DNA from: Camelus dromedarius
Taxonomy: Eukaryota
DNA: 64,000 nt
Reading direction: 5' to 3'
Assembly (NCBI RefSeq): GCF_036321535.1
Contig: NC_087436.1
Location: forward strand, 11,904,001 to 11,968,000
Within the stretch, counting starts at the first letter, position 1. Each line of letters begins with the position of its first letter. The notes under the pieces are model-generated. The model was not told the origin of the DNA. It did no database searches and saw only the letters and a program-made list of their open reading frames with translations. Below, in pieces: positions 1 to 64,000 of this stretch. The translations under genes were made by a program, and so were the position numbers.

Positions 1-372
1 TGGGCTATTGTGTCCAGTTGTTTGGTCAAGCACAGTCTAGAAGTTGCTGTGGAAGTATTTTTTAGATGTGATTAACATTCAAATCAGTAGACTTTAAGTA
101 AAGCAGATTATATTCCCTAGTTGATAAACCTCATCCATTCAGTTGAAGGCCTCAAGAGCAAAGACTGTAGTCTCTAGAAGAAATTTCTCTTAAGACTGCA
201 ACATAGAAACCTTGCCTGAGCTTCCAGTCCTTTGCTCTGTGGAATTCAGACTCAAACTGCAACATCAACTCTTGCCTGAATTTCTAGCCTGACATCCTGC
301 CACACAAATTTCCAACTTGCTAGCTCCTAAAGTTGTTTAAGACGGTTCCTTAAAATCTCTCTCTCTCCCCTC
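1..372 (+). mobile_element. MLT2-type ERVL LTR (cut by window edge; 3' tip deleted)
   Basis: MLT2-like motifs ttttagatgtgattaacatt...aatcagtagacttt...gtaaagcagatt and catccattcagttgaaggcct; runs directly into ERVL internal sequence. Confidence 0.8.
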
Positions 373-1108
373 TATTTTGGTACTGAGGGTGGTTCTAGAG
401 AAGTAGAATCTTAAGGATGAGTTTTCTGAATTGGTTCTCAGCTTTCTGAACTTGGTTCTATAACCTTATTAGATTTAAAGGCACTAATGACTGTATTTCT
501 AGTAGTAAAGAGAGTACTGACAGGCCATGGCATGATCTTGCAATAGAAATATGCAAAGATCACCTGATGCTGCTAAGCAAATAGTTATAACAGGTAAGGT
601 TCTGGGTGACCATGTATTTGATGCTTATCTTAGTCACTTAAGGCTGCCATAACAAAATACCATAGATTGGATGGTTTAAACGACAGGAATTTATTTCTCA
701 CAGTTCTGGAGACTGGAAGTCCAAGTTCAAACTTCTAGCAGGGTTGGTGTCCTGTGAGAGTTCTTTCCTTGGGCTGCAGGTGGCTGCCTTCTTGCTGTGT
801 CCTTACGTGGCCTCTCCTTGTTGTGTGTAGGGAGAGAAAGAGAGAGAGAGCAAGCCCTCTGCTGTGCTTCTCATAAGAGCACCAATCCCATCAGACCAGG
901 ACTCTTCCTCGTGGCCTCACCCAACTCAAATTATTTCCCAAAGGCCCCATCTCCAAACACCACTACATTGACAGCTGGGGCTTCAACATATGAATTTGGG
1001 GGGGTAGGACACAAACATTTAGTCCTTAACAATATGTTAGAACACTTTTGTCAAACTAATGAGTATAATGAGTTTGGATAGTTACTCCTAATCATGCTGG
1101 GCAAAGTT
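373..1108 (+). mobile_element. ERVL internal 5' leader/gag remnant, interrupted by an MLT1A LTR at 626-1031
   Basis: ttttggtactgagggtggttctagag (PBS-like), gagttttctgaattggttct; ERVL-like sequence resumes at 1032 (gagtataatgagtttgga...ctcctaa). Confidence 0.7.
626..1031 (-). mobile_element. MLT1A-type MaLR solo LTR
   Basis: tcttagtc...ggctgccataacaaaataccatag...tttctcacagttctggag...ccccatctccaaa...catatgaatttgggg...ttaaca. Confidence 0.85.
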
Positions 1109-1109
1109 A

Positions 1110-1550
1110 CAAGGGTCCTAAAAATGCATTAGGAATCTTTCCTTTTCATTATCTTCTTTTCTTTTTGTTGGGTCTTTATTCCTCTTGGTTGACTTCAGTA
1201 TTGAACAAGCTCTTCTCTTGTGCTGCAAAGGGAAGCCCTTGGTTCAAGGCTTGCTTGGTTCTGGCCTGAGGCATTTTAAAAAGAGAAAGTGGCTCTTTCT
1301 TAATCCTTAATCTTTAAATAATATTCTGTGAAGAATTTTGGTTGGCTTAGATTGGGTCACATGCCTATCCCCAAATTAATTACTGGAGGATGTGTTATTC
1401 TGATTGGCTGGCCCAGGACTGTATGCCTATCGTACAGCTGAAGATCTTGGTCAATCTTATCAAACCATGTGGACTTGGCGGAGCGGGGTGATTCTGCAGA
1501 AGTATTATAAGAGCTCATTTAATTGCAAAAAGTGAAAATGGATGCACAGA
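1110..1550 (-). mobile_element. Old MaLR LTR fragment (MLT1J/K-like)
   Basis: ttggcttagattgggtcacatgcctatcccc...ctgattggctggcccagg motif. Confidence 0.55.
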
Positions 1551-1559
1551 ACCTTCTAA

Positions 1560-1780
1560 AACTTCCCTAGGTGCTCTTTGCTTCCACCTCTGCTCTTACT
1601 ACAATTGGTACCTGCCTTAATTAAAGTCATTATTGCATCATAATTTTCTGTTGGTCCTATCTGAGTCTCCCTGTGATTATAAATTCTGTGGGGGCAGAAA
1701 CTGTTAATTTTCATCTTCATATCTCCATTGCTTGGCATAGTTTTCAGTTTATAGTGGTGCTTAGCAAATATTCATTGCTG
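1560..1780 (+). mobile_element. L2 3' end
   Basis: tctccctgtgattataaattctgtgggggcagaaactg...gtggtgcttagcaaatattc. Confidence 0.6.
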
Positions 1781-1924
1781 GATTATATCTATTCAGTTTA
1801 ATCTAGTTAATTACTCTCTTGCTGGAGGTGTCATGGTCCCTGAACACTTGATATTCTCTCATTAAGTAAATCCTTCTCAGGTACCTTTTTGAAAGACAAA
1901 GTCTTTTAAAAATTCATTACTTAA

Positions 1925-2040
1925 TGGATAAGAATCTGAAAAAGAATATACACATACACATATAGGTAGTATAATTGAATCACTTTGCTGTGCACTTGAA
2001 ATTAACACAACATTGTAAATCAACTAGACTTCAATAAAAA
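1925..2040 (+). mobile_element. Short L1 3' terminal fragment (cetartiodactyl type)
   Basis: gaatctgaaaaagaatata...gaatcactttgctgtgcacttgaaattaacacaacattgtaaatcaacta...caataaaaa. Confidence 0.8.
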
Positions 2041-5000
2041 GTGGTTAGTTTTGGGAAAAGAATCATTATTTACCTCTTACCAAAGTCTCTCTTTTTAAAT
2101 TTCACTTTCAAGTTTCTTAAGATAGGAGTTGGGACTCTGCCCCTTGTTTTCTGCCACCCACTGATTAAACCCTTATTTTATTCTCTATGTTGTCACCAGT
2201 TACATTCTTTTTGTAAGATCCCCTGGTCATTTACCAGTTCTTAACTATGCCATAGCACCTGGCATTGACTTTTCTTTGGTTTTCACTGTTCGGTGCATAT
2301 TGCTGATTTGCATCCCAGATCTTTGCTTATTAGCCAAACATTTGTGCCTGTATATAACGTGTAATGTGCCATAGGTACCCTGGATATAAAGAGTAATGAT
2401 CTTGCCATCAGCAGCTTTTAAGCTAATTGTTCACTTCTCATTTCCAATAGAATGTATACCTAGATGGTTAGAATATGCTACTAACTGAGTTTTGTATCTG
2501 CAGATGTCCTTGCCAGTCAATTCAAAATACTGTTAAAATTTTTCCAACTAAATGTGCTCTTTTGCTCAGGAGCCTTCCCTGGCTCTTCATTGCCTTCTCT
2601 ATGGGATTCAGACTCCCTTGGAGGGGGCGTGGCTTCCTTTGTTAGGACCACCCACTTTGACAGTGTAATCTCTTCTGCCTTCCCCACAGTACAGTGCCTG
2701 CTTCATCGTTTGTTCTCTAAACATTGTACTTTTGATTTTCACATTCATCCTACATGTAACATGCAGGAATTAGTTTCCCTAACATCTCTGCCTTTTGAGG
2801 CACTTCCAACCAATTCCAATTCTAGTTCTTCCACGATGCCTTCCTGGACTTCCCACTTAGATGTGATTATTCCTACCTCTAAATGTCAGCAGGATTTAGG
2901 TTATGCTAATCTTTAGTTTTTGGAACCTAGAGGAGATGCATTTAGAATTTAACCCAGATCTCAGGTGGGCAAGAAAAACTGCTCAGTATCTGCCAGCTCA
3001 TAGGTTTTAACTCAATAAATATGAGATGAATGAATGAATAAATAGCTGCTGTGAAACCAGCCCTGCAGGACTGTAAAATATTTGCCCAAGAATGCTTCCA
3101 TTGGCTACATAGAGCCCAGTATGGAACTTTTCCACGTGGCTCTGAGTGTCATGCCAGAAATAATACACAGGCTGTCAGCTGCCCCTGAGCAATTCTTGAC
3201 AGTCTCAAACAGAGATGAGGGAGATGTGGAGCAGGGTGAGACAGGAATGAGCAGATCAGCTCCACCTCTCTGAGTGCTTAAGAGTTCATTACCTTCTACA
3301 GAAGGGAGGTCATCAAGTGGAAAAAATACTGTCAGGCAACCATCCATTCCGGGGTACTGGTCATGCCTCCGTCTGTTCTTTTATCTCTAATAATTAGATA
3401 AGGGTGTAAGCAGAATTAATTGAAGTAGCGTGGTTACCTGCCTGCATCATTTTCATCCACAGAGTCCACTGGAGGACTCCTTCAGATGCTACACTGCTTA
3501 GGAATTATATGTGTTACTTTAATTAAAAGGGATAATTTGATAATAATCAAATTGACTAAGAATTTTATTTAAATATAAGAGTAAATTAGAGCCAGATTAT
3601 AGCAGTGTCAGTTTAGTTTTAAATCACCAGTCCCTTCTCATCAGGGAATTTATAGTCATTCTCTACCTCCTATTATTAGTGGAATAAACCCCGTTGGCTG
3701 TGCCAATGCCTCAAAGTTGCTTTTGTGACCTGTGTATCTTTATCTATTGTTGCTTCTGTGTCAGAGGGTGCTTTCAGACTCCTTTTGAGGTTCATTTAAT
3801 TTCTATTCAACCCCAGTTCCTTTAACAAGACTTCACTGTCTCTGCTGTGACTCCTCATACATCCATGACCCCTTTGTCCCATGGTTTTTATTTGTGGTTG
3901 ACATTTTTTCTTTAGAACTCTCCCTTTCTTACAGTCATGCTCTGTGTCCTGTGCAACAATAAAATCTCTGCCCATTTCTTTTCTGCACAGACTCCCTCTC
4001 CATGCTTTGCACTACACAGTGTTGTCTTTTTATTTTCTCAGCCTGGAAATAACTCTGTCTTTCTGGTGCTACTGCTATTTCTCTATTACTAACTACACTT
4101 AACTTATGCTGACAGCATTCATATTGAAGCTTATACTCCACACATCTCTAGCATCCTTCAGTTTATTCCTGACTCTTTGCTGGTGAAAGGATTTCATTCT
4201 TTTCTCCAAGGAAGCCCTGTTTTTTAGAAGCAAGATTGGTATTTGACAGAAGACCCAAGTATCTTGTGTTCCTGGGAGGCAAGAAGTAAAAAAAAAAAAA
4301 AAAAAAGGAAAAAGAAACAGCAAAAAACACAGACATATATAAACTTTTTTCTAGGAGATGCTTTAAGTTTTTTCTTTTCCTTTATTTACAGCATTTCAGG
4401 TTTTCAGCAAATATACAGCAGAAAGATGTGGACTTCCTGCCTCTGGGGATTGCAAACTTCCCATTGAGCTCTGCCTGTCAAGCTCCCTTTAAGTTTTATG
4501 ATCACATACTTAAAAATGGCATAATATTCAACTAAAATGTGGCATAAGGTGGCAAGATCTTGTTTATTCTCCGTTTTGTTGTGTGCAGTACGGGTAATGC
4601 TTGTTCCACAGTTATGGTTTTAAATGCACATAATTTCTTTTGTCTTCAACAAACCATTCAGCTATGAAGTTTTATATTTACACGCATCAATTTAGAGTTA
4701 TTGTGAATTGGGAAATGGCTTTAAGACATCTATGTAGGAAAAAATGATCCCCTTTTATCAGGAGCCTGAACTATTCAGACAGATTTCCCCTGGTCAAAGA
4801 CCATATGACAGCGTTCTCAGGTATGGTGAATAAATGAATAAACGAGTAATGCTAATAGACATGGAGTGAAGCTGCCAATGCATTTCATCCCGATCTTTGG
4901 AGTAATTTAAAACTTGCTCTGTTTTTTTTTTTTCTTTTTAAGAAAAACTGTCCATCAAGTTCAAACATACAATGGATAGTGTGGATAAAAGACCATCAGG

Positions 5001-5721
5001 CATTTATATGAAACCACAAGACATCTTTTCACTAGCTATCTCAATTTGGGATTTGAATTCAAACTCATCAAAGGAAAAAAAAAGATCTATTAACACATTA
5101 CACAGTCTTTAAAGAAAAGAATCAGTATTTTACTTTTTTGACAGTTGAATAAAAGGATTTAGACACATTTCAAATGGAGAAAAAAGGGCTTTAATCCCTT
5201 GATGGAACAGGAAGACAATCATACTATACTGGAAAGACTGCACAGACCGTTGGAGAGAAACCGCAGAATATGCGGCCTCAGCCCCATCAGATCCGAGCAC
5301 AGCAGCATCTTGTCTGTTGGCTTGTTTCCTCTCAGCCTGGTTCACCTCCCACAGGCTTTACAGTAAAAGGAAGTGTAAACCCTCATCTGAGCAGGTGCTA
5401 CTCTATTAGAGACGACTTAGACGGTATAACGAGGAGGGAGGGAGTGGTGTATTACTTTAACCAGATTGCAAACCTGAAGAAGAATAATGAACGTCCCATT
5501 AGCTAAATAAACGGGGGGGGGGGCAGGAAGAAGACAGGGGCATGGTGCTTACAGAAGAGTCACTTTTTGTTGTGTATGGTGTTCATGATACTAAACAAAT
5601 ACATGTTTTTGTAAATGTCCTTTTCTGTGCACATGAAATATAGTAGACATTCAACTATTTGTGGAATGAAAATAAGAATACATTATGTATATAGAAAATT
5701 TTGGTCTAAGATGATCAGAAA

Positions 5722-5931
5722 CAGCTTGTCAATCAGCACCTTTGACCTTTGGGACCAGATGGATCTTTGGGTGAAGGGCTGTCTCATGTATCGTAGGGTG
5801 TTTAGCAGCCTCCTTGGCTATGAGACCCATCAGATTCCAGGAGCAACTCCCCCTGTTGGGACGACCAAAATGTTTCCAAATGTTGCCAAATGTCCCCTGG
5901 ATGTCATAGCTCCTCTGATGGACAACCACTG
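5722..5931 (+). mobile_element. MER20 (hAT-Charlie non-autonomous element)
   Basis: cag...gtttagcagcctcc...ccaaaatgtttcca...gccaaatgtcccctgg...aaccactg; 8-bp TSD atcagaaa (5714-5721) / atgagaaa (5932-5939). Confidence 0.85.
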
Positions 5932-6069
5932 ATGAGAAAGGAAGTTACAATGAGCACACTTGGATTTTACCTACATAGCTTTCTATTCTTTCTATTTGGA
6001 AGGCTAGTTTGTGATTGGGTAGGAAGGATGGGTTCACTTGCTTTTTACCTGTTATCAAATTTATGTGAA

Positions 6070-6503
6070 TATATTAGTTTTGTAGGGCTGCTGTAACCAA
6101 GGACCACAAATTGGGTGGCTTAAAGAGCAAGAATTTGTTGTCTCCCAGTTCTGGGAGCTAGAAGACTGAATCGAGGTGCCGGCAGAGTTGGCTCCTTCTG
6201 AGGGCTGTGGGGGAGAAGGTCTTCCAGGTCTCGCTCTCAGCTTCTGCTGCCTCAGGCGTCTCTTGGCTTGAAGACAGTTCTCTCCCGGTGTCTATAGACG
6301 ATCTTGTCTTTAGGGTGTCAGTCAAACCAGTGTCCAAATTTCCCCTTTTTATAAGGATGCGAGTCATACAGGATTAGGGCCAGCCCTAACGACCTCGTTT
6401 TAACTCGATTACTCTGTAAAGACCCTGTCTCCACGCTCTGAGGTACCGGGGGTTAGAAAGCCAGCATATACTCGGGGGAGGGGGCACAATTCAACTCACA
6501 GCA
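6070..6503 (-). mobile_element. MLT1C-type MaLR solo LTR
   Basis: tattagttt...gggctgctgtaac...ttataaggat...ggattagggcc...cacaattcaactcacagca; 5-bp TSD gtgaa/gtgta. Confidence 0.85.
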
Positions 6504-7529
6504 GTGTACTCCAACTACTGGGCCTTTAATGCCGCAAATGAGACTCTGGCATTTAACCACTAACTGCTTTAACTTTTACTTTTTGTTCACCTCTCTGTCA
6601 CATCTCTGCTGCCTGGGGGACAAAAAACGGTGTGATGTATTTTGTAAGAATCTTTACAGGACTCAGGAGAGTGCTTGACAAGGTTTTATCTGAATGAAGA
6701 AGAAATGCTCCTTTATACAGAGGTGGCTTGTCACTTTAGCTCTAATTGACATAGAATCACACCAATGAACTTGTCTATTTTCCTCTTAAGTCAAACCAGC
6801 ACTGGGCTCCTTTTGAGTAACCATTATTCTTTAAGCTTATTTTAACTTTTAATTGAAAGAATTAAATATGTAAATAAAAATGAGTGAACAGAACACATTC
6901 AAATAGAATGAGAATATGCATAATAAATAATCTCTTCAATTCCCGGTCTTCTTGTCGAAAGGCAACTGTTGTTGACAGTTTCCTGTATGTCCTTCCAGAA
7001 TATTCTCACGTACATAAAATTTGCTTATATTATTTTCTACATCCTCTGACTTACTCCTCTGAAGCTCTAAACACGAACTGCTCGCTCTAATTCCCCCAAC
7101 TCACACACACACTAAAAAAAAGCCAAGAAATTGTATGTGGCTCACATATTCTCCAAGACAGAGTTTCAGAGTCCATGATTTGTTTAGCTATGAAATAAAA
7201 GACATATGCTCGGGTTGAGTATAGAACCAAACTTAGGAAGAGCAATCTGAAGGCATCTTTTGGGATCTGCCACCACCCCAAAAGCCATAGACATTAAAGA
7301 GTGCTGACTATAGAACCAGAGCAGTCAGCCCAGCTGTGTAAGCCATCAGGAGCCTGGGTTTTCTTGGACGCTCCTAGAGGAGGCTGGGGACTGAGGAGAA
7401 AGAGGTTCCTGAAAAGCCGAGAACAATGCCAGAAAGCCAGGCTCTTCTTGAAGCCAGCATCCTCTCTGGCTCATGCGTTCCCACAGACCTGGACAGGAAT
7501 GAGATGCTTGACAGGGGTGCAATCCCTGG

Positions 7530-7858
7530 TACCGACATTATATACAAGGCATTACTCTCGGGGCCGAGGATACTGTGGTACTAAGATACAGTCCTTGCTT
7601 TCTTGGAGCTTATATCCTGTGCTGCATCAAATAATCAACAAATCAACAAATACACCTATAGTGTAATATAGGTAGCAGTAAATATTGTGGAGAGAAATAA
7701 AGATGGATAAGAGGATAAAGCCGTTGTTAAGAAGCTGACGTTACAGCAGAGACTTGAATGTATTTAGGGAGCAAGTTATGCAAAGGCCAGAGGAAGGTCG
7801 TTGCCATCACGCACTGGAAGGGCAAGTAAAAAGTCTTAATTTGGGAAGAAGTTGGCTT
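7530..7858 (-). mobile_element. L2 fragment
   Basis: caaggcattactct...gatacagtccttgctttcttggagcttata...gcagagacttgaatg. Confidence 0.7.
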
Positions 7859-7864
7859 CCTTGT

Positions 7865-8000
7865 GATTTAGTGGGCTCTCTGTCCTGGAACTGTTCAGTC
7901 TGCACTACCTGCCAGGGACTCTAAAAGGATAATCCCTGCATTAGTTATGAGGTTGAGACTAGTCAACTTTGAGATCTTCCGGCTTTAAGATTCTGTATAT
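7865..8000 (+). mobile_element. CR1/L3-like 3' end
   Basis: gactagtcaactttgagatcttccggctttaagattctgta resembles the L3/MIR3 tail. Confidence 0.5.
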
Positions 8001-8949
8001 TTGCTTGGCATAACCATATGGCTTAGAACTTAAATAAGAGACACTTAAGTGGAGAAAAGATGCAGAAGTCTCTTTGGGGAAACAAACAATAAAGCTATAG
8101 GTTTGGAGACTGTTTATTCATGACCTTGCTCCCTGCTGACACTGAAATTTGGGGGAAATATAAAAATAGAATGAGGGCATGATGAATCAGGAGTTAAAGA
8201 AAGTTAGTTCATTTAGCTACACACAGATACGTAACTACTCTCCAAATGATTCAGAATCTGTGGGAAATGACTTATAAGAGCAGATACTAAACTTTGTATG
8301 GGAAGTAATTTTACAGGAAACAATTGTTTGTAAGTTTTGCATGATACATCATTTTAAATTAGAAAACCAGAGATAGCTGAAGGGTATTTATAGAGTTCTT
8401 TGAGCTCTTCTGAAGAAGAGCATGCATGCCACAGATTTTCACTTTCATTTTCGTTTTTTTAAACATTTTTTTTTAAACATCAGGCAGGCAGCACATAAAG
8501 GTCATTAGAATCAAAAGTTATTTACTGTTGGAACTGGAAAAAAAGGACTGATATATGTTTTTGTGTCTTTGGAGTCTTAGCAAAGAAAATATGTTGAAAA
8601 TTAAATCGAAGGGTGTTGATATTTACTAGCAAAACTTCTAGAACTGTAACATGGTATTTTATCTTTTGGAGTGAAAACTAAATGCCTCAAGTGATAGGTA
8701 AAAATGTGGGCATGTTTCAGCATCAAAGTTTGGCATTCAAAGTAGACTTACATGGACAATACTCATACCTTATATTCTGACTTTCATCAAGTAGGTTTGC
8801 AAACCAGAAGGAGCCGTATCGTTTTTTTCTTCTTCCATACGAATCTCCTTTTTCCCTCTAAGCAGAACACTTACTGAAACCAGTGAAAACTATACACAGA
8901 AATTAGGAAGCAAAGCAGTGAAAGAATGGAGACCAGAAGGCTTGACTGC

Positions 8950-9090
8950 TTCTTAACAGAAGAGGAAAACTGAGTGACAAAAGGGTGAGATATTTGTGAC
9001 ACATCACGTTGTGAATCAGAAGAAAGTGCCAGGAATTGAACACACACGTTTCTAGTCTCTGGGCCAACTCCAAGCTAATTCTCCTCCTTA
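8950..9090 (-). mobile_element. MIR fragment
   Basis: acagaagaggaaaactgag...ccaggaattgaac core. Confidence 0.6.
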
Positions 9091-11743
9091 ACTGACATTT
9101 ATGGAGAACAGATGTGGTGCCACTGTGGTTTATGTGAAATTAGTTCTGCCTCCTTCTTTCCTGAACACATATGTGTATCACACATGTATACATCGCTAAA
9201 GAAGGACCATATTTTCCCACGTTCTCATTTGCTATATTTCTCTAGTAGCCTGCGGGATGTCCAGAAGAACTCGGGAATGAGGCCAAGGGATCAGTCTGAG
9301 ATGGAGGTGGGGAGATGACACGCTTTCAGCACACGTGGTTACTAACATCGTTCCTGCTTTGCTTTTATTTAGTTTTTCTAATGAGGATATTGTCAGGGAG
9401 ATCCATGAACCCAAACTGTACAAAATATAAAAGATTACAGAAGAGAAACAGCTGCTCAAAGCCAGGTTTACTTTTAGGACTTGTCTTATGGAGACCGCAT
9501 GCCTTCAACCTGATGAAGACTGAGAACAATTTAACAGTGGGTGAAATACAATTAACAGAGCACATGGGGACGGGCATTATAGCTGAAGGAAGAATACTGT
9601 ACTTCGGGGATGGCAGTTTACAAAATGATATGTATATCATTCCACTCTTAATTTTCGTGAGCTTGATTCTTATTTTCCTGTAATTGGTATGGACATAGTA
9701 AACTTGTGGAACTTAGGAGAACCTAGGTGCGGAAAAACTCATAATGAGAACTCATCTCAAATTTATCCACAGTAATTAGCTCTTAGACACCATGAACAAA
9801 TTGAAATGATGGATAAGCCATGGAATGGAATGTCTGTTCGGAATATCTGACCTCCAAGCATTTGCACAGGCTTCTCTTTGTGCCAAATACTTGTCCACAC
9901 CACCTCGATTGCCTGACCTTTAGTTACATCTCAGCGTTACTCCGGACATCTGCCCTGGGAGTCCTTCAACGCCCCTAAGGCTGGGTTGGGTGTCCTGTGG
10001 GCACATGTATGTAGCTCTGGTTGTACTTCTTATAATTCTTGTTGATTTCCTTGAAGACACAGCACTTCCTAACCTGAAATTATTTCAGATTTACTGGAAC
10101 TTGGAGTCAAGGGGAAGCGTCTGGGAAGAACTTAAGCTGTAAGAAGGGGTCAAATAAAGAAGGATCTTAAAAACACATTTAGAAGTTTGGTTATGGTCCA
10201 AACATCTACTCAGTGTAAGTTAGAGCTCATAAACATCCTAAAACATAGTAGTAATTTACCTTGCTAATAAATCGTAGGGGAAAAAAAGAAAATCGATTGA
10301 TTAAAATACATATTTTATACCAGATATCAGGAACTCATGGGATGCTATTTAATTTCTGCTGGTACATTATCTTTCCAGGCATATATCTGACATTTAATGG
10401 AACGGGGACCAGCTGTTGTTCCTACTCATAAAATAAATACTCAGATGCTTGAGAGATGGGCAGTGTGGTGCTGAGGTGTGTGCTTGTTCTGCACAGCATC
10501 CTGTCCTCTCATCTTTGCTCTCCATCTGCTGGGAGCCTAAGCCAGGGGCAGTTTTTACTTTGAAGGTTCCCTTGGCTTTGCCCTGTCCACATTCATTTGG
10601 ATTCAACTATTTGCACCCAAAAGATCAGTAATATAACACCCAGCTCCTTGAAGCAATGACAACTCTCCTTGCCCTCTTATAATGGAAGAAATTTGGACTG
10701 AGAAATTGTCTTTTTTTCTTGTTTTAGATTCTTTATAAGAGTAACAATATGATTACCTTCTGAAGATTTTGACATGGTTTTGTTTTAAAGAACAAAGACA
10801 TTTCTCTGGCTTAGAGTATTTTAAGCCATGTAAATCTCTTTTGTTTATATCAATCTCAAAATGTTTGTAAGCAGTGTCACTTCGGTTTTAATTTTCACAG
10901 GACTTGTAATCTGGTCTGGTAGGTTTTGTGGGCAGCAAATAATGACCAGCTGCATAGTTTCCTTAAAAGGACATGAGAGTCTCTTAATGGGTTCCTGCTA
11001 CTGGGGCTTAGGACCACTGAATTAGTAAATCTTACTTACCCTTTCGATGCCAACCTGTAACAACAGTATAGTTCGTGGACCATGAAGGGTGAGTGATACT
11101 GGAACCCTGCTGGGCTTAACATTCTGATGTTACAGGAGATCCTGAGGGAGCTCAGATGGTCCTTGGGCAGGAAAAGAGTGCTGAAATGGCAACATCTGAA
11201 TGGGTCTTGTATGGGCACAACAGGAAATATTAGGAAGAAATAAAACCCCTCTTGGGTGCAGCCTGAAAAGTGATGCTTGAGGTCACCTTGTTTATGGCAA
11301 GCATAGGGTTGAATTTGCTTTTTATGCTTTGATGGTTTTCAAGAGAAGGTGAAATATCATTTATGTAAATTTTTAAAAAGCAATTTAATTATCACATCTT
11401 ATAAAATGTGGAAGCTTCATTAATAGTAGCAAACATCGTCTTTTGAAAAAAAGTTATACAGTCTGCAGTTGCAACAAATTAGCTTTGAATATTACCTTTA
11501 AGGTAACTTTAAAAATATTTAAAAGGGAGAACATATGAAGAAATAGAGGTCTGAGTCATCAAACTAACTTTTCCCTAAATGAAGGAACTTAGGAGAAAAA
11601 TTAAATATTTAGGATCATTTTAATACATTATTTACAACTGATTCAGTAATGTGTTAAATTGAGATCCAGTAGGAAAGGAAATAAACTTATCTGTCTCCAG
11701 GTTAACCTCACATCAGTGAAGCGCTGGGGTGGATCATGCCCAC

Positions 11744-12178
11744 TGCATTTGTTTCTCGTGGCTGCCAAAACAAGTTGTCAAAACCTAACAGAGACTGATC
11801 TTCTCACGGTTCTGGAGGCCGGAAGTCTGAAATCAAGGTACTGGCAGAGCCACACATGCTCTGAAGGGCCTGGCAGGGAATCGTGCCAGCCTCTTCCAGC
11901 TCTTGGAGGCTCCTTGGCTCGTGGCTGCATCGCTCCAGTATCTGCCTCTGTCTGTCTTCAAGTGGCCTGCCTCCCTCTGCGTGTCCAGGTCCTTTTCTGA
12001 CTCCGGTGAGGACACTCTTACTGAATTTAGGGCTCACCCTAAACCGGGGTGATTTCATCTTGATCCTTAACTAATTACATCTGCGAAGATCCCATTTCCA
12101 AATAAGGTCACAGTCTGAAGTTCTCGGATGGACAAGAATTCGGGGGGTGCGGAGGGAGGCTCTACTCAAGCCACTACA
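11744..12178 (-). mobile_element. MLT1C/D-type MaLR solo LTR
   Basis: tg...ttctcacggttctggaggccggaagtctgaaatcaagg...taattacatctgcgaagatcccatttccaaataaggtcaca...ctaca. Confidence 0.85.
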
Positions 12179-13549
12179 GTGATTATAAATTAAATACTGT
12201 TGAAAGATAAATTAGAATCTTTTGGAGCGCTCCAGTCTTTCAGGGTTTTAGGTCGCTGCTTAAGAAACATCATAAATATATCATACTTAAGGAATTCTCG
12301 AGATCAGGAAAAAAAATCAATTTTGAAGTGTAAATACTAAAATCATTAGAAACAAGCGTTTCCTAAAGTAATAGATGCCCCGAATTTCTAAAATTAGATC
12401 AGAATTTACTCCTAAATGAATCACACAAACGTATTTGCTTTTCTGATGACGTTTCGCTAGATCTTCATGTAAAATTTTTAATTCAGGGAGAATTTGCAGT
12501 AGATGTTTGTAGCCTTTTCCTATATTCAAGTGACACAATCAAAAGTGTGACCCAATGCAAGTTTTAGCTTCTTAGACCTACATCCGACTATCTGACTGTT
12601 TCTCAGGTTGTCAGAGAATTTCTCAGACATCAGAGTTGAATACACTAATTATTCCTAAGTGTTGAATTCCTTAAGTCTTTACCGAAAATAAATCTTTTTA
12701 CTTCGTAGACTTTCAGACTGCCTTGCTCCCTATTCTTGTACCCGTGAACGGAAGGAGATGGTCGGCGCTGCGTGCTTTGCGTATTCCGGTGCTTGGCGCA
12801 ATCAGAGCTTTATGACAAATGTGCATTCTTTTCGTATTTGATAAATGAATAATTTCAGGGCTGCTGTTTAGAAACGTCATTTTAGACAGATAGTGTGAGC
12901 ACACAGACCACGATGGATAGTGATGACTTCAAAGTCTCTGAGAAAGAAAGCCTCTCATTCCGTTTCCCAAATTTAGGATAAAGCCCACCATCTGGTCAGG
13001 GCCTTGTTTGGGGACCGTGGTTCTTAGAACCTAAGTTGAGCTTGAGGACCACCTTCCAGACTCCCAGGAAAAGCATCAGTACTCCGGGGTGGGTGACGCC
13101 TGTCCACGGATGAACTTTCTTTTGCCATTTTCTCTGGGAAGAAAGACCACTGGAGAGACTGGAAGCCCACCCTGCTGCTGAGTCTTGTCAGGGACCGTCT
13201 CACACTGACTGGGCGTGAGCACCACACACCCTGGTGTTGCTGCATTGTGGCAAGGCACGTCCTCCCTGGTGCCACTGAGACCTCTGACACTCTGTCCAAA
13301 AAGCTACGGTGAATCTCAGATGCTACCAGTGTTCCCTACGAATGGACGACTTTTGCGTTTTAAGGGTTGAGGCCTTGATTGTCAGGGCACGTCTGGAGGT
13401 TAGGGGTGTCTGTGTGGCTGTGGTGTTTTGGGACCGGTACCCCGGCAACCTGTCTCGCAGCCATCCCCAGGGAGGCTGAAGGAGGACTGCTGAGATGAGG
13501 GGACGTGTGTCGTAAAGCCCTGGGCAGAGGCTCACTCAGAAGCCCTACG

Positions 13550-13700
13550 GCAGCTGTGGCCCTGATTCTCTGTCTAGTAGCTGTGACTTTTCACAAACTG
13601 TACATAAATTTTCTGGGTTTCAGGTTTTGGCTCTGAAAGTAAACCTGGGAGTCATTAGCCATTTCTTTTAGTGCTAAAGAGCTGGATTCTGTATTTCTGA
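13550..13700 (+). mobile_element. MIR3-like fragment
   Basis: ctagtagctgtgactt...ctgggtttcaggtttt...gattctgt. Confidence 0.5.
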
Positions 13701-14424
13701 GATTCTGCATTTAGAATATTAAATATATTGCCGCACAAGAGATGGATGGCCCACCCAGCAAGGGATAGGTAACTCTTTTTTCATGATAAGCTTTCTTGTG
13801 TAACAGAAATAGAACAAGCCTGGTTCAAACTGCATTCTCTACACGATAGGTTTGCTTGCCTAATCTCACTCCAGAGTCCAGATCCTAGTTATCAAGGACG
13901 GTCAGGCACCAGGAGGGGATTGCATCAGCGCTCCTTTGCAGCCTTTGGCCCCCTCCGTCTCTGGAGCCTTTGGCTGCTGGCTTTGTTCCAGCTGCCATGG
14001 TGGCAACCAGGTCTGCACACACCCAATGGACGTGCAGAACCCAGTGAATACTGTGCTCTTGCTGCCTTCTAATGGTCCGCTCTTTCAAACCCAGAGTTAT
14101 ATGGGAGGAGTCCACTGGAGCACACAATTATTCCCTGTTTATTATCAGCATATCAGATCATCGTACATAGTAATGACCACTGAACAAAGCTAAATTCTCT
14201 AGACAACATAGTGTTAAGCCTTGAAGAAACAGATGCTAACCTCACCAGCTCTAATGACACAGTAGCGTGGCTTCACTGAGTAACATGTTGTATCATATTT
14301 GGCTACCGGTGGGGGTATAACTTGGTACAGCATTTTAAAAGTAACATTTCATCACGTTTATTGAATGTTAATGCTTTTCATTCTAGAATTCCTGTTTCAG
14401 GAAGATACGCTTGCCAGTAATCTG

Positions 14425-14660
14425 AGAAGGCAGTGCAGTGAAATGGCTATCAGCATAAACTTGGTAGTCAGAGTAGTCAAGTTCAAACCCTGCCTCCTCC
14501 ATTTACCAGTTGATATTAGGCAAGTTACTTAACCTCTCTAAGTTGTACTTCACTCATGTATAGAATGGTGCTAACTATAGTGAGAGTTCAATGTGGTAAT
14601 GCATGGACTTAGCATAGCTCCCAGCAAATGGTAAGCAGTACATAAATGCTGGCCATTATG
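14425..14660 (+). mobile_element. MIR
   Basis: gttcaaaccctgcctcctccatttaccagttg...ggcaagttacttaacctctct...cttagcatag. Confidence 0.8.
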
Positions 14661-14944
14661 ACTGTTAAACCTGCCCAAAGATGTTAAATTCAGTGTTATT
14701 TATAATTATGAAAAATTGGAAACAAACTAAATGTCCAGTAATAGGGAATACAGTAAATTTTTTAAAAAATCATTCATGCAGTGGAATACTATAGAGCAGT
14801 TAAAAGTAATATTTTGAAGAATATTTAAGACCAAAATGTTCAATGTGAAAAAAAAAGCTACCATATGCTCCATGTTTACTGTATGACAGCTAGTTTGAAT
14901 ATTTTAAAAATCTGTGCAATAAATCTATAACACAGATACAGTTT

Positions 14945-15035
14945 TTTCTATTTTATAATTGAAGAAATTGAGCCTAGTGAGAGTAAGTTACTTGCCCAAG
15001 ATCATATCACTGGTAAGTGGTAGAATCTGATATTG
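14945..15035 (-). mobile_element. MIR fragment
   Basis: gaagaaattgagcctagtgagagtaagttacttgcccaagatcata. Confidence 0.75.
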
Positions 15036-15549
15036 TACTATACTTATATAGAAAACAGATCAGAATCATATATATGTATAAATATAATAAAATATAAATA
15101 TATATGTGAGCAAAGTTCTAGATGCTAAGATTTCAGGCAAGTTTATTTTTAAATGTTTTTATACTTTTCAAAATTTTATGTATATTAGTTTTAGTAAAAG
15201 AAAAATATTAGTAGATCAAAATACTAGAAAATAAAGGAGGTGGTGTGGAGATCAGGGGCTGACAGGAGTGAGCAAAGACAATGCAGAAAAGGAGGCCAAT
15301 TGCCGATGTGTCTGGTTAATGAGAGGGGTCCTGTGCTACTCAGTCAGAAGGGAAATAGAGGACAAGTGAGTGTCTTGATCAAGTGTATGGACAAATACTT
15401 CAGTTAGCAAATATTTCAGGGGGGAGAAAAATGTGCTTTGAGGTTAATCTGATATAGATTAAAGAGAGATGGTTTTGTCTATATTGGGTTTGAGATTTCA
15501 GGATGAGATATATAGAGGTTTTAAGGAATTTGGGAATATGGGGACAGTA

Positions 15550-16400
15550 GCTTTTGATAAAGAGGAACACAAATTATCTTTGAAACAAAGAGTGAGTTGC
15601 AATCTCTGAGTGAGAGAAATGCAGGCTTGGGGAAAACACTGGCATGTGGAGGAAATGAAGGAGAAAATGAAGCAGAGAAGAGCATCCAGAAGTATCGTTC
15701 GTGGGAATGAGGAAGGCACTGTATTCCGGGAAACAAGGAAAACAACTTGTTGCTGAGATGTAAAGGAAGATGAGCGGTGAGAAATCGTAGTTAGATTTGG
15801 TGCTTAGGATTCACCCATGATTTCAATAAGTTAGTGGCAGCAGAAGCCGTGTTGTAAACTATTAACACTGAGGATATGAATCAAGGTTAAGAAGAGACGA
15901 CTATTTCGAGAAGTTTGATGATCAAGAAAGGTCATTTCTAAGGTGAAGGGAGAAGGGCGTCAGCATAAGGAGATAAATTATAGTGAAGAAGATGCTGAAA
16001 TTGTATGAGACAAAGGGGGAAAGAGCTGAAAAAAAGTCCCAAGGGATGTCGTAGAGCATGAGATTAAAATGAGTGGATGAACTTTGGCAAAGAAAAGATG
16101 CCTTTTCCCCGCACCCTTAGGCATCAAAAAGAACAAGGAGAGGACTGCAGATGTCCAGTGAGAGTTTACAGATACAGCGAGAGATACACAAGTTGAGGGA
16201 GCTTGTTTCAGATGGTTGCAATTTTCTTGGCCAAATAGGAAACACAGTATTCTGCCTAGAATAAAAAGAATAAAAGATATTGGATGGGATTGGGTGTATA
16301 AAGACAGCGGGAAAGACTTGTAAAAACCATTGTGGGAAAATGATGTAGAGCATTGCACCACAACGGATGGACTGATTCCTGGGTAGCAGTGCTGTTCCTC
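15550..16400 (-). mobile_element. L2 internal fragment
   Basis: Purine-rich decayed L2 motifs (ttagatttgg, gcagaagcc, ctatttcgagaagtttg). Confidence 0.55.
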
Positions 16401-17459
16401 TGACCTTGGAGATCATGGTTTTGTAGTTCTGGTTGGTTAGCTTCTCCAGCAGCGCTTAGGAGCCTGGAACCGTGATTGAGAAATGGTATTAACAGGTAGC
16501 ATCTACATAGCGGTCTAAAGCTTATAAAGTGCTTGTACACGTGATCTCTCATTTGGAATAAACTGGTAGCTGCAATTAATCAAGACTGGCAATGGGCAGG
16601 ATAGGAATTACCCTGCATTGTTAGAGTGGGCGCTCTTGAAACTGTTGCCCTCAAATGCACAGGGAGGCCAATGAAACCATGTCAGTGTGTAGACTGCGGA
16701 GACTAGGGGTTGTAAAGAGGTTAAAGGGCACATTTTATAGCAGGAGTGGGAAGTGTGGAAAGTTAAGATTTTGTGGTCAGAGAGGAATTGCATTTTGCTT
16801 TATGCCATATGTTATAGAAAAAAATCCCCCAAACTTCTATCTGGTTATCTCAAAAAAAATTTCCATTGATTTTTGCAGATATTTTATCATATATTAAATC
16901 ATTATATTTAGATTTTTTTAGGCTTGAAATATTGTTAAAATATCTTTTAATTTTATAAATATTATAAATATAATAACCTGATGTTACTGGCTTTTCTTTG
17001 AACAACTAAATTATATCATGGTTATATCTTTATCTGAATATATCTATGTCCATAGTTATGTCCATGTCTGTATATTTATCTATTTATGTATCTATTTTTG
17101 ATTGATTGGTCTTGCATTAAGCCTACACAGTAACTTAGGATAACTGATATTTTATTACATATAGTATTTGTATCCAGAAATATAGTATGCATTCTTTTAT
17201 TTCTCTAAGTAAAAATAAAAACTCCCTTCATATTTTGGGTCCTATTAATCATGTTTGATGTGTGTGTGTTTATTTTTACCTGGACACATTATTAAATTCT
17301 TAAAATAATTTGAATAATTTGCTTTAGTTGATTGTTTTTGGATTTTACAGATAAAAATCGTAATAGAAAATGGTTGTCTTCTCTTCACATTTCCAATGTT
17401 TTATTTCCTTTGTTTTAAAACCAGAATTTTCATTTTTTCACTTACTATAGAAGCAGAAT

Positions 17460-18100
17460 TTTTAAAAATAACCTTTTTGTTGAAGTATAACAGAGGCTAG
17501 TACATAAATGTAAGTGTAAAACTCAGCTAATTTTCATGAAGTGGACATACCAGGTAACCAACACCTGAAGCTACAAGATCATCAGCACAAATCCCTTCAT
17601 GCCCCTATCGGTCACTCTTCCCAACAAGGAAACTGACTTCTAACGCATTAGATTACGGAAGGGCATCATATAGCACATTCTCTTTTGTGTTTGTCTTCTT
17701 TTACTCAACACCAAGTTTTGAGATTCTTCTGACATATGTAGCAGTGATTTATTTATTTTCAGTGCTGGGCAACATTCAGATGTATTATTTTTATCCATTC
17801 CATCTTAATACGATTATTTGGATTGTTCGCATTTTTCGACTTTTACGGTGTTGCTACAAACATTCTTGTATGTCATTTTTTCGGGTATTCACTCTGGAAT
17901 GAAATCACTGGGTCTTCAAGGAATACAACAAAACGTCGTGTAAAGTAGATACTGTCAAGTTCTTTTACAAAGTGATTTTACCAATTTATTCCAATTTATT
18001 ACCACTGGTGTAAAATAGTTCAAATCGCTCCACATGCTCACCGACACTTGATACTGTCACGTCGAAAAACCTTAGCCAATGTTATGTGTCTGCTGGATTA
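17460..18100 (-). mobile_element. Old L1 (L1ME/MD-like) 3' end
   Basis: ttgaagtataac...aagtgtaaaactcagctaattttcatgaagtggacatac; atcgctccacatgctcaccgacacttgata. Confidence 0.7.
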
Positions 18101-18109
18101 TGGTCATTT

Positions 18110-18715
18110 TTTTCATTTAATTCTCAGTTTTAATGAGGTACAATTTGGATGGAATAAAATGCACTTGTTTACAGTTATATCAAGCTTGATAAATTTATAC
18201 ATCTGTAAAATTGCCATATCAATCAAAATGGTGAAAATTTCCATCACTCCCAGAAGGTTCCCTTGTGCCTCCTTTCAGTCAATTCCCTCACCACTAGCCC
18301 CAAGCAAACATGACCTGATGTCCGTCAGTACAGGGGAGCATTGCTTGATGTTGGACTTCGTATGAATGCAATCATACAGTAAGAACTGTTTTGTGTCAGC
18401 TTCTTTTATTAAAAATAATGTTTTTAGTCAATGTATGTTTTTATTTGTATCAGCAATTCATTTCTTTTTATTGCTGAGTACTATCGCGTTATATAGGTAT
18501 ATACCACAATTTCTCCATTCACTTTCTGATGAGCATTTAAGTTCTTTCAGGTTTTAGTGTGCTAAGAATAAGACTGCTATGAACGCTCATGTCCAACTCA
18601 TTGTATCATAAGCATATCATATGACAAGTGTACATTTAATTTTATAAGAAGATTCTAATGTCTTTTCCAAAGTGATTGTACCATTTTAGACACCCATCAG
18701 CAATATGAGTCCAAA
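18110..18715 (-). mobile_element. Old L1 (L1MC/MD-like) 3' end
   Basis: aatgaggtacaattt...aataaaatgcac...ccatcactcccagaaggttccc...ttccaaagtgattgtaccatttt. Confidence 0.75.
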
Positions 18716-18874
18716 CAGTCCACAGAATTTTAAAAACAATATTAGTCAATTTGAGTTTATAATTTTACTTAAAGGAAATGCCTTTAAAATGCTGTTTCAG
18801 GATTTAAAATAGGTATTTTTTAATCGTGTTAACAAGTATTGGGAATGACGTATTGAAATTTAATAGATAACTCT

Positions 18875-19288
18875 TGTGGTGTAGTTCAGTAATTTTAGGA
18901 AACCACTCCTAGCCAAGTCAAGCCCACAAGACCACATGGAAGGAAAACCCTGGGCGACCTAGGCCTGTGTTTGTGGAGCTGGTTCCTAGCTATCAGTCTG
19001 CCCACCCTTACTTTGTTTCCATTCTGTCCACCTCATAAATAGTAACCCCTATTTTCTGGTTCCTCTTGGTACCAAGTCCCTTTAGCACAATCTGCTGTTG
19101 GCCACCATCCCAGCTCTAATCAGCTGCCTTTATTCACAGACTCCACCAGTGTTTCTTCTTGGTTCCCTGCTTTCAGAAATACACACATGTCAGCAACTTC
19201 TTTCTAATGGCCTTAGGAACTTTCCATCAGTTTACTGCTCTCCAGGGCTTCTCAGTGGGGCACAGCTGAGTTTCACAGTCTGTTCCTG
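18875..19288. mobile_element. Probable old MaLR/ERVL LTR inserted in an ancient L1
   Basis: Starts TG; GC-richer than flanks; L1-like text joins across it; possible TSD actct/aatct. Confidence 0.35.
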
Positions 19289-21204
19289 AATCTTTTCAGC
19301 ACCTACTAAATTTATTATATCTTTTTCTTATTTAATTAAAATGCTATTTAAAATGACTTCTTTTATATTGAAAGATTCTTGTGTTTCTGAGAGAATTATG
19401 CTTAGTTTTAGTGGGATATTTTATATAGTATAACTAAATTCTATATGTTAGCACATGATTTTAAAAATGGATTGTTCACACCTATGTTCATAAGTGAGAT
19501 AGACTGGTGTTAACTGAATTTGAGTAGAGAAAACACATTTATCTTACAAAATACATTGAATAATTTCAGAGTTTTTCTTCTAAGTTTTTTCATATGAATT
19601 ACAAGGAAATCATCAATTTGAAAGCTTGAAAGATTTCTCTAAAGGGCTTGTCAAATTTAACTGACTTCCTTCCCCAGCTGTGGTCGAGACTAGCTTTTGA
19701 ATGGCTTTTTCAACTTGTTACTGAAATAGTTCTCTGTAAGATCTTCCAGTTTAATTCTGTAGATTTGGTATTAAAACTTACTAGAAACTTAACGCCATTC
19801 TCATTTTGATTTTCAAATTTAATACATTTATGTGCATATCCTTTAAATGTTGAACCATAAACTTCTTTCATAACTCTGGTTATTTCTGTCTATTAAATAA
19901 TAAAATAATATAAATTACAATTTTTCTTTTCTGATAAAAATATTTTAGCTGTATTTATTATATTTATATTCATCTTTTAAAAAATTTTAAAAACTGAATT
20001 TTTCTTCAATTCAGTTATTTTACTAGGAAATATTTCCATTTACAAGTGTTTTAATTTATAAACTATCATGGTCAATGAATTAAAAGTAGTAATTAATACG
20101 TCCATATATTATTTTAAATTAAGTTTTTTTGTGTGTGGCTTATTAAATGGTCATATCATGAGTACTAGTGTACACTGGAAAATAAGATGCATTTCTTTTT
20201 TCAAGTTGACATTTACTATGTCAACTTATTTTATTAATTAATTTTATTAATGATAGTTCTTCTTGTTCTTTTTTTTAAAATATCAATTATAGACAAACCT
20301 TGAGCAGAAATTGTATCTCTGTATATTTTCCTTGTATTTTATTGAATTTTAATTAATACAGTTTTTATTCTGTTTACTATATATTATTTTCATGTATTTT
20401 TATTCATTATTTACCATGCCTTCTACAGTTATGCAGATTTCTATCTTTTATAACATTTTTGATAGTTATATTGCCATGTTTTCTTTCCTCTTATTCAAGA
20501 CTAATTTAGCCTTACATCAACTCTTCTATGTAGTTTTTATTTGTCTCATTGTCAGAATTTTGTTGCAACTTTTTAGTCTCTCTGATATCCTTGGCCTTTT
20601 TGTGTGAGAATTTAGCAATCTATAGTTGTGATCACCATATGTGGTCAAATGTGTGACATTCTGCAATTAAGGGATCTCCAAGTGTATGAAAAAAAGTGTG
20701 TAATCTATGAATCCAGAAGTCTGTGGAAGGGTCTTTGAAACCTGAGACATGAGAATTGTGAGTGGAAGAATAAGTTCTCATTGACATCTAGTAAAAATTA
20801 AAGTTTTCTTCTAACAGGACTACATAATATAACAGGAATGTAAAGTATAATAAAGTATTTTGCATATATGTTATAATATAAATGCAAAGCATGCTGTTCT
20901 TCTGTAACTATATACAGCATACATTTAATAAAGTATAAAATAAAGTAGTATTCATTAAAAAAACAAACATTTTCGCCTTCTTCAATGGGAATTGTTTAAA
21001 AGTTGTGTAAAATAAAATCAGACTTCTTGTGTTGGGGAGCGGAAGCTGTAGATAGTCTATGAATAATGAATATGTCAATGTGGCAGGCTCATATTTTATG
21101 CATCCTATCACTAATAAAATAATATTCATCAACCATGCTGGAGGAAAGACTGAATATCTTTCTCTTCTCTCTATGGAAAATGATGGTAAAAAACACAGCT
21201 ATAC

Positions 21205-24040
21205 CAGAAAAGTTCTATATCTATCAAAGAAATTGAATTCATAGACACCCCCAAAGAAGAAAATTTTAGGCCTAAATGGCTTCAATGGCAAATTTTACCT
21301 AGTATAAAAAAGAAACAATATAAATCATACATAATGTTATTTAGAAAATAAAAGAGAATGAACTCATTTTATAACCTCAGCATTATCCTTATTCTAAAAC
21401 CAAAGACATTGCAAAAAAAGAAAAAATGAAGACTAATGTCTTTCATAATCATATATGCAAACATCTTTAGCAAAACATTAGCAAATCAAGTTCAACAATA
21501 TAAAATGTAATAATACAGCATGACCAATAGGTTTATCTCAAGAATGCAGGACTGGCTGAACATTGAAAAAAATCAGTCAATACAATTCATATCATCAAAT
21601 GAAGGAAGAAAAATCATATAATCATTTCAAAAAATGCAGAAAAGCATTTGATAAAATCTAACACCTATTCATGAAAAAAATGTCTTAGCAAACTGAGAAC
21701 TAATTTGGAAACTAGTAAGGAACTTCCTTGACTTGATAAAGGACCTTGTTATAGGACGGGGAAATTTGGACACAGAGACACTGGGAATGTGGGCACACAG
21801 AAAAGGCCATGAGAGGTCACAGTGAGAAGGCAGCCATCTGCAAGCCAAGGGCAAAGGCCTCAGAAGAAATCAGACCGGCTGGCATCCTGATCTTGGACTT
21901 CTGCCCTTCGGACCTGAGAGGAATTCCTGTTGTTTAAGCCATCTAGTCTGGGGTACGTTGTTACAGGAGCCCTAGCAAACTAATCCACAAAAATCCAACA
22001 GCTAACGTCACACTTCATGGTGAAAGATTGAATTCTTAGCTATGAAGACTGAGATCAAGGCAAGGATATCCTCTTTCATAAACACTATTCACATTCATAG
22101 TGAAATTCCTAAGCAATGCAATAACATAAGAAAAATAAATAACCAGTACTGGATTGGAAAGGGAGAAATGACATGGTATCTATACTCTGTAATTTGTACA
22201 CAATCCTAATGAATCTATAAAAAAACTCCTCTAACAAGTGAATTTAAGAAGGTCACAAGATACATAGCCAATATAAAAAAGTTCTATTTCTCTATATTAG
22301 CAATGATCAATTGAAATGAAAATGAAACTGGTACAGTTAACAATAACACCAAAAAATAAAATACTTAGGTGTAAATCTATAAAATTATGTGCAGAATCTA
22401 TATGCTGAAAACTACATAGATTGATGAAAAATAACAAATAAGATCTAAATAAGTAGAAAGATACTCTGTGTTCATGGATTGAAGACTAATTATTGTTAAT
22501 ATGTTAATTTTCTTTGTGATCTATAGATTCAATGCACTCTCAATCAAAATCTAAAAAAAAAATATTTTTGTAGGTAGTGATAAACTGATTCTAAAATTTA
22601 TATGGAAAAAGGCTAGAATAGCCTTTAAACAAAACACCTTTAAATATGAAGAAAATACTGGAAGAACTCACCCAATTTCAAGACTTACTATAAAGTTACA
22701 GAAATCTGTGTGATGTTGGTGAAATTATAGATGAATAGAGCACATAGACCAGAATAGAGAGTCCAGAAACAGACCCACAATAATGTGGTCAAATGCTTTT
22801 ATTAACAAATGTGCTAAGGCAGTTCAGTGAAGAAAAGAGAGTCTTTTCAACAAAAGGTGCTGAAACAATTGAACAGCCATAGGCCTCCCCCCACCCAAAA
22901 AGTACCTTGACTCATACCTTGTACTTTATACAAAAAATGACTCCAAATGGATCATAGACTTAAGTACAAAACCTATAAGTATAAAAATTCTAGAAAATAT
23001 TTGTGACCTTGAAAGATGTAAAGAGTTTTTAGAATTAGCTCTTTGGTGAATTTGTGATGGAAAAGCACAATTAAAATTTGATAAATTGGACTTCATCAAA
23101 ATTAAAAACTTCTTTGCAAAAGTCACTTTTAAGAAAATGAAAAAAAAAACCCATGGGCATGGCAAAAAACACTTCAAATCACACATTTGGTAAAGATATG
23201 ATACATCTTTCATATATATGAAAACTCTTAAGTAATAAAAAGAAAGTACACACTCAAATAAAAATGGCAAAAAGATTAGATCAGACACTTCATCAAACAA
23301 CACACATAGATGGCAAATAAGTACATAAAAGGTGAATCATTAGAAAAATGCAGATTAAAATTATATCACTATACACATATTAGGGTAGCAAAAAACAATC
23401 AGATGAACAACAGAAAAAAAAAAAAACCCCAACACTAACAGATGCTGGAGAGACTATACACAAGTGGAGCTTCCATATATTGCTAGTGGAAATGCAAAAT
23501 GAGAGCCAGACACTTAGAAAACAGTTCAGAAGTTCCAAGTAAGGGTCAGTATACACCTACTACATTACCTAAAACTTCATTCCACAGTGTTACACTCAAA
23601 AGACATGATAACGTATGTTCCCACAAAACATTTTACAGGTGTTTTATTCACAATTTTCTCAACTGGAAATAACTCAAGTGCCCTTCAAGGGGGAATCTTA
23701 TAAACATTTATGGAAATTCCATATAATGGAATTCTATGGGGCAATAAGAAGGAAGAAATTGCTACTAAATGCAGCAACATAGATGAACATCAAGTGCACT
23801 ATGCTGAATGAAATTAGCCAGACTCACAAGACAGCATAGATGATACCAATCTTTGGAAAAGGGAAATTCACAGGAAGAGAAAATGGGTCAGTGATTTTGA
23901 GGGGCTGGTCATAGAGGGCATTTTGGGGAGTGATGCAGCTGTCCCATATCTGGATTATTGTATGTCAAATTCATAGAACTATACATCAAAAAGAGTACAC
24001 TTAAATGTATGTAAATTAAAAAGTGTATAAAGCAAAACAA
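21205..24040 (+). mobile_element. L1MC/MD-like LINE-1: degraded ORF2 (RT to C-terminus) plus 3' UTR
   Basis: aatggcttcaatggcaaattttacc, gcagaaaagcatttgataaaat, ttcatggatt, gacttcatcaaaattaaaaacttct, catagaactatacatcaaaaagagt; many stops and frameshifts. Confidence 0.9.
21747..21987 (+). mobile_element. MLT1B-type LTR (internally deleted) inside the L1
   Basis: tgttatagg...agaaggcagccatctgcaagcca...tcttggacttc...ccctagcaaactaatcca. Confidence 0.85.
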
Positions 24041-25035
24041 AAAATCATTGTTCTATGAAGAGGTGATCACAAATATCAGATAAAAATAGGAAAAAATATT
24101 GTAGACATGTGTTAGGTAATTAATAGAATTTTTTTTTGTATTTTTGATGTTTTTGGTGTTAACTTAAAAATTTTATGTTATAGTTTCCTTTTTTTCCCCC
24201 ACAAAAGGAAACTTGGATCAGCCTCTTGGCATTTAATAAATGCTTGTTTAAAGAAATGAGTAATGATCTACAGATTTAACAAAATACTAACCTGTATTAG
24301 TAAGAATATACTTAATATTTATACTATTATTAACACCAATACTTATACTATTATTAATACTAATACTACTTAAAGAAACCATTCTTTAAATTTTTTGAAT
24401 TCTATGCATATATCTCAATTTAATTTTTAAATTGAGGAAAGTCTTGCCACTTGCAAGGTTTCCATAAAAGGGAATAGAGAAAGTAAGAAATCATGTACTT
24501 AATTTTGCCTTTCTTTTTTTGTTGTTATTGTTCATCCCAACTCTTTTTACATATGTGAATCTAATTTAACATTCTGCAGCTGTGCTCATTTATGACTTCA
24601 TTTTAACACAAAATATTTGATAATTATATTTATTACAATGATATTTCTCGTCTTGATGTCTATCTTCTCATCTCCACAGAAGTTCACCATCAATTCAGTG
24701 ATCATGAGACATCTCTGCAATAATACTGCCTTCACATGTGTGCTCTTTCTTAAATTCAATCATTAATTCTCTTGAATATGCAATCAAGATTTTTATAGAA
24801 AAGCTACTTGAGTAGTCATTTTCCCAAGGCTTTGTTAAATTTGAAAATATCTTCCTGTTGTGCAGAGATGAATAGTAACTTGTCTATATTTAGTCAATAT
24901 GGATAATAGTTTATCCACAGAAGTTTCTGAAACTGTCTCATTGTTTTCTATTGTTACTTATTTCTGCACAAATGTAATATAATTTTGCTGTTTGAAACAT
25001 ATAGAATTTTACTTTTTAGTTAAATTCTGTATTTC

Positions 25036-25766
25036 CTTATGTGACCCTTGTCTTTGGGGTTCCTTGGATCCCCAGTTCCTCACCCTCACCCACTTCTATG
25101 GCTCTGTTGGCCCCAATTCCCTAGCCTACTGGCTCTCCCCCCCCCCACTCCCCTTCCTTTCCTACATCCCGCTTGTTCCCCATCTCATGAAGATTTACCT
25201 GCCCGAGACATCTGCTGGGGACTTGGTGACAAATCCATGCAAATCAACTTACTCTGAAACCCTCTGTTCTCTCCTTGCCCCTGATGTAACCAAAACACGA
25301 TCAATCAGGTACCTTCTAGAGACAGCACCTCCCATCGGCACTTCCCTCAAATAAGCACTGAGGACCCACAGGTTTCCAAAGCCTCCAGGTTGCCTTGCAG
25401 TGCACCTGCTGCTCAGTACCTCCAAAGACCATCTGGATCAGGTTTACGCCCCTTCAATTGCTTTTTAGTGTTCTTCTTCGGCACAGCACAGGAAACTCTC
25501 AATCTGTGAAACGAGTCCACCACAGAACAAGACCATCTCAATCTGGCAGTTAACTGCACATGGGAGTATTAGACCCAAATAAATATGTTTACAGAGAAGG
25601 TCCCTCTCATGGCCTTTCCTAAGGCACATTAGGCACCAAAGCTCTGAGATGGCCCAAAGTACGAAGGCTCGATTAATGTTTGCTTTCATCTTGTGTTTCC
25701 CAACTTATCCGGCTAGTTAAACAATCATTCTACAGAGACTGATTAATCTAAATAGAGAAAGAAAAT
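25036..25766 (+). pseudogene. EBLL: Endogenous bornavirus-like L element (EBLL): L1-mediated, 5'-truncated retrocopy of the 3' end of a bornaviral L polymerase mRNA, disrupted by stops and frameshifts
   Basis: TSD aaattctgtatttc (25022-25035) / aaattccgtatttc (25767-25780); TT/AAAT cut site; A-rich tail 25750-25765. Translation blocks DPCLWGSL...PNSLA, PIGTSLK*ALR, FQSLQVAL, GSGLRP...QETL, MGVLDPNKYVYREGPSHGLS*GTLGTKA and CLLSSCVSQLIRLV are collinear with the BoDV-1 L C-terminus as recalled from memory; terminal TGA at 25740-25742. Confidence 0.78.
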
Positions 25767-25931
25767 AAATTCCGTATTTCTTAGAACGTGCTTGATTTCA
25801 GTGCTCTTATTGCTGAATTATCTTATTATTCCTTCAGGTGTTGATTTTATCGCATTTTATCCAATTCATTTTTTTTATCCCATTCATTTTGATTTCTTTG
25901 GGAATTTCTACTATTGATAATGTGACGATGG

Positions 25932-28900
25932 TGCAGTTGAGTCTTGTATTTTTTTTTTTTAATCCATCCAGTCACCCTGTGTCTTTTGACTGGAGAATTT
26001 GATCCGTTTACTTTTAGAGTAATTATTGATCAGTAAGCACTTAGTAATGCTATCTTACTGTTTTTTTTTTTTTTTTTTTTGCCCATTTTGTAGTTCTCTT
26101 GTTCCCTTCTTCCTCTCTTGCTGCCTTCCTTTGTGAATCAATTATTTTCTGTAGTGGTATACATTGATTCCTTTTTATTTATTGTTTGCGAATCTATAAG
26201 TTATTGTTTTGTGGTTACCATGAGGCATACATAAAACAGCTTATAGATATAACAGTCTTTTTTTTACATTGATAACAATTTAACTTTAATTTAACATACA
26301 AAATCTTTACCTTTCTCCTACCCTCCTTTCATATTTTTTATTTCACAGTTCAGATCTTTTTATATTGTGTATCCATTAAAAATTATTGTTGCTATACAGC
26401 TATTTTTAATACTTTTGTCCTTTAACCTTTATACTAGAATCAATTGTTAACACCCCATCATTTTACAGTATTAGAGAACTCTGCATCTGAGTCTATGCTT
26501 GTGTTGTATATTTTCACATGTTTTTATATTATTAGGTAGTGTACTTTCATTCCAGCTTGAGTAACTTCTTTTAAAATTCTCTGTGAGGCAGGTCTAGTGG
26601 TGATGAAATCCTTTAGTTTTGCTTTTTAGGGAAAGTATTTATCACACTTTCATTTATGAAGGACAACTTTGTTGGTTCAAGTATTCTTGGTTGGCAGTTT
26701 CTCTATTTCCACACTTCAAAAATGTCATTCCTGTCTCTCCTGACCACTTCTGAGAAGTTGGCTGATAGCCTCATGGGGTTTTCCTTGCATGAGAGCTTTT
26801 TTTTTTTTTTTCTCTTGATGCTTTTAAAATTTTCTCTTTGTCTTTGATTTTAGATAGTTTTATTATAATGTGTCTTTGAGAAGATTGTAGATTGTGGATT
26901 GAAATTTGGGGTGTCTATTAGCTTTATGAATCTGGGTGTCCAAATCTATCCCCAGGTTTGGGAAATTCTCAGCCATGATTCTTTAAATAAGATTCCTGTC
27001 CTTCCTTCCTCTCTTCTCCTTCTGGGCCTCCAATGATACAAAAATTGTTTCTTCTAATGGAGCCCTATAAATCATGTAAGATTTCTTCATTCCTTTTTTT
27101 CTTTTTTGTTCCTCTTATTGGCAGGGAATAGGTTCTTGCCTTGTACAGGAAAGAATTCAAGAGCAAGGCATAGTAAAGTGAAAGCAAGTTCATTTAGAGA
27201 GATACACATCGGAAGACATAGTGGGGTCTGTCTCACTCAGAAGGGAGAGCAGCTTAGGAGATGCACACTCCATAGGAAGAATGAGGGTGATCTCAAAAGG
27301 CAAGAAGGAGTGAGATTGAGAGGTGTGGGGTATTTAGTTTAAAGTATAGGTAGATACACACTCCATAGATAGAGTGCAGGCCATCTCAGAAGGTAAGAGA
27401 GAGACTGACCATGAGGTGCAGAGTTGTTAGTTTTTAATGGGCTTGGTAATTTCATATGCTAGTGAGCAGGAGGGTTTTTCCAGCTACTTGAGGAAGTGGC
27501 ATGGATTTCTAAGAGTTGGGTCCCTGCCCACTTTTTGACCTTTGATGGTCAGTTTAGGAACTGTGATGGTGCCTGTGGGTGTGCCATCAGGCTCAAGGTC
27601 TACCAGAATCCAAATCTTCTGCCATCGTGGCTCTAACCAGTCTGCCCTGTCCTCAGTTGTTGTGTCACTCCTTCAGTGGTTGGGCCCTGCCCTCTTCCCT
27701 CCTGTCTCACTCTGATTGGATAATTTTAATTGATCTATCTTCAAGCTTCCTGTTTCTTTCTTCTGTTTGGTCGATTCTGCTATTGAAGCTCTCTATTGAA
27801 TTTTTTAGTTCAGTCCTTTGTCTCCAAAATTTCTGTTTGGTTCTTTTCTATGCTTTTATCTCTTTGTTGAACTCATTTTGTTCTCATATTTATCCCCTGA
27901 TATCATTATAGTTTTTAATCTGTTTTCTCTTGAAGCTCTCTGAGCATCTTTTGAATTCTTTTTCAGACAATTCTTGAATCTCCATTTTTTGGGGGACCAG
28001 TAACTGGAATTCACTGTATTTATTTGATGGATTATTTGTGATCCCTGTAGCTTTGCGTAGGTGTCTGCACGTTTGAAGAAGCAGTCACCTCTTCCAGACT
28101 TTATGGATTAACTTTGACAAGGGAAGGCTTTTGTCTGTGAGCAGAAGCATGCTAGAACTTACTGTGACTCTGGAATTAGTGGTGCAAGGTGTCAGGTACA
28201 AGATTGTGTGGTGGCACCAGGCCCAGGGCGTTGTGATTTCTTTTTGGCTCAGGCCAGTAGGACCCATAGCATCTACAATTGTCTGGTACTTAGTAAGTAT
28301 TTTGGGTGGGTTTGCAGTGCTTGCAAGGACTGTTGGGGTTCTCAGCAGAGCCTTAAGTTCCAGTGGGTAGGGTCCAGGGCAGGTCCAGGTTGGGGCCAGA
28401 GCAGTGGTATGCATAGATTCAGTTGTAGGGGACAGCTACAGGTACCTGTGTGGTGGCAGTCGCCAGTTACAGACACACATGTAGTGATGGGGGTCAGGGC
28501 AGGCACCAGGACCCACTAGCAGCTGCAGGAGCTCTGACGGTCAGTATGCATTACCCTGGTCATTGCGTCTTGCCACAGGAGCATGACAGTGGAGGCTGTT
28601 GACAAGGATCAGGCTGGGGGTGGCAGTGGACAGCTGGAGGTGCTGGCTACAGTGGTGCAGCCCAGTGACAAAACACAGGGCTTGGTCCAGGCCCACAATA
28701 GCTATGAGGACCCTGGCAATTAATGTGCTGTCCTGTGACCATGCAGCCTCCCCCCAGAGGTGTGCACTGGAGTGGAGAGTGGTGACAAGTATCAGGACAG
28801 TGGCATGCAAGTGCACAGCTGGAAAGTCTAACCCCTGGTTAGGCTGATGGGGATCAGCCACAGTGATCTAGGTGGTGTCTTGTACTCATGCGGCTGCAGA

Positions 28901-29512
28901 GGCCTGGCCTGGATGCCTGTGCAGCTTCTGGGCTCCAGTGGGGCTTGGGGGCAGGGAGTGAGGAGGTCCTCAGATGGTGAATGTTAACACCTGTGGGGCA
29001 AAAGCTGGTGAAATCTGCAGAGATTCGTAATAGCTACACTGACCATTGGTTTCCTCGGTGATGAAAGCTGCTGGGTTTGTCTGCAGACCAGGTCACTGTG
29101 AACTCCTGCTGAGTGGCTGCTACTTGTAGACCCTGTTTTACTTCCTTGTTTCTAGCTGTCTCTATACATCTCAGCTTTGCCAGTCTGGGTCGGATGAAAC
29201 CAAGGTAGGACCATCACGTGGTGTCCTGAATGGCTCAGGAAGCTGGTTGCTCACCCCACTTTTCTCTTCCCAGTGAGGAAAACTCTTTCTAACTGGCAAG
29301 TTCCCTCTTGGCTCTGAGCAGTGCTGGCTTGGATAATGGGGTGATGCCTTTCCTTCTTATTCAGTTATTTTTAAGGTTTTTGTTGTTGAAATTTCTCAAA
29401 TGGACTCCCAGAGCCTCCCAGTGCTGTTTTTGTTGTGGACAACTCTCTAATTGTTCATCTTTTGAGGGGGATGCAGGCTGGGGCCTCCTACAGTGCCATT
29501 TTGGTGATGTTC
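25932..29512 (-). mobile_element. 5' half of an old L1 (L1M2/3-like): 5' UTR, ORF1, spacer and start of ORF2; interrupted by an ERV1 LTR
   Basis: Reverse complement starts acatcaccaaaatggc (L1 start); ORF1 motifs gcaggtctagtggtgatgaaatcc and ccaggtttgggaaattctcagcc; ORF2 start ttttttaatccatccagtcaccctgtgtctttt. Confidence 0.85.
27116..27709 (-). mobile_element. ERV1-class solo LTR inserted in L1 ORF1
   Basis: ta(tg)...tca termini; 4-bp TSD ctct (27112-27115 / 27710-27713); aggaaagaattcaagagc U5 motif; L1 ORF1 resumes after it. Confidence 0.8.
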
Positions 29513-31199
29513 AGCTATCTTCCTCTCATTGTATACTTTTTATATCATGCCCTTCTTTTATCTAGGAAGTCTTATTATTTTTATATTACTTTTTAGTGCT
29601 GAAAAATATTTTCATAGATCCACGATTAGCTTTGTCCAATGGTGCATATTTGAATATAATTTATTAATCCTTTTGAACAATAAATATATTCCTATTTAAA
29701 TTATTTTACACAGATTTAATGGAAGGAAAGTTTTGCCACTGCTCCTCATTCAATCATCATTACTAAAGCTGCAAAATCTACATGTGTAGTAAACGTTTTA
29801 ATTTTTATTATTAAAGTTATAATTATTAGTATTAATTATAATTTTGAGCCATAAAATTGTAGACATTTCAAGCTTCTTGATTTGTTGGCACTTACTGAGT
29901 GCGGCCTTAGGCTGGAATGCTCTGTGCAGTGGTGCTTTGCTTGTGTTTTGTCTGTTCCTTCCCTTGCACTCAGTCTGCATGTTGCTAAAATCATCCCCTT
30001 CCTTTCTCCCTGAACAATGTTGAAAGTGTCATGTGTTATAAACCAAGAAGAAGTTAACTAAATTCATTAGAAAAATGTATAAAATATGAGTCTGGGGTTC
30101 TGCATAAGAACTTGACGGCCTATTCTTAAATAAGGTATGTAACTTTCAGCAAATGAACATTGTCACACTTAGTGATTCTGTTCAGGAACCTTATTTTCTT
30201 ATTTATTCATTCTCTGCTACACTTTAGATGATTGGGATTTCCAGATAAATATAATGTTACTATACTGTTTTTCAAACGTGTTCTCTCTGGCTTGTAAAGT
30301 GAATTCTCTGTTGATTTCATTACACAAAGAGACACATCTTCTTTGACAGAGAAGCTGAATCTTCCTTTTAACCTCTTGAAAGTTGAAGGGATAATAATGT
30401 TGCATTTAATGCTAATTCATCCTGACAGTCTTACTCAAAATTTGGAGATGAACATTTCCCAGGGGGCAAGGTGGTTCTGTGCCCCATGAAATATGCTGGG
30501 ACTTCTGGACGTTCACTTGATACATCAAAATCACTCAGCTAGGTATTTACAAGGAATGTTTGCTGTCTTCTGGATGAAAATCATATGTCCAATACTTGAA
30601 GAAATCTTGTGTAAGGCCCAAGAGAAACTGATAGTAAATCATCAGCTAGTTTTAATGGAAAAAAAGAGTGAAGAAACCCAAGGCCACTTAAAAAAATTCC
30701 AGGGCTAATGCAAAGAATATCTCAGATGGTTTCTCCTAAGGGAGTGCCTTCCTTTGGAGGCATTTTTTTTTCCCCCTGGGCTACATTTAGCATATGAAGA
30801 AAGGTCCTGTTGAATAAAATGCCAATTGTTCTAGTAGCTACTAGTTAATGAGGTCATTAAAGATCAATGATGTGGTTTTTCTAACACAAAATGGAAAAAG
30901 CTAATAAATATGTTAATAGTGGAAAATGACAGCTGGTTATGGATATTATATATCCCATTGGTTTAACTAATTTTACCTGGTGTCATTAATATAAAAAATT
31001 TCAAGGATACAAGGTACATATAGGAAAAAAGAATGACAAGATTACTGGTCAGGCTAAGAGGTTGAGGATGGTGGGAAAACACTAAGACGCAAAGGAAGGT
31101 GAAAATGTGGACAATCCTGGTTAGTCAAAAGATCCACTTATAAAAACTAAGGGAGATGAAAACATTTGAACTCTTTGCATCACATCTCCTATTAGCAAG

Positions 31200-31320
31200 T
31201 CGATTTAGCATGACATTTAAGAATATGAGTTTTGGAGTTAGACAAAATTATATTTGAATCACAGCTCTTCATTGAAGAGCTTTGTTATGTTAGGGGTGTT
31301 GGGAAGGTTAAATTAAGTCT
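31200..31320 (+). mobile_element. MIR fragment
   Basis: ttaagaatatgagttttggagttagac...tttgaatcacagctct. Confidence 0.65.
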
Positions 31321-31369
31321 TTCTCTCTTTTTTTTGTTTTTTTTTTTGGTATCAACTAAGATTTAAAAA

Positions 31370-31907
31370 AATCTGCACACAGAAAAATTCCATCATAAGT
31401 GCCTTAAACATTAAAGAAAATTTTACATAACAAGGATATTGGAGACAGGGTCATTTCAGGGTTGATTAATTCAGTGGCTTACCAGAATCATCAAATTCTC
31501 TGGTTCTTTTCATCTTTCTGTTTTGCCATTATCATCCTTTTGGCTTATTTTCATACACTGTCACCACAATCCCAAGAGGCAACTGCAGATCTGAGAGTTG
31601 CATGAAGGTGAAAAATGTCCAGAAAAGGGGGTGGTTCTTACTAAGCGATTGCCAATGAAGACAGTCTTTCCCAGAATTCCCACAGCAGATCCCCTCTGAT
31701 CTTATTGGCCAGGACTATGTCAAATGCTGATTCCTGGCAAGGTCAATGGGACTGCCTCAATGAGCTGTGACCAGTCATGGTATTGCCCCCATGCTTGGAG
31801 AAGAGCCCAGCACCCTATGCACATAGTGACGGCGGGCCAATATTCAAACAGGTCGTGTTTCTGTGAAGAAACAGGCTGTCAGAGAGGCAACAAAGAGTTT
31901 CCGTCAT
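31370..31907 (-). mobile_element. MLT1J/K-type LTR
   Basis: cagggttgattaattcagtggct...tctttcccagaa...cttattggccaggact...aggcaacaaagagtttc. Confidence 0.7.
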
Positions 31908-32566
31908 GGTGGGTAGGCATGTGATATCATACTAAAGTGCCTGAAATAATCAGCAGGGAATAACTACTAGATATTATTATAAATTTGGGACATACATGTT
32001 TTGGTGTTTTATTTAAGAATATTCAAATCTGCCGTAGGGAGTAAGAAGACAAATGAAACTCAGTATTAATAATTAGTAAGGGAGTAGATTCTGAGGCATT
32101 CTACACATAGCTTAATCAAAGGAATGAGTAAAAACAGCATACATGTACTGGACAAAGATACAAAAAAAGGAAAGGACCCAATAAGGTCTTTGAATATTTA
32201 TGACTTGCAGGTTATATCACCATAGAAATCCATTGGTGGAATCCATTCTGGTCCCAGGTATCTTTCCTGAAACAAACAAACAGAGCAAAGCTATCTATGG
32301 CTGCTCAGCTAGTTATTGGTGAGTTATGGCTATGGCAAGTGTACTTGTTCATGTGTGCTTCTGCTAGAAAAAGAGTGTGTTTATTCCAGACATCTTTCAT
32401 TGGCTGAGTTCTCTTGTTCAGTCTCAACTCTAATATTTATAACCACACTGGCTGCTGGAAGGGGAGATGAAGTGGGTAGAAGGTGAGGTAGTCAGAGAGA
32501 AGAGTGTATATTGACTAACAAAAGACTCAGGTAATGTGATGCTTTTACTCCACATGCACTCTGTTT

Positions 32567-32714
32567 CTGTGTGTGCGTGTGTGCGTGCGTGAATGCGTGT
32601 GTGTTTATTGAGGTATAACTGACATATAACAATTATATTAATTTGCAGTGTACAACATAATGATTTAATATTTGTATACAATGTGAAATAATCACCACAA
32701 TGTCTAGTTAACAT
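32567..32714 (-). mobile_element. Short L1MA-type 3' fragment whose tail has become a (TG/CG)n microsatellite
   Basis: tttattgaggtataactgacata...gtgtacaacataatgatt...gtctagttaacatc, preceded by tgtgtgcgtgtgtgcg. Confidence 0.8.
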
Positions 32715-34019
32715 CTGGTCCCAAGTGTTTTAACCTACCCCATTGCTTTCTCCTTGCTTCTCACTATGTGTTTTAAATTGATTCAGTAAGCTGTGATTTG
32801 AGCATCTGAATTTGGTTAGTGAATCTTTCAGAACAGTTTGCCTAGCTAGTAGTAGTAAACTCAAAGGCTACAATACATCAGGGTAATTTTCTGTTGAGAC
32901 AATAGTTTTATACAGAGAACAAGGAGGTCGGGGAGGGGACAGTAGAGATTACCTACCTCAGCTCCATTATTTTATATGTAGCAGTGGAGGTATTTAAAAA
33001 TGTATGCCTGCCCATGTCGAGCATAAGCCATATGATAGTAATTCTAACTAATACATCACTTTTTCACTGATATTTCATTGTGGGCACAGAAAGGAAGGAG
33101 ACAAATTTAACAAAGTGATAGTGTTTTGGGATTTAAAACCTTTTTGGTAACAATTTATACAATGATTCTGTTCCTTTTATAAGTACAGGGTATTACTTTC
33201 TGATAGGGATATGCTATTTAATGATTTATTATTCTTTCTGGTTTTATAAAATCAGAATTTTTAGTCTAGTTCATGTTTAAATTATGGGAATTTCAGAGAA
33301 AGAAGTCTGATTGGTCATTAGGGATGTATTCTGGTCAAGGTGGCTCAGTGACTTCATGCTTTGCTCCAAATACAGAGCAATAAAAGATGAAGTATGAAAG
33401 AGTTAACCAAACACTAGAGAAACCTTAGAAAAATGATGGGAAGGGCTGACCCTATTGGGCTTCAAATACGCAAGTATGCAGTAGTAGCTCTGAGTTCTAT
33501 TCACTGCAAAGGGGACTAAAGTGTTTGTGGGGACAGTGATGAGGGCTCTACACACTGTTTCAGTCCTGAAAATGCGATGACTGTAAGGTGCCTACGAAGA
33601 CCCTTGTGATCATGCATGAAGCAAGGTACCCACATGTTCTGTGTCTAGATCTGAGATATCGCTGCAGGACAGATAACCCAAAATATCACTACAAGAGCTA
33701 GTACTGGAAAGACAGCCCTTGGGCTGAGTGGAAGAGGCACAGAGGAAACAAAAGTGAGATCAAAGTAATAAAACCTCTGACTCACAATAGCCTATTAACA
33801 GAATTTTAAAAATGTACAAAGAAACTTAATACTAAGCAAATGGTAAACAAAAAATATAGTCAATATGTAGATTCATTTTAGCTAAAATTAATTTTAAAGA
33901 ACAATTTACAATAAGTCAATTTAGATGTTTTCCATAATAGACTAATTGGTCCCAGACTAAGCACCCAACAAAAAAAGATTATTAAACAGGACAAGTTATA
34001 TGAAATTAATTTTTTTTGG

Positions 34020-34950
34020 ACCCTAGATAAAAGGCTCAAGAATATAATCCCTCAGTTGTGGATAACACACGAGGTGAGCTCTGTGATGGCCCTGGCTTTC
34101 TGTTTGGAGACACTTTCTCATCCACTGTGCAAGGAAAGGAAACCTAACTAGAGGACAGTGGTCTTGCTGAGCTGATGTAGCAGAAATTAGAGTTTGGGAG
34201 AGTAAAGAAGCTGGATTGTGTGAGAAGAGTTGCCATGGAGGACACTGCAAAGAGGAGTTCATGAAATCTATATTGAGCATGCTCAGGGCAAAACTCCACA
34301 AGAATAAGCAAAAAAAAAAAAAAAACGATGAAGATGGAGAGGGAGAAGGAGAAGAAGAAAAACTGCTGGGAGCCGAGAAGGCAACAATTTCTGTAGTTTG
34401 TAAAAGGTTGGGGAATATTCAATTCCTAGCTACCCAGAGTGGAGAGATCTCAGCGAGCGCTCAGGATTTCAGTAGCATTCCCAGGTAGGCCGCCCCTTAG
34501 GAGTAGAGCTAATTTCTCCTTAGAGTAAAGAAAACTCGAGACCACCCTAACAAAGTTTGAAAAGAAGCCTTGAAAGTATTGAGAAAAGTTACAAACAAAT
34601 TAACTACCTGGCAGAACAAACCTTAAAATTCAAGGAAGACATGTAACAATGAGTGCCCATATGTCTAACATAAAGTAAAAGTTACTAGATATGTGAAGAA
34701 GAGAAAAATTTGTGACCCACAGGTAGGGAAAAAGTGAGCAAAAAATCAAAATATATGCAGCATTATGGATATAATGTAGTTAGCATACAAGGACTTTAAA
34801 ATAGCTATTATAAAGATACTCGAGGAATTAAAAGCAAAGATAAATATAATCAGGGAACAAAAAGGAATCTCAACCAAAAAATTGAAACCATAGAAAAGAA
34901 CCAAATGGAAATTTCTGAACTGAAAAATATAATATGTACAATGGACAATA
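34020..34950 (+). mobile_element. Old L1 (L1M4/MD-like) 5' region and ORF1 start
   Basis: gctgagctga...gcagaaattagagtttggg; aaggactttaaaatagctattataaa; aaaagaaccaaatggaaatt. Confidence 0.65.
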
Positions 34951-37277
34951 CCATCAGTTCTACAGCTGTAAACTTTAGTGTCCTTTTGGTTCTAAATAAA
35001 CAATTACATAATCCCTTCTAAGTGCACTTAAAAATGAAAAGGAAATATAAGAATCCAGGAGTTAATCATACCATGAAGGACTTGGGATCAGGAACTGAAA
35101 AATCAGAGGCAGCCATTCACTTAATTTCTCTAACTGTGGCCAAATGATCTTGTATCTCAATTTCTTTCTGTATATGTCTTCAAAACTCACTTTCTCTATG
35201 TAGCATGGTTTTCTCTGCCAACATGGCTGTCCCATACCACCTACGTTTAAATACTTAGATCCACCTACAGACTAAGGAACCTGTTTTCTCTTAGTCTCAA
35301 TTAATTCCTGTAAAAGAGAATCTAAGTCAGGTGTCTACCCCTGGTTTCATCTTCCACGGCTACGGGAGCCAATTAGTGCTGCCGGAACAAACCTGATTAC
35401 CATGGCCACCCAGAAGTACCTTTCTGTGAAGAGGAACATTTGTTGAATGAGCCCACTGCAAAACCAGCATTTTGAGGATATCAAATATATTCTGGTAATG
35501 AGTTATAAGAAAAATATGCATTTCACAACTTTAAAAAATGACATTTACTAAATGCCATATTATTAGTGAATTTTGAAATCTTTTACAAAATACAGTGAAG
35601 TCCTTTTTTCCTGTGAGTTCTTTGAAAAGTTTAAAAATAATTTATGCAATTGATAAAAATCAACAGCCAACCTCTGTGTTGATTAAGAAGATAGAAAGCG
35701 CTTCCTTCTCTTGGGAATAATGACCATGTTAAATCATTTACTACAACTTCATGTCAAATGACTCTGCTTTTTAGGGTCTAATCATCAAATGTAGTAAGAA
35801 CAACAGCAAACTAAGGATTATATTTCTAAATCAGACTAGTTTGGGACAATGCAATTTTCTTGAACAAGTATAACTGTCTACATTTTGTCTACAAGGCTGA
35901 GAACTGAACTGCCATCCTCTGTTGTATGAGTTTTGGACCAATAGTAAGAGCCATTAAGTACCCTGTGTTACCAAAGAAAGAATGATTCTGAAACATGGAG
36001 AAATAAAGGAGACAGGCTGTTGACTTCCTGATTTTCTTCTTTGTTCTTATTTCACTGATTTGGGGAGAAAATGCAGGAGTTCAGACAAAAGCTGAAAACT
36101 ATTCATGGCTGTGTAGAGCATCCCGCAAGAGGAAATCATAGGAATTAGGGTCTAGAGATAATACGTAGATATTTAAGTAACTAGTCATAGTAAGTAACTA
36201 GTAACATATGGCGTGATGAACAAAGGATGCCAACTGGATTAATTTAAGTGAAACACAAGTAGTTCAGGTGAGAAAAGAGCATATTCTTCAGATGTCTGCT
36301 GGTTGGAAAGATGTGCTGTGGTAGAATTAGAAGAGAATGAACATGATTCAGTTGTGGGTTCAGATGCCCAGATGAGTAAAGACTCAGGGCGACAGTGTTA
36401 AAGGAGAGATGAGATTCAGTTATTTAGGCCTCACTGTTTTGTCATGCTTACCATGTGAGATCACTTCCCCTTTTAAAAATGTCTTATTTAGCTCCGCCTT
36501 GCTTGGTTTGCACGTTCAGTAATGCTGCGCATTGTCGCTTCATTTGGCACTAAGAGCGACCATCAACTGTAAGCTGAGGATGAACTGCCCTTTTGTGAAG
36601 AGGTTTGGGCTGCCCTTATTTTGCGAATAGAAAGAGTACTGACTTCTAGTAAAACTTGGGAAGCCCTTAGTAAGGGCTTTATCGTCTCATTAAAACTTCA
36701 GTAATTAGGGAAATCGGTCAGCCATCGTCTCACTTTTGTGTGTGTGCTCTCTCACTATGCCAATTTGTCCATTCGCTCATGCGTTTGACGTGTTCACAGG
36801 AACTTCTGCCTAAAGCAGTGAGGAGGTTGAAGCATAGATTCTTATTAGGCTGATAAAATTAGACAGGACAAACCGTGCAGAAAAATTCATTCGAAAAAAG
36901 TGGGTAGTTATTCTATAGTCATTCTGTTACTCTATAGCAGGCTTTTGAGAAAAGTTAATTGACTTGTTTGGGTGTCAAAGCATTTATTTTCAAATAAACT
37001 GTTCTCTCTGCTAAGTTAATTTGCTTATATATTAATGTAAACTATGGCCACTTTTTCACAACAAAGGATAATACCCAAATTGCACTATAATCTTCCTGGG
37101 ACTATTGCAATGGTAATCATGATAATTCATATTTATACCCTTGATCTACAGTTTTCAAAGTATTTTCAAATAACCCAAATGGCTAACAGTAAAAGAAAAA
37201 AATTAAATTATAGTGTCTAGTTAAAAATTATTTTAAAAATGTGATCAGAAGAAGTGAGACCTTTATTTCATTTTGAC

Positions 37278-37368
37278 TTCTTTTTTATATTGAAGTATAG
37301 TTAATTTTAAATGTGGTGTGAATTCCTGGTATACAGTATAGTGATTCAGTTGTACATATATATATTCC
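37278..37368 (-). mobile_element. Short L1 3' terminal fragment
   Basis: ttttatattgaagtatagttaatt...ggtatacagtatagtgattcagtt. Confidence 0.75.
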
Positions 37369-37884
37369 TAGAAAAATCATTTCTAAAGAATTTTTATTGA
37401 CAGAAAAAATGTTTCTTATGGAATTTTAGTTTAAATGAATATATAATTCTAAATATTGTATGGTGCTAATTATATACATAAATATACATATTACCATCTT
37501 ATCCTAGTTTCTATGTATATATTTATTTCTATAAATACATCTATATAGCCTAGAAGTACATATACCAAGATGTTAAAGATTAACTCAATACAGTTTTTAT
37601 TATATTTTTTATACTTTCCTAAATTTCTCATTTGCTACAATCAATGAGTATTTATATTTTATAAAGTGTTATTTATAACTAACTTAACTCTTGTACTTAG
37701 CTAATGTAATGGTTGAAAAGAGTAAGGGAGTCTTGAGATATCTGCCACCAACCCAGGAGAGTGGGCGCCTGAGAGGACCTGCATTGCTTTAGGCAGTAAG
37801 ATGTGTGACATTCACACTCCTCACGCGTGGAGCACCGGAAGAGTGCACAGTGAAAGCTCACTGCAGAAATAGAGAACTGGGTAA

Positions 37885-40265
37885 TGTCATTAAGATGGCA
37901 GAATAGGTCATTTCCAACCTCAGTCCCCCTCACAAGGATGCCAGCTAGCAACTATCCATGGATAAGACACCACTGTGAAAATCCCAGAACCCAGGGGTAA
38001 GGCGGAAGCACCCTCTTGGATCACAGGGACAGACAAGGACATCATTAGAAGGGTAAGAGAGGCAATTTCACTTTCGCCATATTGTCCCTCCCCGAGGCTG
38101 GCACAGCACTGCACTGACAGGGCAGCCATGGGTCTGCAGTTTCTCCAGTGGCAAAAGAGCCTGAGATGGACATTTAGTTACCTCAGCATTAGGGGATGCT
38201 TCCAGCGAGGCCCACCTGAGATAGGGATTACTCATGGGAACCACTGGGGGAGTCTATGAGGCTTGACCACTGGGGATCAAAGAGAAATGGAGCAGGGGGC
38301 CAGGGCTTACATCAACCAGCAGTCAGGTCTTGGCAGACTGAGTTCCTGCTCACAGTGGTGTCTGAGCAGAGACCCCATCCAGCAGCTTAGGCCATCTACA
38401 AAGCCAAATTGGTGATCCTGTCTGGCCAGAGAGCTCACCTGGTGGCACTGCCTGATTTGGTCCCCAACCAATGGCCATACTGGCCATGGAGCCAATTCTA
38501 GACCCCCACTTGGGCAAAGGAGCAAATTTAAAGTCACACTCAACTGCTAAACAAATTGTCCAGTCCTGCCCCTTGGAAAGTGTGGCCACAGATGATACTG
38601 AGCACCCATGGAGCACATCGTACAGCCTCCTTGATCCTGAAGACCAGCCTACAGCCCTGCTCAACTCTGGAACATAGCCTATGCTCTGCCTGATACCAGA
38701 CCGCAACCTGAGGCCCCATCCATCTGAACATGACGTGCAGCCGAAAACACCATCTGGTTGGGGAACACAGCCTGAGAACCCACCCACCCAGGAGCAACTG
38801 CAGAGCTCAGCCACAGCTCTGCCCAATCAGGGGGTCCTAGCAGGGCCACCGCCCTGCCAGGGAACACAGCCTGCAAAACCTCATCAAAGAGATGACTGCA
38901 GAGAGAAATTGAAGAATACACAAATAAATGGAAAATGTTCATGGATTGGAAGATTTAATATTGTTAAAATGTCCATACTACCCAAAGCAATCTAGATTCA
39001 ATGTAATCCCTATCAAAATTCCAATGGCATTTTTACAGAAATGGAAAAAAAAATTCTGAAATTTGTATGGAACCAAAAAGACCCCAAATAGCCAAAAGAA
39101 TCTTGAGAAAGAAGAACAAATCTGGAGGCATCCCACTTCTTGATTTCAAACTATATAGTAATCAAACAGTATGGGTACTGCCAAAAAGAAAAAAAAAAAA
39201 AAAAGCCCAAGCCAAACCAAACAAACAAAAAACAGACACATAGGCCAATGAAATAGAATAGAGAGCCAAGAAATAAATCCATGCATATATAGTCAAAAAA
39301 TGTTTGACAAGTATTCTCAATACTTAATGGGGAAAGAATAGTTTCTTTAGTAAATGATGCTGGGGAAACTAAACATGCACGTGAAAAGAATCTAAGTGGA
39401 CCTCTATCTTACACCACACACAAAAATTAGCTCAAATGGTTAAAGATTTAAATTTAAAATCTGAAACTATGAAACTCCTAAAACAAAGTTCCTTGACATT
39501 GGTCTTGCCAATTATCTTTTGGCACTTAAAGCACAAACAACAAAAGCAAAAATAAAGTGGGAGTATAGCACACTAAAAATCTTCTGTGCAGCAAAAGAAA
39601 AAAGAAAATCAACAGCGCGAAAAAGCCATAGAATGGAAGAAATAATTTGCAAACCGTATATCTCATAAGGGATTAAAATCCAAAATACATAAGGAACTCA
39701 CACAACTTAAGAGCACAAAAATAAATAATCTAATTAAAAATGGGCAGAGGACCTGAATGGACATTTTTCCAAAGAAGACATACAAAGGGCCAATGTTACA
39801 TGAAAAGGTGCTCAACATCACTAATTATCAGGGAAATTCAAGTCAAAACCACAACGAGATATCACTTATATGTGGAATGCAAAAAACAAAAACTAAAACA
39901 AAAACAAAAAGACACCAGACTTATAGAAACAGAAAATAGATTAGTGGTTACCAGGGTGGAGGTTAGGGGAAATGGTTCAAGGTGGTCACAAGGTACAAAC
40001 TTCCCGTTATAAGATGAGTCACTTCTGGCAAGGTACTGCAGAGTGGTGACCAGTTAACAATACTGTATAGTATAACTTGAAAATCGCTAAGAGAGTGGAA
40101 CATAAAATTTCTCACCACACACACACGGTAACTGAGATGATGGATGTGTTAACTAACCATATTGTGTCATCATTTCATGATATGTATGTATATCAAGTCA
40201 ACATGTTGTGTACCTTAAACCTATGCAATATTATATGTCAATTACATTTCATTAAAGCTGGGAGA
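37885..40265 (+). mobile_element. L1MA-like LINE-1 with both ends present but two large internal deletions
   Basis: Starts gtcattaagatggc; GC-rich 5' UTR to ~38900 joined to ORF2 (gaaattgaagaatacacaaataaatgg); 3' UTR ends ttatatgtcaattacatttcattaaagctgg. Confidence 0.85.
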
Positions 40266-41679
40266 AAAAGAATAAGAAGAGTCTTAGGAAAAGTTAGCTG
40301 GATTTCAATATTAAGCAATGTGAGGCTTACTCAAAACTCTGTCTGTGGTGCTTAGAACAACAATCTCCCTTTCATTTTTTACCAATGGTTTACTCTTAGA
40401 TTTAAACCAGCACTATCTTATTTGGATTTGGCAAATGTAGAGCTCATTCTCCTTAGGAATGCTATCACAGGACTGCTGGTTTTGAGAACCATAGATAATT
40501 GAAATTTGGAAGATGTTACTTAGGATTTAATCAAATTCAGTCTTATTATAAACTTCTCATTATCCTGAAAAAACAGGTATAATAAATTTGAGTAGGAATA
40601 CCTGAATTGAACAATTACTGATCAGGTGGATGTCCTGTAGCATAAATTTGGAGGATAAGACTAAGGGAACCCAGATTCCAGTTGAGATAGGCAAGCATTT
40701 TACTGCTCAGCTGTGAAATCCCTTGGTGCTTTCCCCTACTGAATCCTAGAAATAGTCCTTTATCTAGAAAAATTAATTTAAAAATAAGCGAAAGTGTTGT
40801 TTGAAGATGTTCTGACTTGGAGCTGTTGTAGACTTATAAAGACACAGTAAGTTAGATATATACCTCCAGCTCAATGTCTATCTCAGCTGACAGAACTAAG
40901 AGGTTCTTCAGTTCTTTGAGGATGCCATTGGACTACTGTGAACTTAAAAGTGGCTCAAAGACAATTTACTTCCTGTTAAAAATGGGTTAAGTTCAACTAT
41001 TCCTAAATCAAAATTATAATTTTTAAGAGCTGTCTCCAGACACTTACTTGGCATATATCTAGTAGTTCTGTATACCATATTTCTAGTAGGTCTTCATCCT
41101 GAGACCAAAATGTTTGAGAATGCCTCCTCTAGGTAAATACATTTACTATATGCCCATACCTGCCAGTAAAGAGCTGGTACCTGCCCCACACTTCTATTTG
41201 ACATAACAAGAAGTTGCTTCTACTGAACTGTGATTCGACTTTGTAACCCTATGTTGGCCTATGCTAAGATTCATGACAAGAAACAGTCCTATGGAATTCA
41301 TCATTTTATGGATCCAAGGAAGTATTTGGAAAGAGGTTGACAATTTTTATTTGTAAAAGTGCACACACATTTTTTGAGGTCAACTAGAGAAATTTCTCTA
41401 ATTGTTCAATATCATAAAAAACTTTGATCTCATCCCAGCAACTGGTTTGTTTTTATAGACACCATGAATCTTGCCATTTCTCCTGTTTCTCTCTCTCTTG
41501 GCTTTATCTTTACACCAAATGTTCAGCCCTCTTCTAGCCACAGTTTTGTATTTTTTGTCATGCATTTTCACACATTGATCATCCAGCTTTTTCTGACTTT
41601 GGTACTTTCATTTTGTCCCAATTTCTACATTTATTTCCCTCACACGTATACACACAATTCTTTCAAGGCAATAGAAATG

Positions 41680-42907
41680 TCTATTGCTTGGTTGCCCTAG
41701 GAGAACATTGCTGAGATTTATGTAGGATAATGTTTTGCCTAAAGCAAAAATAAACAAATGGGACCTAATTAAATTTATAAGCTTTTGCACAGCAAAGGAA
41801 ACCATAAGCAAAACAAAAAGACAACTTACAGAATTGGAGAATATTTGCAAAAGATTAAACTGTGAAGGTCTTAATTTCCAGAACATACAAACAGCTCATA
41901 CAACTTAATAAGAAAAAAACAAAAACAAAAACCCAATCCAAAAATGCACAGAAGACCTAAACAAGCAATTCTCCAATAAAGACATACAAATGGCTAATAG
42001 GCACAAGAAAAAATGCTCAATATTGCTAATTGAGAAATGAAAATCAAAACTACAATGAGATATCACCTCACACCAGTCAGACTGGTCATTATTAAAAAGT
42101 TCATGAGCGATAAATGCTGGAGAGGTTGTGGAGAAAAGGGAACTCTCCTACACTGTTGGTGGGAACGTAGTTTGGTGAAGCCATTATGGAAAACAGTATG
42201 GAGATTCCTCAAAAAATTAAAAACAGACTTACCATATGATCCAGCAATCCCACTCATGGGCATATATCCAGAGGAAAATCTTAATTCAAAAGACACATGC
42301 ACCCCAATGTTCATAACAGCACTATTTACAAAAGCCAAGACATGCAAACCACCTAAATGTCCATCAATAGATGACTGGATAAAAATATGATATATTTATT
42401 CAATGGAATACTACTCAGCCATAAAAAAGAATAAAATACTGCCATTTGCAGCAACATGGATGACCCTGGAAAATGTCATTGTAAGTGAAGTTAGCCAGAA
42501 AGAGAAATAAAAATACCATATGATATTACTTATAAGTGGAATCTAAAAAAAAAAAAAAAAGACAACTTATTTACAAAACAGAAACAGACTCACAGACATA
42601 GAAAACAAACTTATAGTTACCAGTGGGGGAAGAGGGTGGGAAAGGATAAATTGGGAGTTTGAGATTTTCAGATACTACTATATATATATATATAATAGAA
42701 ACAACAAGTTTATACTGTATAGCACAGGGAACTATATTCAAAATCTTGTAGTAACTTATGGTTAAAAACAATGTGAAAACAAATATATATATGTTCCTAT
42801 ATGACTGAAGTATTGTGCTGTACACCAGAAATTGATACATGGTAAACTGATTACTTCAATAAAAATATATATGAAAAATAAAAATTGAAAAATGAGAGAA
42901 AAAAAAA
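41680..42907 (+). mobile_element. Young L1 3' portion with a 61-bp 5' inversion
   Basis: ORF 42037-42390 is the L1 ORF2 C-terminus ([11 protein letters not shown]...[10 protein letters not shown]...PYDPAIPL); 41680-41740 is reverse-complement ORF2; TSD agaaatgtcta (41673-41683) / agaaacgtcta (42908-42918). Confidence 0.95.
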
Positions 42908-42924
42908 AGAAACGTCTAAATAGA

Positions 42925-43102
42925 CTTTTGATTTGATTCTCATAATCCTGTGAGAGAATTGCAGTTGATAGTGTCCCGAATTTGCTGAAAGAAACTAAGT
43001 ACTGATTGGTTTAACCAAGGTCACCTGGCTGGTAAAAGTAGCTAAGGTGAGAACAGATTCTAGATCTTCCAATTTCAATTCCACATTCTTAAAACTACCA
43101 AT
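42925..43102 (-). mobile_element. MIR
   Basis: atttgattctcataatcctgtgag...gaaactaag...ccaaggtcac...ctggtaaaag. Confidence 0.7.
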
Positions 43103-45159
43103 TACTTTTTTCTGAAGCCACTTTTGAAGGAACCATCCAGTGAGGTCTCTAAACTCTTTATGATGACTAAGGAGCATCTCTGTAGTAAAATGGACACTAC
43201 TAACTCAACTGAGTTAATCCAGCTCCCTGAATTGCTGAAATTTGAGGAATGAGAAGTTCCAACATTTTGTGGTTCAGATTATATTTACATCTATTCAGCA
43301 TTAGAAAAATCATAAATTTTACATTTATTTTAAAGTTAAATAAAAGAGGGCATAAAATTCTTAAAAAAAAAAAAAATCCTTAGGAGACTTTAAAATTCTC
43401 CAGTAGCATAGTTATTGTTACTAAGAGTAAATTGCTTTCATGGTATCAATATGTCCTGTATCAGTTTACTGTTTGCTGTTTGGCAGATTGAAATACAGGG
43501 TCTAAGACGTATTTTTATGACTAAAAAAAGTAAAGTGGGCACCTTGTAGATTTGTTTTATTTAAAATACGTATTTAGTTAAGATCATTTCTCTTCCAGTT
43601 ACTTTTTTCTTTGACATGAGCTAGTATACCTAAGATTTTTTTTCTTAATCTATAGCTTATTAAGCACATAAATAGTTTGTTGTAAACAATATTAAAACTC
43701 TTCCCTATTGGTAGCCACAAATAGAAAAAAGAGAAGGGCGAAGCAGTCTGAAATTGAATTAATAAAGAGAAGGAAAGTGAGCTCACTATAGAAAACTATG
43801 TGGTAGCTTTTTTGCTACCACTTGGTAGGTGGTCTGATAGCTTTCCTAAAATAGTAATACATCACAGCTTTCCCTAGAACTACCACCCAGGCAACGTTCA
43901 CTGAAAGTTTAATTTATTTTCTTTGATGGGATTTGAACCGTCTCAAACCTTCCACAAGGAATTTATAATTCTTATCACAGAGAGCCCAAATGATTCAGTT
44001 TGGATCTTTTATATCATGTGTGGGTGGTAAGTCGGATACAAACCAGATGCCTTCCTTTTGAGTTTGGATACCCATTGATAAATTTGTGTCTGAGGAACCA
44101 GTAAAATTCACCCAAGTCTGACTATACTGGGTTAAATCGTAGATATGTTTCCATGAAGTGCGGAGACCAGTCACTAGAGGGTCAGTCAGGTCTTCCCAGC
44201 ACAGAACGTTTTCTGTATTTGCATTGCTTTGGCTTTGTCACTTTGGATATTGGCATGGGAACCTGTTCTTTGTGGTTTAAGAGTTTTTAGTTGCTTATTT
44301 CTCAACTTAAGTAATAATCCTCTTTAGCTGACAGCTCTTTAGTTACTGTAGAAAAGATTGTGTTGTCATAAACACAGCTTTAGAATTTCAAGTTGGGTGG
44401 GGGAGGATCAGAGAGTTTTTTTTAAAAAGCTCATGTTTCCACCCAAACACACCCACCTAAGTACTTACAAAAGGCACAGGAAAACAGAAGCAGAGTCTCT
44501 TCCCGGCTCTGCTTTTCAAAGTTCCTTATGTGGAATCAGATGCTTTTAATACATGTTTCAAAAGAGTATTCCATTTAACCTCTAAAAAGAAACAAACCAC
44601 ACAGTTCTGCTCCTCATTTTTTTCCCCTCAATTTAATCATTTGTTCCAATTTTCCTACCTTTGAAATCAGATGATTCAGCTCTCCTTTCTGCCTTAAAAA
44701 TTTGGCTTGATTCAAATTTCAGAAGCTAATACTTGATTCCTCAATTTTCCTTATTTTTCTATCTTGATAGTTTTCATATGTTTTCTATCATTTAATTTCT
44801 CTTCTGATTTGGATCTCTTCTCCTTAAGTTTCTATTAGGTTTACTCTCTCTTTTGTCTGTTTTCTTTTTTTGTGTAAATCTCGTTCTCCATTCCTCCTCC
44901 AAGGAAATGAATCTTCTCTCCCATGAGTTCACGCTGTTTTAAACTTCCACCACCTGTGTTCCATTTTATACTCCTGAGTCTGCAATGAGATCTTATTTAA
45001 AGCACGGTTCAGATCTCATCTTTTAAGCATTCCTCCACCTAAGCAGGTTTCTAACTGCCTCTACTCTGGTGATATCTCGGTTCTGCCCATTCTAATCTAC
45101 CTGTTTGAGTCACTTCTTTCATCCTCTGTCTGATTTTTATGGTTTCCCAATATACTGCA

Positions 45160-45360
45160 GCCGGCAGAGAATGGGCTTTGGGTCCACACCACTATGGATT
45201 TGAAGCTCAGCCCTGTCACGCTGTATGGCCTTAAGCAAATTACTTTGCGTCTGAATTTCTTCCCTGCAAAATGGTGGTCATAATAACTACATCACAAAAT
45301 TTTGAGGATGATTAAATACAAGCAAACAGGACAGAGTCATACTGAGTGTTTGATATTAGC
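45160..45360 (+). mobile_element. MIR
   Basis: tgggctttgg...ggatttgaagctcagccctgtcac...gcaaattactt...tgaggatgattaaat. Confidence 0.7.
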
Positions 45361-45499
45361 ATTTTTTTCAGCCTTCAGAAAAATTTGCTGATGCAGAGAT
45401 TACTAGGAAATCAGAGTGTGTGTAATAAGCTGCCAGTTTCCAAGAGAACATACGTTGGTAGCATGCTATTTCTTTTTTTTCCCCATCATGCACACCCAT

Positions 45500-45945
45500 T
45501 ATTTTTTAAAATTAAAATTATGAAATATTTCAACATAAAAGTATAACAATTAATAAAAACATGTGCATATGATTATCCATACTTAGTTTGAACAAAAGTT
45601 AGTATTTGCCATAGTTAAATCAGATCTTGATTATAAAGAAATAAAATATCTTAGATTTGGTTTAAACCCTCTGTGTCCCTTCCGTGATGTCATTTGTGTC
45701 TCACTCTTTCCAGAGATACAGCCATGGTAAATTTGCTCTTGGTCATTCTTATTTATATCTTTATACTTTCATTATATATGTATATATCCATATGAAATAT
45801 AATGTTCTGCATATTTTAAATAACATGTACATAAAATACTATATATATTCTGCCACTTGCCATTTTGTTCAACAGTTTTTGTTGAGTGTACCACATGGGC
45901 TGTGTTGTGTTGCTCTGTTCTGTTCATTTCTGTTGCATCTCTAGT
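45500..45945 (-). mobile_element. L1ME-type 3' fragment
   Basis: ttatgaaatatttcaacata; tatattctgccacttgccattttgttcaac. Confidence 0.55.
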
Positions 45946-46929
45946 CACACTTTGGCTCAGCAATACTGCAGTGGTGATTCTCAGTGGAGTAGGTGATTCT
46001 AGTCCTACCTGAAGATAAAACCTGATTCAACTCTGGGGATGGGCTCAGCCCAGTTGCTTGATCTAGAGACACCTTGGGACCTTAGGCAAATTTGGGTCTC
46101 TTCTCCAGGGAGGCACGTTGCTTAGACAAGGAAGAACCTAGGAAGTCACACAGCATCCTGACACCGAGGCCTAGGACCTCTCTAGTGAGGGGTGGTTTGG
46201 TCATAACTCTGGATGATATTTATTCTCCTTTAGAAACTTTCTCCTTAAGGGTTTTGCTAAGTGAGTAAAAATATATGCAAAATAGTCTAGCTGTTTAGAA
46301 AATGGTTTATAAATGGCTCTTGTGGATTTTAATCAAAGAATTTTAAGATGAATCTGGCATGGCTCACTACCTAAGACAAATGTATAAATGTGATTCTCTA
46401 CACTAATTTTTCCCTCACTTTATTTGCATTAAATTAAGGGTAAATAACGTTACTATTGTATATTGCTTAACAGGTTACACAATCCTTTACATGTCTTTAT
46501 TGGGCAAATAGTAGCTAATTGAAATTAACCGTTTTTTGAAATCAAATTGGGCCCACACAGTAACTCTAGGTGATAAGAGTTATTATCTCCCATTTTATAC
46601 AGTATTGTATTAAAAATTAGTTACATATGCAAAACAATCTCCAGGTTAGTCTTTTAATTAGATCTTAGCAACGTTAGGACAGCAGTTGAACAATTGGGAA
46701 AAGTGGTGAAAACATTTTCAGTAGAAGGGTCTGTCCTATTTCGAAGTTAGAACTGGATTTAGAGAAAGCCTGGGGCATAATTGATTGTTACGCTTTAAAA
46801 AGCATAACATTTTGCCTCAAGGGTTTTCCCTGTACAAATTTGGACCAAACATATGTAACTTTCTTATGGAATTAATTGGGAATGCTTTGAAGATTTTCAC
46901 CTCTTAAGTATAAAATGTCATTTAATAGG

Positions 46930-47250
46930 GATTTTCAAAAGTTAAGTATAATTGACATATATTAGTTTCAGGTGTACAACACAATGATTTGGTATTTATA
47001 TATATTGTAAAATGATCACAATATGTCTAGTTAACATCTCTCATACATAATTACATTTTTTTTCTTGTGATGAAAACTTTTAAGATCTACTCTCTTAGCA
47101 ACTTTCAAATATACAATGTTATTAATTATATATATATTTATAAAACAGTGTTATTAATTATAATCCCCATGCTATATACCCTTGTGAGTTACTTATATTA
47201 TAGCTGAGATATTTATATTTATATTATAGCTGAGATTTTATACTTTTTAA
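46930..47250 (-). mobile_element. L1MA-type 3' end
   Basis: aagtataattgacatatattagtttcaggtgtacaac...tttaagatctactctcttagcaactttcaaatatac. Confidence 0.85.
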
Positions 47251-47980
47251 CTTTTAAAATGTTATTTAATAAGAATTGGGTTTCGATCAGTACTCTGGAT
47301 AGGCATGGGGTACTACCCTAGTTCTTTTTCTTTTTTTTTCAATCAGCCCTGTTACTGATTTAGAAATTAAGTTTAAAAATCTCATTTTTGGAGACTCTTT
47401 GGGAAATGTCAAGTGAGCTTAAACATGTAGTGTTTTGTTATTCATTTTTAAGAATTGTTTAACTCTGAAGAATCTTCCAGGATTCTACATTTTTTTCTGT
47501 TACAAGTAGTGATGAAAGAAAAACCTTTGTAATCAAAATTATGGCAACAATTACAGTGACACAATTAGAATGGTTGCCATTTGCTTACTAATTTAATTCA
47601 ATTATTGACCTTGTAAATGTATGGGTAATAGTTGCTGAGTATGGCTATAGAAAGGCTATCATTTTTGTTTCTGGTGATAAACAATTTATGCAGCCATAAA
47701 AATAGTATTTTTAGAACTCTGGAAAGGAATGGCATTTTATGTAAGCACTATCTGTGGCAAATTATTTCATCATGTAGAATTGTGCTTTATAAGTAAAATG
47801 GCCTAGATCTCTGTTTATTTAGAGAGAGAGAAGGAAGAAAGGAAGGAAAGAAAGGAGGAAGATATTACCTCCTTGAGTTTCAAATTGGATAACAATAATA
47901 ATAATACAACAACTGAAAAACACATGCTTAATGTTGACCATATGCCACATACTGTGCTGTGTCTCAGTGCTCTACATATA

Positions 47981-48250
47981 CAGGACTGCAATTTCTGATT
48001 CTAAAGTTCAAAGTTTGTGTTTTGCTCAGTTAGCAGCAAGACCAGATATGATCTGAACGCACTTGGTGGCCAGAACTGTCCTGAATGGATAGTGTTTAAT
48101 TTATAATCTTTACTTATCCCACTTAAGGCAAATAAAATATTGTGTTTGAATGCAGCATTATATAACACATGCCATAGGTACCATATTATCTCCCTAAAAG
48201 AAGAATCATAGCTCTGAATTTTGAGACACATCTGAGGACTAGCAGTCCTG
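47981..48250. mobile_element. Tigger-type non-autonomous DNA transposon (MER46C-like) inserted in a MIR
   Basis: Terminal inverted repeats caggactgc...gcagtcctg flanked by TA on both sides; ccatatta...tctgaattttgagacacatctg; MIR halves at ~47890-47980 and ~48255-48380. Confidence 0.75.
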
Positions 48251-49381
48251 TACTAACACAGTTAGTCTTTGTGATAACCTTATAAATTTGGCATCATTAT
48301 TGTCTTCATTTCACACAGAAAGGCTTTGAAACAGAGAAATCAGTAGAGAAATATTTACCAATAATGGCTGTTTTAAAGCCTGCAATTCTCTGGTTAGAAA
48401 ATTCTTTGGAAAAAAAAAACATTTTAAAAGTGTCATCACTCTTCATGACACCTTTTAGATTCACCAGAAGAAAAGGGAGATTACCATGAATACTTACATG
48501 TTAAACCTTTTGGGATTTATTACGATACTACTCCTACTGTTTCCAGGAAGTTACAAATGGATTAGAATGAAAATGTAGAAATCTGTTTCTTTTGGGTGGT
48601 TCCTGCTGCCAGGGTATAATGGTTCCCTGCCATGTGGAGCTCCGTAACGTAGTCCCAGGGAAATAGCTAGGGAGGAGATAGCTCACACTGGGATCATTTC
48701 ACTGACATCTGGCTTTATTTTTGCTACACATCCAGTAACTATTACGAGCTTTTAAATGTAGGTATTTATTGAGATTCAAGTTTAGACTGCAGTGTAGTCA
48801 TGTTTTTACATCAATTTCAAACATCTTTCCGTGTGTAATGAATACCATATTTAAGTTTTACCAAGTTTCAGATTTTCAACGTAACTCAGTAATTAATTCC
48901 CCATAAACTCTTATGATTTGCTGTGATTTATTGATCTCTGTGCCCTGATATATTTCATAGATGATGGCAGTGCACTCCTAACTGTATTGAAGAGGAACTG
49001 TCAATACAAACCTAGGCTGTTCTATGGTCCTTGTCAAAGTTGCTGCCTTGGGCACTTTACTAATTGTGAATGCAGCAGGATCCTGTCATAGCCTCGAGAG
49101 GGCATGCATGCAAAGGTTAATGCAGAACATCTTACCAATTACTGGAGCAGAGGGTCGTCTCAAATCACACCGCTGCATGGGAGGAAGCCAGCTGCCCAGC
49201 TGAAGGGTGATACTGTTTATAATGCACATGATTGCTGTTGTGATAAGCTTCCCAGAAATGTGTGGAGGAAGGATAATGTATTCTAATTCAGATTGCTTTG
49301 GAAAGTTGCAATTTTCCCTTGGCTATCATTGGTATTTAGCATGTTTTGATTTGTAAAAAGTTTAGTAAACAGAAACCTCAA

Positions 49382-49669
49382 TGAAAGAGAGTTGGGAGAA
49401 CAGAATTGGGAGCTCTCATATCCTGTGATGATAGCTGAGTCCAAGAGGAAGAAGACAGACTCCTTTCCTGGAAAGGACGCAGCCAATGAGACGCCATGGA
49501 CTCTGCTCACTCATGCCCTCCCGACTTTTCCTCTTTACAAAAGTGTTCTCTCCTCTTACCGTGTGGGAACTTGCACGGGGCTTACCATGGTGACAGACCC
49601 CAAACTGCAATTCTCTGCTGATCCCAAGTAAATCCATCTTTGCTGGAGGGTGGTTGTTTCAGGTCAACA
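49382..49669 (+). mobile_element. ERV1 (MER34-like) LTR, partial
   Basis: gcagccaatgag CCAAT box; cagaccccaaactgcaattctctgctgatcccaagtaaa; terminus ttcaggtcaaca; no TSD match. Confidence 0.65.
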
Positions 49670-49905
49670 GACTGAATCACTTTAGATCCATCTGAAAGCT
49701 GCCAATGATTTGAGAAAATCTTTTGACCTACTACAACTGTTTGGCTCACACTTTGAACGACGATTCCTACTTCCTCCCTGTCTACCTACACTCATTTTTG
49801 CCATCTTCACATTGTCACAATAGGTTCACATTCACATACCTGTAAGGAATATGAATCTCTGTCTTTCCTTTCTCTTTCCTATCTCTCCCTCAGTTCTCTC
49901 TCCTG

Positions 49906-49957
49906 TGCATGTGTGTGTGCAGCTACTATGCACGCGCGCGCACACACACACACACAG
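49906..49957. repeat. (TG)n / (CG)n(CA)n compound microsatellite
   Basis: tgtgtgtgtgc...gcacgcgcgcgcacacacacacacaca. Confidence 0.9.
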
Positions 49958-50653
49958 ATTTTTCCTTTACTAGCATACAGGATTCTTTTCTTATTAAATA
50001 ATGTTATTGGATGCTTATCCTTATATTTTGCAGAGAAAAAAATTTTATCCTTTGAAAATAATCTATTTAAGTTTTTTTTTTTTTTTTTTTAGCAAGAGTC
50101 TAATTTGATGAAGAATCAGAGGCTAAAGGAAGCCGTTATCTCTCTGTCAGTCAGGGTTGTTAAAATCTCACAACATGTTTTAAACATATGAAGAAATCAC
50201 GTGTGAATGGCAAGCTACTTGTGTGGTGAGGGATTATTAATTAAAATTTTTCTCGATCAATTAAATTTAGTCCTTGAGATTCTTCAGTCAAGGAATATAT
50301 TCAGAATGGAGAAAATATTTTGCACCTGCTTCTTCAGCTTTGCCTCTGGGGAAAAATGAGAAATATTAAGTGTGACCTTAAAAGGGCCAATGCAGCTTTT
50401 TCCCAGATAAATTGTGTCTAGTCATTTGGGACTCTCCCACTGAAGAAGAAAGATGGTTAAACGGATAGTGTCTAAGAGAACAGTGGGTTCTGTTTGATGC
50501 CTCAAATTAAAGTCAATTTCAAGTTGATCTCTTTATTAAACCTGAGGAAATGGTCAGTTTAAGATTGAGCAGAGACTGAGACAATTGAAATGCTAGGTTC
50601 TAGTGTTGTGTGGCGGATTAGATACAAAAATAGTTCCTAGATTTGCTTTAAAT

Positions 50654-50975
50654 CTGTGGTTTCTGAACTATGTGCTGAGGCAGCCCAGGTCTCTGCATCA
50701 AACTGAGAGCAATGCCAGGACATGCATACATTTTCAGGGGGAACACAGCAATACTCTGCCCCACTGGATCACCACGTGATGCTCGTGGTAGTTCACAGTT
50801 TCAGCGTTGGATCACGCTACCTTTCTTGTGCAGATCTTTATGAAGCTGGCTTTTTATTGATTCCTAACTTGTTATAAATGGAACTATCTGGCATTTCTTT
50901 CCATCCTGGGGTGCCATGGACAATTTACTGAAACACTAAGAACTGCCATGAACAGAGACAGTTTGGGAATCTTTG
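50654..50975. mobile_element. hAT-Charlie non-autonomous element
   Basis: ctgtggtttctgaactatgtgc...ggggtgccatg...cagtttgggaatc terminal motifs. Confidence 0.55.
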
Positions 50976-51521
50976 CTCTCATTCTCTCTCTGTACGTATA
51001 TAATATGTGTATGTATGAAATTACATATGTATGTAAAATGCACATATGTTAATGGCAGTTTATATTTATGTATTTATTCTAATACATAGGTTTATCGAAC
51101 ATTACTGATAATTTGGGGCATTAGACTACATTCTCCTTGAATCCATACTTCGTGTTTAAAGAAAGTGATTCTGTTTAGACCATAAGACTAAGTGTTACCA
51201 TTCACTTGGTGCACTTAACCAAAGTACACATCTAGTGTTTTGGATAGAAGTTACAGAGCCTTCCCTGCTATCGTGGCTCTGAAGTGAGACCATATCAGCA
51301 TTCCTTTGATTTTCTCATTCAGTTCTTGAGATTAAAAGAAGCTTCCACTGGTTCAGTTGAGAAGAATTCTCTCCATTTTCAGGGGGTCATATTTAGAGAC
51401 TGCTCTACTTCAAGATGTCATGTTTTGACTCCTCTTACAAGATAAACAAGCATTAGGTTAGTGAATGGGATACTAGAATCAAAGATGAACAGACTCTGAA
51501 AGTGATAAATTTGTGTCATAA

Positions 51522-52122
51522 TGTTGCAGAAAAACGTGTTACAGCTCAGTGTTACAGAAACTTGGATCCCGGCGAGAGACCAAGCAGCACCTGGAGTTGG
51601 AGAACTCAAATTTATTACGCCAGCAGGCCCAGAGGAGTTAACACCCCAAGCTCTGGACCCCCTTTGTAGGTTTACACAAGCTTTTATAGGCTGCCAGTTT
51701 ACACTTTGCAACATCATATGCAAATAAGGTATAACAAAAGTTGACTAATTAGGAACAAGCTTTGTAGAAATGGACCAATCAGGAGGGAGAGAAATAATCA
51801 GTCAGGAGTGGGGGAAATGGACCAATCAGTAGTGAGAGAAATAATCAATTAGGAGTAAGCTCCATGCAAATAAAGTACTACAAATGGACCAATCAGAAGT
51901 TAGGGAAATGGACCAATCAGGAGTGAAGGAAATAACCAATCAGAAGTGAGCTCAGGGAACCAATAGAATTTTAAGGATAAGTTCCACTTTCCTAGAAGTA
52001 AGCTGTTTCAGAGGCAAAAAGTGAGATAGAGCCTCTGGGCCAGGGAACCGGATGGTGCTGGCAGGAGAGTAGTGGCCCTGCCTGGGGTCCTGCTGGTCTT
52101 TTTTATGGGGCTTCCCACCTCA
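51522..52122 (-). mobile_element. Young ERV1-class solo LTR (601 bp)
   Basis: TG...CA termini; exact 4-bp TSD ataa (51518-51521 / 52123-52126); minus-strand TATAAAA (51682-51688) and AATAAA (51611-51616). Confidence 0.9.
51718..51964 (-). promoter_or_regulatory. LTR U3 enhancer/promoter array: six CCAAT boxes and two octamers upstream of the TATA box
   Basis: ccaat at 51775, 51822, 51889, 51913, 51936 and 51960; atgcaaat at 51718 and 51864. Motifs are seen; activity is not shown. Confidence 0.6.
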
Positions 52123-52639
52123 ATAACATTGTGTTTACCCAGGGTATGAGTTTTGTAATTCTTTTCCAAAATCCCTGAGTCTTAGGGCTGTTAAGTGAGT
52201 GAACAATTTTACGTGTGATCTAATTAAAGTATCTTGTTTGCCTGCCATTCTACCAAATAGATCAATTCATTTGGTATATCAATTCCCTCTAAAAGGAAAA
52301 TTTAGGTCCTAAATTCTTGATGTGTTATGGCCTTTGGACAATGGCCACCATTTGCAGACCTATCAAAATTATAATAGTAGCTTCCGTCTCAAATCAGAAG
52401 GATGCTTGAAACTCAATTTACTCCTACCAGTTTTACATAACTTTCAGTGAGAATTATCTCCAAGTACTTGTTCAGCTCTCCCTCTGTCTGCATGGCCCAT
52501 TACACTCTTTTCAGCACCCTCTTTGTCTGCTTAGTTTTGGCTGTCACATGTGATCTGAGCACTGCTTAAAAGCTACAGCCTTGGCTCCATGATGCAATTA
52601 AACTCTGATGGGGGGAGGGGAGATGTGTTATCTATGGAT

Positions 52640-52740
52640 GCTCTCACTACATGGCAGAGTTTAGAAAAGACTGGATACCTCACAGAGCCTAAAATACTTA
52701 CTATCTGACCATATAAATAAAAACAATTTTGCCAGAAAAG
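52640..52740 (+). mobile_element. MER58-like hAT fragment
   Basis: cactacatggcagagtt...agcctaaaatacttactatctg. Confidence 0.65.
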
Positions 52741-53997
52741 TATTCCTTGGGAGCCATACACTTAGCACTCTATAAGTAAATAGTATATATTAACCTACAA
52801 CTTATGAGTTACAAATAAGAAATTAAAGCTCCTCGAGCAACTGTTATGGTTTAAATTCAGTTGTCACTATTTGCACTCTAGAATACATTGGCACTTAAAG
52901 TTGATATTAAATTTTATTTTTATTTTATTTTATTTTTGTTCTGATAAAGCTTTGTCACTATATTTCCAGTTTATACCTCAAAAAAGGTGAAAAATTTCCA
53001 CTGACATTCTCCATTTATAAAGGGCTTTCTTTGAAGCTTTTGAATGTATTAATATGATATAAAAGTTACTCTGTAAGAAGGAAGGAAATTCTCTCTTCTC
53101 CAATCCAGTCTTTGAATAACTACAGATCAATGTGTACATGCAGTGTCCTTGCTTTTATCTAATATGAAGAAAGCCAGTGTACTGATGGCCTCTGAAAGGT
53201 TTTCCAAGTTCGCCCCAGATGAAATAAACTCTCCTTAAGGCAAAATAAATGGGATCCTACAATGCTATTGATACAGTACGTGCCATTAACTATGTCTTTC
53301 CATTTTTAATAATACATTATAGCAGACAGAGGTAAATAGAAGAATCAGCTTTTACTACTGAGAAAGATATGAAAATTTTACTCCATCTATTATTTCTCTT
53401 TTAAAGGAATGCTCCCTCTAGAGTCTATTCTTTAAAAAAAATGCCAGTAATAGATAATCTAAGAAAAGGTGAAGTCGTTTGCTGACTTTCTTCAAAGTAA
53501 AGTGTTTATTTAGTTGATTCAGCAAAATATTCCAAACTGACTAAAGGCTTGAACAAATGTTTGATTTTTTTTTTTTTGGATCAATGATAATTTCTATTCT
53601 GTGAACGTCAGCCTATAAAAGCTCTTAAGTCACAAAATGCTGTGAAAATTTGGATTCATTTTTTAAAAATATTGTATGGCTTAGGAGAAGCTATAGTGGA
53701 CAATAAAAAATTTGAAGGGAAGAACATTTTCAAATGTCAAAGGAGAAATAGACCGGTTGTCCAATGAGTGGGCATTATTGGAGGAAATTCAAGCATTATG
53801 TTGTTGTTGATCTGTCAGTTATGCTTGTTGGATAAATAGCTCCATGTAGAATTCTCTGTTAAGCTACATTAGGGCAATACTATGAGATGTGTGTATCGGT
53901 GTGTGTGAATTCACACATATAATGCATAATGGTCACATGTTTGACACACTTATTGAGTGTAGCCAGTCATGTGATTGATTTCAGGCTATTTGGAGGT

Positions 53998-54016
53998 TAT
54001 ATACATACATATATAT

Positions 54017-54061
<45 letters not shown>
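53998..54061. repeat. (TA)n/(CA)n microsatellite
   Basis: Read directly from the sequence. Confidence 0.95.
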
Positions 54062-54688
54062 GAGTATAAACATATGTATATATGTAAACAGTCTTATACA
54101 GTCTTCAGAACTGATGATCTCAGAGGAAAAAGAAATCCTCCTTCAATCCCCAGCATTTAATTCAAACCTGCAAATGGCTCTCCATGACCTTTCACCAATT
54201 ATCCATCTGGACTAATTAATGTGTCCAGGCATTTTGAGTACTCTGCACAGCTCAAGTTATGTGCCCACTTCTGTGGAAGGAGAGAACAAATTCTTTTATG
54301 GATAACAGACCCAAACACCGAAGAAGGTAATACATACAATGCAAAGAAGGATTTTGCAGTAGAAGAATGGGGAGGGGTGGTCGCAGGCAGAAAACAGATT
54401 ATTTCTCCAACTTCTGTACTTGAACTCTTGATCAAAATAGAATGTTTGTGGCACCCCCAGTGTTTGACCAGGGCACATCAATTAGTCTTGACACTACCTC
54501 TGAAGATAGCTATTTGAGTGGGCTTTAATGCAAGTGCCTGCCCATAAAAGTCATTGGACAATTCTTAGAACAAGTCTCCAGATTATTCTTCACATTCTTC
54601 TCTAGTGAATTAGAAATGTCAAGGAGGGAAAGAGAATTTAGATCATACATGGAATCCAATAACTCCTGTGTTTCGGACAGCAATATTT

Positions 54689-54866
54689 TTTTAAACTTTT
54701 TTATTGAGTTATAGTCATTTTACAAAGTTGTGTCAAATTCCAGCGTAGAGCACAATTTTTCAGTTATACATGAACATCGTATATTCATCGTTACGTTTTT
54801 TTGCTGTGAGCTCCCACAAGACCTCGTATATATTTCCCTGTGCTATACCGTATAATCTTGTTTATT
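54689..54866 (-). mobile_element. Young, severely 5'-truncated L1 (178 bp)
   Basis: Exact 14-bp TSD ggacagcaatattt (54675-54688 / 54867-54880); L1 3' UTR tip ttccctgtgctata. Confidence 0.9.
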
Positions 54867-55285
54867 GGACAGCAATATTTAAATTGCAGGATGTCCTGTA
54901 TGTAACATTAGTAAACACTGACTTTTTATGAAAGTTGAAGAAATTACTGCAGTTATCTTTTCTTTTTCCTATACTTTCTAAACTACTAAATGGTTAGAGT
55001 ATGATTTTGTTGGAAGATGCTGTGTTAGAGATGTGACGTGTTGGAAGCTTCTTATGTAAATATCATACAACTGAATTATTTGCTTTTTGAGCATGTGAAC
55101 CAGAATTAGCCAACAATGACCCAAAAGATGCATCTCAAGACTTTTTATATAATTTATACCCATATGCAAATGAATATTTTATATACCATATAATTTAAAT
55201 CCCTCTAAAGTCCAGGTACCTGGGAACTATAAAGGTATGTGTTTTCACAAGAAAGAAAAAAGTAATTAAATTATTTTTATTAAAT

Positions 55286-55508
55286 CAAGGCTTCCAAATT
55301 TTTCTGATCATGCATTTATATAAAAAAAATAGTATGAGTTAGCATATCAATATATACTTTTTAATTTATAAATGATAGACACTACTCTATATTTTAAATA
55401 TAAGTAAAGCTTGATTTCTTCATATTTTAAAATTAAAAATAAGTATAAACAGATGTTCTTTTCTCATCCCAGGAGATGCTCTTCCATACCCTCCTTTAGA
55501 GACCACTG
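55286..55508. mobile_element. Possible hAT-Charlie MITE
   Basis: caaggcttccaaatttt...ctttagagaccactg ends with an AT-rich core. Confidence 0.4.
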
Positions 55509-56049
55509 ATTTGAATGAAAACTAGGAAATAAGAAAAAAAATAGATGCTATGTACTTTATTCCACTTGAAATTCTGTTAAATTGTCCACATAGTAAATTT
55601 TCTTTTGTTTATTGAATTATATCTCCTCATGGGATGACTTTGGTCAGTATTATTACTTCATGGAGTTGGCCTTCAAAGACTTGCCAGTACTGGTCATACA
55701 GGTTATAAAGCTGTGTGTGCATATATGTACCTGTGCTTTTTTTTTTTTTCCCCTTGGTTTTTCCTGATTTTAACCCTAAAATTCAAAAATTTTGTGAGAT
55801 GATCTTTTGAGTACCTTACCATCAGAAGTATTTCCAAATGCTCCAAATGGTAGAGAACAAGTTCCAAAGATGAACCTGGAGGCACCATAAAGTAAAAGTT
55901 AACCACAGTTTCCTGCATCCCTCTTTTCTTCCACAATTATGTTCATCATTTGAATCTCCTCACTGTTGAGTCTTTCAATTACATTTCTGTCAGAGTATTT
56001 AGGAAATAAAGCTTACCTCCCAGGTTATATGGGCTTAAAATACGAATTC

Positions 56050-57210
56050 TACACAAAAACAGATACAGATCAGTGGAACAGGGTAGAAGGTCCAGAAATA
56101 AACCATGCACTTATGGTCAATTAATCTATGAAAAAGGAGACAAGAATATACAATGGAGAAAAGACAGTCTCTTCAATAAGTGGTGCTGGGAAAACTGGAC
56201 AGCTACCTGTGAAAGAATGAAATTAGAACATTCTCTAGCACAATACACAAAAATAAACTCAAAATGGATTAAAGACTTGAATGTAAGACCAGATACTATA
56301 AAACTCCTAGAGGAAAACATAGGCAAAACACTCTCAGACATAAATCACAGCAATATATATTTTTGAACCAGCTCCTGGTGTAATGAAAATAAAAGCAAAA
56401 ATAAACCAATGGGATCTAATTAAGAGTAAAAGCCTTTGCACAGCTAAGGATACCATCAACAAAACAAAAAGACAACCTACAGAATGGGAGAAAATATCTG
56501 CAAATGATGAGACTGACAAGGGACTAATTTCCAAAATATACAAAATATAAAAAAAGAAAAACCTAATTCAAAAATGGGCAGAAGACCTAAACAAGCAATT
56601 CTCCAGTGAAGACATACAAATGGCCAATAGGCACGTGAAAAAATTCTCAGCATCACTTAATTGTCAGAGAAATGCAGATCAAAACTACAATGAGATATCA
56701 CCTCACACCAGCCAGAATGGCCATTCTGAAAAAGTCTACAAAGGATAAATGTTGGAGAGGCTGTGGAGAAAAGGGAACCTTCCTACACTTTTGGTGGGAG
56801 TATAGATTGGTACAGCCATTATGGAGGACAGTATGGAGATTCCTTAAAAAACTAAAAATAGACTTACTATGTGATCCAGCAATCTCACTCCTGAGCATAT
56901 ACCTAGAGGAAAATATAATTTAAAAAGACACATTCACCCCAATGTTCATAGCAGCAGTATTTACAATAGCCAAGACATGGAAACAACACAAATGTCTATC
57001 AACAGATGACTGGATAAAGAAGATGTGATATATACATATACACACAATAGAATACTACTGAGCCATAAAAAAGAATAAAATAATGCCATCTGCAGCAACA
57101 TGGATGGAACTGGAGATCATCATTCTAAGTGAAGTGGGTCGGAAGGAGAAAGAAAAGTATCATATGATATCACTTATATGTGGAATCTAAAAAAAAGGAC
57201 ACAGATGAAC
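56050..57210 (+). mobile_element. L1 ORF2 3' region; 5'-truncated and lacking the terminal 3' UTR
   Basis: ORFs 56073-56366 ([13 protein letters not shown]...[13 protein letters not shown]) and 56672-56923 are L1 ORF2. Confidence 0.95.
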
Positions 57211-57829
57211 TATTGTTTGTAACTTAGATGATTGATTTCTTGAATACATGTAAGCACATTTGACTGTCCTTTATGATTGGATTACCACATTCTGTTGATT
57301 CTTATTTGGTGGTTGGCTTTATTCCTTTGATAAATATGTCAGTTTAAAAAGCTAAAACTCTACACTTTTCTTAGAAACAATGATCAGTACATGTATGTAA
57401 ACTAAAAGTAAATGTGCAGTATATTGTATATATGTATTTACATGCAATATATTGTATATGTGCAGCCAAATTTTAACAATTCTATCTAAACTGAAAAATG
57501 AAAAAAAATATGAACCCTTGAACACCTAAATTACTTCAAGTTTCAAAGACAATGCTGGTGAGAGTTGATATATTTCACTACAATTCTCTTTTTCTTCTTC
57601 CTAAATCTTCACTAGAATAAAGTCTTTCAGAAAATGTAGGAATTCCTTAAACTTTGAGTTGGGGAGTGAGAGAAAGAATTGACATGGACACTGAAAGGAC
57701 AAAACACACACCCTAAGAGTTTGTTTTAGCACATATTATATATTTTAAATTTTCTAACTGTCTAAATCAGATCTGCATAACACAAATGATTTGAGAAGGT
57801 TGTTGCTAAATAAATATAAATTTAGGCTA

Positions 57830-58282
57830 CACTCATACAACTCCATAACAACAAAAAAAAAAATCCAATCAAAAAATGGGAAGACCTAAATAGACATTTC
57901 TCCAAAGAAGACATACAAATGGCCAGTAGACATATGAAAAGATGCTCAGTCTCACTAATTATCAGAGAAATGCAAATCAAAACTACAACGAGGTGTCACC
58001 TCACACAGTTCAGAATGGTTGGCATTAAAAAGTTCACAAACAATAAATGCTGAAGAGGATGTGCAGAAAAGGGAATCTTCCTACACTATTGGTGGGAATG
58101 TAATTTGGTGCAGCCACTATGAAAAACAATATGGCAATTTCTTAAAAAACTAAAAATAGAGTTAGCATATAATCCAGCAATCCTACTCCTGAATGTATAT
58201 CCAGAGAAAACTCTTTTTGAAAAAGATACATGCAACCTAAATGTCCATCGATAGATGACTGGATAAAGAAGATGTGGTATGT

Positions 58283-58323
<41 letters not shown>

Positions 58324-58615
58324 GGAATACTACTCAGTCACAAAAAAGAATGAAATAATGCCATTTGCAGCAACATACCAAAGAAGAAAGTAGTAGGGAG
58401 AGATAAATTAAGAGTTTGTGATTAACAGATATATACCACTATATGTAAAATAGATAAACAACAAGGTCCTACTGTATAGCACAGGGAACTATATTCAGTA
58501 TCTTGTAATAGCCTATAATAAAAAATATGAAAAAGAATATATATGTATAACTGAATCACTATGCTGTGCACCAGCAACTAACACAACAGTGTAAACCAAC
58601 TATCCTTCAACAAAA
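57830..58615 (+). mobile_element. L1 3' portion with internal deletions
   Basis: ORF2 tail plus 3' UTR (gtatagcacagggaactatattca); degenerate TSD aaataaatataaatttaggcta / aaataagcataattcaggcta. Confidence 0.9.
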
Positions 58616-59007
58616 AATAAGCATAATTCAGGCTATAATTTGGCTCATCTTTGAGATTCACATCATTTAATAAATCAATAAATGGTAAAAAATTTTCATT
58701 GTTCAAAATTGAGTATGAAAATATATTGTTGCCCTTCAAAATAAAACATTTTTGTGAATTTAAATATTTGAAAATAAAATAAGTTGTGTTTAATTTACTC
58801 ATGATAGGTTTGCTTAGAATTCTTTTTCTCCTTTTTAGTCATGGTTTTAGGAACACGAACTCTGATGTAATTATACAATTATAGAATTAAAACGATTGGG
58901 AATGGCCTTGAACAGTAATTTAATCTACTCCCCTTCAGGTAACACTACACCCAATTCATTTCAGACAGGTGAAAATCTACTCTGCTTTTAAATTCCTTCT
59001 CCTCTGC

Positions 59008-59102
59008 TTAGGTTAAATGGTAGCCCTTGAAAAGCTATGTCCATATCATAATTCCCAGAACCTGTGAATGTGACCTGATTTGGAAAGAGGACCTTTGCAG
59101 AT
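59008..59102 (+). mobile_element. MLT1C/D 5' fragment
   Basis: cccagaacctgtgaatgtgacctgatttggaaagaggacctttgcagat. Confidence 0.75.
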
Positions 59103-59284
59103 CTAGAGAAACTGGATTTTAGCCTCTTCTTTATATTACATTTCCCCCCCTGAATTTGCTTTCTGGTTTCTACAAGCTAAGCTGGCTCTTTCTTCATTCT
59201 TGTATTATACTCAGAACTAATCACAACCTTGCACTTCATGTTTCTCTAAAAAATATTAGTTGCCTAAAAATGTTGGTCAAGTCT

Positions 59285-59475
59285 CTCCAATTTTCAAACT
59301 GTAGTATAAATAAGAATCATTGGTAGATTATTATAAAATGCACATTGTTTGAGACCTATATCTAGGAATTCATTTGGTCTGATGCAAGGCTCACAAATTG
59401 GCATTTATTTTTATTCTTTTTAGCAACTCCCTATAATTCTAATGCCGGGGGTTTGTGTGCCACACTTTGGGAGAA
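59285..59475. mobile_element. MER5-type hAT element
   Basis: ttcaaactgtag...aagaatca...aaaatgca...ccacactttggga. Confidence 0.6.
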
Positions 59476-60767
59476 AAGTTCTTGTCCACCCTGGCTCATC
59501 TGATGGCAGTAAGCTCTAGTGAAAAACCAGAGTGTCTAGGCTTTATGTCTCAATTATAATTCAAATTCCGTTTTTTTCTCAAACTAATTTCTATGCAATT
59601 AAACCTAATTTTTTTTCTGTGACTGTGAGAACTAATGCTTATTCCTAAAGTTTTCAGGGCTCCTCAGCACTTTGTTCTGCTTGCTTGACAGTTTAATTCA
59701 TTTTCCCTGTTAGGGATTTAGGAGAAATGGGTGGGGAGCCCCCTCCCCATGTAGCATTCCCCATGACCTGCACACCCTCTCCATCATCTCCCCTCCTACC
59801 TCCTGCACCTCCCAGTGCTGGGGCATATGATCTCATTCTTCCAAGTCAGGATTTTGTACGTGAACGTCACAAATAAATAACGAGCATATTTGCTATTATT
59901 AGCTCAATGTATAGAAATCAGAAGGTAAGCTATTGTATTAGAATTGTATTTACTTTTTCATCCTCAGTGTTCTAGGAGCTGGATGGATCACTCTGGCAAA
60001 GAGCAGGTTCATAGTTTCACTAGTACTTACAGTTTCTTGACTCTTACTGGGAATCCTGAACTCCATTTTGATTTCCAGTTTTTAAATGAAGATGAATTTT
60101 TTATTTAGATGCACTGGGAGATACTGTTTCAGCTGGCTAACATCTGGATGCTTTCTCAGTGCATGCCGAAGTCAGCATTTCTAGCGCTGGGTAGTTTGTT
60201 CCGGGAACACAAAGTGCTTGTTATTTGCCATTTTTATTTTCTCTGACTTTTGAGAACGATTCATGCTTCAAAAGTGCAAACTTAAAGGGAAAAATGAATT
60301 AAAGCTGATAGAGTTCAAAATGTTGGTATTCTTGATTGTTGTCTCCAGGGTTCATCCTAAAATTATTCTTTTTCAGAAGATATCCATAAAAGAACGATCA
60401 GGCTAGATTATTCTTACTTCTTTTTATATAGACTACAACTAGTCATTCATGACTCTAAAGTTTCCACTTTATGGGAATCTCTTGGAATCATAGAATGCAT
60501 CACTCAATCTTGAAAGGATTTTAGAGATTATGAGTTTAGACTTCCTATGCAGTTCAGAAGCATTCTCTGCCAAATCTTTGGCAAAGTTCACACAGGCTTT
60601 CTGCTCAGTGGGCACTATTCACAGTGTGCTCTCTTTGGGTGAAAATTAGCTCCTTCATTGATTTAACTTGCAAGCATATTATTAAATTCCATTAATAATA
60701 TGGGAAATAGCTTCAATTATTCATTCATTTACTCATTAATTCACTCCACCACTTGATCCAAGAGATT

Positions 60768-60945
60768 CAGTATTATGGTGGAAGTGGGCTAGGGTGGTAA
60801 GCTTGGTAGTTAGACAAACCTGACTCTTTCACAAATTTATTTTATGTGACAAGTTAGTTAAATTTCTAAGCCTAATGTTCTTTATCTGTTAATGGGAATT
60901 TAATAATGGTACCTATTTCACCGAGTTGTTGTGAGGACTGAGTGT
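60768..60945 (+). mobile_element. MIR
   Basis: caagttagttaaatttctaagcct...taatggtacctatttcaccgagttgttgtgaggactgag. Confidence 0.75.
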
Positions 60946-61457
60946 GTGTTGGGAAATTAACAAATAACTCATGTCAATTACTAGTATGAGTTACTAGTTT
61001 TCAATCACATTATAACAGGGAGAGAAAATGTCTCTATATTTTAACAATATACAGGATGGTAGTAAGATTCATCAGCATATCTGCGGAGAGTGGGACTCTA
61101 TCAAAGTTCCCTTTGTTTATGCAAAGGAAATCAGAGAGGCTAGTCCATCTTTTTACAGGAAAGCTGATTTGAAAGTTTGAGAATGGGTGAGGGTCATGGC
61201 TTCTCCGACAGACAGAGGTAGTCAGAGGGAGCTCCACCCCAGCAATGAGGTGAAAAAAGGGAAAATAGCAGAAAAAAAGCTCAGGAATTCCTGCCTGCCT
61301 CCCATGCATTGATTCTTCTGGACTTTGTAAAAACATTTCAGCAGTGACTCATGTTTATGCTGCAATGATGGCGGAAATGGTGATCCAAGAAAAATGGAGA
61401 ACATGAGAATATTAAAATTGTTATATATAAGATGCAAAATAACAAAAATTAGACATA

Positions 61458-62460
61458 AGTTATTCAATAAATATTTATCGAGCTCCTATTCTATTGTGGT
61501 TTCTGGAGATAATTCAGAAAAGAAAGATACAAAAGAAAGAAATTTTCATAACATTTATGTTCTAGAGAGTGGATGCAGAAATGGTAAATACATAAATATC
61601 TCATAGTCAGTAAGTACAATGTCAGGGGACAAAGAGTGATGGAGGACAAGACAGAGTCCTCTTTGAAAGGTGAGCACAAATCTGAAAGGTGTAAGAGAAA
61701 GCTGTGGGGAGATTAAGAGATAGTGCATTTGGGGCAGAGGGAATAGTAACTGCACGCGTTCCTGAGCTAGGATTATGCCAGGGTAAGTGAGTGGAATAAG
61801 ATGCTGGGAGTGTGGAGGAAATGAGTTCAAAGAGGCAGACTAAGGCTGCAGAGAAAGAAAAGGAAAAATAAGGGTAGGAACCGAAATTGAAGTCAGGAAT
61901 GGTGCTTAATGAAGGTAACATTTAAATAAGTGAGGTGGACTAAAATCTAGGAGACTTCTCTAGAGAGCTCTTGTGCAACAGTTTCTAGATGTTAGAAGAT
62001 GAAGGTGAGCACTGGGATGTCATGGGGGGAAGACAGATGAAGTAATGAATCTGAAACTATTCAGGGAAAGAATGGAAGGCTTGGTAAACTGGACCTAGAA
62101 GAAGAAGGAGAGGGCTGACCCAAAGACCATCCTGACGTCTAGAGTCTTGCTAACTGGGACAACTCTGTGTGGGTACCGCTGACAGAGAAGGCAGCTAGAG
62201 AACAATCAGATGATAATGAGCATCAGTGTTGCATATGCTTGGGGAGAGCTGGTGGCAACATACGCCAGTGGAAATTTCCAACGAAAAGTTAAGCCATTTA
62301 TTCAAAGAATCTGGCAACAGAAGAGAGAAAGAGCACAGTACTTAGAGGATCCACAAAAATGGCATAAAAAACAGAGCTATTGGAGATGGATAAATGCAAG
62401 GCAAAATCTTTTGGAAGTTAGAGAAGAATAAAATCTAGGATTCCGTGCTGTGAATGAATG
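61458..62460 (-). mobile_element. L2 fragments
   Basis: ttcaataaatatttatcgagctcctatt; catttggggcagagggaatag; gcatcagtgttgcatatgct. Confidence 0.65.
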
Positions 62461-62484
62461 GGTAGGTTATAGGATTTTTAAAAA

Positions 62485-64000
62485 AAAATTGGAGTATACT
62501 CAGTTACAATGTAACAATTTCTGGCATACAGCACAATGCCTTAGTAATACATATACATACATATATTTGTTTTCATATTCTTTTTCTTTATAGATTATTA
62601 GAAGATATTGAATATACTTCCCTGCGCTACACAGAAGAAACTTGTTCTTTATCTATTTTGTATACAGTAGTCAGTATTTGCACATCTCAAACTCCCAACT
62701 TATCCCTTCCAAACTCCCCTCCCCCCAGCAACCACAAGTTTGTTTACTATGTCTATGAGTCTGTTTCTGTTTTGTAAGTAAGTTCATTAGTGTCTTCTTT
62801 TTTCTTTTCATCTTACTTTAAAAATTATTTTTTTTTAGATTCCAGGTATGAGTGATATCATATGGCATTTTTGTTTCTCTTTCTGGCTTAGTTCACTTAG
62901 AATGAGGATCTCCAGATCCACCCATGTCCCTGGCATTATTTTATTCTTTTTTTAATGTCTGAGTAGTATTCCATTGTATAAATATACCACAGCTTCTTTA
63001 ACCAGTCATCTGTTGATGGACGTTTAGGCTGTTTCCATGTCTTAGCTATTGTATATAGTGCTGCTATGAACACTGAGTGCATGTGTCTTTTCAAATTAGA
63101 GTTCCTTCCAGATATATGCCCAGGAGTGGAATTGCTGGATCATATGGTAAGTCTATTCTTAGTTTCTTGGGGAATGTCCATACTGTTTTCCATAATGGTT
63201 GCACCAAACTGCATTCCCACCAACAGTGTAGGAGGGTTCCATTTTCTCCACAGCCTCTCCAGCGTTTATAATTCATGGACTTTTTAATGATGGCCATTCT
63301 GACTGGTGTGAGATGACACCTCATTGTAGTTTTGATTTGCATTTCTCTGATAATTAGTGATACTGAACATTTTTTTCATATGCCTGTTGGCCATTTGTAT
63401 GTCTTCACTGGAGAATTGTTTAGTTCTTGTGCCCATTTTTGGATTGGGTTGTTTGGTTTTTGTATTATTAAGTCATTTGAGCTGTTTATACATTCTGGAA
63501 ATTGAACCTTCATCAGCTGCATCACCTGAAAATATTTTCTCCCATTCCATAGGTTGTCATTTTATTTTGCTTGTGGTTTCCTTTGCTGTGCAAAAGCTTA
63601 TAAATTTGACTAGGTCCCATTTGTTTATTTTTGCTTTATTTTCATTGCCTGAGTAGATTGCCCTAGGAGAGAACATTGTTAAGATTTATGTCCAAAAATA
63701 TTTTGCCTATATTTTCTTCTAGGAATTTTATACTGTCTTGTCTTATACTTAAGTCTTTAAGCCATTTTGAGTTTATTTTTGTGTATGTGTGAGGGACTGT
63801 CCTAATTTCATTAATTTACATGTGGTTGTCCATTTTTCCTAGCATCACTTGCTGAAGAGACTGTCTTTTATCCATTGTAAATTCTTTCCTCCTTTTTGAA
63901 GATTAATTGGCCATAAGCCTGTGGGTTTATTTCTGGGCTCTTTATTCTGTTCCATTGATCCATATGTCTGTTTTTCTGCCAATACCACACTGTTTTGATG
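62485..64000 (-). mobile_element. Young L1 3' UTR and ORF2 end, continuing beyond the window
   Basis: ORF 63091-63342(-) [19 protein letters not shown]...CWRGCGE...[12 protein letters not shown]; 3' UTR homologous to 42560-42860. Confidence 0.95.

Follow-up and report, generated by a model that had tools for sequence, protein, structure and literature searches.

A probable L1-type retrocopy of host RNA from downstream of FTO at a dromedary locus first read as a viral insertion

The locus described here raises the question of which RNA served as the template for an insert of 730 nt that lies in the window, i.e., the whole stretch of 64,000 nt of the Camelus dromedarius genome that was analysed. 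An earlier note had taken the L1 hallmarks of this insert, together with the missing AATAAA near its 3′ end, as independent support for an EBLL (endogenous bornavirus-like L element), in which L1 would have copied a viral mRNA that ended at the last termination signal. Our analysis points, with a probability of roughly 0.88, to a 5′-truncated L1-type retrocopy of host RNA from the FTO-IRX interval, i.e., to a processed pseudogene. The coordinates of the relevant features are presented in Table 1.

Table 1. Features of the insert and of its surroundings in the window, and the exon-like segment near its source on contig C9.
Feature	Position	Strand	Evidence or remark
L1 endonuclease-type site TT/AAAT	25020..25025	+	one mismatch from the TT/AAAA consensus (available text of PMC5322556)
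Target-site duplication, left copy	25021..25035	+	direct-repeat analysis
Two junction bases without alignment to the source	25036..25037	+	homology begins at 25038
Retrocopy body, homologous to C9:46587223-46586557 (minus strand, downstream of FTO); non-coding, neutrally diverged	25038..25744	+	E 8.5e-104
AATAAA, common to the source; ~170 nt from the 3′ end	25578..25583	+	alignment of the two copies
GTTAAA (GTGAAA in the source); no more than a weak or decayed hexamer resembling a poly(A) signal	25716..25721	+	alignment of the two copies
Claimed viral stop and terminator; TGATT the same in the host source, next six bases (after 25744) align loosely to it	25740..25750	+	
A-rich 3′ end (decayed poly(A) tail, or partly templated by the A-rich tract of the source)	25751..25765	+	11/15 A
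Target-site duplication, right copy	25766..25780	+	direct-repeat analysis
Exon-like segment matching the tail of a human FTO isoform	L019:4954-5032 = C9:46588453-46588531	minus	acceptor and donor intact

The insert is bracketed by the direct repeat TAAATTCYGTATTTC, the two copies of which are the same except for a single C/T difference in a CpG. The repeat is 15 nt long counting the leading T and 14 nt long when this T is assigned to the TT/AAAT site, so it falls within the ~8–30 nt of target-site duplication looked for at both ends of an L1 retrocopy, and the site itself resembles TT/AAAA. The GC content changes across the junctions from 0.27 in the left flank to 0.49 in the insert and 0.31 in the right flank. 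Taken by itself, the repeat goes only modestly beyond chance: the window has about 20 separate places with pairs of 15-mers that differ by no more than one mismatch and are spaced by 300–1500 nt (counted with overlaps, 180 pairs, or 116 once low-complexity sequence is filtered out), and a 13/14 match was found in 6 of 3000 random pairs of 40-nt windows spaced 750 nt apart. It is convincing as a target-site duplication because both copies lie at the ends of an independently defined block of homology (25038–25744) and at the GC step. The 14-bp repeat with its single mismatch and the tt/aaat cleavage site reported in the earlier note are present, the TGA (25740–25742), AATAAA and GTTAAA stand where it had placed them, and its proposal of L1-mediated retrotransposition is supported by the repeats, the site and the ends of the homology block.

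An empty site was also sought among repeat paralogues. The left flank of the insert has no relative in the genome, and the L1 matches of the right flank begin at ~25950 or slightly earlier, past the junction, so that no empty site was found among these paralogues. The region from 25950–26600 onward, ~170 nt to the right of the insert, is a high-copy repeat with 2290 candidates, and the 40 of them that were scored share 70–76% identity. We take this repeat to be L1-like.

The search of the genome with the insert returned two candidates, both of which were scored, namely the insert itself and a single segment of contig C9. When 1.7 kb around the C9 copy served as the query in turn, the matches were the same insert block and four short ones to a simple-repeat tract. 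The two copies are identical at 514 of 662 aligned bases, and the homology begins 2 nt after the left repeat and ends past the stop codon claimed in the earlier note. The host source continues upstream of the insert, and measured against it the claimed 5′ truncation holds. Of the 32 direct-repeat families around the C9 copy, the 20 largest were compared, and none of them is a close repeat that brackets this copy; its GC content matches that of the flanks (0.44/0.50/0.48). The genome thus holds a host parent locus without repeats or tail, as looked for in L1 retrocopies. As the C9 copy has neither a bracketing repeat nor a GC contrast, we infer that the copy in the window is the derived one and that copying proceeded from C9 to the window.

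The Kimura distance between the copies is 0.27, or 0.25 without CpG sites. In the two longest blocks, the mismatches are spread evenly over the codon positions (11/58, 11/58 and 9/58, p 0.85; 11/46, 9/47 and 7/47, p 0.54), and whichever frame of either strand is read, more of the differences are non-synonymous than synonymous. The divergence is neutral and the insert is non-coding; the even mismatches and the non-synonymous excess also disfavour two integrations from diverging viral genes. The neutral rate is near 2e-9 per site per year, and the halved distance divided by this rate would place the retrocopy, very roughly, at 50–70 million years. It most likely does nothing.

With stops read as X, no Pfam family was found in the six frames of the insert or in the six frames over 3.7 kb of the C9 locus, and a set of ten ORFs gave one irrelevant weak match to Pfam (YrhC, E 0.18). 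The three forward frames searched against the PDB with E up to 10 matched no viral chain, the BoDV-1 L models being possibly outside the copy searched; matches to collagen IV and dehydroquinate synthase were rejected as chance. Full-length models of BoDV-1 L are deposited as 9H1G, 9H1Q and 9H1Y, according to the available text of PMC12350838. Frames 1 and 2 were also compared with a large protein collection, in which none of the 726 long candidates for frame 1 and none of the 553 for frame 2 scored; this is weak evidence. Frame 1 searched against 1.84 billion representatives gave one match, an unnamed 155-aa singleton (P0001), which aligns to both copies with changes of frame. Its predicted fold lacks confidence (pLDDT 0.28), and it has no Atlas match of at least 0.9. 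The singleton is most plausibly a reading frame that arose by chance in a third copy of this DNA, from another sample; judging from its translation, this third copy appears to keep two 17-nt segments that are absent from the C9 copy.

The surroundings of the source place it behind FTO; a SINE resemblance in the C9 loci suits a camelid host. On the minus strand of C9, three exons match the Pfam family FTO_CTD, and the last of them (46614854–46614997) translates to the FTO C-terminus; the exons of this C-terminal domain at 46.81 and 46.61 Mb lie on the same strand as the source, and the middle FTO_CTD exon has 97 relatives, of which the named ones are nearly all FTO. The source starts 27.6 kb downstream of the last FTO coding exon, on the FTO strand. 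Beyond it, KN-type homeoboxes are found at 46.50, 45.99 and 45.71 Mb of C9, the nearest of them 85 kb further on; from their order after FTO we take them to be IRX3, IRX5 and IRX6. The AATAAA signals of the main 3′ UTR of FTO lie ~0.7–2.2 kb after the stop.

The interval that contains the source is reached by FTO transcripts in other mammals. Fifty-three non-standard C-terminal tails, taken from 113 listed members of the FTO cluster, were mapped against 30 kb around the source; two of them map strongly, and none of the 53 reversed tails used as a control did. The tail of a human FTO isoform (P0184, UniRef A0A1B0GVH5) matches at 23 of 26 residues (E 2e-19) in an exon that ends AG/GTAATT, ~1.2 kb before the start of the source copy, and the tail of a chinchilla isoform (P0113) maps to a place 9 kb upstream of the source, where 19 of 23 residues match. 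The mapping of these two tails identifies the interval as host DNA with conservation in human and rodent, into which FTO transcripts are annotated to splice. For the source segment itself, a matching FTO isoform tail was sought among the alternative tails of the 97 representatives and among the 53 tails of the 113 listed members, and none was found. A long pyrimidine tract ending in CAG, which looks like a strong splice acceptor (C9:46587317), lies 94 nt upstream of the start of homology and 1135 nt after the human-type exon. The insert spans no splice junction and starts 94 nt inside this candidate exon. In three RNA-labelled sequencing runs, all from one reproductive-tract study, 0.27–0.51 of the words of the C9 stretch were present, which is weak evidence and could reflect DNA; five runs with a word share below 0.2 were left out of the evidence.

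Some further details of these exons were recorded. The exon-like segment that matches the human tail sits in an AT-rich block resembling a conserved non-coding element. A GT is present in this genome (L033:6854 region) where the human and chinchilla isoforms leave the last FTO coding exon. At its start, the candidate exon (L019:3818-3785, minus strand) has a short frame that runs into three TGA codons in a row. A direct splice from the exon before the last FTO coding exon to the source acceptor, by which the protein would gain a short new C-terminus that stops at these in-frame codons, was considered and rejected, as it has no matching isoform.

In the mechanism proposed here, L1 ORF2p would have nicked the AT-rich TT/AAAT site in the germ line, and reverse transcription of a host RNA would have been primed at its A-rich 3′ end (target-primed, in trans). 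Copying would have stopped after ~730 nt, which would leave a 5′-truncated copy between target-site repeats of 14–15 nt, and this copy would then have decayed neutrally. The template RNA would come from the stretch beyond the last FTO coding exon, on the FTO strand. There are about even odds that it was the downstream terminal exon of a minor FTO transcript; an unspliced read-through is rather unlikely, and a separate non-coding RNA is unlikelier still. Tentatively, the insert may be regarded as the fossil cDNA of a minor germline FTO transcript that ran from an internal donor in the last coding exon to the downstream exon shared with human and on to the copied segment. If this is true, the alternative 3′ end of FTO would be dated to tens of millions of years, and the insert would show where in the FTO-IRX3 regulatory interval this transcript was once polyadenylated.

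The 3′ end of the insert had been called virus-style in the earlier note, an interpretation that did not stand. Its statement that neither AATAAA nor ATTAAA lies 10–35 nt before the tail is borne out when the copies are aligned, as a canonical poly(A) hexamer is absent from this range before the break in both of them; the AATAAA further upstream is too far away to be the signal for this end. At ~22% divergence, the absence of AATAAA is not diagnostic. The TGA and the following TT are no evidence of a viral stop or terminator because both are present in the host source. The earlier note had also suggested a comparison with bornaviral termination signals. According to the available text of PMC5834213, the predicted termination consensus of python bornavirus is UAA[A/G]AAA. 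This python-bornavirus consensus is absent from 25735–25770, and TAA[A/G]AAA occurs 81 times elsewhere in the window; the motif discriminates little.

The A-rich end that had been described as a decayed A-tail is present; it may be an untemplated tail or partly templated, and its last nine bases match exactly a tract of the source ~45 nt past the break, near C9:46586500. Such a match is seen in ~1–3% of random windows of 60 nt: an exact run of nine bases turned up in 27 of 2994 and in 76 of 6394 controls, and 63 of 2994 and 216 of 6394 reached an equal alignment score. A true poly(A) tail, added after cleavage at a weak or since-decayed signal, has a slightly better than even chance. Internal priming at the genomic A-rich tract followed by a short deletion falls a little short of even odds, and the templated reading requires that ~30 nt were later deleted. 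Internal priming at A-rich stretches is reported for L1 retropseudogenes in the available text of PMC5322556.

The same match of the last nine bases would also suit copying without a true tail, for example the DNA-level copying of the source into a staggered break, and an orphan 3′ transduction from an L1 that once lay upstream of the C9 site would be expected to leave the same repeats and tail with no need for a host gene. Both routes are nevertheless very improbable. When the window, which contains several L1 pieces, was compared with 30 kb around the source by blastn, six short repeat matches of 64–77% identity were found besides the insert, and those nearest on the upstream side lie at a distance of ~10 kb and do not exceed 0.6 kb in length; moreover, the FTO transcripts of other mammals demonstrably reach the source interval.

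A slightly smaller chance is left to the C9 segment being itself a very old insertion that became part of downstream FTO transcripts, whether a rare repeat or a viral element changed beyond recognition, with the window copy as its retrocopy or sister insertion. The lack of a bracketing repeat among the families compared, the lack of a GC contrast, the lack of a family match in six frames and the presence of only two copies in the genome all speak against it, although very old elements do lose their repeats and their protein similarity. The two 17-nt segments that the third copy seems to retain would fit such a history, but the protein predicted from this copy has neither a confident fold nor a close Atlas match.

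The EBLL reading is largely refuted and is the least probable of all: a target-site repeat with an A-rich end is reported near several EBLs (available text of PMC6115245), the canonical AATAAA is missing near the end, and bornavirus G sequences did enter this lineage, but the insert has a host source that also supplies its TGA and the next bases, lacks TAA[A/G]AAA at its end, shows no codon-structured divergence between the copies and has no viral protein match, the sole hit of its frame 1 among the representatives being the frame-shifting singleton. In the available text of PMC6115245, an EBLL is defined by a tBLASTn E below 1e-20 to bornaviral L; here, no similarity to bornaviral L was found in Pfam, in the PDB or, for frames 1 and 2, in the large collections. 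A genome search with the Mononeg_RNA_pol profile, run as a stricter first look, returned nothing and carries little weight; this profile presumably does not cover the L C-terminus. The control search with the BDV_G profile found broken bornavirus-like G sequence at C14:53.63 Mb and C9:68.73 Mb, which means that bornavirus elements are detectable in this genome and are located elsewhere. The claim of a viral mRNA template was thus not upheld. The earlier note had named a canonical poly(A) signal together with a host parent gene as evidence that would tell against it; the host source was found and the canonical signal was not.

Compared with known systems, the insert is closest to the 5′-truncated processed pseudogenes, retrocopies of mRNA or non-coding RNA mobilised by L1 in trans, described in the available text of PMC2912911. 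It shares with them a target-site duplication of the usual length, the L1 endonuclease-type site, the 5′ truncation, the A-rich 3′ end, the single host source and the neutral decay, but unlike them it has no coding sequence and no exon junction, and its source is an unannotated downstream segment rather than the main 3′ UTR of FTO. The tailless or internally primed retropseudogenes (PMC5322556, available text) resemble it in the possibly source-templated 3′ end and the lack of a canonical poly(A) signal; those are mostly small structured RNAs, whereas the templated end of the insert needs a deletion of ~30 nt. EBLLs, as far as the consulted text of PMC4865735, PMC6115245 and 10.1101/2020.12.02.408005 describes them, have the same integration footprints, but the insert has no similarity to the bornaviral L protein and has a host source, so that it is like an integrated EBL only in the L1 route. 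The bornavirus survey reports few endogenisations in most laurasiatherian lineages, and camels are absent from its main text (10.1101/2020.12.02.408005). No published description of this retrocopy was found in the FTO and EBLL literature, the locus tables of the survey preprint lying outside this scope.

The insert is of an ordinary kind and a further example of a processed pseudogene. A viral template cannot be deduced from L1 footprints and the lack of an AATAAA; such calls are settled by searching the host genome. The retrocopy would be a record that DNA far beyond the end of FTO, in a region that matters for work on FTO-IRX3 regulation, was once transcribed in the germ line, and the insertion could be used as a presence/absence marker if other lineages share it.

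Other bornavirus-like matches were recorded in the same genome. On the minus strand of C14 (53631821–53633153), there are three BDV_G (PF06208) matches above the cut-off with internal stops, i.e., a broken bornavirus-like G element, which is probably the laurasiatherian EBLG of PMC5834213, judging from the available text of that paper. The match on the minus strand of C9 (68729576–68729746) covers positions 417–473 of the BDV_G profile (E 1.9e-9) and contains two TGA codons; it could be a separate short EBLG. Three matches to BDV_P40 below the cut-off (E 0.15–0.77), at C9:72302407–72302652, C2:103913283–103913483 and C8:27691541–27691642, may be due to chance.

The window is gene-poor and repeat-rich. 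Over its 64,000 nt no tRNA gene was found, and one stop-to-stop frame of at least 150 codons is present (38350–38826, minus strand). At 56600–58400, there are two similar stretches, ~1.25–1.3 kb apart, with runs of shared 15-mers, which we take to be L1-like.
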